A DNA stretch of 63,920 bases, counting the filler, from Dicyema japonicum (lineage: Eukaryota > Animalia > Dicyemida): assembly GCA_011109175.1 (NCBI GenBank). It is 6 parts of 6 records of this genome, joined end to end, with 100 filler letters (N's around TTAATTAATTAA, not from the genome) between each part and the next. Parts side by side here need not be neighbours in the genome. Positions count along the whole stretch, not along the records: positions 36,401 to 45,858 come from RDEW01000118.1; 5 more parts are not named here. One strand, given 5' to 3'. Shown in pieces: positions 1 through 63,920 of this stretch. The notes below the pieces were generated by a model that saw only the letters and a list, made by a program, of their open reading frames with translations, was not told the DNA's origin and searched no databases. Every line of letters begins with the position of its first letter. Positions within the stretch are counted from its first letter, which is position 1. The translations under genes and the position numbers were made by a program.

Positions 1-440
1 TCTCTGCCACCACGTCTGGAGTGACTACATGTATAAGATTCCCTGACAGGTATTCAGTGATTATGACGTGATTAGCTTAATGCTGATCTCTAAAAGCTGG
101 CCGTCAATGTGGTTCCATTCCCTCGTCTCTACTTCTTTATTCCTGGATTCGCTTCATTGACATCTAATTGCTCTCAGCAATACAGATCACTTACTGTTCC
201 CTAGCTGATTCAGTTAATGTTTGATGCCAAGAACATGATGGCTGTTTGTGATCCTCGCCTTAGACGATCTCACTGTTGCAGCTATTTTATGAGGAAGAAT
301 GTCCATGAAGAAGGTGGATGAGCATATACTCAACATGTAAACTATGAACAGTGTTATTTCGTCGAATGGATCATCAACAACGTCAAGAATACAGTTTGTG
401 ATATTCCGTCTCGTGGAAGATGTCTGCGACTTTTGTCCAC
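1..440 (+). pseudogene. TUBB: Beta-tubulin pseudogene fragment (runs off the window start) retaining a 26-nt intron
   Basis: Reads SATTSGVTTCIRFP|[24 protein letters not shown]...TVP*LIQLMFDAKNMMAVCDPR...FVEWIINNVKNTVCDIPSRG..MSATFV. Has in-frame stops and frameshifts. GT-AG intron at 50..75. Confidence 0.92.
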
Positions 441-639
441 GTGAGACTTCGAGAGCGTATCTTGATAGCTATCGTCAGATGAATCAGAATTGCCATTCAA
501 CCTCCATAAATTAAGTGCTCTTTTAACATTTTTTTAATAACAATAAAAATGATCAGTCAAAAATTTTTTTGGTTCTTGTTAGTTTATGACCGCCATTTTG
601 CTGCAACAATATCAATATATTATAATTTTGTAGTTATTT

Positions 640-725
640 ATTCAACACCCAAGACCACGGTAAAACCAAAACTAACTATCACATGATCCCGATGCGCTCC
701 GCCAAATTCCTCATTCTTTCCCAGG
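640..725 (-). mobile_element. 3' terminal fragment of an APE-RT LINE family (ORF ends in ...GIT/GIM*)
   Basis: Reverse complement closely matches 29510..29585 (gggaaagaatgagga.ttggcggagcgcatcgg.atca.gtgata.ttagttttggttttaccgtggtctt). Confidence 0.65.
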
Positions 726-839
726 TTAAAATTTAAATATTTAATTTTTCTTGGCTTACGAATAATTTTATTTTTTATTTAATAATTTTTTGAATAATTA
801 ACGATAACCGAATATTTCTGGTTGGCTAGAAAATCAACT

Positions 840-2955
840 ATGTGATGTCTAAGATACACTGAGATTAAAGTAAACTGGAAATTTGGCTAAAAGAAGCCGC
901 CTAACACTACGAGGATCTCGCTTTGATGAAAAAAATACATCAAAGAAGATCAAGGAAAACTCAAAAAATTAACGCTACACATAAATAGACTGAAGGGGGA
1001 AAGGAAATTGAATATAAACCTGCTCGAAGGGGTCACAACTGATAAATAGCATCACAGGTAGTTAATTAATCAGGAGAATAGTATGAACTTTAAAAATTGG
1101 ACGAGATTTACAGTTCTTAGAAATTGAGAATTTCAAAATATTTTAGCTTCTCAAAAAAACATTGGAAACAGCGAAATGGGAAATCATTTCAACCAAACAC
1201 TTTAATAAAATTCTATTCTCCCATAGCACATAAAAGCCACTCCAAAAAAAACATCAAGTACTCTAAAAAAGAATAAAACCGAAAGGATCATACTTTGTGG
1301 ACCATATTAACGGCGAGGACTCAAGTGGGAAATATCAAAGGCCAAAGTCCGANCTGATAAATAGCATCACAGGTAGTTAATTAATCAGGAAATAGTACAA
1401 AATTTAAAAATTGGACGAGATTTACAGTTCTTAGAAATTGAGAATTTCAAAATATTTTAGCTTCTCAAAAAAACATTGGAAACAGCGAAATGGGAAATCA
1501 TTTCAACCAAACACTTTAATAAAATGCTATTCTTCGATAGCACATAAAAGCCACTCCAAAAAAACATCAAGTACTTTAAAAAAGAATAAAACCGAAAGGA
1601 ACATACTTTGTGGACTATATTAACGGCGAGGACTCAAGTGGGAAATATCAACGGCCAAAGTCCGAGGACCAGAAAATATTTCTACAACGGAACTAAAGCA
1701 TATAATACCTTTTGATTTAGATTTAATTGCTTACATATTCACAATATCAATGAATATAACCACTGTTACGGATGTCTGGAAAAGAGCATACATCAAATCG
1801 ATCTTGAAGAAAGGAAAATCTGAAATTGACCTCTCTTCTTACAGACCAATCTCGATCCTATGTTCACTTCCCGAATACTTAAGAGATTAGTTCTTGAAAA
1901 TACATCCCGCTCTCTCTTTTCAAAAATAGATTCCGATCTAAACACTCCACAGCAACTTACATAATGTCCCTGTGCCAGTTTATTGCGGATGGATTCCACT
2001 AAACCACACCAACAAACATTCTTGGTCTTTGTTGATATAAAAATGCTTTTAACACAGTCTCAAGAAAACTCCTTACTGAAAAATATACGATACATGCATC
2101 CAACAAAACATAAAACTATGGATTGCCAACTTATTAAGTGGGAGACGTGGACAAGAGATTTGCAATAACATAAAGTCAAAATCCTGTCTCATACCAAATG
2201 GAGTCCCTTGAGGATCTATACTATCGCCAGCTTTTTCAATCTTTACATAAACGACATGCAACAAACCTGTAATGAAAACTGACTAATCCTCTTCTATGCC
2301 GGCAATATCATTCTTTCCTCCATGGACAAAAGCATTCAATCACCGATCAGTCCGCTCAACAAATGCTTGACATGCTCAAACAATTGCTCTAAAAGCGGAT
2401 ACTCGACGCATCAGCAACAAAGCCCTCTGTCACGCTGTTTACCACTTACAAAAGAAAGCTCTGTGTCTAACCAAAAATCTTTATGAAGAACCCGGCTATT
2501 TCTATTAACAAAACACCGAAGATTCTGGGAGTCACCTTTGATCAGGGACTCACCTTTATCCGACATGTTGAAAAGATAGTAACTTCTGCTCTGAGGAAAT
2601 TGAGAATTTTAAAAGTGCTCTCAAAAACACTTAGAGACCAAACTGGTGTCCTTGCTACGATTTATGAACAGTTTATCCGACCCACGATGACGTATGTAAG
2701 TCTTTCGTGGGCAATGCAGATTTCACGATCCTCCTCATTGAAACTATCCGAAATTAAGGAAACCGCAATAAAAATAATAGGACCAGATCACAAAATCCAG
2801 CCCATTGAAAATCTCTTAATCGAATTATAACAGAAACTCTTAAAGAATGCTAGTTTACCGAAGTGCACTTTATTCCACACATAATCGAAATATCTACGAT
2901 GATAAAAAAATTATGAGCAAAAATTTCGGTCTGAGATCACTTAGTTAGTTGAGAA
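840..2955 (+). mobile_element. Degenerate APE-RT type LINE (RT region and 3' end)
   Basis: Motifs ILKKGKSEIDLSSYRPISILCS, IPNGVP*GSILSP and KTPKILGVTFDQGLTF...IYEQFIRPTMTY (ORF 2483..2830). The 3' end atcacttagttagt is shared with the LINE at 54930..57450. Confidence 0.8.
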
Positions 2956-3099
2956 CTTTTTTTTCTTTTTTTTGACCAACTGATTTTAGACGTAACAATA
3001 ATTATAATTATGTCTCCGGTGGAATAAAAAGATGGATTTGTTTTTCTATCATATTAGTCGATTGTTGTGACAAATCATAGTAAAAGCACCTGTGTGAAT

Positions 3100-3720
3100 A
3101 GCCTCTCTCCTTCCAACCTTGTTATGACAACAACTACCCAAACTCTGCTTCGTAGAAAGCTGAAACCCTAAAGCTGTAGAAATACTATATCTCGGTGGAT
3201 AATTTATTTTTGACTAGTAGCCGTGGTAACGTCAAAAAGTTAAAGGAAGCAAATCATTGATTCTGCTAGACAAATCAGATCGCCTATCGCTGATAAATTC
3301 TAGGTCAATTTACGGCAAAATCGATTGTTACAATTCAATAGAAGGTTGCTCAAATCGATCTCATTTACCTAAGCGATCTTAAAAAAAGATTTTTTGAGGC
3401 CATATGACTTCATTCGTCTCGGCTACAACAATCTGCTTTTAAAATCAGGTCAGAGGTTGTAGTATTTGATTATTTAAAGTTCTATAACTGCAAATTGGTG
3501 TATGCAGATGNTAGGTCAATTTACGGCAAAATCGATTGTTACAATTCATTAGAAGGTTGCTCAAATCGATATTATTTACCTAAGCGATCTTAAAAAAATC
3601 TTTTGAGGCCCTATGACTTCACTCGTCTCGGCGACAACAATCTGCTCATAAAATCTGGTCAGAGGTTGTTGTATTTTATTATTTAAAGTTCTCTAACTGC
3701 AAATTGGTGTATGCAGATAC
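3100..3720 (+). mobile_element. Possible piggyBac transposase remnant with an internal duplication
   Basis: Weak motifs SVDNLFLTS and KIDCYNSIEG resemble piggyBac DNxFTS and YNxxKGGVD. About 220 bp is duplicated across the n near 3512. Confidence 0.3.
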
Positions 3721-3944
3721 CATATTGCGAATCATATTTTTCCAGAGAGAATAGAAAAACTATGATCCTGTCTGAGCGTATCCCATAATCACGATATCGG
3801 AAAAAAAGAGAAAATGCAGAAGACCTTGAATGCTTAAGAGAGAAAACAAAATAAGAGCTACTTGAAAAAGGATAATTTACGTAATTATTATGAACGTGTT
3901 TGAAGAATTTAAAATAAAAAAAACAACGAGAAATTTAATAGCAG

Positions 3945-5116
3945 TTAAAGAACAAGAAGATATTCCATTGGTCTTATCATATTTCGGCATTTAGTTACAA
4001 ATGTGATGAGTCCGATGATTGTAAGTGTTAGAAAAGAGAACATAATTCCTATAATTATAAAATTTTTTGAATCATTAAAATTTGTATTTTTTCCATGAGT
4101 TTCTTTTTCAAAACACTCCGACTCTAAAATTCAGGAAAAATCAAACCTTTTCCAGTAAAATGGGAATTAAACTCACTTTGAAGAATTTGTGCCTTAAATG
4201 ATGAAAACTCAGCATATATGTCATCAGAAAATTTAGTGAGAGACAATTCGAAGTTACAGGGATTTCCAACATCAATCAATTTGCTCTTATTAGGACTCCA
4301 AGACCCATTATAGATTTCATAGATGACTATCTGAATATTGGAGATATAATATTTGTTTTGAGACAAAATAAATGTAAAAAGTATCTCTAAATTATGCCCC
4401 TTAAGAGATAACTCAACACTATTGTTATCAAAATTAATCTTCGAATCCAGATTCTCGAAATATAATAACAAATCATCAATCTAATATTAAAATATACAAT
4501 TAACTATTTCAAAATTGTGATTATAAAAACGTGTGATTCTAAAATTTCCACTTAATATTCCTTTCAGTCTATTTTCCGAAATAAAATACCAATATTGAAC
4601 ATTTGGATTGTTAGATGGATCACAGTCATGTGCTAAATTAAATTATGTCAAACCTTTTCCAATAAAATTTGAATATGATTGGTTAGTGTAGTATTTTAAC
4701 ACCAAAGAATATAATGTAAGAGTATTACCATTCCCAAAACTTACGGACATATATCCGCATCTGTAATAATCTCCATGTTTAATATTTGGAAGATTTGTCG
4801 TATTTGTGTAGGTTTTATTATCTTTGAGTGTTAACTATTAAATACTAGAATATAATTCTATTTTTATTGAGATGTTGTAAAATTTGTCTGAGAATTCAAT
4901 AAAAAATTGGTAGATCAAGTTATTTGTTTTGATTGTAATTTGCATTTTATTATAAGAGTAGTCAGAAATAGTTTCAATTGAATAATTGTTTGTCTACCAT
5001 TATTATTTATAAAATACATTTGTAAGTGTACTTTTCAATAAACTTTTTACATATACTGATATTCGATGTTCAAAGTTGAAATTCATGATTGAGGACAAAA
5101 ATATTAACAACAACAT
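3945..5116 (-). CDS. LAMP-like lysosomal membrane glycoprotein (signal peptide, two LAMP-like domains, C-terminal TM, short tail with Tyr motif)
   Basis: Spliced with introns 4994..5017, 4835..4858 (GA-AG), 4633..4653, 4481..4504 and 4124..4146. Starts MLLLIFLSSIM. Domain ends are YYRCGYMSVSF...FIGK|AHDC and GNPCNFEL...FKAQI...FTGK|ESEC. TM is FIIIGIMFSFLTLTIIGLITFV; tail is KCRNMIRPMEYLLVL*. Confidence 0.6.
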
Positions 5117-5496
5117 AATTATGTAAAATGAACACGTCGATGTGTATAATTTACGTCACTTGTTATATTAATGAATTTATTTTTAATAATTTGAAACAAA
5201 TGATATTTATTTTAAATTTATAATTATATTTATTTTCATGAATTCATTGATCAAGAAAGTCCTATTCATAATGCAATGTTAACTGTCTTTAAGAATTTCA
5301 TGGTATTTTATCGTAATCCACAATAAGTCCTTCTGTTTTGGAAGAATCTTTAATGTTCGAAGGAAAACTTAATCAGCGATATTCGTAAATTATCAAAATA
5401 ACTATTTTATGACAGAATCGAATAAATATTTGTTGCCAATTGAGTTAATATATCTTTAAATTGAAAACGTATTTCCTTTAAATCGTCAGGAGAAAT

Positions 5497-5776
5497 GGGA
5501 TCTCAATTATGAGACTGGCCACTAGTTGTTAACTGTTTGTTTTTGTATTAAAACGTTTTTATTCAAAAAAAGATTAATGCTAGGAAAATAATCTGAAGTG
5601 AATTGAATATAAAAAGTGAAACCAGCATTAACAAAGGATCTCAATTATGAGACTGGCCATTAGTTGTTAACTGTTTGTTTTTGTATTAAAAAGTTTTTAT
5701 TCAAAAAAAGATTAATGCTAGGAAAATAATCTGAAGTGAATTGAATATAAAAAGTGAAACCAGCATTAACAAATAA
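5497..5776. repeat. Tandem duplication of about 140 bp
   Basis: ggatctcaattatgagactggcc...gaaaccagcattaacaaa occurs twice back to back with few mismatches. Confidence 0.9.
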
Positions 5777-6719
5777 TACAGATGTTCATTAATAGGTGGC
5801 ATAAAAGGAATTAATACACAAATCGTTAATTCATAAACGAATTCATTATTAAATTTTTGTTGTTTTTATGTGCTTCAAGTGGATAGAATAAGATAGTAAA
5901 TTGATTAATTGGTCGGACCTCTTTTCCACTAAATGTCTACTTAATTACATACTATGTCTCCCGGTGGAATGATTATTTCGATGTGTTTTTCTCAAATCAT
6001 TGGAAAACTAGCCTCAAGGTCACAAACAAAAAGCCGATGACAATTTCATCTAAGATCGAATGTTGTCATAAACTCATTTCATTGAAATGATACAATTTTA
6101 TTTACTTAACAGCTCTTACGAAAGGAGATGTAATGTTTCCATTACTTAAACCTCAACTTTGGCAGTAGTCACAGTTTATTTTAAGAGTAAGAGGAGAAAT
6201 GTTAATTAATCCAAGGCTTATCTAAGACATTTAAAAATTTCTTGATTTTTTTTCTTGTTTGTGAGTCCCGGAAGACAATTCAGTTTCGCAGTGATGATAC
6301 GCTCGCTGATAACAGCGTTACTCGTCATCCGCAATTTAATTTTTGGTAAAATTTTTGCGATTTTTTCGACTTTTTTAAATACGAAATTTTGACCTAAAAA
6401 TTGCAATCTTCGTATCTTTATCTTATCGAGAATTTTTTTATGAAGAAAATGCACCGTTCTTGATCTTTTTTGGGGGCTTAAACTCGAAAGATACCTCGTT
6501 TTGTTGTTTGAAGACGAATATAGATAGCCTTGTTTTGAAGGACATGTTTGTGTTTTCTGGGTTTTATGTTGTGATGTCCTCGACCCCGATTCACTATTCT
6601 CCAAGTGGCTCGGATTATTTGGGAATGGCGTTAATATCGGAATTTGTTCATCAATTTTTAGAACGACCGATTACCATTGGTAATATTGGTATCATTTATT
6701 AATTCTTTATAAACTCTTC

Positions 6720-7980
6720 CTAACTTCTTTAGATGTCGGGGTGAGACCCTTCAACTATAGGCAAATCAGCCATCTCCAAGATTGCTGAGAGAATTATCTT
6801 CAAGAGACTAAACGAACACATAGAAGAGAGCTGTTTCCTTATCGCAGAACAATGTGGCTTCAGACCCGTAAAATCTTGCACGGATTAGATGTCGGGGTGA
6901 GACCCTTCAACTATAGGCAAATCAGCCTAATCCGCTTTATCTCCAAGATTGCTGAGAGAATTATCTTCAAGAGACTAAACGAACACATAGAAGAGAGCTG
7001 TTTCCTTATCGCTGAACAATGTGGCTTCAGACCCTGAAAATCCTGAACGGATTGTCTCCATTACATGCATTCGATGGTATCGAAGGGTCTGGAATTCAAG
7101 AGGCAAACCTGGTGTGTTTGGAACTGTCCAAGGCCTTCGATAGCGTGTGGCATGAATCCCTCCTGACAAGGCTAGCGGCTGCTAGCATCCAAAAGAAACT
7201 CTACACAAGGATAAAAGACTTCTCAACACGACGTACATTCCGAGTACGTGTTACATTCCGAGTAAGAATATCTACACATAAATCATATTCTGAATACGGA
7301 TACGTCGGGGAAGTCAACTTTATCGGAAAGAAGAATCAAGTCATTCATTAAGTGCAAGATTGGTGCTCCAAGAGAGATATGAGACTCTCTACTGAGAAGT
7401 CCAGCTACTTGAGAGTTAGTCGTCTACGGAGACATCCTATGCAGTCCTACTCGCTTGATATTCCAAAAGTAAATTCACTCCGCAGTGCAAGATTGGTGCT
7501 CTAAGAGAGAGATGAGACTCTCTAATGAGAAGTCCAGCTACTTGAGAGTTAGTCGTCTACGGAGACATCGTGTGCAGTCCTACTCGCTTGATATTCCAAA
7601 AGTAAATTCACTCCGCTACTTCGCGATAGTTATCGATGGAAGAGGTTCCTTCATGAAGGATATCAGACAAAGAAGGAAGAAAGCGCTACAAGCGCTTCTG
7701 TGTACAAGCAAGTTGTTCGTAAGCTTGGAGACCTTATTGTTTATCTTCATAAGGATTATCCTACAAGAGCTACTATACGGTGTGAAGCGTGGTTTTTCTC
7801 TCGCCAAAGGGATAGGATAATGTTACTCATGGAAAAGTCGAGAAGGTCAGCAATAAAGTTCCCATTGGGGAAAAAAGATGAAGATGTCCAAAGTACGGAA
7901 TAAGACAAGATTCTTGCACCAGTCAAAAATATTGTTGAAAAGAAGATCAATGGGATCCGGCGCTTGAAAAAGAATAAAAT
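6720..7980 (+). mobile_element. Degenerate LINE RT remnant (Jockey/CR1/I-like) with two internal tandem duplications
   Basis: RPFNYRQISLIRFISKIAERII...QCGFRP; LELSKAFDSVWHESLL; QDWCSKREMRLSNEKS...SLRYFAIVID. Confidence 0.8.
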
Positions 7981-8039
7981 GGAGATCGGGTGCATCGGAA
8001 GAGTCTAGTCAGCATAGGCGGACTCGTTAATAACCTCCA

Positions 8040-8940
8040 AACTTACTCCTAATTCTTGTTGAATAAAGTGTTTTCGGTTTCGTTCCTCCTCACTTACGAG
8101 CCTCTAGTTGATTGTCTTGAGATCCTCATTTAGCTTCCCCGGTTGCGTAGTATGCGGGCTCCCCCGATATTTTTTTCCACTTGCAGCAAAATATTCCTCC
8201 ATTGCCAAATTTGCAAGTGATGTAGGGTCCATCCATAAGAGGTGTCCAAACAGTCTCCATCGGTCCTCCACCACACCCCAAGTCACAGGTCGCATTGAGC
8301 ACTTTCGGTAAAGTGCTTCATTGTTGATCCGTGTCGGCCATTGTACCTCACGAAGTATTCGTAATTGCCTTCGGTGTAGGGACTTAAGATTTTTGGTTTC
8401 TGATACCGAGATCCCCCCCCCCCCCAGCAGGAAGAGTTATATAACAGGATCGGCTTCACGAAAGAATTATAGAGACACAAACGAAGCACGATCGTCACCG
8501 GTCTGTTAGTCAACCAATCTGTCTTCATCCTGTACACTGCGACCGTGGATAGTAATTTCCTCCAGGTTATGTCCTCACTGTTCCCGAGGAAAAAGCCGAG
8601 TTAGTGGAACGTCTCCATCCTTTTTCTTATCTTGATCCCATGCGTACGATTTCCACAATTTCAGTTTTGGTTGTATTCACCGTAAAAAACCATTTCCCAA
8701 GCTCTGCAGGGGCAACGTCAAGTAACCGCCTCAAGGGCGCTTTATCTTCCTATACGAGATCCACATCATCAGCCATTATAAAAACTTCTAAGACCACGCA
8801 GTGCTACTTCCAAGTATACCACAATCAGCAAAGGGGAAAGGGAATCCTCCACAGTCGTCGACAAATTTATCTCAATACAATCCTGTCTCACTTAGATGAT
8901 TGGTGGCTCTTGGATCATCGCGCTAATCTTGCGGACTAAA
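8040..8940 (-). mobile_element. RTE-clade LINE remnant (RT C-terminal part and 3' region)
   Basis: ADDVDL near 8760; LRLCLYNSFVKPILLYNSSCWG; RWRLFGHLLWMDPTSLANLAMEEYF...KYRGSP. Confidence 0.8.
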
Positions 8941-11739
8941 AAGTCGGTGAATCTTAAAAGGAGTCATGATCTCATTGCTCGAGCATCATTTCAAAGGATA
9001 CTATCAGTCTGATTTCTCCACACTTCCCTAGAGGATGAGAATTTGTTGAGGTCATCACGGTCATTAACTTTTCTAGCTTCATTTTTGCAGTCCTGAGATC
9101 TTCTTGGATTGCAACGGAGAGTGTTTATTTGTTACACGTTTTTAGTTTCCCACATTTACTGATTTCTCTTCTCCCACAAATGTTTTGTAAAGACGTCAGT
9201 TCCTAGATAAATGACTACACAAGATTCTCAGTCATTACGATTGTAGTTTCTATAATGTCACTGTTATCTGGATTCCCCTCGTATATCCATTGACTGTCCA
9301 CTGATCAAAACTTATTGAACTACTTGTTATCTAGTCGTATCTTCTCTCTTGACTGTCAAAAGATATATCTTCCCAATTTTCAACGATCATTCATCAAATA
9401 ATCAGACTCAATTCGGAATAGCTTCCGTGGAAGGCCAAGAACCCACTGCTATCTATTTTGAACCAGGAACTAAAAAAATAGATAAGAAGCTTGAAACGCA
9501 GAAGACCTTGACTCGTTAAGAGAAAAAGCAAGAAACTATCTATTTGGAAAAGGATAATTAAAAAAATCGTTATGAACGTATAACAAAAAAAGTTTAATTA
9601 TTTTTATAATAACAACAGATATCACTGTTACAGAAATTAACAAATCACCCGATGCTCATCCCTCGACCTCTCACAAGTAAGTATCGGCTGAATGACTGGA
9701 TCCTCTAGTCACGACGGCACGTTCCACGGTTCATGCGATCATGGATTTTAGAGGTATTACAAACTGGGAATCCCCAGAAGTCCATAGTTCCGTAAATTTG
9801 GATGCTCTGTTTAGGCTAATCTAGATCTTTATTCGTCAAGCAAATGAATTGGCCTAAGATGCCGCACAAATAAGAAATTAATGATTCAAGGAATTGGTTG
9901 TAAATAGTATTCAGAATAAGACTATTTCCTAACTTGAATGACATGTGCATGTCAAAAGTTACTCCAGGGATTTTTCTTCAAACGGGATAACATCATTGTT
10001 AGTTTTCTAATCTACCGTTCGTCTTCTTAATTTCTTATCTGATGTAAAGAGAGTTGTGAAGGACTTCTTACTTTGCGAGAGTGCTCATTATTGTTAATTT
10101 TAACAGTGTAGCCCTTTTTAATGAACGTGAAGCAAACATATGTTTAAAAAAGGTAAGTCACCAACTCAACCGAAAAGGTACTTAAAATAAAAAAATAAAA
10201 TATTAATATTTTAATATTCTATTTTGTTAACAGGAATCCGAAAAATAAAATATGGCTAAAAACATTTTTGAAAAACAGACAATTAACGATGGTTTCTCAA
10301 TATTGGTAGCCAATGAGGAGAAGACTATTGAGAAATCTGTAGATTAAAGAAATAATCCAATAAGATCTTAAAATTACAAGAAAACACTTTCCTACTCTGT
10401 TCCGAGGTCGATCGTAACAAAAATAAGATTGACCGAACATCTGAAAAACTTGATATACAGATTGACTATTTCCACGTTTGTTAAAACTTAACTAACAGGA
10501 AAGAGATATGAATCAAAAATTAAATAAATTGGGGAAAATCAAAGATCTGATGCTTGGAAGGCTGAAACCCGAATTGAATAAGACAGACATCTGATCTCAA
10601 GCAAATAGATCGCCAAGCTTTTTAAATGGCCGGGTTTTGTTTCATCCAGTCCGCATCTTGCCTATGGCAAATTCCGAATTGCCAAAAGTACTTGATTGCT
10701 CAAGGCAATGAAGAGCCTATTCTGGAAAGTAATATGACGTTTCGCAAATTGTGAAGGGAAGATGGATGTTTGCCAAACAAAATATTGGGATAGAACATGT
10801 TATATTTTTTAACATATTTGTGTAATTTTTGCGCAATTTCCGGAGAAATGTTTGACCTTCGGTCTCTCTCTCTTGGATAAGGTATAATTATCCCCGTTTT
10901 TTAATGTGCCAACAATCTTGTAGACTGTTGGATGACTCATCCAAGGAGTGGTTAAGATTTCTTTGGGAGTTATTCCAGCTAAGTTGTTCCTCTTTTTCTC
11001 CCTGACCAAACCCTCTGATGAAGATTGCATTATGAAAACTATTCCGCTAAAGAATGAAGTGATGTTCGCCACGGTAGGACGTGGGACAAAAATTGAAGAG
11101 GGCGGACCTACTTTTCCACCTCTCTTCAGAAGCGGAAGCCTGTAATGAAGTATTGGAAGATGTATTTGGTCGGCACAAGCAGATGTTCTCCCTTTGGTTC
11201 CTTCCTTGGATTAGTTAGTTATGACTGATTGTGCTGGGCTTACAATGGTAAGTTTGGGGTTAATAATAATATAATTAATGTTAATTTTTTAAATAATTTA
11301 ATTATTTTGCTTTGGTATTATGGAGGACAGCAGAAACCCTTCGATCATGTTGAGGTCTACCTGGATCACTTATTTAATGGTTTAACTCATTCTTTCTTGT
11401 GTTCCCCTTTTTGGCGTTAAATAATAATATTTATGTTCTTTCTCAAATTTCCAAGTAGTATTTAGTAAAAATTTTGATCACTTATGGATTGCAGCACTAA
11501 ATTTGGTTTTCTCTATATATTAGAGTAACAACACACATGAATTGTTCACATGTCCTAAATTCAAAGAATGCTTGCTTCAAACAGGACTTGTCACTAATAT
11601 ACCCTTTTGTAGATTTTGTTGCCCATAGATGAGTCCATTACGATATCCTTAGTCCCGGCAATAATATCGATCTTTAAGTCCAATTTCGGTACTTACATCA
11701 ACGTTTGATTTAATGCTGATTAATAGTAGTACTTAATAC

Positions 11740-12310
11740 AATGGCTCCGTGATGGACCCTTACTGACTATATTCACAAGTTAACATTCAAGGTATCCGGA
11801 TGAAAATTACCGAACTAAAACACTTTCTCTTGAAACAGTGGATATAGTTATTTTCTAAGAAGCGAAACTAAACCCACAGCGGCCCACCCCCAACATTCCA
11901 GGATACTTAGTTTTCGGACGTGGGAGAAGTCATAGAAGAGGTAAAGGCGTTATTACACTAATCAGGAACCATATACTGGCAAGCAATATTTTGGATAACA
12001 TTTCGGACCCTTCCTCAGAAAGACACACTGGAACAATTAACTCTAAGAATCCGTTTACCCTCTCTCCGATTGACAGTTGTTAATATGTATATATCGCAGC
12101 GATTACTGCCCCGAACTCCAGCGATTCCTAAATGCAATGAGATCTCAATGGTATGCTAACCAACAACTGGATCAACGGAAAGCCCTCATATCCGACAGTT
12201 TTGACGACCTGATCATTCACAGCAAACACACAAGGACCCCTTCCTGTCGAGGCGACTCCCCTACTTTACCCGACATTTCTTTTGCCGCTCTTGAAGCATC
12301 GAGTCTCATT
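11740..12310 (+). mobile_element. Apurinic endonuclease (APE) N-terminal fragment of a LINE
   Basis: QVNIQGIRMKITELKHF..VDIVIF*EAKL...PTPNIPGYLVF...GKGVITLIRN, homologous to ORF 56565..57017. Confidence 0.75.
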
Positions 12311-12507
12311 TAGACTCTTTGGACATTGAGCCGATCAGACAGACTGAATTCTCTTACGAATTCCTGACGTCTAAAAAAGTAAGCATTTCCGCGTTGCCGT
12401 AAGCACGTAAAATGCTTAGGGTTTCGCTCATGCAGAACACACACTTTATTTAAGTAAAAAACAGTTATTATAACTAATCGTAGAGGGAGAATCAAAGAAT
12501 GCTCTTC

Positions 12508-12707
12508 ACTTCTTTTTTTCTTTTTCTTGAGTGTATGTCCTTTTAGACTATCCAGTTCCGCAGTGAATCTCCATGATGACGGCGAAACTCGTCAAGCCCT
12601 TTTAGCACCGTAGATGCGTGGAACCTTCCATCAGGTGAACAGCAGCGAGAATCGAACCCGTGACCTAAACCACTTAGCCCGACACCTAACCACTGTGCCA
12701 CCCGGAG
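12508..12707 (-). mobile_element. tRNA-derived SINE
   Basis: Minus strand has A box gtggcacagtgg, B box ggttcgattctc, no complete cloverleaf, and an A-rich tail. Confidence 0.65.
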
Positions 12708-14379
12708 TAAGACTGATTCGATCTAACGTATACAGCGACCTTTATATTCAGTACAAACTTAAAGGCACAGATGGAGTGAGGCGGCTATTCTCACTGTATC
12801 ATTCAGCGGATTTCCAATTTCAGCATTAAACCAAGAATCCGTTGAATGACAGTCAGTCTTTTTGAGGAAGACAAGTCTTCTTGCATCTCATATCATAATC
12901 ACACTTTAAATATGATATCTGATTAGTGCGGTCATCCGGATCATTGAGGGATAAGTCCTTCCATACTCCCATAGCCTCTGATAGTGACATAGATACATTC
13001 AGACCCGGATAAGAGTTAAGGACTGTATCCACAAATTTTTTGGTGAACTGAATGAGAAAAAATGTGCAGCCAATGAGGTGACTGAAGGCACAGTACGGTC
13101 CATCCCACTGAAACCAATGGGAGGAGTTCTTTGAAGTCATCCATAATCATCTAAATGTATATTTAAAATGACTTACCTAATTTCACAGACAAGAGAAGAT
13201 AGAAAATATTATTCATCATAACAGAGGGAATCCAACATCAGCGGAATGAAATAAATGTCCAATCCTTTCACTTATGGAACCTTTCCACTAGAGTGGGGGA
13301 AAGTAAATGATCTTTTTAGCGTCACTCCGGCACTGTGTAATTGATCACATGATGTCATCAAGTAGAGCAATGGAAGAAAAGGAACAAAGGAAAGAAAAAG
13401 AGACCTTTGAACAAGTAGCTAGCGTTTAATAGATCCAAAATATCAAATATCTTGTGAAAACTATTTCCGATTCATTGACGACTCCTTTACTAATTATTTT
13501 AACCACACCATAGGTTTTTATCCAATATTGTCATTTAGCATAAGTTCTATAATGCTACACAACATATAACCTTTGGATTCCATGTTAGTCCATAATAAAA
13601 GATCGCTTTCAATTTCTGTGAACCTTAAATGAGGGATTTAAGAACACTAAAAACTAGTACTATGATGGATTGAATGGCGGAATCGAGAAGATTACCATAC
13701 CTATACTCATTAAGATCCCTAACAATAGAAGTGCGTGGAGGTCGACATTCAGAATGTTATCTTTTGCTGCATGAGTAGCTATTAGTATTGTAGCTCTCAG
13801 AAAGTGCTTTAGTAATAGAGCAATAGAAAACTGAGTAGAGTATACATACTGTGAGTCGACACTAGCCGAAGACTGGATTGAGACATTATTCCTATATTCC
13901 ACAGGAAGCTATTAACCATCAGAATGGTATTTACACAGGGAAAATTAGGAAGAACGTTTTGATTATAGACGGATAAGCCCAAATGTTAGCTACTAAAAAT
14001 AATGGAGCAAATTGTCTTCAAGAGACTAAAATAAGTTAAATCAATAACCTTGAGCCGTAATTCAAGACAACCCGTAATAAGTTAAGCGGCTATAGACTAT
14101 AAAAGTCATGGACACCTTTCCCCAGTCAAGACTATAAAAGTCAATTTTTTAAGAAAGGTTCCATTATGGAATTCAGGCATTGAGGACGTAATGGGAGATA
14201 CTGCCTAATGATCGCAAGTCCAATATTCAAGAAGAGCCATCATGTCATTAGACTCTCTTCCGCACTTCTGCAATTCCGCTCATTAACATGATAAACTTTG
14301 ACGTGCTGGGGTAAAACATGCCAGACGTCTCGAAAGAGATCACTGAAAGGCGAACCGATCTCTCAATTTCCTAGTTTTG

Positions 14380-15590
14380 AAATCTTTAGTAGTACTTGCT
14401 GTAGAACCCGCGTACTGTGGTGACCTGAGCAGATTCGCCTTTATGCAAGATACCCCCCTTGACTTCATGGCTTGGTATATATGCCACGCGACTTCTTTCC
14501 ATCACTTCGATAAAGTTTAAAGAGTTCCAGAAAACATGCAAACCCCGTGTCTTAGATTACTCTCATGACAGTCAAGTTTTATCTGGAGGATATCTCCCGA
14601 CACTTCGCATGTATTACAGCGGATGTAGACTTTTCATGTCAATCGTTCCATCGCATTTGCATCGGTGTTCCAAGCAGACATCAAGCAAGACCTAGCCAAA
14701 GAACAACTCCAATTGAGTACCAACTGAACGAGTATCAACTGCACGAGTGAAGGCCGAATTCCTTGAGTTTTTAATCAAAAATCACAATTATTGTACAAAA
14801 TTGGTGATAAAACTGCGCAGGTTTGAAAAGTTAGTCGTCGGCTTTTGAAGAAACCCCCTTTGATCCACACAAATTGAGGAACTGGACCAACATTACACAC
14901 AAGACTACTCAATCGTCTCTTTTAGAAACGAATAACTTGCAACGTCGGGCTTGTATTCTGTCAGCCTCTTCTACCTTCAGCAGGGCTTTGCTGAACGCGT
15001 TTTTATCATCTTCAATTGGTTCCCTTCTGGATCAGGATGCCCTTCGAATTGGCGTTTCCTTCGTCTCGGGGTCGACCTGTGCCAGCCTCATCCGTGCCGT
15101 TGTGAACTGCAAAGGGTTTCACCCGTTTTCTTGCCGACGCAGCAGTGGTCTGTTCCCGAGGTATGCCGCTATTAACGGTGTCGTTAGGCGCTCTCTTGAG
15201 GCGACTGGATTCCGGAAACTCTGTAACCTGTGGGCCTAAATCGTGGGGATAAAAAGTGCCTAGAAGGTATAACTGTGTTCCATTTCTCTCAGGTGAAATG
15301 CTTGATTTGGGATGTGGCTTTTATAGACACCTATTCCCAGTCGAGACTTTCAGACTCCACGTTGAAGGCTTGGGAGGCTGCTCGAACATTCGAGAATTCC
15401 AAAATAAGAAAATACGACAGCCTCTGCACCAGATTTTTTGTACATCCCATTGCCGTCGAAACGAGCGGAGTCTTCTGGCCCAATAAGGTCTCTTTTATAA
15501 AATCGCTCGGGTCTGATATCGAAAGTGAGTGACGAGCGTCGGGGAACCGATTAGCTGTACCAGAGGATTTCTCTGGCAGTTGTCAGCAAA
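14380..15590 (+). mobile_element. CRE-clade RLE non-LTR retrotransposon remnant
   Basis: ALLNAFLSSSIGSLLDQDALRIGV...CQPHPCRC...RYAAINGVVRRSL...WDVAFIDTYS...KIRKYDSL...PIAVETSGV, homologous to 49176..51558. Confidence 0.85.
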
Positions 15591-16148
15591 TTATTTTATT
15601 TTGTAATAAATTGTCACACTAAAAAATTACCTGAATAGAATGAGAATGTATTTTATTTAAAAACAGAACCAAGGACAATGGTAAAAACTCATACTTCAAC
15701 AGGCAAAGACAATGGCCATACCCTGCAACACAATCTCTGGTCACGAGGGTCTTTAAGTTTTGTTGACGACTCTTTTACCCATTCTCCCAGCCGCTCCTGG
15801 GGTTTCAAGGGCGAATGATAGAAATCTCAAAAAGACAAATGAGAATTATTCCATCAATATCTCGAGATCAATGTTCTTGAAACGCTATTGTAACTTTTGT
15901 TGTATTTTATTTATTCAGATTTTTGCATATCTGATGCTTTATTGGTTCTTCATGTGCTCCACAAAACGATGGAAGAGACTGAGGTGAAATATATTTAATA
16001 ACCCCGAAAAAAAACACCAAGAAAGAATGAGTAGACCAACTAATTAAGTGATCCCAATACACCTCAACAGGATCGAGAGGTTTTTCCTATGTTCATCCAG
16101 AGTACCCACTGCTTTCCTGAATAGACGACGTTCATCTTTCACTAGAGT

Positions 16149-16706
16149 TTAAAGAAAAGTGTTTTTTTTCCCCAAATTACGTGTATTTGAGGCTTCTAGC
16201 CTAGAGTGGAAGAAACAATTTGTTTCTTGACCACACAGACCGATGAAGCCAGAGTCGTTATTTTTGATTGCGGCATGGTCAAGCATTGGGGGAAAAGATT
16301 GGGGTAGATTTGTTAGACGTGCAAGTTTGACTGTTAGGGAGTTGATCTTGTATGAATTAAATATTGAAGCTCCATAGGCCCATGAGGCACAAGCATACTC
16401 TACCGTCGGTTTTAGTAGTTGATTGTACATGAAGACAGCGCATTCCCGTGACGGTCGGGACTTTAAGAGCGGTTTCATTATATTCAGTTTCCTGAGACCT
16501 TTTGTCATAACGTTCTTCACATAATGAGAAAATGTCATCAAAGGGTCAAAAGTCAATCCCAGAATAGTTGGATGAATCTGTAAAAGTAGAGTCTCCATAT
16601 ATGTTAAAATCCAGTGTATATTTTTCTTTTCTGTCTGTAATGAAGATGGTATACGTTGATTGGATATAGAGAGACGATTCAGATTCAGACATTTTAGAAG
16701 AACCAT
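16149..16706 (-). mobile_element. 5'-truncated LINE fragment (RT thumb/C-terminal region), frameshifted
   Basis: STYTIFITDRKEKYTLDFNIYGD/HPTILGLTFDPLMTFSHYVKNV...MYNQLLKPTVEYACASW. Confidence 0.8.
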
Positions 16707-16827
16707 GTCATTAATTAATTAATTTTCAAGTAGTAAAATTTTAAATATTATTTATTATAATAATTTAAATATCATTCATTTATTTAAATATTTGTGACGG
16801 CGAACAATAAATTTATGATGCTAAAAT

Positions 16828-17577
16828 ATGGCTTATGTGATAGTTATGAATTCACATAAAAGGCAAGATCAGAGTCTCGCTTTATTAACCCGTAAGTTTG
16901 TTGAACTGTTGAATTCTTCAAAAGATGGTATACTTGACTTACGAGAAGTTGAAATTTTATAAAATATTGCAGGCAGTCTCTAAACTACCAATACATAATA
17001 GCCGTAGAATATACGACATAATAAACGTACTCGAAGGAATCGGTCTTATAGAAAAGATATCTATGAACTACATTAGATTGATGTAAGACAAATTTAAATT
17101 TTAGTTCTAATAAAAGTGATCCTTCTAAAGAGGATCGTCGGCTTCGAGAAGAGATCAAATTTCTTAGAAACTACGAGAAGGATCTAGAAAAGGAGGTCAC
17201 TGCTGCGATGCAATGTACCACAAAAATGTGGAATGACACCGACTGCTGTCATAACCTTAATTTTGTCCAAAGTTCTGATATCTCGCCAGTTTTTGAAAAT
17301 CAGACGGTTTTTGCAGTTCATGCTCCACAGGAAGCTCGGTTATCTTTTCCTAGAACAGTTGTTTGCCTGTTATTTTACTCTTTAGGGACGGAAGGGAGGT
17401 CAACTCCGTGTTTTCTGCGATTCAGGGACTGTGTCGGTTGTCCTTATAGATGAATTCACCAAAGATAACTCTAAGAGCACTCCCGTATGCCTTAACAAGG
17501 TTGATTTTTCTGGGAATGACTGCTACATCTTTAAAATGAAGGAAGATGAAAGTCTGGCTGACTGCTTTAAGGATTAA
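16828..17577 (+). CDS. E2F: E2F transcription factor (E2F4/5-like)
   Basis: RQDQSLALLTRKFVELL...GILDLRE|AVSKL...RRIYDIINVLEGIGLIEK, a marked box (VFAVHAPQEARL), and a pocket-protein-binding-like C-terminus DCYIFKMKEDESLADCFKD*. GT-AG introns at 16948..16972, 17083..17104 and 17361..17385. Confidence 0.93.
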
Positions 17578-17619
17578 CTTTTATATTTTTGTGTTAAGTA
17601 AATTAAAATTTTTGCTACT

Positions 17620-18624
17620 CGGAGTTACCCAAGGAAGGCAACTGGGCTGTTTTATCTCCAGTATCCCCACAGGGCTCTTTAAAGTGCATAGTCTTCTAGA
17701 AAGGATTGTCTTTTGTTTGGACGCCTACTTTTGCTGAGGGGTTTATGGAATGGTTGCTAGTAAAGTTGGGGTAACCAGCTAATTTCTTCTTTTGCAGGTA
17801 TCTCCAAGTATTGGGCTATATAAGATTGGAATTCTGAACGTTCGGGTAAACTATGCTTTTTTAGTTCTGAAATATAGCGCGTAGGATGTCTTCTGAGTTT
17901 GCAACATGCTTAGGGATTAGGTGAAATTGCAATTTGTTTAAGTTTAATGACTCTTTGAAATTTGGCTATTTTGCATAAATTTGATAATTTTTCTTTGAAG
18001 TGAAAATTTTCAACAGTTATTCATTTTTAACATGACATCTTTGAATAGGCCAGTTGGAAAATTAAAAATAGGATGTCAGAAGTTGAGAAATAGCAGTAGC
18101 TAAAAAGCTGTGAACACATCGAACTGGGATAATAGTGTTCGATATCGTTCTAACCACCCTTTCCGTACGAATGGATTCTACCGTTTCAACGGCTGACTAA
18201 TGGAATATGGTCTCTGTGAAGTCTGAGGAAACTACTTACATTTCCTTTGATTGCAGAATCGTTGATTATTGGAGGGAAATTGTTTATAGGGTGTCCGGTT
18301 AAAAATGAATGGGGTTTCCCACAGTTGGAATGAAATTGACCTTAATTCCATGAGCCGCAGACATACTCGAGAAGGTTAACCGACATTCCTCTATGAATTG
18401 GTGACAGTAATTGAATTATCCTTACAAGATTTAGAATATGTATAGAATCTAGTGAACATTTTTTTCACATTTTGGGAGAAAGATAGTATGTAGTCGAAGG
18501 TTTTTTCTATTCAACCAAAAACCTTCTCTTTTTCTGTTTTGCTATCCATTTTTTCTAAAAACATTACTCCCCTTACAAAATCCTAATGAAAGTCACTTCT
18601 ACAATACCGTATACAAATATCCAT
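17620..18624 (-). CDS. Probable unidentified multi-intron gene between E2F and Greatwall (exon structure unresolved)
   Basis: Coding-like GC content bounded by AT-rich spacers, an ATG at 18624 head-to-head with Greatwall, many 16-26 nt GT..AG candidates, and a stop-poor 3' frame ending RQSFLEDYAL*. No unique parse was found. Confidence 0.35.
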
Positions 18625-18769
18625 TTTAGATTTTTCAGGTATAACTGGTTATATAAAATTTTTGGATAACCGAAAAATTAAAAAATTAAGTTTAATTGTT
18701 TAATTTTTTTCTATTAAAAATGTTAATATTGTATTAGATAATTTAAAAATAAATAAAATTAAATTTATA

Positions 18770-18777
18770 GCGCCAAA
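18770..18777 (-). promoter_or_regulatory. Consensus E2F site TTTGGCGC just upstream of the Greatwall ATG
   Basis: gcgccaaa at 18770..18777 is the only GC-rich patch in the extremely AT-rich 18650..18790 spacer. Confidence 0.5.
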
Positions 18778-18790
18778 AATATTTTGTTCT

Positions 18791-19928
18791 ATGTCGCAGG
18801 TAAAATTTAATTATATTCTAGCCAAAAGTGGAAGACTTCGAAAAACTAAGGCTAATAAAAAAGGGAGCGTTTGGTTCTGTCTATCTCGTCAAACGAAAGA
18901 ACCGTTCCAACAGACTCTTCGCAATGAAAGTTATCGACAAACAATTTATGCGAAACAAAAACATGTATGGCCAAATCACATGCGAACGGAATGCACATGC
19001 CATCAGTAAATGTACTTCTGTAGTCTTTCTCTACTACTCCCTACACGATGACAGCAACGTCTTCCTGGTATAATTCTCAGTTTAGTTTTGATTATGGAAT
19101 ATCTTCTTGGTGGGGACCTTCGTTCACTTCTTGACACGTGTGTTGTGTTTGACAAGCAAATGACTGTCATTTATGTTGCAGAGATCATTCTTGCCTTAGA
19201 ATACCTCCACCGCCACGGAATCATCCACAGGTTCTTAATTGGTCTCTAATAGTAGGGATCTGAAGCCAGACAATATTCTGATCGCTTCCAACGGTCACCT
19301 AAAACTTACGGATTTTGGACTCTCAAAAGTTCAGCTTGGAAGAGGGGAGATTATTAGTCTAATTATTAGAAATCTTAGAGTCTGACCTCTTTCTGACCCC
19401 AACTACTGGAAGTGAAGATCGCAGAGGGATTATCGAACGCACTCCCGGTCAAATAATCTCCCTCACTTCTAGTTTAGAGCCGGTAGTCGTTGATTCTTAG
19501 CTAGAAGACTGTAATCGGGAGAAATGAAACCCGCCATCCTGCAATTGCCAGTTCCCCATTCTCCAAGAAATGTTCGATTATCGTTGAGTCGCCACCCTCA
19601 AATCAGGTTTTGGGGACCCCCGACTACTTGGCACCAGAATTGCTGACGATTGGAAGTCATGGTTTTGGAGGTTGAAGTATAGTAGGACTTGAAGTGGATT
19701 GGTGGTCGCTTGGTGTTTGTACGTTCGAGTTTCTGACCGGGGACTCTCCTTTCGGTGGGAATTCAGTTTCCAGTGTGTTTCAGCAGGTGCTTAAGAACGG
19801 TTGTGAAAGGTCCTAATTTGGCAGAAAGGATTTGGATCGAGGAAGGACTGATTTCTGTTATGGCTGGGGACTTTATAGACGGACTGCTGTGCTATAATGT
19901 TGAGGAGAGAGAACGAAATGATTCCTAG
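18791..19928 (+). CDS. MASTL: Greatwall/MASTL serine-threonine kinase, compact
   Basis: [36 protein letters not shown]|[13 protein letters not shown]|[48 protein letters not shown]|[11 protein letters not shown]. Introns at 18800..18821, 19068..19090 (GT-TG), 19231..19255, 19345..19369 (GG-AG), 19483..19504, 19662..19685 and 19800..19824. The exact 3' end is uncertain. Confidence 0.92.
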
Positions 19929-20581
19929 AGAGGATGGGATTGTTTCCCGTGACTGTTTTGTAAGGGTACCCCCTTTGCTTGGGTATTTTAAGAAATGATT
20001 TTTTTATTTTTAGTAATTTTTATTTTATTTTTGTCATATTTGGCGGTCTTTTGGAAAGTGGTGATGTAGGGTAATCGTCTCAATGTGTTAGTTTCGTTAT
20101 TGCTTAGTTTATGTTGTTAAAATAGTTTTTTTATGAAAAGCAAAACTATGGTAAAATGTTAAATAGCGATTACTTAAAGGGACATAGTTAAGTTGTAAGG
20201 TTGATCCATTTGCATCTTTGTATGGAGTATGTAGTAAGCAAATCATATTCATTGCAATTCATAATATCTACCCAAAACTTTGAATCTTAACAAATTCAAA
20301 TCAATAAGCCAGATATTAGAGTACACGACTGGTTGAAAAAATTGGATTACCTTAATTAATGTTGGAACAACCTCTCAAGATCCCATCAGGCAGGTTGAGA
20401 AGAATAGGGTTCACAAATACTTGCCCCTTGAAGGAGAACTCTCGATTTTATTTATTAATGCCTAATTGGGATCTTATTATTAACCCAAGAACACCATTAG
20501 TTAATTTAATTACTAATTTAATTAAGTGATCTCGAAGGCCTCAATCAGAATTCTCATTTTCTTTTCGTGCGCCTTCTGGAT

Positions 20582-21064
20582 TCAACACAACTTCTCTGTG
20601 GGCGGGGTGATGTATACCCTTCTCACAAAACACGTCGTGGCTGTGTATTGTTGAGAGTTGCACTGCTTGCACAGGGTAGCAAATCCCTTTCCATTTTGTC
20701 GGATAAGGTCTTCAAGTGATGAGGGTATTAGTTTTTCTAGTTTTCCGAGATTACTAATAGTAGTGGCTGTTAAGGCCTGAATGTCCCGGATTCTTTGTTT
20801 GTTCGTCCAGGACAGATTGATTCCCCATGACGTACAGGCATAGCTGACAGATGGCTCAATGAATTGTTTGTACAATAATTTCAAAGCTGGGAAAGAGGTT
20901 TTAATGCCACCAAAAATAGTTTTGATTATCCCTAGCTTTCTTGAGCAGCTTCCAGAGACAGCGTCGACGTGAGATGAAAAGGACATGTGTGTGTCGAAGG
21001 TGATCCCCAAGATTTTCAGTTTCTTCGTGAAAGGTATTTTTGTCTGGTTGATAAATATATCCAC
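20582..21064 (-). mobile_element. 5'-truncated LINE fragment (RT thumb/C-terminal region), open frame
   Basis: KIPFTKKLKILGITFDTHMSFSSHV...LYKQFIEPSVSYACTSWG; same region as 16149..16706 and 54952..55620. Confidence 0.8.
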
Positions 21065-22451
21065 AGTTGAGATCTTGACTTTGTAATAGCACTGTCAGTG
21101 ATCTGCAACTGTTTAAATATTCAAAAAAATTAATAACTTGAAAATGTGTAAAATCTAAAATTTTAAATCAATAAATTACTCGAAATATTTAGCGAACCAT
21201 ACCTTATTTAACTATCACTTAAACTATCGATTCTAGTCGATCTATGGGAGCGACGGGCATTTGCTACGTCTTACTAATAGTCGCTGGTACTGAAATTGTG
21301 CAGAGAGAATATGAAGGAACTATCACAACACAAGTAAACCTAGAATGGGATAGATCACAAGATTTAAATTAAAGAGAACATGGAGCTTGAGGTACTCAAT
21401 CCTCATATAACAAACGTGAGATGTTGATGATTCATATATTGTCCTCAATATTTCAAACCAAAAACCTTAGAAATTTATTCTGAGATGTCAGAAGATCAAA
21501 CAAATGAAGAAAACTAAATTGGACATCTTGCATTAAATGATCTTAATGTTTCTATTGTTTGGTAGGCTAAACGAGGGCGTAGGAATAGTCTGCTCATTAG
21601 AGTGTCATCTGTAACTACTATTTGATAAATTTAGTGTTTTTGTCTTATACAGCCATTGGAGATCGAGTCCGTTTCCTATCACTGTGAGAGTTAGCTCTGC
21701 GTTGATTATGTCGACGGCGACCATTTGATTTATTATTTAATGAAAATTTATTATATCCCGGATTTTCGAGCTGATTTCCATAACACTCCAAAGGGGGAAT
21801 AGTTATGGTTGCGGTATTCTAACATTCCGAGGTAACAATTGAATGTACTTTCTTTTAAGGGGGATCTGCCTCATTCAACTATTTAATGAAGTAAATGGAA
21901 GCTAATGGNNNNNNNNNNNNNNNNNNNNNNNNNNNNNNNNNNNNNNNNNNNNTTAATTAATTAANNNNNNNNNNNNNNNNNNNNNNNNNNNNNNNNNNNN
22001 NNNNNNNNTCTTTTGGTTCCTGACTATCGACGATGTGATGACTATAGATCTAATTGAAGAAGTCGTTATGATGGTGACTTTTTTAATGATTTCTCATTTG
22101 ATCGGAAGAATCATCACTACGGTGATGAATTTTATTCAGACAGACCGTGATCACTTCAAGTTAGAGAAATCAGTCTTAAAGTTGTTATGACTGGGAATTA
22201 TATCGATTCTTTGTCTTGGTGAGAGTTGATGATACAATTGTAGACGTTCCTAATGAGGGAACTCGAAAATAGTTTATTTGTGTCGCCTGTTGTCAGTAAT
22301 CGCTGTATATTCAAAATATGTGTTTAGTCATCTAATCAAATAAAAGTTGTATTAGTTGCAGAAATTCGGAGGATTATCGTAGATTAGTGTACATACCGAT
22401 TTCTTCAGAATGTCAAAGGAATCTACCAGAAAATCAATACTTGTATATCCA

Positions 22452-23112
22452 CTAATTATTATAAATAAGCACTTCGTGGAAGCTTAGCAATGTTAAAAAA
22501 ATATCATCCAATCGAGACACAGGATTTATTTTAAGAAGAAAATAACAGCTAGGATACTTAATTACGGAAGCGGGTAAAGCACCGCTTCCCGATTCGTTTT
22601 GAATTTGAACCCCCAAAAATTTAAAAAACCAAAATCGCACCCCCGATTTTAAATCTAACAGGATTCGAATTTTATTAGAAAAATTAGTTAGGTTCCTTGA
22701 GATTTTCCTGCCTTTTAGTTTTAATTCTTCTAAACGTGGTTTTTTGTTTGCTAGTGATATTCTGAAATCGTTTTCAGGGTTAAAAGCGTTTCGGTACTTA
22801 TTTTTTATATATAGTAGAGATGAAATCCAGATTCACATAGCCAAGTTGTTGCAAGTTGAACCAGAACTTACTGTACGTTTTTTGTAAGGGTCGGAAACCC
22901 AACTTGCGAACCGAACCAAATAAGTCTCCTAGAATTTTTGTCAATGCAGGTAAATCCAAGCTTCGGAAGCGTTCCTTGGATATCGTGACCATTAGCCTGA
23001 AAACATTCAAGATCATTTCCTGAAAGTTTTGATCCCCGTTGATAGAACTAAAATGTCCGTTCAGCTTTGATGTTTTCAAATTTGAAATATAAAAAATGAC
23101 ATCATAAAACAC
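22452..23112 (-). CDS. Possible unidentified host gene (overlapping open frames)
   Basis: The 104-aa ORF 22798..23112 is followed by an open frame of about 127 codons ending at 22452. No family recognised. Confidence 0.2.
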
Positions 23113-23140
23113 ACTCTGTGGTGTATCGACTTAGTCAATA

Positions 23141-23830
23141 CTATTTTCGTAAAACTATATTCAACATAGGATTCTTTTCGTTCTGAACGCTAATCTGAGG
23201 GAGTATCTTGTTCTCTTCGAGGTCATAACTACAAGGGGGCAGAACGTGAACCGATCGTGCAGCGCTTCGTATTTTTTCTCCTTCGCTTTCATTGCGGTTT
23301 CTGCGGCATACAGTGTGTCTACCGCGTTCCCGACAATGTTGATGAGCAAAGGGGATCGGCGCACGTAGCATTCCATACCAAAGGCTTTCCTCCTCGAATA
23401 AACAAATTCTGATTCTGTTAGCAGTTTTCCACCTAGCCCTGACCAAGTAAACATTTAAAGTATCCAGGCGTATCCAGCAGATTCCATTTCTCGTTTAACA
23501 ATTCCGTTGATAATTTTATTTTTTGGGAATCGTTCGGCATTTCTTCGACAAGAAATGGCATGATGTCCATAACAGTAGACGTTTGCACCCACCTGCACTT
23601 GTGAGTCTGACAGATTTTCAGTCCATGTCGAATGAAGATAGTACGGACAGTATCGTCATCAAGGTGGGTCCCGACGCTACCGACCGGGAGGGTATTGATC
23701 CAAGTGCCACTCCATTCGCATCTTCCGGTAACTATACAAGCACGTCGGTGTGGGTTTGATTGGTCAGAAGCCTTTCTCTTGGCAGATGGACCAGTAACGG
23801 TCATTTTATTCAGGCATCTTGACTCTTAAA
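23141..23830 (-). mobile_element. CRE-clade retrotransposon 3' remnant
   Basis: SGTWINTLPVGSVGTHLDDDTVR...ICQTHKCR...GKPLVWNATCA..KYEALHDRFTFCPL. Confidence 0.8.
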
Positions 23831-24479
23831 TGCTCCAAATCTCTAATCTCCGACGATTCTGATGAGAGTTATCATCTTGATCAACACCTGAAACTTAAAA
23901 ATTTAGACACTCAAAAAATTAACCACGTGGTCAGGCCTAGGTGGTCAAGACATGTGGGTACTCCAAATAAATCGGGGCTCATTTGCTATTGAAATATTTA
24001 AACCAAATTAACAAATAAGCTTATTAAATCAATTTAAAAAATAGCTTTTTAATTTCTAAAACCAAATTATTAAAAGTGTTATTTGGGTTTAAAACAAGCA
24101 CTTTTTCTGGTCCCCGAATAGATACAGATTCTCCGGGATTTGACCCCACTTGCCCCAACTTTTTTCGGGTACGCACTTGCATATATGTTGCCCCTTTAAG
24201 ACTGACATACTTGTCTTGACCTTAGCTCCCCCAGGGATCACAAATGAAGACTTTGAATTTCGTGAAATTTCGATTAATATCACTCCTGTCAAGTGGCGTG
24301 ACCTTCAATGCTAATTTCAAAACTTTCAACTTTAGTCATTTCTAGGCATTAATACAAGAACCCAGAAATCCCTGAATTGGGAGACAATGGGAGATAGCCC
24401 ACGTGGGTAAAAAATCAAAACTTTATTTTTTTAAACTGTTTATTTAAACACTTTTCTTCTTACAAATGCAATAATAAAC

Positions 24480-25220
24480 TACTTATTTCAAGTCTCCTAA
24501 GCACTTTAAATTGTAATAAAATTGTCTCACAAAAAACTGGTCAAAAAGTACAAAAAGGACAAATATGCAGGGTGTGCTAAATCCTTTGGTGAAGAGATTC
24601 CCAGTCCACCAAAGCTAAAGGATAAGATTGCTTGATTCCACCCCTGGTCGTAAAATTTAACATTTTTAAGACTTTCGATAGTGGTCCGGACGATGGAATT
24701 GATAGTGCTGATCAGTTTCATTTTTAGGTAATGAAGTGCTCCGGAGAACGTAGTTTAAATTTTTTGCTGACATGAAGTTTCTCAGCAGGAATAGAGATGT
24801 ATGTGCGTCCAGCATCTACAGACATTGTATGTTGTTTTTTGTTGTTCTTTTGTTCTGAGACGTTCAAAATGGGACGAAATAGGTAAATCACTAATACTAG
24901 AATTCCATCATTGATATTTTTAACCACCGCAAACTTCCACATGCTGGTATAAGTGGCATTCTATCTCTTAAGCAAAACCTACATTCCGGTCGCAGAGATG
25001 ACTCCGACTCTGTCGTTTATTATAATTGCTATTGACACGTTTAGCCTTGGTTTTGAAACTTGTTGACAGTCTGTCACGTGTATGAGGCTAGTCAATTTGA
25101 TTCTATGTATTATGGTAATAATAAATTTCAAGTCTCTAGAAGGAAAGGGCTGAAAAAATTGTAACAGTCGGCTGAACCCCTTCATGAGTAGAAAGTAATA
25201 AAATTGAATCGATCTCATTC
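24480..25220 (-). mobile_element. CRE-clade retrotransposon RT remnant (probably the same copy as 23141..23830)
   Basis: GWNQAILSFSFGGLGISSPKDLAHPAYLS matches GWTQCKLPLRYGGIGIRSPLELALPAFLSS in the 49-51 kb element. Confidence 0.65.
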
Positions 25221-25689
25221 AAGTCGTTTTCGTTTCAAATAACTGGGGGAGTAATCGTTTTACCATTGCGTGAGTACAATACCTAATTTTCAAACAATCG
25301 ATGAGCTAGCACCTGAATCACTTATGCATTCATCGTGGGAATTCTTTCATATCTTCGGCCTCTTTATAGCGGATCTTTGTGACTGAGATTGGGTGAATTT
25401 TACATCTATAGAAGACGCTTTTTTGCAAAAAGAGGAATTCATTAAGAGTTAAATTTTTTGTTAAGTTCCCCTTATTTTAACCATAAATTGATCACAAAAC
25501 CTTCATACATCTAATGAGATGAAGACGACATGTCGACATCTCACTTGGGACAGCCACATATTTTGACTTTTTTTAAGAGCAAGAAAGAACAAGTTATCCA
25601 AAGCCAATTAATCCAATTGGAGACGAGAATCTCTAAGTGACGCTCAATACGTACGATGCTCTATAACGTTCCATCGGAATCATTTCATG

Positions 25690-25830
25690 TTTGGAAATTC
25701 CTGTTGATAATACGTCCATGACATCGTAACTTGTCAAATCCGGTCGGAGCTTCGGGAATAGACAGCACTGGTAATCGAACCCGCACCAACAAGTGAACTA
25801 CATATACTCAACCACTAGGCCAATCTGAGT
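25690..25830 (-). mobile_element. tRNA-derived SINE
   Basis: A box tggcctagtgg and B box ggttcgattacc. The body ttgacaagttacgatgtcatgga resembles ttgacgagtttcgccgtcatcatgga of the 12.6-kb SINE. Confidence 0.6.
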
Positions 25831-26379
25831 CTCTAATTAGTTTATAAAAATGTAACAATATATTTTTAATGATATTCCTGAAGGAACTGGGTAAGCTTGT
25901 CCATATTCACTACCACGCAGAATAATGCATATTTGCATGGCGAGAAGAGGGTCTATTGGCTGCAATTGTAGGCAGCTTTCTCCACGAGCAGGTGACCCAC
26001 GTGAAACCCTTTTTACAACTCGTCATCCCTAAGGTCGCTAAATCAAACGCAGTAGGTTAGGGACACCACAACCGACAATAAGATCAAAAACAGTGCCAGA
26101 AAAGAGATTGAAGTGACGTGATGAATTTCACCTAGGCTCTGGTAAGCAAAATATAGAGCACTCTTAGTAATCTCAAATATAGTTACTCCAGTAAATAGTG
26201 GTCTCCACTATTGAACCCATGATGTTGTCACTATCTAGTTACTTTCTTAATTACAGTGTTTGAACTCTAGCTGACCAGATAAAATGCTAGAAGAAATTTG
26301 GTCCCCGTGTCCGCATAGCTCTTACTCAGATATACAACCTTTCGATGAATGAATTTTGACAATATGGAGATTTTCGCAC

Positions 26380-26760
26380 ATCCATCCTATTTTGAAGTCA
26401 AAAGTGTCTCCTTTTTCGTAAAAGCCAACTTCCTAAATATACAAATTTTCGAAAGTCTTGGAGAAACTAGATTCGGTCATAGCATACCTTCCACTGGAAT
26501 CCTCCCAACACGTTCTTAAAAGAGATTTATCGACAACTACCAACTTATGAACTTTCAAAATATATTTTGGACGATTAAAAAATAATGTCGTTTTTTTCAA
26601 AATTCCATCCAATGACGTACTACAAGGATCTCCTTATCATTTTATTTTTCTCTTTGCATGATCTACAGTTCAATCTGACACTAATTCACATATACAACAT
26701 CATCCTAGCTAACAAAGAAAAATACGTGTGACAGCTATAGAAAAATTGGAACCTATTCTT
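26380..26760 (+). mobile_element. Highly degenerate LINE RT remnant
   Basis: PILKSK...FSKVLEKL...QHVLKRDLSTTT and NDVLQGSP. Confidence 0.55.
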
Positions 26761-27959
26761 AACCGGGTGAATGGCTGAACACTGCGAATACGGAGAAATA
26801 ATCTACAACAATTTTCAGATTCAATAAAACTAACTGACTATACCCCAAAACTTGTCTCTGTCGTAAAAGAAATCCACATTCGAGATCGCGTCAAACCTGA
26901 AGCTCAACTTTGTATAACTGATGCTTCTCAAAATCAAAAAAATCTATTATTTTAACTCTAGGATATATGTACATCTGAACATCGAGCCAAAAATCAGATC
27001 TAGTTGCCTGTGGAGCAAAACAAGTGAAAGCAAACATCTAAAAACTTGGCATAAGCTCTAGCTATCAGGAGACGTGTCTTGTAAATAACAAATAATCAAT
27101 TCTCGATTTAATGACTCAGTTAATCATCATTCAGCTTTTTGAACAGAGACATTTTTCACAGCCCTTTTGTAATGACCAAATCCACTGATTCTTGGTAGCT
27201 TGATTTGATACTACAGTTTTTGTTGTAACATAAATATCACTTCAATATTGATATTTTGTAGATTCACATAGAAATATTTTTTTATGGAATTCTTAACTAA
27301 AACAAATTGGATGGGAGTCACTATAATCAGCAAACAATCGTCATTTCTGCTCTGTGTTTATGAATTTACATATTTCCCATATCTTAAGATTTCTAATCCA
27401 GTGAGAGTGTGTGGTCCCAATACTCTCAATCTGGTAGAATCAATCTCAATAACTCTTGATATACTTGACTCAGTTTGGGATGTAAATAAGAAAGGGATCT
27501 TTTCAAGATGCCGACCGGGGTTTTAGGCGTCTCTTGCGTAAGGAAAATCCAATGACGTTTATATATATTGAAAAAAAGAAGAAGAGAAAGGAAATTATTG
27601 ACCAAATAGTCGGGAGTCTACAATCGACCAACTGCATTTTTGTTTTGATTTCTAACTTCATAGGGTTAGTATTAAAGATCAATGAGAAACTATCAATAAT
27701 ATGATATATTAAGGGTCCCTTACCTCCATGATTACTTCAAATGGAAGATATCCAGAACTGAGATAGTAGCCACAATGTATTACTAGTCAAAATCAACTTC
27801 ATCTATAATTATTAACAAATACAATTCAAGTTATACTGCAGGTAAGACATTCTAGTCGTGCATAACAACCCGATTTATGTTTACAGGACAGTGTAATGTC
27901 TCCTGGGTAAATCTTTTTGTCCACTTGCAAGATGAATTTAAATTATTTACTGAACCAGA

Positions 27960-28130
27960 AAATCACCGTCATAGCCAGCATGAAAAAAATCAGGTGATCC
28001 CGGCCTCCCTCAGCAGTCTTCACATGCTCGGACTTGAATGAAGTGATCCAGGGAGAACTCCTCTGGATGGTTGTTGACCAATGGTCCTTTTTGGATTATA
28101 TCTGGCGCCACCAGAGATGGTAAACCCACA
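27960..28130 (-). mobile_element. 3' terminal fragment of the GIT* LINE family
   Basis: ctgctgagggaggccgggatcacctga = LLREAGIT*, nearly identical to 48960..48990 on the minus strand. Confidence 0.55.
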
Positions 28131-28199
28131 TGAAGTACGCTAATAATTCACCTCATTGGAGCCAAAAAGGAAGAGGAGGAACATAAGAAACAAACAAAA

Positions 28200-28720
28200 A
28201 CTCTTCAATTCAAGTAGTCACATAGCATCACACTAACGTTGGCACCACGTGGCTAATCCAAATAATAGTAGCTTTCCTCTTACTTTGGTTAAATCTACAA
28301 AATTATAACTTATATTTTACCTTTCGACTTGTCCTTAAATCCAGGAGGTTCGTGGCCCACTTCGGACATGTTCTATGATGTATTTTCTGCATAAATCCCC
28401 CATTAAGGAATTGCAAAATTCCTTACCATTGTCTATATGTAAGATCAGTGGCGATCTGCCATAAAAAACATATTTTGATAGAACGCTATAATATCTTCTG
28501 CTCGATTATTTTTAGCCAGCTAAACCATAACATATTTTGAGAAAGAGTCCACAATAACCAAAATCTAAACTTTAATATCAGAAATCATAACTATGAATAT
28601 CAATCATTTTTCTGACTATCTCCATTAGTTCTATAAGTCTGCAATATAGCAATACCTTGGCCTTCTAGCTAAGATCGGTGTTATAGGCGGTTTCGTGTTC
28701 AGTAATTTCTTTGCCTGTGG
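28200..28720 (-). mobile_element. rve-type integrase remnant (Ginger/KRBA2/SCAND3-like or LTR pol)
   Basis: PITPILARRPRYCYIADL..IVDSFSKY..LILHIDNGKEFCNSLMGDLCRKY..HVRSGPRT..GQVER, with stops and frameshifts. Confidence 0.7.
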
Positions 28721-29264
28721 AAATAAAAAGTAAAAAATACCTGACAAAATAAACAATTTGAGATAACTGTCCAAATCAGATCCCTACCATCCCGTAATAC
28801 TCCGCCTAATTTTTGAAAATAGTCTGTCTCTAACGAAGTGATTATAATTATGTTCTGACTAGTAAATTGTGAATTTAAGGTATAACTCTATTGTTCTATT
28901 ATTAACATAATTCCTGTTCTATACAAAAAAACCGTAGATTTTTACCTTTTTTAAAATATAGACCTTCTCGTGGAAAATAATTTTTTAGAGAGTTCTTAGA
29001 TGAAATCTGTCAAGTGGACTAATGTCTCCTCCATTGATTGCCCAAGTGTCGTTGTTGATAGACTATTGTCGTATTGACTGACTATTTTCGTTAGTGATTG
29101 ACGGAGTTTCGTTATTGATAGGAAAACCCTATATTAGTGATTTCCTTTAATTTCTTTAATTTTTCTTAGTTAATCACACTATACGCATTTGTTCACGATA
29201 AATAAATTAATTAATTTTGTTGATTAATTATTTAATTTTATAGATATATTTTAATATTGAACAT

Positions 29265-29590
29265 TTACAAGCAATGCATCGAACCATGCTTCTCGAACGC
29301 GTGTGCTTCGTGGGGACCTTCATTATCATGGACGAAAACTAAGAAAATCTAGGACGTTCAAAAAAAGGCTTTCATAATGACGGAGCGGTGTCTTGTGGGA
29401 GACACAGAACCGGACCTACTCTGAGGCCCTCATTAAACAAAACTCCGGCATGCAGGAAGGTGGCTCTGCAAATACAGTCAGCCGCCCATTACGAGGGTAC
29501 GAGGAGGAGCACCGGGAAAGAATGAGGATTTTGGCGGAGCGCATCGGAATCACGTGATATTTAGTTTTGGTTTTACCGTGGTCTTAACAC
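29265..29590 (+). mobile_element. 5'-truncated LINE (GIT* family) 3' end
   Basis: YKQCIEPCFSNACASWGPSLSWTKTKKI*DVQKKA ... EEEHRERMRILAERIGIT*, which links the GIT* 3' end to the RT-thumb fragments. Confidence 0.7.
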
Positions 29591-30719
29591 CATTTTGTTT
29601 TATGGTGACGAGTTCTAGAATGGATTAATTATCCATGATTGAGCTGTACTTAACAAATATTGTATGCTAGAGGTTAAATAAATAAGATTACAATATTAGG
29701 TTTTTTAAGCGGGAAACTAGAAACTTAACGTGACTGAACTATATCTTCTCAAGAAAAGTGCTGATTTATCATCCAATTTCTTGAGCATATATGAACTGAC
29801 TGATTAATGCACTTAATCCATGGTTATGATGTGGAATTTTGCCTTGGATAAAATTAAGGGATCTGAGTATATTTAAGAAGAAATGACATATTCTGGTAGG
29901 TTCCTTTATTAATTTGCTATTATACTATGAGCAGCACAGAATATCATCGTATCTATTATTGAATGTGCCTGCTCCGCCTGAGGTTTGCGATTCCCCCTTC
30001 GAGGGTGGACCGTTTGAAATCCCTTAGGCGGAGAATTATGCACCACACAGACATCACCATTGGAGACCTCGTTTCTGATGAGGCAACGTTGCAAAATGGC
30101 CAGGGTTTTTTTAAATAACTTCCACATTTCCCATAAGCATATCAATACTTTGGGTTACGCTTTACCGTATTCCATACTACTTTCTCAGCCAGTATCTTCA
30201 ATAGACAGACTAAGTATCGTAAAGATACAGTACTCCTATCAAGTACTACATATACACTAGCGGAGACATTTCCGAAATACCTTAGAATTGTTAACGGATC
30301 ATATGGAGAGAATTTGATCCTTATTGGATGCTGGGGTCACTTAATAGCTAGTTTTTTACACATTTATTTCTTGGCAATCTATGTGGTATAATAAATGTAA
30401 GTAAAACTGAAAAGCAGCTTCCTGCAAGTTTCTTTTTACGTAATATTTTCTATATTTTTTGGTAGTAGTAAAGGAAAATACCCAGAAAAGTCTTGTAAGC
30501 ATGTAATGTCAAACTTATTAAAGGGAAATCAAATTTGATAGTGACACCTAGACAAAAGATTCTATGTTTTTTGTAGTTACAAATGTGTTGGAAAAATCGC
30601 CACGATATTTTCTAACAGCAGTTATAACCTTTTCAGTTGCCTCCTTGTTAGTTTCACAACCTCACAAACATATAAGAGTCAGAGTGTCATAAATAATGAA
30701 ATAAAAAATTTCAAAGAAC

Positions 30720-32220
30720 ACGGTAACACCAAACTAACTAATCACATGATCCCAACACGTCCCAAGAGAGACTTCAGCAGGATGTTCTTTCTACAAACCC
30801 ATGTAAGTCCCTGTCGACAGTATAACTGAATCTTCGTAGTCGCAATGGCACGTGCCTCGGTTCTTAAAGATTCCAGTAATGAAGACTGAAACTTTCCAGA
30901 AGTCCATTGTTTCGAAATTTTTGAAGCCCTTTTTAGCTAGCTTCGATTTTAATGGAACATAGTACTTCACAATGTCATGGCTCTCCATGTCCATTTAAAT
31001 GTGGAGAGCATTTCTTGGGCTTCCTGATCGATTTCCATAATACAGTAGAGGAAGTATTATTCCTAGCTTTTCTAAGCATGGATTGCCAACGTTCTTTGTT
31101 GTGTTTTGTTATGTTCCGCGTGATTTCTTTATTTGGTTTTGATATTCTTTCAGTTACTTCCACATATTGTCTTTAGAGGTTCTTCAGATTATTTCTCGTT
31201 TTTTGAGAGCTCGCGTTTCAGCATTAATTGGGTGTGATTGACGTTGATGACGACTTGGAGTATATGCGAGCTTGGAGTATAATCTCGTTAAGGTTGATAG
31301 ATCCAAAGTTATCTATCCGGAAGGCCTGAAGGTGTAGTTCGATAAAATAGCGGGCCAAATTACCTTTGAGACTGTTGGACACAACCACATTCTTAGCGAG
31401 ATAGCGATTTTTCGGAAATTGTTTAGATCTCTGCGTCCATTAGAATATTTTAGATCGATGTTCATTATTGATGTCAAATTTGTTTCCTGACTTCCTTCTA
31501 AAAAGCCCTGAACAGAGGATAATGATTCCAAAATAGCGTATGCAGGAACGACATGATTTATCCGTATTATATGCCGAAATAATCCCCATCGGAGCTTAGT
31601 AATCATTTTATCCAGGTTTTTTATCACGATTTGGTAGTGTATTCCTAGTGGAGTCATTAGTTGTTTTCTGTCGAAAGCAATAAGTTATCAACACATGTTC
31701 GAGTTAGTCCCCACGTACCCGAGATGTAGAGCAGTATGAGTAGAAGAATTCACTGCATAGTCGTACTTTTACTTGTCTTAACATGCGCGAATCTCAGACG
31801 TGTATTGTTGAACTTCCTTCAGGTCGCTAACAAAGACCGGACTTTATTTGCTCACCTTCAAATCTCATCGGTGAGTTGCTTTCCCATTTGATTGTATTAA
31901 CCTCGATTTTTGTTCGTTTTTTTTAAGGAATCACTCTCCAAACACCATATGAGCATGAATAAGAGCAGTTCTGAAATTATCGATACCTCTAAAACAAAAT
32001 CCAGGTCATCCGCATATATTAATTCCTGGATAGAAGTAGGACAAATTCTCAAATCACGAAGAAGCTTCAGTTGAACAAGAGAATTGTTTAACTGAGTGAG
32101 TTACCTTCTGAAGCAATTGCATATTAATTTTGCGAGAGCGCTCAGAGTCAACCCAGACTTTCAATTCTGTTTTTGAAAGAAGAAACCGTATCATCCTTAA
32201 ACTGTCCTCGTTAAGCAAAG
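30720..32220 (-). mobile_element. RTE-like LINE remnant
   Basis: IYADDLDF near 32020; KLRWGLFRHIIRINHVVPAY; TCHCDYEDSV zinc-knuckle-like C-terminus. Confidence 0.75.
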
Positions 32221-32327
32221 TTATAGCCTATCTTCAGAATTCATGTAAAATTGATTTTTGCGCAAATTGATATGTAATTAAACATTATTCAAAAAATATT
32301 AATTTTTTGACAAATTTTTAAACACTT

Positions 32328-34010
32328 TGACAAATTTATTTAACTTTATGGTAAATTATTGAACACGTCGGAAAATCATGTTAATTGTGTGAATTTAATT
32401 AAATTATTTTTTAATTTTATTTATTAATAAAATTAATATTATTTAAGACGACTGCTAATTTCTTGTTGTTACACGTAAATTCATTATTTTGATGTTTAAT
32501 TTTATAGCTGTTCACTTTTCTCATCTTGAACTTCTCATTTTACATTCTGATAACACAGAAAAATTTCCAAGACGAAGTAATAGATCGTTGATATCTTCGT
32601 TAAAACCAATAACGCCTGGAGTCCAAGTGTTTCGTTTTACTGTGATCTTTATCGGTAGGGAAGATTAACTTCCTTGTGTGTGTTTTGATCTTTCGATCCT
32701 TTCGTAATCTTCCACAAGAAGTTGCATGAACTTTTGTGTCGAGATGGTTCCATTTTGGATTATATTGTAGTAATCGCAGTGGAATGAAGATGTTCCTAAT
32801 AGACTCAATAGTCCCATCATCGTTCTCAACTGTTTGAAAATATTAATCTTCCTTTTGACAGTAAGCATGTGAGAGCAATGCTTGTGATTAAAGTCCCTAT
32901 ATGAATTGTGATAATGCTCACATCATTCTGCATAAATCTGAGGAAAACTGACCATTTAATAACACCAATCATTCGATTAATTCTTTAATCGATTTTGAAA
33001 TGATATTATTCTTTCCGAGGCAAGAGAGCGAATCAGGATATTATTTAAATCACGATTTCAATTAATTAACACCAATTTATATCCCTGAAAAATAACCGAT
33101 CAGGTTAGTTTAAGTTTTGCATTAAACTCCGCAAATCCCAAGTACATTGTTCTTGTCCCTAATGGCACTGCAGTCTGAAATACATTATTAATTACGTTTT
33201 TCTTCTATCGGCGTGTTGCCTACTCTAAATGTATTACATTCGAACATCTACAAGTGATTATCTTCAATATGTATTGAATGACGAGATTGTGCCATATGTC
33301 TATACTAAATATGATATCATACGCTTCTGGATTATCAAATGGAATCTTGCACACGATAACACTATATTATTAACAATGCTTATGCAATTCAACAAAATTA
33401 GAACCAATTCTAAAAATTTGAATAACTTTTATTTTTTGAGGAAAGATACTACGTAAATTACAAAAAAATGTACACAGATTCGAGTAATGATAAATGTTCA
33501 GCAAAATCGATTGTTATGAATGTGAAGGAATTACATACTTGCAAAAGTCTATACTATAAAAATAAATACAGCAAGTCGTAAATGCTAGATGGGATTTTGT
33601 TTGTTTACAGATTTTAAACTCATGATTCTGACAGTTACTATGAAAAATTAATATTTAATACACATTCTGTAAATTCATTCCCATAACTGAAAAATTGACA
33701 TCATGTTGAAATTTAATGTAATCTTAATTCATATATTTGAGAATCAGAGTATACGCCAGAAAATTGACATTCATTCCAGTTCTGAATAATCATTGTTTAT
33801 ACAGAGAACCACGATCCATTACTTCGTTTTGGCAATTTTTCTGTGTTGTCAAAATGTAAAAATGAGAAGTACAACATGAACCAATAAATTACAGTCGTTA
33901 TAAATAATTCTAATTTTATTAATAAATAAAATAAAAAAAATAATTTAATTAAATTCACACAATTAACATGGTTTTTCGACGTGTTCAATAATAGTTAAAT
34001 AAATTTGTCA
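32328..34010. repeat. Long imperfect inverted repeat pair (32328..32587 and 33812..34010) enclosing about 1.2 kb
   Basis: tgacaaatttatttaact...gaacacgtcg.aaa.catgttaattgtgtgaatttaattaaattatttt...gaagtaat.gatcg is present on opposite strands. The left arm has an insertion of about 60 bp. Confidence 0.85.
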
Positions 34011-34414
34011 GTGTCTAATAACTTTACCATAATGTTCAACATTTGTGTTAAGGCGCAGATGATGAATACTTAAAACTAGCTGAAAAAATAGTATGGAATA
34101 ATGTAAAGCGAAAGCCACGTATTCATATGCTTATGGAAAATGTGGAAGTGCTTTTTTAACTAACTGAATAACTAAACAAATTTTTAACGTTCTTTTTCAA
34201 TAAGTAAGTGAAAATTAGTCCCTGATTTAGTTGAGATCCAAAAATCAGAACTTTAAATTAATTATACAAAAAAATTATTTTATATTTGATTATTTTTATT
34301 AAAATAAATCAATGGAACAAACTCTAGACACTTTTTTTATTTTTGTAGTTCAACTTAGACAAAAACTCGATAAAATAACATCTTACATAATATGAAAATA
34401 ACTCATTCATTTAG

Positions 34415-36300
34415 TTACTTATGAATTAATTTCGTTTTTTCAGCATCTCGAGGTTTTCCGGCAAGGATAGGTTTAATCGCAGGCTTAGTAGCCATTAGAT
34501 TTTTCGACTAACAGTGGAAACACTTTATATCAATTTTGTCGACCTCAAATCTCGAATTTCCGTAAATTCTACTTTTTGGGAGACTGCATAGTAAATCGCA
34601 TTCGAAATCGATGTTCATATTACTATCATACCGCTTATTATGGAGTGATGAAAATAATGACACGATTGATGACGTCATCGACAAATTGGACCCACTCGTA
34701 GTCTAAATCATGTAAAAGAAACAAACCTCATTTCTACAATCGTCCGCCTGAAGGCCAATCAGTGAGTAATAAAGCTGTTGTCTAAGGTCATTAATATTGT
34801 TATTATTGAAGACAAAGTTATTGACATCAGCAGACCACAAGACATCAAGTAAATCATCACTCTATAGTTATATATTAAAGTTAACCCAATAGAGACAATC
34901 ATAGAACAAATCAAACCACCCAATATCATAATGGGGGTGACATATTGTGGTAAGGCAGTGATCTTTTGGGTTTATTATGTAGGATTTTATGTTAAAACGA
35001 TAATCATGAACCAAAACAGGCCACAAGCAACACCGAATAAAGGCAGTGCTTTTCGACTCAGATTCCAAGTCTTCGGAATTAACGAAGGACATTCCTCCCA
35101 AAACATCTACAATAGAGGATATACAAAACCTTGGTAATTACGGGTAAACAGAGAAGGTAAGCTATCAGCCATCAAAGAGAAACATTTCTTTGACCACAAT
35201 AGCACACGTGACGTCTGGGAAGATTCAGAGCAATAATTGATCAATTTTATGACTGAATCAGATTCAGTCTTAGTCTTTAAGGGTTTTGGACTCCCAAATG
35301 CCTCTAAAATCTTTCCTTGTAGTAAAGAAATGTCAGTTTGGTGGAGTATATAGTCTTTTTTATAATAATCCACCAACAAATCGGGGGACATGTCACTAAA
35401 ATAATGTCACATAAATAACCAAATAACAGTATGGAACCCCGATGTATACAGAATCAACCCGAGAAGATATCTTCTAGTACAAATTGGTGTAATCTCAGCC
35501 AAGGAAGGAAGCTGAGAGACAACGTAAATAAGACAAAATATCCACTTCACAGCCTAAATAACCAAAACGCAAAAACCTGTCCAAACTCCGCCAAACCAGG
35601 CTTATTGCTATTTTCCACTAAATTAACCAAAAGCTCGTTGATTTTGACAATAAATTTGTAAAAGTCACAAAATTGTTCATCTAAAAGTTAAAATAATAAA
35701 ACCATAAGGCCTCTTAAATTCTTGTAATGTCATTCTGAGCTGAATGAGGCAACAAAGAAGGTGATATCTACCAATATAAGATACAACTACCTGTAGAACA
35801 CGCGTTCATTCTCATCAAATATTGATAAATCTGAGTTCTCATGAGGTGTTACTTTCAATGTGGGGTTCATATTACAGTCAATACAACTCAACTCTTAAGA
35901 ATAAGGCACATAGTTAAACCTTCAAATTGATTCGTTGGCAGTGCAGAGAAATTAAAATTCTTAAGAAAATCCTCAATTGATGAAACAAGCCATGTTACAA
36001 ACTGATTTGTTCGTGGCAAAAACATCCTCATCAAATCCAACTCACGGAAATACGAGAGTCGCCCGAAAGCCACGAAAATGTGCTGTAATAGCTCAGCCCT
36101 CGATCCCAAGGAAGTGGTGACGTTGTCAGCTCTAGGAACAGTAAATTCAGTCATGAACCTCAAAAGTTGGTAAAGTGGGGATATTTTCCGATAAAAAGTG
36201 AAAGTCGAGCTGTCCATTAATATTTCATTAATAGACAGGTCACCAATTTCTTCCTTAGAAAACAAATGAGAGGAGATAGACAACACCAGAGTTAAGATAA
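34415..36300 (-). CDS. Multi-exon membrane protein with a possible ANF-receptor-type ectodomain (5' end in gap)
   Basis: ORFs 35888..36286 and 35107..35391 join through consecutive 22-26 nt GT-AG introns (FE|ELSCIDC..FYR|YHLL..PY|DEQF..FGQ|AVKW..VIC|DMSPDLL..YQ|DVLGGMSF). Then a TM (PIMILGGLICSMIVSIGLTLIYNYR) and a Ser-rich tail. The 3' parse needs one frameshift. Confidence 0.55.
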
Positions 36301-36839
36301 NNNNNNNNNNNNNNNNNNNNNNNNNNNNNNNNNNNNNNNNNNNNTTAATTAATTAANNNNNNNNNNNNNNNNNNNNNNNNNNNNNNNNNNNNNNNNNNNN
36401 ATAGTGTCCGGGCTGATGAGACCAGATTTATCATATGAAAACATTAACAAACACTCATTCTTGTTTCAATAGAAACAAATTAGAGAGATGTTAAAATCCT
36501 CAAGGAAAAGACCCCGAAAATAAGGCTGCTTTATAGGGATTCCGAGAAAATATTTACGTAATGTCATTATTATTGAGATATTTATAAGTTATAACATACA
36601 TACGACAAGATTAAATTAAGTAAGTCAAAATAATAATAATATTTAAAATATCAAAAGAAGTATTAAAATATGTGATATAAACTACAAATGACTCAAATAT
36701 CGATTATTTAAAGGTATAATCAAATTCTTAATTGATACAAACAGTATCATCTATTTTTATGCATTTTTTGAAAATTTTCGCCTGCACTCTCTATTGCTTA
36801 TGATGTTTGATGATCTAATTCACTTTCTATACGAGAAAA

Positions 36840-36990
36840 TCCCAAATTTTGACCCTAAAACTAACTTTAGTTCTAACCCAAATTCGAATACAAACCCTAA
36901 TCATATTTTGACTTTAAACCCTAACATCAACCAAACCTAATTTAAACCCTAACATAAACCTTTATTCTAACTCTAATTCTAACCCTAGCT
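36840..36990. repeat. Degenerate telomere-like (TAACCC-related) repeat tract
   Basis: Several aaaccctaa, aacctaa, aactctaa and ttctaa units at irregular spacing. Confidence 0.5.
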
Positions 36991-37039
36991 GTAGATCAAA
37001 TGTTATTAAAAATAAACAAGTGTCACAAGACTAATTTGA

Positions 37040-37660
37040 CCCACTGTATGATCCCGACCTTAACACCAATCTTTCCCTAACGCAAACTCCAACTGATTAT
37101 TAAAAATTTTAATAAAAGGAAATTATTATCAGAAAATCTTTTTTTTATCCGGGATTTTGCGACCTTTTTTGTTTCTTCGGTGGAAACGTTCTTAACAAGA
37201 ACAAAATGCAGATGTTCNTAATTTGACCCACTGTATGATCCCGACCTTAACACCAATCTTTTCCTAACGCAAACTCCAACTGATTATTAAAAATTTTAAT
37301 AAAAGGAAATTATTATCAGAAAATCTTTTTTTTATCCGGGGTTCTGCGACCTTTTTTGTTTCTTCGATGGAAACGCCCTTAACAAAAACAAAATGTAGAT
37401 GTTCTTCAATAACGACATATTGCTCTTTTTCAAAAAAACTTTCCAATTCATGTTTTTTTGTATTCACGCTGTTATAAAAATCAGATTTAATAAAAACAGT
37501 ATCGCCGATTTTTATATGCGTTTTTTGGANAAACTTTCCGATGCATGTTTTTTTGTTTTCACGTTGTTATCAAAATCAGATTTGATAAAAACAGTATCGC
37601 CGATTTTTATATGCGTTTTTTGGAAATTTGTGTTGGCGTTTTCTTTTACTTTTTTTTGGT
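37040..37660 (-). mobile_element. Possible integrase C-terminal remnant with direct duplications
   Basis: THIKIGDTVFIKSDFDNNVKTKKH..SFFEKEQYVVIEE occurs twice, and about 180 bp is duplicated across the n near 37219. Confidence 0.3.
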
Positions 37661-37998
37661 AATTTTTAAAATACTCCGATGTTTAATGTTCTGATTCAAT
37701 TTCAGTACTTTCAATAGGACAAATTCTTTGAATTTCATCCTCCGATAAATACTCAGTTCTTTCGACTGATGATTCGATTTCTTTATTATCAAACAAAGAA
37801 ACACTATTGAATCCCNATAATCACTGATAATATTTTTGAACAAATCCAATTTAGCATATTAAGTATACTAGGTCCTTTTTTACATGTATGGGCCATTTCA
37901 AGCCTAAGAGAGTCCAGAGTTGCCTTTTAGGAATTCAGAGCATTCTTGGTAAATTTAAATTTGGTACTTAATAAAAAACTTAAATAAGTAAGTAATTA

Positions 37999-38830
37999 CA
38001 GTAAAATCTCTCGAATCCGCTGCTTCTCGAATCCGCCGTTTCTCGAATCCGCTTGTTTTAGTCAAAAATATTGAATTTCCTATGGAAGATTCTCGAATCC
38101 GCCTGTTTCTCGAATCCGCCGATTTTTTGGCGAAATTGATGAGAAACTGGTAGCGTGGATTAACCTAATGGAGTCAAAGGGAGCAATTTTGTCTGATTCA
38201 ATAATCATTTCAAAGGCTCTTAAATTTGGAGAAAATGATGGAGCATTTAAAGAAGCCGTGGATGGCTAGAAAAGTTCAAGACCCGAAATGGTCTTAAGCT
38301 AAGAAAACATCACGGCGATATGGGATCAATTAATCATAATGAAAAATCCATTACTGATTTCAACGACATAATCAGTTTAAAAATTAAACAATATGGATTG
38401 GATAACGTCTATAATGCTGATGAAACCGGTGTTTTTTTACAAGGAAATTCCTTCGAAAAGTGTATGTACAAAATCAAGGCCTGGAATAAAGTTGTCGAAG
38501 GATCGATTTTCATTATTATGTGCAAATTGTTCCGGTGATAGGAAGATTCAAAAATCCTAGATGTTTCAAAAATTTTAACATCGGAAATTATGTTACGTAC
38601 ACATATTCGAACAAAGCATGGATGAACACATGATCACAAAAATATTATGAAAATTGGCGAACTGCTTAGAAAATCAAATAAAAAAGATAATTTTTTATAT
38701 TTATTATTTATATAAATGAAATTTTAAAGATTGTATAGATTTTAAAGATTGTAACTTTCAATTAGAATTGATTATTTAAAATTTAAATTGTCTCTCGAAT
38801 CCGCCGATTTTTTGGCCGGTCCCAAAATCG
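37999..38830 (+). mobile_element. Tigger/pogo (CENP-B-like) DNA transposon remnant
   Basis: TA|CAGTAAAATCTCTCGAATCCGC left end with repeated ctcgaatccgc motifs. EIDEKLVAWI..GWLEKFKTRNGL HTH, VYNADETG and SNKAWMN motifs. No right TIR seen. Confidence 0.85.
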
Positions 38831-39196
38831 GCACTATAGTGTATTTTTCGTGCAATATTCTAGTCAAATGGTCCATTACAAGTACGAATATTTTCGGTGA
38901 CAGTGCGTACCTTGCAATGTCCACTTCATTATTTGAATTGTTCCAAATCTTCAATTTTTTGAAGATGAAATACGGAGATTACTTGCAAAATGAGTTGAGG
39001 TTTTTAAAATTTTAATATACACAAAAAGGAAATTAATATAATTAGGAAATATTATATTTCCAAAAATGTCTGTTCTTCCTTTTTAACTTCCGAAACACTT
39101 TTCTATTCAAAAATTTGTTCTAAAAACAGACTCGATATTCTAAACCTAATTTTCTTTTTTAAATAAACAATAAAATCCAAACAATTTTTTAAAAAT

Positions 39197-39754
39197 TCAC
39201 CAATCTAATCTGTTGTTTCGTATAGAATCGACTAATAAGTAAAGATCCCGCGCAGATCTTATTCGGGACCACGAGTCATAATTTTCAAAGTCAAAGTCCA
39301 GAATGATTCTGGCCATTTCCTTCAATGACCTCTTCTCGCTGCCAGATTTTTGCATCATTTCAATGAGTTCCGGACACAAATATGTGTCGAAACAGTCGAA
39401 ATATATGATGTTAAATTCTAAACAAGCGAAAAATTGGCCAAGGTCGTGACCAATTATGAGTGTGTCCTACAACTATAGACCAAACATATCATTACTTTCA
39501 GGATATCGAATATAATTGATCTCGCGCTACGAAATGAGATCGAGTTATCCAAATCATAGGGATGGACTCCTCCATATTGAGTCCGATAATTGGTGACTGA
39601 TTGGTTCGGTGTGATAAAGCTTTCAAAGAGGATAGTTAAATCATGATTGACAATAAGACAGTGCGCTAAAATGTATTTCAGGAAACAAAGAGATACCTAG
39701 TGCAGATTTCTTTGGATATACCTCCACGAATTTCCAAGAGACAGAAACGTACAT
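39197..39754 (-). CDS. REXO4/ISG20-like DEDDh exonuclease homolog, catalytic residues absent (165 aa)
   Basis: MYVSVSWKFVEVYPKKSAL|AHCLIVNHDL..ITPNQSVTNYRTQYGGVHPYDL..ILK|DTLIIGHDLGQF..RSLKEMARIIL..ENYDSWSRIRSARDLY. GT-AG introns at 39666..39696 and 39467..39495; open frame throughout. Confidence 0.8.
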
Positions 39755-39899
39755 CGATAAATTAGATAAATTGAATTTAACTTCCTTTTTAATACTATTT
39801 CTGTGCAGGTTAACCAATTAAAAAGGTATAATAGGTTAAAATATAAATTTTTAAAATAATAAATTAAATTATTAATTTTAAAATCCTAATACGTTTCGT

Positions 39900-40650
39900 A
39901 TTCAATAGTTTTTGAGGAATTTACAACTCCGCGAGTTTGCTTCTTTTTCGACGGGCACGCAAAGATTGAACTGAGAAACGCATTCAATTCCTGAGAAGAG
40001 ATTGTATCCTCGAAGCCTGCGCGAAAGAAATTCCACGTATCGTGCCGATCGTCTCCCTGGCCTACCGGCCAAATGCTGTGCAACCAGCTTACTAGAAGAT
40101 TACGCTGAATGTATGAAGACGTGCGTTTACCTTGGTGGCATCGGTCTGATTCCCACCTGACACAGCCTACGGAGCGTAGTTCTCCTTAGTGCATTTTTCC
40201 AGAGAAATGACTGACACTGTTCTCTCCCATTACAATGAGCAGAGAATATCATTTCGTATCGATGAAAGATTTTTTCATNACAAGGAGTTCGGTGAGACTA
40301 CGAACTGTTCGCAAAAGAGTCACAAAAATATATTGGGAGGTTTGTCCTCAGTTAAATCGGTCTCTGAATATACGGACTCGTACATTGAGCAGAAAATATT
40401 GAATATTCCTCATAAACTACGACAGGAACTTGTGGATATTGAGCTCTACAACCAAATCAGGTGAATATACGTCACACATCAAAAGGAATCAGATAATGCA
40501 AGAACTCCGTGCGGAGATGGAAACTCCTGATGCTGAGTATGTGAGCGAGACGATGGACAAATATTGGAGATCTGATTTTGTATCAAAACGTCCGCAATCT
40601 CAACATGTTTTATTTGTTGGCGTATCGTTAGCCGCACGACTACAAGTGTG
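39900..40650 (+). mobile_element. CRE-clade RT remnant
   Basis: KIELRNAFNS*..DCILEACAKEIPRIVPIVSLAY matches the KLDIRNAFNSIRR..IPEISRMVRLSY region of the 49-51 kb element. Confidence 0.65.
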
Positions 40651-41206
40651 AATCCGGGTATTCATATTGGGTGAATAAACTGAATAAAACAAACGTCATC
40701 TAACCTGCTTTATGGTAGGGACAAACAAAATTTGGGGAATTGGGGAATCCTTGGAAGATAAACTGTTCCTTTTCCAAGCCCATTGGCGAGTACTGGGATG
40801 AGGAACTTCCTCACAGAATACCCAGATGAGCGCATTCCTTGTATACTAACTATTAATACACTTTTAATGTTGACCACAAACATATATTCGTAGAATAACG
40901 CACTCATTAAGGAATTCCCATTGTGCAAGTTGCCTAATAAGTGGTCTCGCCATAATAGGTGCTCTTCTATTATTTTAGAATTTAATTTCGCGAATGACAA
41001 GTTTTCTACCCTCATAGCTTCAGCACTCACATTTCTGTTGTTTTAGTTTCACCACTGTATCAGATGTCAGAGGGTTTTTACTGATTCTTCATTTATGCGA
41101 AATAGAAACCATAGGGTTTCTGAAATTAAATTTTCATCTTAAAAATTATACATTCATTAATTCATTATAAATTGAAAAATATAATTACAATTCATTTAGT
41201 AAACTC

Positions 41207-41283
41207 ATGTGTGCTCTCGCGGAGGTGATAAGAGAAACGTGTCTAATTTATGAGGATTTTCCGAAAAAGGGAGTACAGTTTAT
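41207..41283 (+). pseudogene. Possible APRT N-terminal fragment truncated by a hAT element
   Basis: MCALAEVIRETCLIYEDFPKKGVQF resembles the APRT IRxxPDFPxxGxxF motif and runs directly into hAT subterminal sequence. Confidence 0.3.
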
Positions 41284-42946
41284 GCCGGATCCGGCCCGCG
41301 ACAACATTTTATCCGGCCCGCGCACTATTTCGAGATATTCAATTAATACCTTAATAATTAACTCAAATAAAAACTTAAATTTTTGTTTCTTTCTCATTTT
41401 TATTTTTAAGATTTGTTAGTAAAGCATGAAATATTATTTTTAATTAATAAGTGTTTAATTAATGGAAAATCTAATAGATTATTGCCAAGGTGGCTGTGCC
41501 ATGCTTATTTTATGTTGTGCTTTATGTATTTCTTTTTTCCCATATTATTATATTATTGAATCTGATTTAGAAGGAGTGCTTCGTTAGCAAGTTTCATTTA
41601 TTGACTATTTTATTTGAAATTTTCTGATTGTCATTATTTATTCTATTCCTTCAAAATCACTTTCTTTTAACTTATTTTACATCTTGTTGAACATCCCTTT
41701 TCCTTTTCCTCTGGGTGATTTTTTCTCGATTTAAGATAAAGAATTTGTCCAAAATGGTAAAAAAATAGATTTTATAAACTCCGAAGTGAGATTGATATTT
41801 TTTTTAACCAGTAAAAATAACTATTATCCGGAATTATCAGATCTTGCTTGGCTATCAAAATTATCATTTTTGGTTGATGTTACAACTCACATGAATGAGC
41901 TAAATCTGAAATTACAAGGAAAGGAAAACTTACTTGCTTGGCTATCAAAATTATCATTTTTGGTTGATGTTACAACTCACATACATGAGCTAAATCTGAA
42001 ATTACAAGGAAAGGAAAACTTACTTTGTGATATCTACAGGATAATTAAAGCAAACAGTAATGAGATCGACATTACTTTCCAAATTGGAATTATCAAAGAA
42101 TTAAAACATCATTTTTTACATAAATTTTCTGAACTTGACAAAATTGAAAGCGATATAATTTTGTTCGAAAATCCATTTTCTTGTAATGTTGAGAATGTTC
42201 AACATGAATTACAATTAGAAGTTATTGACTTACAATCAACTCGCTGAGTTCTACGAATATCTCAAGGATGATGAGTTTCCGAGACTAAAGAATTTTGCGA
42301 TAAAGATGATTTCTATATTTGGCACAACTTACCAATGTGAGCAAACGTTTTCGAGGATGGAATATGTTAAATTCTTTCACAACACGGGAATTATTTCGCA
42401 ACACGGGAAGCCCTTTAGTGATGGGATGTATATCAAAAATTGCATTATTGAAGCAGTTAATTGTTTGTGCCCACAAAATTCTTCCTTATTTGATAAAATA
42501 AGTTTGTCGGCGAATTCTGTATCACGGAGAACTGAAGAGCTTGGAAAATATATATTTACAAATTTGTGAAAATACAAGTAATATTTCATAGCTCTCATTA
42601 AAATTTTTGTTTACTTTATTTTTGTTTAAATTAGTTTTTATTGTACAAAAACACACTNCAAAATTCTTCCTTATTTGATGGAATAAGTATGTCGGCGAAT
42701 TCTGTATCACGGAGAACGGAAGAGCTTGGAAAATATATATTTACAAATTTGTGAAAATACAAATAATATTTCATAGCTCTCATTAACATTTTGGTTTACT
42801 TTATTTTTGTTTAAATTAGTTTTTATTGTAAAAAAACACACTTATGAATTTCTAGTAAAATTATAATCCTATGCACGTGCTCCGGCCCGCGTTCATTGTT
42901 GTGGGGTCAATCCGGCCCGCGAGTGCAAAAAGTTTGGTGACCCCTG
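41283..42946 (+). mobile_element. hAT (Buster/SPIN/GTF2IRD2-like) transposon remnant, rearranged
   Basis: WLSKLSFLVDVTTHMNELNLKLQGKE (twice), FENPF, FGTTYQCEQTFSRM and HGKPFSDGMYIKNC. Right TIR ...aaaagtttggtgacccctg ends at 42946; ccggcccgc subterminal motifs at both ends; left TIR missing. Confidence 0.9.
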
Positions 42947-43540
42947 TTTTAGAGAAATAAAATACGTCACAAAAATTCAGATACACAATATAATGAGGAT
43001 GAACTTTATTAGGAGTAGATGAGTGTATTCATCTAAATATGCATCTATTAATACTGCGGCAAAAATATCCGAATATATCAAATGTAAAGAAAACATAGAT
43101 ATATGCAGTTGATCAAAAACTAGCCATAAATATCAAAATTTAAAGATTTTTTAACTCAAATAAAAAGTTTAGAGAATAAATAAAGGATATATTTACATCT
43201 TACTTGTATTTTCTGATGGAAAAAAATTAGTATAGTCCATTTATTTATAAATGTATATTGACAAACTAAGCATATGTGTAATGGCATATTCATGCCCAAA
43301 TAATGAACAAAAAAAGGAAATTTTGTAGGGAAACCACGAGTGAAGTAATGTAGGATCTCCATTCCAAATTTCATCACGATTGGACAGTTTAATAGAAAGA
43401 AATTTGCTATTTCCGAACATTAATAATAACTGAAACATTGAATAAATCATTTAGCGAAATAGTACTGGAATCTCATTGGCTGCTTATACCACAAAGAGCC
43501 GGCTGTATGAGATACAGTACATTGTTTGCTTTTGATTATT

Positions 43541-44240
43541 ATGGTTTCCGCTGTTAAGCAAAATAATGATTCTGTTCTACTTGTAAAAAAGGTTTCAAAG
43601 AAATCGCATCCCTCATATCTCAATATGATACTTGCCGCCATGAAATCTTTTTCAGACGACAAAGCGGCAACTCGTGCCAATGTGCTTGCATATATAAAAA
43701 ACAATTATAACGTTGGGGATAATGACAAGAGAGTCAATTTTTCTATCAAACGTGTTATTAATTCTTCAATTGAGAGTGGACAGTTTTTCAGAATATCTGT
43801 ACGGTCTATCTTTTGAGTTTGTAAGGGTGTCGGTGCCACTGGATCATTTTGCTTCCCAAACTCTCTTCTTGCTAAAAAAGCTGAGCGGAAGGAAAAGAGA
43901 CTCCAATCGACCCATAATAAAGCTGAAAGGTTGTCAAATTGTTGAATTCTTTAGCGAAGAAACAGCAACTAAAACAAAAAAAGTGGCGGCTTCTAAAAAA
44001 GTTGCAGGCACAGAAGTTAAGGCTGTCAAATCCAAGAAAGTTGTGTCTAAAAAAAAGCCAGTTGTCAATACCGATAAATCGCCATTTAAAGTATCCAAAG
44101 AAAAGAAAGACGTGCCTAAAAAGAAACCAGTCGTAAAGACGACTGGTGTAAACAAGGCCCTCTCTAAAAAGGCGACTTCTGTAAAGAAGCCAGTCACAAA
44201 GAAAACTGTAAAGAAACGTATATCTAAGGCCAATAGTTGA
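43541..44240 (+). CDS. H1: Linker histone H1, intron-containing
   Basis: SHPSYLNMILAAMKSFSDDKAATRANVLAYIKNNY..RIS|GVGATGSF globular domain plus a K/A/V/P-rich tail. GT-AG introns at 43799..43825 and 43930..43954. Confidence 0.92.
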
Positions 44241-45319
44241 CTTTACTTATATTTAATTGTTTTTTTCGTTAAAACATTGATTATTTCCCTTTAAGATCAT
44301 GATAATTTTTATTCAATTACTCATAAAATCCTCTAATTAGTCTACTTGTCTGTTGGTTATTTCTTTTTCTTACATAAGGACCTAACAGTCTGTTTTTAAT
44401 TTTGTTCATGATACGTATAATATTTGACCACAAAGTTTTGTTTTAATTTTGGTTGATTTATATTTGTCGATATAATTGAAGGAATGTTTATGAGTCCATT
44501 TGTTCTTACGGTCCTCCTACGTCTACTCTATTTGAGATGGAACTAGGTTAGGGACTATACATACAGCTTAATTATGAGCTTACTCACTCTCGATAGCTTC
44601 TATGACGCATCCGACGAGAGCTCGCCCCTCATCAACAGCCGTATCGTAATTATTTACTTCATATTAATTATCTTGACGTTTTCCATGTTTTTTTACAATA
44701 AACTCCACCTATCTTTAAACAATAAGCGGCTCTCTCCGCTGAAATTTTACCTTCCATCATTCTCGATATTTAGTAAAAGATTCATTTGGACTCAATTTAT
44801 TGAAAATACATTTTTCCCGATGTAATTTAAGAACATCTTAAAACATATTCATGGGAATTAATCTGTTTATTAAGCTTGAAAATGTTTTTCGCGCACAATT
44901 AGTATTGATTAATCTCCAGAATCCTGATGTGCCAATGACAGTTGATTATTGATAATGTTACCATGTGTCTGTAATTAGATTCGTCCGTTTAAAAAATTGT
45001 CTGTTACATGCCGTGTTACTGTGATTATCTAATTTTGTACTTTATAATCTTGATTTGTTAAATCGGATTGTGCTGCAATTGACATTTATTTCTACATAGA
45101 CATGACAATGCTTTGCTCCATAGGCCATTGTTCTCTTTGGATAAACATATAGAAAAAGTAGATAGGTCAACATTTGATTTTTCCATACATTTAAACATAA
45201 CCGAGTGTAGTGATTTACAGATGATTCGTTTAAGCAAAAGCATCCTCTGAGTGCCCTCAAATGACTGAATGTCCAGGTTTCCCCTCCCCTGACAACTGCA
45301 TATTTGGAGGCAAGAAATC

Positions 45320-45860
45320 CTGCGATGGTGGTTAAGTGCCAATTTTTTGTTTTTATCACTCGTAGAATACTCAGCCTTTGAAGACAGATAGTCAATTGTT
45401 TTTCCAATTTTTTAATAAACTGGAAGAGCACAATTTTTGGAAAATTCGACCTAAAGGTAGGTCTAATCGGGCAACCGAGGGGTGCAATCAATTCAGGACG
45501 TCAAATAAGGTCGGGAAAAAGCAAGAACGAGCAGATTTAATGCTTCTAACCTGNCGATGGTGGTTAAGTGCCAATTTTTTGTTTTTATCACTCGTAGAAT
45601 ACTCAGCCTTTGAAGACAGATAGTCAATTGTTTTTCCAATTTTTTAATAAACTGGAAGACCACAATTTTTGGAAAATTCGACCTAAAGGTAGGTTTAATC
45701 GGGCAACCAAGGGCTGCAATGATTTCAGGAAATCAAATAAGTTCAGGAAAAACCAAGAACGAGCAGATTTAATTCTTCTAACATATATATTTCGATACCT
45801 GTCTGGGATGTACTTGACCACAATTTTGGAAAATTCGACCTAAAGGTAGGTTTAATCGNN
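45320..45860. repeat. Diverged tandem repeat of about 230 bp (two full units plus a partial) next to an n and a gap
   Basis: gatggtggttaagtgccaattttttg...ttttggaaaattcgacctaaaggtagg is repeated. Confidence 0.8.
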
Positions 45861-45959
45861 NNNNNNNNNNNNNNNNNNNNNNNNNNNNNNNNNNNNNNNN
45901 NNTTAATTAATTAANNNNNNNNNNNNNNNNNNNNNNNNNNNNNNNNNNNNNNNNNNNNT

Positions 45960-46290
45960 TGACGGCCCTGGTATGATCCTCCAACGTGGAACCAGAAGAC
46001 TAGACTCTTTTATGTATTAAATCGAAAGAGGGAAACTTTACTACCTATCCTAAAAAGAATGTGGATAGTGAAATAGCTATTAATACTGATCAGTGAGATG
46101 CTTATGTCTGGTTGAACCATAGTGAAAATTGACAGTAATGTTCACACAAACCGTTGAGAGAATTTGGAGAGAATGCAAAGCAAAATTGTTTGTAAAATTG
46201 AGGGGTGGGCCAACAGAGTTATTACAATCCCATCTAGATTTCAAGTGGAAGAATCGACGGGAGATGGCTGATCACAGGTCAAGGCAAAAA
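45960..46290 (+). mobile_element. Merlin (ISXO2/IS1595-like) DDE transposase remnant
   Basis: NRKRETLLPILKKNVDSE..NTDQ*DAY..LNHSEN..HTQTVERIWRECKAKL..LQSHLDF. Confidence 0.75.
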
Positions 46291-46519
46291 TTCAAGGTCA
46301 AGGCAAAAATTCCTTGCTGATCTGAATGAGAAGGGACTTGTCTTTGCAGTTGAGGACAGATTAAGGCATGACAAGTACAAAATTGTAATTGACCTCATTG
46401 ACAAACTCATTAATGACTACAGACATGTCATCAGTTGATGTAAATAAATAGAGTTTTTGTAATATTTTTTATAAATAAATTGGTTGAAAAAAACGAGTTT
46501 TATTTTTACGGGAAACAAT

Positions 46520-47000
46520 TAAATCAAAATCATTACTCGCTTCTAGACCTTTCTCCTCTTAGAAGAGGAGTCGTTGACCTCACTCGTTTCCACCTCATTC
46601 AGATTACCTGGAACATCATTGAACTGGACTGCCAAATCTACCAGGTGATTGGTTGCTGTAACCGGATCTTCCTCGATCGTGTAGACCCCATACTTATACT
46701 CCACCAACATCCTCTCCAACGTCTTTTAGAGGACAAAAGATTGGATGTATGTTATGTTTGGCGCATCGATTGTGATGGCTCCCAAATGAGATCTATAAGC
46801 CTTCGAAACTACACCGTCCCATGTTAAAACAATAGGTATGACTTTGACTGGAGCACCATAAAATAGCTTGAGCTCTCCAGCCAATAAATCGTACTTATAA
46901 AACTTTCTACTTCAGTGTTCTTCAATAACCCTTGAGAAGTAATTCCAATTTCACGAACTTTTATGTAAGAATGTGCCAAGATCTGAGTTTCTCGGACCAT
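46520..47000 (-). mobile_element. R4/Dong-like RLE retrotransposon 3' fragment
   Basis: EIGITSQGLL..KYDLLAGELKLFYGAPVKVIPIVLTWDGVVSK..YIQSFVL*KTLE. Confidence 0.8.
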
Positions 47001-47339
47001 CAAGTCTTACAAACAAAGAATGCTTTATCGGCCAAGAGATCAGACATTTTAATAACTCCGGATATGCCTAAAACAAATTTATTTTTTGAAAGAGTCATGT
47101 TCATCCATATTTGCCATTGTGGGAACCTCTTCACAGAGATAAAGAAAAGAGGAATCCCTATAGGATTCCGGTCATGGGCATCTTTGAATTATGCAGATCT
47201 AATGACACCTCTTGGAAATTGAAGAAGGAAAATAGTAAGAAAGAATCCTTCAACCAGGTATGTAGCGGTGTAGGAATCGAACACACAGCTAAACGCGACA
47301 ATGACAAATGCACTAACAACCAACCTACCTAGTAGAGAC

Positions 47340-47510
47340 AATATGCGAAGGTGAATATAGTACCCCTGTTATAAACCTGGGACGATATTGTAGGTTTTTT
47401 CTACAAATTTTATCAAAATACTCTTAAAGTGGATGATACTACACGAAAATATTTTATCAATAAGACTGTAGAGGACATGAGAGTAAAATATAATATGGTT
47501 GATCAGACAG
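47340..47510 (+). mobile_element. Second R4-like 3' remnant
   Basis: KVNIVPLL*TWDDIV..NKTVEDMRVKY is homologous to 46520..47000. Confidence 0.45.
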
Positions 47511-48734
47511 GGTGACTCTCAGACACATCAATATTGGACAATCGACCAGAGACATATATTGGGGAGATGCTACCTGCTCTAGATGTTGAAGGAAAGAATT
47601 GAGGAGACAAATTCAGCCTAATGTCAACTGCTTGAAGTGATGACTGATGACTCCTGGGATGGTGACTCCTGGTCTATAACGTAAAGATAACATCTTCATA
47701 ATCTCGGCTATTATCATAACAGCCTATTAAGAAATTATGTGGGTCATAATAGTCTACTTTTCATAAGTTAGAAATGGATAATTCATTCATCCACCTGATG
47801 CAGGTGGTGGATGTAAATAACACGGACTGTCCATTCCTTATGGATAATCTTGCTGGTTATTTGCAAAAAACTATTCATTTTTAATGTTTAACTTTTTCGA
47901 AATTCTAATAAATTTGTTAATAAAGAAATGACACATTTAATTTGGCATAATGATTTTTAATGTGGGAAGAATTAGTTCTAAAATACGAAAAATTCAGCTT
48001 TGCCGAGATCTACAGCATTGCAGAGTGGCTATTACCTTCAGGAGGCTAAAGTATCTCCGAACTGAATGAAGACTATGGGGAATACAGCTTTCTGTTACTG
48101 AGACCGGACTGTAGGCACTATGGAATGGCTTGCGGTACATCAAAGCATTACAATAAAAGTATTGGAAAATCATTGTCAGGATTTGCATAATCCTGATATG
48201 CATGAACAACAAATTAGAAATTAGAAAATGCAGACGATTTAGATATTCTTTGAAAAATTGCATTCTTAAAGTTGAGTAATCTAACATGGAATTGACATTA
48301 ATGCGAGGAAATTTAGGGATCGGTCCGTCTTCCAGTCGATCTCCGTTAAGACGTCTGGCTCACTTGGCTTCAGAACAGCAAGTTTTTTAGGGCGATCGGA
48401 CAGCTTGTAAGACTGAGGAAGAGATAGCCTATAACGACACCATGGCTCTTCCAGGACATTGGGCTCGCGACCATGAGGTCATTAGGTTATCTGGGTTTTT
48501 ACAGTCGTGTTGCCTAGTGTGCTTTCCAAAATCATCTTAAAAATTAATAGGTCACGTATAAAAAGCAGTCCGACTGTTATTTAGAGATACTAAAGAGACT
48601 AGATAAGTTCTGTAATACGTAAATTTTAAGTACCACCATAATTAGGAGTTATAATTTTGAACAAAATTAATAAAAAATCAATGAGCTGAATTTCATAAAG
48701 TATTTGGGACGAAAAACGACTCAGAAATATATAT

Positions 48735-48759
48735 TGTCACCGTCCGTACGTGGAACTCC
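48735..48759 (+). repeat. Left TIR-like end TGTCACCGTCCGTACGTGGAACT
   Basis: 22/23 match to the reverse complement of 53154..53176. A related end lies at 61675..61693. Confidence 0.75.
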
Positions 48760-48939
48760 TTCGATTTTTTTTAATTTTTATGACATTTATTTTATTTAGT
48801 CAAAACTACCAATTTTTTCAAACCTATTGGATGTCTGGTTATAATTTATCCTGCAAAATATGTTTATTCACAACAAGAACAAATTTAATATAATTAAAAT
48901 CCGGAAAATCTGTTATTATTGAACCAGAGAAAACCACGT

Positions 48940-49040
48940 CATATCTAAAATAAACAAAATTCAGGTGATCCCAGCCTCCCTCAACAGTTTCCGCATCTTT
49001 TCTCGGTGTTCCGACTGCGTTCCTGCACATTTCCTATATG
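48940..49040 (-). mobile_element. 3' terminal fragment of the GIT* LINE family
   Basis: EHREKMRKLLREAGIT*. Confidence 0.6.
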
Positions 49041-49175
49041 GACGGTTTTAAAATTAAAAAATCTAAGCGAAAATTTACTTTTGATATAAAAAAACTTATT
49101 CTATTATTTACCCTATCCATTACTAACTATAATAAGTTTCCTACAGTTATAACTTATACTAAATATAAAACTTGT

Positions 49176-51558
49176 TTGACTCACCCTCTTCATCCAGAAC
49201 CAAGAAAAGGGATCTTCGCAGAGAAATAAACAAGAAGATCATGGTCGGGGACATTCGGGGAGCCCTACGTACACTCTCCAGCAGCGACAAGGTTCTTTCA
49301 CCAAGCAAAGAAACCTTAGACCAGTTAGTCCAGAAACATCCGCCCGCACCAGCTGATCTACGTGACACGAAAATTCAAAAGGATGTCCCACAACTAAATG
49401 CCACTCCTGATGATATTAAATGGGCTATTCGTGCATTCCCTGGAAGCAGCGGCGCCGGTCTGGACGGCCTACGACCAAGCCACATAAAAGACCTCACCTC
49501 TGTAACAACCGTCGACACAGGGACTCCCTCATCGTCTCATTGAATGCTCTTACGAACGTTCTTCGGGCAGATATCTCGGAGTATGCTCGAGAACTCCTCT
49601 TCGCTTCGAGGTTGGTAGCCTTCAAGAAGCCTTGCGGCGGGATAAGACCCATCGCCATTGGTAACGTCCTTAGGCGCCTATCGTCGAAGATCGCTGCCAG
49701 AGCAGCCAGCAAGACTTTGAGTGCCGAACTTAGTCCTGTCCAACTCGGAGTTGGAGTACCTAATGGATGTGAAGCAGTAATACATTCAATCCGGAATTTT
49801 GTTGCCAGCCCTCCTGACGCGCAGGATTCAATTATAGTCAAACTGGACATACGTAATGCATTCAATAGCATCCGAAGGATAGAATCATAGAAGATAGTGT
49901 CTCTAGGATTCCTGAGATCAGCAGGATGGTCAGACTCTCATATGGTTCCCCGTGTACGCTGATCTTCGGACAACACGCCATCAAGTCCAAGACTGGAGTC
50001 CAACAAGGAGACCCACTTGGCCCTCTACTCTTTGCTTTGGGATCGACTGTGTATCATCTGCGATCAAAACTCCTTGAACTTATGGTACCTTGATGACGCG
50101 ACCATTGGGGGAGTTGGGAAATTGTTGTGGAAGAGGTTAAACGCGTCATCCCTGCCCTCGCGGCACTCGGACTGGAGCCGAATCCATCGAAGTGCCGTGA
50201 CCTGTGGAAGGACACGCGCAATAACGACCATTTCTACTTGCCTCCAGGACATCAAAGTCACCCGACTAGAAAAGGCGATCTTCCTCGGATCTCCTCTGTA
50301 TGACATGTCAACTGTCCTGGAGGAGAAGAGTGAATCCGTACAGCTGCTCACGCACAATCTAAAGGCTTTGGACTCCCACATTTCTCTCTTCATCCTCAAG
50401 AATTTTCACCTTACCACGACTCCTTTTTTTTCTACGGACATCCCCATGTTTCACAGACATGGATTTCTTGAGAGTTATCGATGAGAAGCTGAGGACCTCT
50501 GTTGAAGAAACACTTAACATCTCTCTGGATAAAGCAGGGTGGACCCAATGCAAGTTACCACTTCGTTATGGAGGAATTGGGATACGCTCGCCACTTGAAC
50601 TCGCCCTCCCAGCCTTTCTGTCTTCGACATATGCTTCCCGTGGTCTAGTTCACCAGATCCTACGCTACATTAACGGATCGGACACTGAACCAATGGCATG
50701 CATGGCTCACGATGTTTGGATTGGACTTAATTTGGGACTCCCGAAGAACTTCAACAAACAACGAGACTGGAACGAACTTGTATGTTCGAGGACCATCGAT
50801 GAGCTAAAACCACAACTCGACCAGCATCGTCTGGCTTGTCTGGCTACCGCATCAACAAACGTAAGCGGTGCATGGCTCAAAGCATTCCCGTGCATTTCAC
50901 TCGGAACTTTTCTGGACGATGACTCCACGAGGATTGGGGTTTGCGTCAATCGATGCGCAATCGCTGTAGATGTGGAGGAATAGTCGACGCAAAAGGACTC
51001 CACGCACTTTCCTGCCGAAGGAGCGCTGGAAGGAGCCTGAGACATAGTGCAATCAACAAGGTTATTGCGTGGGGACTAGAAGCTGCCGGATTCCCTGTCC
51101 AGATGGAGCCCCTAGGACTTGCCACGGCAAACAGAAGGCCGGATGGAGCGACTCTGTTCCCGTGGGATGCTGGGAAGTACCTGGCCTGGGATGCCACCTG
51201 CGTAGATAGCTTCTCCCCTTCCAATATTACAATGAGTGCGACAAATCCAGGCTCAGCTGCAGAGAAAGCAGAAATACTTAAAGCAAAGAAGTACACATGC
51301 CTCGGCGAGCAGTACACATTTGAACCAGTCGCAGTCGAAACTTCGGGAGTCATAGGAAGCAGGTCGTTAGCCCTGCTCAACAAAATTGGATCGTTAGTCG
51401 CTAAAAGGAAGAGGGATGTCAGAGAGAAGGGCTGGCTCATTGAGCGCATCTCCTTACAGATCGTAAGGGGAAATGCGCTCTCAATCCTGAGAGCAGCCAG
51501 TAGCCTTTAACTATTTGGTTTTATTCTTCAATAAATTGTTATTGATTTAAAAAAAAAA
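49176..51558 (+). mobile_element. CRE-clade RLE non-LTR retrotransposon, 5'-truncated, with poly(A) and 9-bp TSD
   Basis: GSSGAGLDGLRP, GIRPIAIGNVLRR, QLGVG, KLDIRNAFNS, QQGDPLG, WYLDDATIG, CRCG..HALSC, RPDG..WDATC, KKY and PVAVETSG. The A-tract ends at 51558; aaaacttgt is at 49167..49175 and 51555..51563. Several frameshifts. Confidence 0.92.
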
Positions 51559-51569
51559 CTTGTACTAAA

Positions 51570-52480
51570 ACATAAACGGTTCGGTGATCTTCACAAATTT
51601 TCCATTATCCAGGCATTAAGCCTGTCAAGGTTAAGTTGTATTCTTTCTGTGGCCTTCTGGATGTCCTGATCTCGCGAAGCCAACACAATATCATCCGCAT
51701 CTGCAGAGGAAGAAGTCGGTCAATGTTCGCATGTATGTAGACCTGGATCTCTCATTTTTGATTCCATGTTGAAATGGCCTCTCTGGTAAAAATTCTTTTA
51801 TTCTCCTGAGAACAAGCCTCTCCAGGATTTTTGACATGGAACATAGTAGTGACACTGGTCTAAAAGACGCTGGGTCATCCATCTCTCGTCTTCCTGGTTT
51901 CAGTATTTGCCGTATTAGTGCTTGTTTCCATAATAATGGTATCACATTCTGGTTAATCGAATAGTTAAAAACCGACGTAAGGAAAGTGACTCCCCGTCTA
52001 CAAGATTTTTTTAATAAAATAACAGGAATGTTGTCTGGTCCGTGGGAGTATGTCGTTTTTACGGAATGTATTGTATCCCTCACCTATCTCTCTGAAAAGA
52101 AAAGTGGTTCTGATAGTTTCTTTAGTTTCCTGCGTGATGGTAGTGTATCAGACTTCATATGCTTTTTGTGTGAAATTTTAGTATCAAATTTAATCAAGTT
52201 GTTCACATCACTTTTAACATAATCCTCCTCTGTTGAAATTTCATCGCCTTTTGCCACATTTCGAATAGCTTTCCAAACCTCTCCCGTAGTGCGATTTCTA
52301 TTTACCATTGTAAGCACACGATTCCACTTTAAACCTCTGGACCTTAAACTCTTTGGCCATTATTTCATTATTCATGTTCTGATCCGGAGTTTCACATCCA
52401 AGGTTATCCGGTTAGATTTTTTAAGCTTATTTCCTTTCTTTAATCAAGGCCGTTTTCCCTCGACGAATTTAAGTAATGTT
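51570..52480 (-). mobile_element. Internally deleted APE-RT LINE copy
   Basis: HGPDNIPVILLK..WKQALIRQILKPG..SFRPVSLLCSMSKILER..FQHG is fused almost directly to ADDIVLASRDQD, so the central RT motifs are missing. Confidence 0.8.
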
Positions 52481-52796
52481 TGGGTATAGCCCTTGATCTT
52501 GCTTTCAGATTATTTGGGTAAATAGCTGATGGCATTCTCTAGAAAACTGAAGCTATCCAAGTAACAATTCTTCATTTATCTTTTGAGATTTCACGATACA
52601 ATTTCCAGTTAGCACCTTTGTAATTGTAGCTGCTAGGAATTCTTCCTCACGTTGGCCTCTCTTTTGATCTTCACCACAGTTGGATTATGGTCACTTTTTT
52701 TTCGTAGAAGACTAACTCCAATCAATTTTTGATGAATGCGACTATGAACAGAGTGTTACGTCCGGTGAGGTAGGTTTATCTCACGCAACCACTCAC

Positions 52797-53056
52797 ATGA
52801 CTGAATCACTTAGCAAACCACTCACAATTGTCTACGTTCTCTAATTTGGGTCGAATTCACGGAAATTAATACTAAAATTAATTAAGATTTTTTTCATTAT
52901 TCTTATTGATTTGTCTTCAAGCTGGGGTTGAAGGGTGGGTATTAAATTATGTAATACTCAGCATTGGGGGAGTAGATTGTATTGCTACAATTATCGCCGT
53001 AATTAATAATATCTACATTAAGATTCCATTAATTGAAAAATTTGTGAGAAGGGTTT
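52797..53056 (+). pseudogene. Duplicated internal fragment of the adjacent GLUT gene (introns retained)
   Basis: catgact.aatcacttagca.accactcacaattgtctacg...gtaattaataatat.tacattaagattccattaattgaaaaa matches about 54133..54390. Confidence 0.88.
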
Positions 53057-53133
53057 AACTAAAAACTATACCATTCAACTCAGAAAAATCTGAAATATCC
53101 AGGGAACTAATTTTTATTTTGATTGGTTTTAGT

Positions 53134-53176
53134 GGAGTTCCACGTACGGGCGAAGTTCCACGTACGGACGGAGACA
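53134..53176 (-). repeat. Right TIR-like end (ends ACA) with a duplicated GTTCCACGTACGG core
   Basis: ggagttccacgtacgggcgaagttccacgtacggacggagaca, followed by tatat. Confidence 0.75.
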
Positions 53177-53240
53177 TATATTTTCCTAGAACTGATTAGA
53201 ATTTGCTCAAATAATTTCGTATCGTCTCACCTAATTATAA

Positions 53241-54858
53241 ATGGAAACGCTGAGATTAGTATCTATGAAATATTATGCTGCAGTATCTATTGCCGCATTT
53301 GGGGCCTCAATATGTGGACATGTAGATTGTCTATTTGGGGGCATAGAACAAGTAGTTTTGACTTATCATAGTATGCCGAACAAATAATAAAAATATAATA
53401 AAATAGATATGGATATGTGTTTTTTCAGGAGTGGAGAATATCGGAAAATTATTTCTCTTGTTTGGGCGGGAATTCTCAGCATATATTTAATTGGAGCAAT
53501 TATTGGGGCTTTCATGGCACCATTTATCGCTGATAGAGTTGGAAGGAAAATGGGACTTATTTATAATGTGGCCTTTGTCATCATTGGATCACTTTTTGGG
53601 ATACTAAGTAGACCACTAAATTCTTTCGAGCTTTTGTTTGCTTCTCGCTATTTTTCAGGTTTGAGTGTGGGTAAGGAAGTATTGCTTAGTTTTGTAGGAA
53701 TTTTTTCTCCCCATTGTAACAATGTACATGAGCGAAATATCACCAAAAGAGATCCGTGGGGCAGTAATTTGCATTCCAACAGTTCGCCATTACACTTGGT
53801 GTATTAACAACTGATGTATTATATATTTTCCCAATTTTCGGTATTCTTCATTTAAATTTAAGGAAATAAAATACATTGGTACATTTCATTTGCAATCCCG
53901 GCAATGATTTCAGTGGTATTTACATCAGCGTTTATCTTCTTTCCTGACAGCCCTCGTCATATTTTGTTCAAAAAAAATGATGAAATCCAAGCTATGGAGG
54001 GTAACTGGAATTATCCAATTTAGCGATGATTCAGTTCAGGAAATCTAAAGAATTAGTGAGCAAGAGATTCTCAGAAATGAAGGATGAACAAAGAAAAACA
54101 TCAATGACTGAAATTTCCTGGAAAAAACTGTTCATGACTAAATCACTTAGCAGACCACTCACAATTGTCTACGTTTCTCTAATTTTGGTCGAATTCACGG
54201 GAATTAATAATGTAATATTACTATTAATTTTTTGTCATTATTCGTATTTATTCATCTTAAAGCTGGGGTTGAAGGATGGGTATTAAATTATATACTACTC
54301 AGCATTGGGGTAGTAAATTGTATTGCTACAATTGTCGCCGTAATTAATAATATTTACATTAAGATTCCATTAATTGAAAAATGTGGGAGAAGGGGTCTAC
54401 TATTATGGCCAACCCTAATAATTTTCTCGGGTTTAATTATGGAAATCATATCTCTGGTGCATAGTTTTTCAGTTATGTCTATTATATCAATGTACATCTT
54501 TAATATAGCATTTGCTGTTTCATATGTAATTGTCCCTCAGGCCATTATGGTTGAGTACTTTACACAAAATTCCAGGAGTAAGGCTGCTTCTGGTGGAGTT
54601 CTCATTGGAAATTTTGCCAAATTTGTTATTTTTTGGATATTTAGATCAGCCAATAGAAATGTAATATATTTTATAATTTCTGCAGAATTTTGTAATTATT
54701 ATATTCTTATGGTTATCCCAGGAGTATTCATTGGAGCATTCATATTTCTCTACGTCTTCATGCCAGAAACTAAAAACAAGACTTATATTGAAAATTCGAT
54801 TGCTTTGAGTAATTGGAATACATCCATTCGACACACAGAAACTTACAAAAAACGATAA
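53241..54858 (+). CDS. SLC2A: Facilitated glucose transporter (GLUT/SLC2A, MFS); apparent frameshifts, so pseudogene or assembly error
   Basis: SIYLIGAIIG..ADRVGRK, ELLFASRY, MYMSEISPKEIRG, FPDSPRH, EFTGINN, IEKCGRRGLLL and FMPETKNKT motifs. Tiny introns (e.g. 54340..54363). In-frame stops at 53396..53401; one-base indels near 53710, 53778 and 54260, mostly in homopolymers. Confidence 0.85.
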
Positions 54859-54929
54859 TTACTAATAAAATTTCTTTTCCTCGTAAAAACATTTTAACTA
54901 CCATTTTTTTACCCCAAGATCACCGGATT

Positions 54930-57450
54930 AGAAAAAGTTAAAAGTTAACTACTAACTAAGTGATCCGGTTTTCCGGGTTCTGGCTCTCGTTCGGGGTCCT
55001 CGAAGATCCAACAGAATTGGTAGAAACGGGGACGGTCTCATTCTCCATAGATTTCCCGCATTTTCTAGATAGTCAGATATAGAGAGTGAAAGCGGACAGC
55101 CGGTTTTTATTGCCCACTGTAGAAATGACTTCACTCTCCACCTTAGGTGTTCTTTAACATTCAATACGTTATCCACAGTTTTCTTATTTATTATTTTCAA
55201 GGCAGCAAGTTGTGCGGCTTCTAATTTTTGAGACGACGATTCAGAAATCATCGAGCTCCAGGAGGGACATGCATATTCGATTACTGGCAGTATGTATTGT
55301 CTGTAAATTTTCTGTAGTAAGAAGGTGTTGTGCCCGATTGGTGATCGGGACAAAATTTTCAATATGTTGGTCCTCCTCCTGACTTTGGTAATAACGTCAT
55401 TGACATGTTGGCCGAATGTCAGGAGAGTATCCAACTTTAATCCTAGTATTGTTGGAGACTTATTCATAGGAATTTCATATCCAAACAATTTGATTTTGGG
55501 AGAGTATAATGATCTTCTATATGTAGAGAAAATTGTTATAAACGACTTTCCTGTAGAAACTTCCAGTCGATTTGATGTGAGCCAATGTTCCAACATACCA
55601 ATATAACTTTGAAGTTTCATCCCTGCCTTCTCATAGTTAGAGTCTCTCGTGAAAGAACAATGTCATCTGCGTATGAGAGTATTAATGTATCGGGATCGTC
55701 ATTGGTGGGAAGGTCATTGGTGTACAGGTTGAAGAGCAGGGGAGAGAGAGGTGAACCTTGAGGGACACCATTCGGCAATAAACGGGATTTAGATTTTCTG
55801 TTGTCTGACATCACTTGTCCTCTTCTTCCACTTAAAAAGTTCGACAGCCATCTTTTAATGTTTGGATTTATAAGAGTGTTAGAAATTTTCTCTATAAGCA
55901 GCGTCCGGGAAACGGAGTCGAATGCTTTCTTCAAGTCTATTGAAGCCATTATGGTCCTTTTATGTGGTTTTGGATAAGAGAATCCATCAGAAAAATATTG
56001 AGTTAATTTTGTCACTGAGTCGTAGTAGAATGATTTTCACGGAATCCATGCTGGAATACTCGATTTGGTACAATATTTTTGATTCGTGTTAAGATTAATT
56101 TTTCTAAAATTCGGGACATTGCACATAGTATTGCAATTGGACGATAAGAAGAGGGATCGTTTGCAGGTTTGTTTGGCTTCCAAATTGGCAGAATTATGGA
56201 TTTCTTCCATATAGAAGGTATCATATTATTATTCACAGATATAGTATAAACGAGGATAGGAATTTGGTTGCTTTTTCACCAAGGTGTTTCAGTTCCATCG
56301 TCGAGACATTGTCAGCACCTCGGGAACGGGAGTTTTTGGCATCCATAATTGCGTTTCGAACTTCTTGTGGAGTAAAGACAATCAAATAATATGATGGATA
56401 CAACTTCTTCTTGTAGACTCTGTATTCCCTCGAGAAATTTTTATGGCTGATCGCGACATAGTGCTTCATTAAAATATTTGGGTCGATGTTGCTATATCCC
56501 TGTCCGTGGAGGACTTTCTCAGAGCCTTCATTGCAACGTCTCAAATATTTAATTTTCCTCCATATCAGCGTCTCGGATGTATTTGACGATAGAGAATCAA
56601 TAAGTGATGTCCATCGCTTTTTTTTGGACAGGATGTAGTAGGGGGAATATATACATTGACAATATTTATAGTTTTCCTAGGAATTCTAACATTTATGCCA
56701 ATTAGTTCCAAAGGGTCATTTTCTGGATAGAGTTTTCTGATTTTGTTTGAAACATCTTCATATTGAATTCCATTTCTTATTAGTGTCATTAGTCCTCCAC
56801 CAAGCTTAAACCTTCTGTCTTTACGGATAATGGAGTACCCGGGAAAGGTTGGGGTTTGTATGTTTGGTTGTAGTTTTGTCTCTTGGACTAGAGCAATGTC
56901 AACTTCATTACTATTGAGTAAGTGGCGGACTTCCAGCACCTTGTTTCGTATTCCGTTGATATTGATCTGGACCAGGTTGATTTCAGGGCCTGGGTTGGAT
57001 TCGACGTCACCACACAAAATTAGAGCGTGCCTGGAAAACCATCCTTTTTCATAGAAAGGGATAGGGAAAGTGTAGTTCTTTTCAACATCATGTGATGCAC
57101 AACACCATTATACAAGTGAACCACGCGGCATTTACTACCATTTAGAGCTTTCGACAGATGATCCTTCACTTTCTTCAATTTTCGCCCGAATCTTACGTGC
57201 ATCCGACGCTGTTCAAAAACTTGAGTTTCAGATTTCTCATGAATCCGTCACCTCATCCATACTCACGAAAAGCAAAACAAGGCCCTTATCAATCATGAAA
57301 CTAAGTTGACATTTTTTTCTTACGTCTCATTTCAACCTTCCGAACAATTAACCACTTAAAAGTAGTGTCGTCTTCTCTCTTCTGCAATCACGTAGAACCG
57401 CAATATCACTCGAATTAACATTAACGGAATTCAGACAAAAATCACCGCAC
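54930..57450 (-). mobile_element. Single-ORF APE-RT LINE (Ingi/Vingi-like) with an N-terminal 2A motif, internally deleted
   Basis: CGDVESNPGP-EINLVQININGIRNK..ALVQETKL (APE), SYRPIAIL, SIDLKKAFDSV, NGVPQGSPLSP, SYADDIV, SPTILGLKLD, YACPSW. No RNase H or ORF1 seen; the APE C-terminal part is deleted. Confidence 0.88.
56985..57041 (-). other. 2A-like (StopGo) ribosome-skipping motif WFSRHALILCGDVESNPG/P
   Basis: Exact D-V-E-x-N-P-G-P consensus in frame with and directly upstream of the APE domain. Confidence 0.9.
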
Positions 57451-57807
57451 TACGTTGCACTCTTTCCACAATTCTGTGGATATAGCTTTTTCAAAAAACT
57501 AAACTCAATTCTAGGCACCCAATTTGTACTTTCCCTGATACACTACGATTTCTGCTAAAATATGAAAAGAATGAAGGCCCCGGTACCCTACTCAAGAATC
57601 ACACCTTAATCAATCAACATCGGATAACTTATCAGCCATCTTCCAACTCAAAAAAATCAAGAACAATGGGCTCACGATCATGAGTGGTAACTTCTTTTGA
57701 GTGCTCATTAATGGAGACCTAGTCGTGAAAATTGATTTTTAATTAATTAATTTTCTTTATTAATAATTATAATTAATAATTTAAAATAATAATTGGTAAC
57801 ACTATTA

Positions 57808-58219
57808 TTATTCATACTTATCAAGATTCTCTTTGCTGAAGAATTCTAAAATTAAAAAAAACTTTGGTTTACCCTTTGCATGCTGTAGGGGATCTTCAGG
57901 TTGAGTTAGAAATGATTCCCTGTTAAATTTCAATTTATCAATTACTGTAAGAATTCACTCAGAATTTTATAAAGCATCGGGTTTGATCTGAGATAGTGTT
58001 CGTTATCAGCACGAAGTTTAATCTAAAGTGGATAAAAATTGCCACTTTATGAATGTTAAGTTCCCTCTGTTGATGTTCGTTCAGTGCTCCGATATCTGTT
58101 TGGGTGGCTAAATAATAGTCCTCCATAGACTCTGGGGGATTGTGCAATGGTTTCTTATTCAGATTATCGCCATCTATCAAATAGTCATTTTTCCATTTAT
58201 AAGTCGCTTCGTTTGTCAT
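57808..58219 (-). CDS. RIIAD1: RIIa domain-containing protein 1 homolog
   Basis: HQQRELNIHK|IKLRADNEHYLRSNPMLYKILSEFLQ|ESFLTQPEDPLQHAK|EFFSKENLDKYE*. GT-AG introns at 58023..58045, 57920..57945 and 57846..57872. Confidence 0.82.
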
Positions 58220-58321
58220 TTTATTACTATGGTTTTATTTTATTATTTTTAATCAAATTAAAGTAATAATATTAAATTTAATGTTTGAACAAAATATAAT
58301 TTCGCACATACTGGAGGGGGT

Positions 58322-59537
58322 TTGTTTCAGTACAAATCACTTCTTTTTATCGATAACCTGAAGATGCATGCTCGAACATCCGAGGATCTCTGTTCCACGG
58401 GGGTCTGTGCCAGGGAATTCTTTGAGATTATAGGACTAGATTTGAATTATTCAAAGTCTGCGACTAACACGCAATTATGTAGCCAGTTAGTAAGAATCCT
58501 CGAGGAACACGAAGGATATAAGTATCTGGGTGTTACCGAAACTCCAAAGTCTCTTATAATGTTTGAGACGAAGCGACAAATTACTAAAAGCATTAGCTAA
58601 AGAGCTGCGTTATTATGTAAGACGTCTCTAAATGCAAGGAATTTGTACCTAGCATTGAATGAGTATGCTGTCTCGCTGCTAAACTACTACATAGGTGTTG
58701 TGGAATTTGAGCCCAAAGAGTATGATGAGATGGATGTTATGATCCGTGGAGTGCTCAGAGAGAACCATGTTCATGTGCTGGCAGCCAATAAGGAAATATT
58801 ATTTTTACCCCGTGATAAATTCTGCCGTGGACTGTGTGGAGTAGTCCAACTAAGTGAGCGTATCCTTATGCGAATGCACGACACCCTGATAGCTAGGTCA
58901 AGTGTGTCTGTTAGGAAGCACGCCATAATAACGACCGAAAAAACACGGGCAATCCACCTAGGCACTATCAGACCTTTTTTGTCTTCTAAGTATGGCGTTG
59001 AGGATAATGGGCTAGTAAATGTGAAGGCGTTGATCGAATTACAATATAATAATTTGATGGAAAAGATCAACTTAAAAAGCCTTCACAAGGTCCTCTTCAG
59101 AGCATTAGATAATCCACATGTCGACCTTAAGTTGTCGACAATATGGCTAAAATACGGTGACAACTCACCTCGATCGGAGGCGGTGTACACGTATATTCAA
59201 GACTACAATATTTTTTGGGGTCAATCAACAAATACATGTCCCCACTGTAAGTCACGGAGCATGTCGGTTGATCATTTAGCCACTCGGTGCGGATCCATGC
59301 TCTGCCACGACTATGTGTGGAGGCATAACGAAGTAGTAAGGAGTCTTCATCTTCTACTATGCAATAAGTATGATATTCGCCACACCAGAAAGTTGCGGAC
59401 TCATAAGGTGCAATCTGTAGTAGAGAAAACCAGGGTCCAAATTAAGGTAAACAGTGTTATCTGTACCTCGGTGGTATTCAAGCACAATAAACCGGACATT
59501 GTAGTACATGATAAGGATTCTGGCAAGTCCTTATCAT
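58322..59537 (+). mobile_element. R4/Dong-like RLE retrotransposon (5'-truncated, cut by gap)
   Basis: LLFIDNLKM, YKYLGV, LFLPRDKFCRGL, CPHC..VDHLATRC, RHNEVVR, NKPDIVVHD. Confidence 0.9.
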
Positions 59538-59636
59538 NNNNNNNNNNNNNNNNNNNNNNNNNNNNNNNNNNNNNNNNNNNNTTAATTAATTAANNNNNNN
59601 NNNNNNNNNNNNNNNNNNNNNNNNNNNNNNNNNNNN

Positions 59637-59740
59637 NGAAGCGGTCTGGCTGAGGCAACAAATTGGCATCGCAGTTATCCGCGGAAACGCTTACTTCGTA
59701 ATGTCAGCATTCGCTTTCCCCCATAGTTAATAAATAATAT
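59637..59740 (+). mobile_element. CRE-clade 3' end
   Basis: WLRQQIGIAVIRGNAYFV matches WLIERISLQIVRGNALSI of the 49-51 kb element. Confidence 0.7.
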
Positions 59741-60374
59741 TTTATAGTTAATAAATTTTAGTTTAAAAAAAATTTAAAAAAACATATAAATTTTTTACAC
59801 TATTGACAAAAATCGCCTTAATGATTATCATAAGTGCTTGTGTGGGTGGGGTCGAGGAAGGAGCATCGTGTCAAGTTGAGGCTCCATCATGGCCGTTAAC
59901 ATCCGTCAATTGTAGTCAAGTCTTTGTTAACCACCAGTTTCCTTCACTTGAAGACACTGGGGGTAAATAATTAAATATTAAGTGGCTTAGAATACTTTCA
60001 ACCGCTAACAGAAAATGTGTAACGTTCTCAAAATGCGTCAAAGAGTTCGGTGTGTAGACTAGACGAAATTCAAGTAGTCTTTTATCTCCCCCACTTCAAC
60101 TGGATTATTCCTTAGAATATATTTTCTGTCATCAGTAGAAAGCCAATTATAGCAGATTCACATCACACTTTTCCTTTATATTTTACTATTAGTCCAAGGA
60201 TGCGGTATCACTGAGATGCTTGGAATTTTTAGCCGACATGGACAGCATCCGAAGCGGGAAATATTGGAATTCAAAATTTTCAGTCGAAATGAAGGAAATC
60301 TCTTTGAACCTGTACTTTACATAGAAAAACTTTTTTCGAAATATTTTAGTGTTTAAGTCACGTCAAATAGAGTA

Positions 60375-60430
60375 CAGTGAGGAATCGAACCCACGACACG
60401 CCTCTATAGCACGTGCACTTGACTATAGAA
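60375..60430 (-). mobile_element. tRNA-like/SINE head remnant
   Basis: Minus strand gtcgtgggttcgattcctcac is a B box and T-arm; no convincing acceptor or D arm. Confidence 0.45.
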
Positions 60431-60504
60431 AGAATAAAGTCGAATGGGCTTTAGTAGTTTCGTAACTTCTAAGTCAAGAATCGCATAAGTAGTTCGAGGC
60501 GGCA

Positions 60505-61980
60505 GACTATATAAATCATCGGACCCATCATGATTACAAGACTATCTATGGAGACAGAGACTTATTACGGACTAATTTAAAAGCGTGATGTAGTCGATTA
60601 CTAAGCGTGCAGTTAAATTCACTGACAGATTACTATTCAGCCAAAAAACTTTGTTCTATTCACCACCAAGTGATGTGCTTTACGCTAAGAAGTTCGGGAG
60701 AAGGTCAGCTTTTCCTGTCATAACCGGGGNTGTTCTCTCCACCACTTCAACTGGATTATTCCTTAGAATACATTTTCTGTCATCAGTAAAAAGCCAATCA
60801 TAACAGATTCACATCACACTTTTCCTTCATATATTCTACTATTAGTCCAAGGATGCGGTGTCACTGAGATGTTTGGAACCTTTAGCCGACATGGACAGCA
60901 TCCGAAGCGAAAAATATTGGAATTCAAATTTTTAAGTCGAAATGAAAGAAATCTCTCTGAACCTATACTTTACATGGTCGAAAAAAATCACAAATCCTCC
61001 GGAATTGCTTCCTGCGGATACTTAGATCCTATAACCGCTTTAAAATATCTCCAACTTCGTTCTTTGTCACATTATAGTACAGCATTTTCAAAATACTAAA
61101 AAATCTGTTCCTGCCCATGTGGGATTTGTTGTGTTCAGACTAAAAACTTAAAGATTGTATATACCTCAATAGTTGATTGTTTTAGCTCTAGCTCGTCGTT
61201 TGCAAAAATCGTAATTTATAATTTGTTTCCTACAATGAGCGTAACCCATTCTCTAATTTTATTTATTTATTTTTTTTAAACAAAAAATTTTTTAACAATT
61301 AAACAAATGTCAGTNGAGGAAGCCTGCTGCGTGGATTGCGAACGAGTTCCCTCGGAGTATGGCTATTCCAATCTTTTGTCTTAGCCATAACCCTTCTCGT
61401 TGATCCCTTTTCTTTCTGACAAGCAATCCTCCGATTTTATTTTTTTCAAAAAAAAACTCAAAAAAGTGATTATTTAAAAAAAATATTTGTAATTTTTAAC
61501 CAATAAAGAATAAAAATATATAATTATTTTTTTAAATGATTAAAATCATTGACCAAAAAAACTCAAAAAAGTGATTATTTAAAAAAAATATTTGTAATTT
61601 TTAACCAATAAAGAATAAAAATATATAATTATTTTTTTAAATGATTAAAATCATTGACCACGTGTAGGCCGATACCACGTACGGGCAGTGACATAATATA
61701 AGACTCGATTATTTATCCGTCTTTATCTTTCATATTACAATGAGCTCCTCGATGATCATTAAGAACTACTGATTAACAGACCCATCTTGGTTACAAGACT
61801 ATCTATAAAGACAGAGACTTATTACGGACTAATTTAAACACGTGTTATAGTCTATTACTAAACGTGCAGTTAAATTCACTGACAGGTTACTATTCAGCTA
61901 AAAACTTTGTTCTATTCACCACCAAGTGATATGCTTCACGTTAAGTTCGGGAGAAAATCAGCTGCTCCTGTCATAACCGG
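60505..61980. repeat. Dispersed repeat of about 220 bp at 60505..60729 and 61770..61980; also 60070..60330 duplicated at 60731..60980
   Basis: gacccatc..ttacaagactatcta..gacagagacttattacggactaattt..ttgttctattcaccaccaagtgat..cctgtcataaccgg is seen twice. Confidence 0.85.
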
Positions 61981-63143
61981 AGGATTTAAAAATCCGTATC
62001 CCAATGGAAGCATGTGAAATAGTTCTTGAGAACTTAATACCTCTCCTGTAAGGTCACGATTACAGAAGACATAGCCTAAAAGACATAATTAACAAGAGGG
62101 AGTCAAAAGAGTCAAGGGAATAATGAAGAATATGGTACAGGAACGAGGTTCAAAGATATCTGAACAAATGTCTAAGAGGGAACATGCAATTAATTGCAGA
62201 AGTCATAGCAAAGTGGATGTTTAGCATCATCTCCAGTTTCGCTAAAATGAATGAAACTGGCGTCCAAGTCAATTCCAGAGATCTTGCACGACCAGAAACA
62301 GTCCTGCTGTTCCAGAGCAAGTAGAAGGATTCTTTTATCCCATCCAGATATGATTGATTCTCACAGTAAACCGACAAACTATGACGTTCTGAAGAGCAAT
62401 AATTCTAAGTGTACACATGGACTCGACCCATAAATCGATATTTTTTTCGGCACCGCCAAAAACACANNNNNNNNNNNNNNNNNNNNNNNNNNNNNNNNNN
62501 NNNNNNNNNNTTAATTAATTAANNNNNNNNNNNNNNNNNNNNNNNNNNNNNNNNNNNNNNNNNNNNAAGCTAAAAATGAATTTTAATTTTAGTTGAAAAC
62601 ACAACATGACAAACCATGTAAAATTGTAATTTAAATTTTTTATTATGAATAATTAATTAATCAAAATTAAATTAAATTTTTAAAAATACAGCCGGACGAA
62701 GAAATGGGTTGGTGGTCTTTTTTTACTGAAATCATCACGATCTCATTTGAACAACAAATTGAAAAATTATCTCTGTGAACATCCACCAGATTCTTGCCTG
62801 AAAGATATTAGGAGTGTACTGCAAACGCCCTAGTGAGGAATAGCCATCTCTATGGTAGCTATATCCTTCGATAACTTAAATAAAGTACATATCAGCCTTA
62901 TTTTTTTTACAGTGACTGAAATCATGCTTCTATTTTTACCCTTATAAATTCAAAACTTCAGATCCTGCTCATAAGTCAGTAATTTTCTAGAATGTAATAT
63001 CCCACGCTTGTTGCACTGAATTAGAAGGATACTTCGAACTAGGACAGTGTGTCTTTCTGTTATGTATACTTCCACCGTTTTCTATTTTGAATGCNATGAG
63101 GACCCCTTCTTGATTCACCATATAAAACCGTGATCCTTTACAT

Positions 63144-63840
63144 CAGGGGTTTCCAAACTTATTCAAGTCATCGCCTTCTCTAACAAGCTTTTAAAAAAAT
63201 ATCGCCCATCGTGAAAACCTACATATGGTAACGAGTTGAAAATAAAAAAATTAATAATTAATGTGAGCAATGATTTTGCAAAAAGTTAGGCACAAGTTTC
63301 TCAATATTTGGGTTAGTGTTTGTAAGCTTAATTCGTAGATCACCTCTTTCAACAATTTCCAAGCGGTTTTTCCTTTTGGTAATTAGCTGTGATACAATAA
63401 TGAAGCCTCCCACAACCAAATAAGAAGTAGGGAAAGCAATAAAAAACAATTTTGATTTTTTCCATAACATAGGATTTTTTCAGGAATATCTTTTGTAACC
63501 AAAAATCTTGAATCTACNTGAACAATGATGTTGCAAAAAGTTAGTCACAAGTTTCTCAATATTTGGGTTCATGTTTGTAAGCCTAATTCGTAGATCTTTT
63601 TTTTCAACAATGTCCAAGCGGTTTCTCCTTTTGGTAATTAGCTGTGATACAATACTGAAGCCTCAACCAAACAAGAAGTGGGGAAAGCATTAAAAAACAA
63701 TTTTGATTTTTTCCATAACATAGGATATTTTTCAGGAATATCTTTTGGTAACCAAAAATTTTGATATGAGCGGTGTTTAAAAGTAGGTTTAATTTCAAAA
63801 TCGTTTTTGTAACATAATTAGTTTTTCTTGACAACAAGGT
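63144..63840 (-). mobile_element. hAT Buster/ZBED5-like transposon 3' remnant with TIR, C-terminus duplicated
   Basis: CAGGGGTTTCCAAACT TIR at 63144. [46 protein letters not shown] is present twice. Confidence 0.85.
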
Positions 63841-63920
63841 TCAACGTCATCTACATTCTGAAAGAGGTCTATTACCCAATCTGGAACTTTGAGTCCACAT
63901 ATATCTTTGAAACGTCCCTT

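Follow-up and report, generated by a model that had tools for sequence, protein, structure and literature searches.

What is encoded by a gene that has the complete open reading frame and the conserved scaffold of an ISG20/REXO4-type exonuclease and none of the five DEDDh catalytic residues: a nuclease that works in some other way, a protein that selection keeps for a purpose other than cutting, or nothing at all? The gene in question belongs to the dicyemid Dicyema japonicum (assembly GCA_011109175.1) and lies in the piece from RDEW01000118.1 (positions 36401-45858) of the window, that is, the whole stretch of 63,920 nucleotides that was analysed, in which six parts of six records are joined by 100 filler letters between each part and the next. 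The answer that we favor, with somewhat better than even confidence, is that an intact, lineage-specific gene of the ISG20/REXO4/AEN branch has come to encode a pseudo-exonuclease and is selectively maintained, most likely because its product binds rather than cuts.

A three-frame reading of positions 39100-39900 places the gene on the minus strand from 39754 to 39197, with three exons that are separated by two GT..AG introns (Table 1); when joined from the window sequence, the exons give a spliced open reading frame of 498 nt, that is, 165 codons (165 aa) without an internal stop. The initial annotation had described an intact, complete reading frame with two canonical introns, and a base-by-base derivation returned the same model with identical coordinates. 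Excision of intron 1 creates the segment SALAHC, which aligns without a gap to SALARC of the family; at the junction of intron 2, the match of exon 2 stops at residue 83 of the lamprey homologue described below and that of exon 3 picks up at residue 84. Removal of exactly 31 and 29 nt thus restores colinearity without any gap, a fit that is not to be expected from chance frameshifts in a pseudogene. An alternative donor at 39721 was ruled out, as it has no in-frame acceptor that continues the homology. The stop codon follows the last helix by ~10 residues, and all 165 residues are covered by the exonuclease domain; the description of the protein as a nuclease domain only holds as far as the first ATG, and no upstream exon is evident. 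A ciliate origin, which short introns and TGA stops might suggest, was set aside: all seven glutamine codons in this gene and the neighboring histone gene are CAA or CAG, the histone has a globular domain, and the piece abounds in hAT-type remnants in place of densely packed genes.

Table 1. Positions (in the window) of the exons, introns and replaced catalytic residues of the ISG20-like gene and of the neighboring linker histone gene.
Feature	Positions	Strand	Description
Exon 1	39754-39697	minus	58 nt; ATG 39754-39752; degenerate ExoI motif
Intron 1	39696-39666	minus	31 nt; GTA...TAG; phase 1
Exon 2	39665-39496	minus	170 nt; best-conserved section; VTNYRT with R47 (codon 39585-39583)
Intron 2	39495-39467	minus	29 nt; GTA...TAG; phase 0
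Exon 3	39466-39197	minus	270 nt including TGA 39199-39197; GHDLGQF, FDT, SLK, LY
ExoI D replaced by S6	codon 39739-39737	minus	exon 1
ExoI E replaced by K8	codon 39733-39731	minus	exon 1
ExoII D replaced by F88	codon 39433-39431	minus	exon 3; gapless alignment around GH....F
ExoIII H replaced by Y139	codon 39280-39278	minus	exon 3
ExoIII D replaced by R144	codon 39265-39263	minus	exon 3; conserved Ser between Y139 and R144 and downstream DLY..V as anchors
Linker histone H1 gene	43541-44240	plus	complete; 215 aa; Pfam Linker_histone E 2e-12
H1 intron	43799-43825	plus	27 nt; GT..AG
H1 intron	43930-43954	plus	25 nt; GT..AG

Intron lengths of 25-31 nt are usual for this genome, because the linker histone H1 gene that lies 4 kb from the ISG20-like gene is complete only after introns of 27 and 25 nt are removed; it then shows the typical GVGATGSF continuation and the globular domain. 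All four introns in the piece fall within 25-31 nt, and three of the four start with GTA. For the myxobolid myxozoan Henneguya salminicola, a median intron of 27 bp, a GC content of 29.1% and a 5' splice signal that is cut down to GTa have been published; for D. japonicum, the published values are a mean intron of 38 bp, a GC content of 36.7%, 49% repeats and 1.24% heterozygosity. The introns described here match these published ultra-short-intron animals having a GTa 5' signal. For the published D. japonicum genome, one paired-end library was combined with four mate-pair libraries, and SSPACE and GapCloser served for the assembly; the piece has a GC content of 0.33, is rich in repeats and contains joins marked by a single N. 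Together with the intron sizes and the pattern of sequencing runs, these features would fit D. japonicum better than a myxobolid such as H. salminicola.

That the homology of the protein to this family goes beyond chance is seen in exon 2 (56 aa), which in the PDB matches ISG20 (1WLJ; E 1.1e-5) and ISG20L2 (7YW5; E 4.3e-5) and also Arabidopsis SDN1 and PAN2. Exon 3 (89 aa) by itself has no significant match in the PDB or Pfam; in a HMMER search of 1.84 billion representatives, its sole real match is a lamprey ISG20-like protein (P0002; E 2.4e-5), the other match being a low-complexity repeat. Scanned singly against Pfam RNase_T (PF00929), exon 2 scores 12.7 bits (gathering cut-off 24) and exon 3 has no match; in the ESM Atlas, a search by features with exon 3 as query returned an RNase_T-containing cluster as nearest (score 0.91), a result that is no more than consistent with the family. 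In pairwise comparison with the lamprey protein, exon 2 covers residues 29-83 and exon 3 residues 86-167, so the two are colinear with nothing missing at the splice junctions; the joined model matches the same protein with 93 bits (E 1e-28; local phmmer, small database). With the joined model, ISG20-type proteins of lamprey, shark and platypus score highest, and the identity to vertebrate ISG20-type proteins is 34-37%; a mollusc REXO4 found no tblastn match anywhere in the piece.

In a maximum-likelihood tree the gene groups with seven ISG20-type rows (support 98/95), and its end branch is 6.65 changes per column long (median 0.48); placement with the other 28 rows, that is, those of ISG20L2, AEN or REXO4 type, is not rejected (AU p 0.22) in this tree, which is drawn without homologues from cnidarians, flatworms or the gene's own phylum. 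Judged from its sequence, the gene is best assigned to the ISG20/REXO4/AEN branch of the DEDDh exonucleases, with homology across the whole domain. This is the family that had been proposed at the outset, together with a retained scaffold (VTNYRT, GH, SLK and LY), and each of these elements is present.

To locate the catalytic residues, we aligned the joined model, in a local run, to 127 proteins of the ISG20, ISG20L2, AEN and REXO4 groups that had been retrieved together with the lamprey protein. At the five DEDDh positions, 100% of these 127 family members have D, E, D, H and D; the dicyemid protein retains none of the five. The alignment agrees with the replacements that had been read by the initial annotation (D>S, E>K, D>F, H>Y and D>R), and the register of the catalytic columns is secure because these are flanked by the anchors V10, G82-H83, F89, L92, S141 and L151 with V155. 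Nor can the D-x-E of ExoI be restored by any shift of register, because E11 is the sole acidic residue among the first 27.

According to a review of ISG20, one Mn ion is coordinated by Asp11, Glu13 and Asp154 and the second by Asp11 and, via water, by Asp94; the phosphate is in contact with His149 and the ribose 2'-OH with Arg53. In the dicyemid gene, Asp11, Glu13, Asp94, His149 and Asp154 correspond to S, K, F, Y and R, and Met14 has become Phe; Arg53 is kept as R47 of YRT, and the GHD of ExoII is also kept. Because the metal-binding carboxylates and the histidine of the ISG20 mechanism are all replaced, hydrolysis by the two-metal-ion mechanism of the family is excluded. Since the gene, as read here, fails the three motifs by which the family is defined, we file it as a putative dead derivative and not as an exonuclease.

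A dead derivative could be a pseudogene, so we calculated what neutral change would be expected to leave. In an exact codon-level calculation (HKY model) that starts from the coding sequence with D, E, D, H and D restored, the probability that all five are replaced and that no stop appears in 165 codons is at most 8e-5 at the AT-biased composition of the flanks and at most 4e-4 with uniform composition, whatever the divergence; the avoidance of indels and the retention of the eight splice-site bases (the latter with a probability of 0.04-0.2 at the relevant divergences) come on top of these values. The changes are also unevenly distributed. Conservation in the family reaches 95% or more in 53 columns; of these, the gene keeps 3 of the 19 inside the three Exo motifs vs 20 of the 34 outside them (Fisher p 0.0035). 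Another 95% threshold, applied to hydrophobicity, selects 51 family columns, of which 45 are still hydrophobic, a retention that is significant only at a divergence of at least 0.4. The codon-position composition is that of a gene (GC3 0.43 and G1 0.25 vs a GC content of 0.28 in the flanks). This non-uniform pattern, seen at the level of sequence, would indicate an active site released from constraint on a scaffold that is still constrained, that is, the signature of a pseudo-enzyme, and it argues against a neutral pseudogene.

The sequence itself is reproduced by the Illumina-derived Logan contigs of the source sample, among which no stop or frameshift variant was seen over the gene. At position 39365, the window has G and all Logan contigs have C, a synonymous difference in L110; at position 39330, roughly one third of the depth carries C>T, which turns R122 into K.

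The alternative that survives best, which we consider possible although doubtful, is that the locus is a silent relic, that is, an unexpressed pseudogene with a frame that has stayed open by luck or that was silenced only recently, after a long phase as a selected dead enzyme. No RNA run that contains the stretch was found, even though transcriptome runs exist for D. japonicum; this is weak evidence, since many runs fall outside the search. The runs that do contain it comprise a large library and three small ones from a single 2019 sample and a 2017 run with the same species label, and the Logan contigs pass through both introns without splicing, as genomic DNA would. Relatives were likewise not found: there is no orthologue or paralogue of the dead gene among 1.84 billion representatives or 5.8 billion clusters; a word search with exon 3, with a length window of 49-156 aa that leaves out proteins of 165 aa, gave no candidates; a profile built from the lamprey protein and the window exons retrieved active family members only, with none among the rows retrieved having lost the catalytic residues; and tblastn with six family proteins detected no second copy in the whole piece.

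A silent relic would also agree with the very long end branch, with a region that is full of transposon remnants and repeats and with published descriptions of such parasite genomes as very fast-evolving, with much gene loss. It is opposed by the neutral calculation, in which a decaying 165-codon frame persists at no more than 8e-5 to 4e-4, and less with indels and splice sites included, by the concentration of the decay in the active-site motifs and by values of GC3 and G1 that are far from the composition of the flanks. Most of the weight that we leave to this alternative is due to the scenario of recent silencing after long selection.

If, as we prefer, the gene is a selectively maintained pseudo-exonuclease, its history and function might be pictured as follows. 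The RNase_T-type scaffold would have been retained, since all of the blocks of secondary structure align and the hydrophobic core, YRT and GHD are kept; the exchange of the four metal-binding carboxylates and the general-base histidine for S, K, F, Y and R would have ended two-metal-ion hydrolysis; and purifying selection would hold the frame, both pairs of splice sites and the core while the active site is left to drift. The protein would then be expected to be expressed, to fold and to bind some ligand, which may be an RNA 3' end in the remnant of the nucleotide pocket or a protein partner of active enzymes.

The calculated charge bears on this choice. The dead protein, with a pI of 5.31 and a net charge of -5, is more acidic than every one of the 127 family domains, for which the medians are a pI of 8.43 and a net charge of +3; the acidic pI weakens the RNA-binding half of the mechanism, and we regard a role as protein partner or competitor as about as likely as the binding of RNA ends. 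The metal-free binding of nucleic acids that had been proposed for this protein can draw on the basic residues K8 and R144 at the former metal sites and on the retention of R47; as a proposal of generic RNA binding, it is disfavored by the acidity of the protein.

A more specific version, to which we assign a very small probability, is that the dead protein is a non-cutting decoy or 3'-end cap that shields RNAs from DEDDh exonucleases or titrates their partners, possibly those of the host, and that it descends from an ISG20-type lineage that is otherwise vertebrate, either by horizontal transfer or as an ancient lineage that was lost elsewhere. A slighter chance still is given to horizontal transfer as such, that is, the acquisition by the parasite of an ISG20-type, domain-only gene that was then kept as a non-cutting decoy. 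The sole real library match of exon 3, the ranking of lamprey, shark and platypus proteins at the top of the scores with no tblastn match for mollusc REXO4, the starred branch that joins the gene to the seven ISG20-type rows and the domain-only architecture shared with ISG20 all point in this direction. However, the identity is merely 34-37%, the alternative placement with the other 28 rows has an AU p of 0.22, and attraction of a long branch to the fastest rows is to be expected in a tree that lacks cnidarian, flatworm and other early-branching homologues; moreover, the introns are ultra-short in the style of the host genome, the composition is AT-rich, and the host of a dicyemid is a cephalopod, not a vertebrate.

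Least probable of all is a still-active nuclease that uses other residues, that is, a relocated acidic set (D84 of GHD, D101, D103 and D140 are close to where the active site was) or a DEDDy-like tyrosine (Y139 occupies the place of the tyrosine-type general base), because the positions of ISG20 Asp11, Glu13, Asp94 and Asp154 hold S, K, F and R, the first strand has no D-x-E in any register, the residue four past Y139 is S143 and not Asp, so the Y-x3-D motif of DEDDy enzymes is absent, and a single change of D94, the standard means of inactivating ISG20 in published studies, already disables that enzyme.

With the pseudo-exonuclease reading as the basis, the protein can be compared with systems that are already described. 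Human ISG20 (1WLJ) and the vertebrate ISG20-like proteins likewise consist of a single RNase_T/DEDDh domain of ~165-190 aa without extra domains; vertebrate ISG20 and the dicyemid gene have in common the arginine equivalent to Arg53 (in YRT), the GHD of ExoII, FDT, SLK and the final LY. They differ in the five catalytic positions, in a 4-residue deletion before ExoIII in the dicyemid gene and in its product being acidic, not basic. ISG20L2 (7YW5), AEN and REXO4 (Rex4) belong to the same domain family; unlike the dicyemid gene, they have N-terminal extensions, which bring their total length to ~270-380 aa, and DEDDh is intact in every one of them.

By analogy, the nearest functional counterparts may be Drosophila Exuperantia and PXL of PML-1, which also have a DEDD-type fold with unconserved catalytic residues and for which the binding of nucleic acids without cleavage has been demonstrated. 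Both are EXO-SAM modules that are structurally nearest to TREX1/Plex9, with ~10-15% identity to active enzymes. The dicyemid gene differs in having neither a SAM-like part nor the two-subdomain EXO-SAM architecture, and at the level of sequence it is a clear ISG20/REXO4 member. Maelstrom and EXD1 are further DEDD-fold pseudo-exonucleases.

Exuperantia and PML PXL are examples of the DEDD fold being put to new use as a binding module. For the ISG20/REXO4/AEN branch, which serves in antiviral RNA decay, rRNA 3'-end maturation and apoptosis, we found no described case of a pseudo-enzyme; the statement of the initial annotation that no described dead paralog of this subfamily is known agrees with this, as absence of evidence only, and the described DEDD pseudo-exonucleases that we found belong to other branches. 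A protein of this branch that is dead and selectively maintained would be a natural separation-of-function variant, that is, one with binding but without cutting, and would hint at a rewiring of RNA processing in extremely reduced parasites. As a single gene in a single genome, the dead ISG20-like gene is at present to be treated as a lead, not a discovery.

Several features of the surrounding piece deserve description in their own right. Just downstream of the ISG20-like gene, positions 38017-38835 are a high-copy repeat (Logan depth 3,000-26,000 vs 141 in the single-copy right flank) that carries repeated TCTCGAATCCGCCG-type subterminal motifs; it includes an open reading frame at 38320-38538 that, by eye only, is reminiscent of a pogo/Tigger-type transposase and has no Pfam match. 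On the plus strand, positions 41786-42569 contain rearranged remnants of a hAT-family transposase, for which the Dimer_Tnp_hAT match is weak (E 0.004); within them, a 90-nt segment is duplicated in tandem at 41843-42022. Upstream of the ISG20-like gene, the GC content is raised to 0.40-0.44 at 39900-41300; no recognisable protein was detected there in any frame, and the open reading frames have no Pfam match. Rfam and tRNA scans of the piece 36401-45858 were empty.

Over 39191-40022, that is, the gene and the upstream 270 nt, the unitig depth is 356-418 (vs 141-223 in the flanks), which amounts to 2.5-3 times the depth of the right flank, with unitig breaks at ~39185, 39365, 39658 and 40005 and with five contigs overlapping position 39365; the raised depth reflects either 2-3 near-identical copies or heterozygous bubbles. 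Finally, the piece contains three near-tandem duplications (37032-37404, 42474-42842 and 45323-45782) of 184-228 nt with 95-96% identity and a spacing of 1-4 nt, with single N's nearby; these are probably assembly artefacts, that is, heterozygous contig ends that were butted together by gap closing around a single N.
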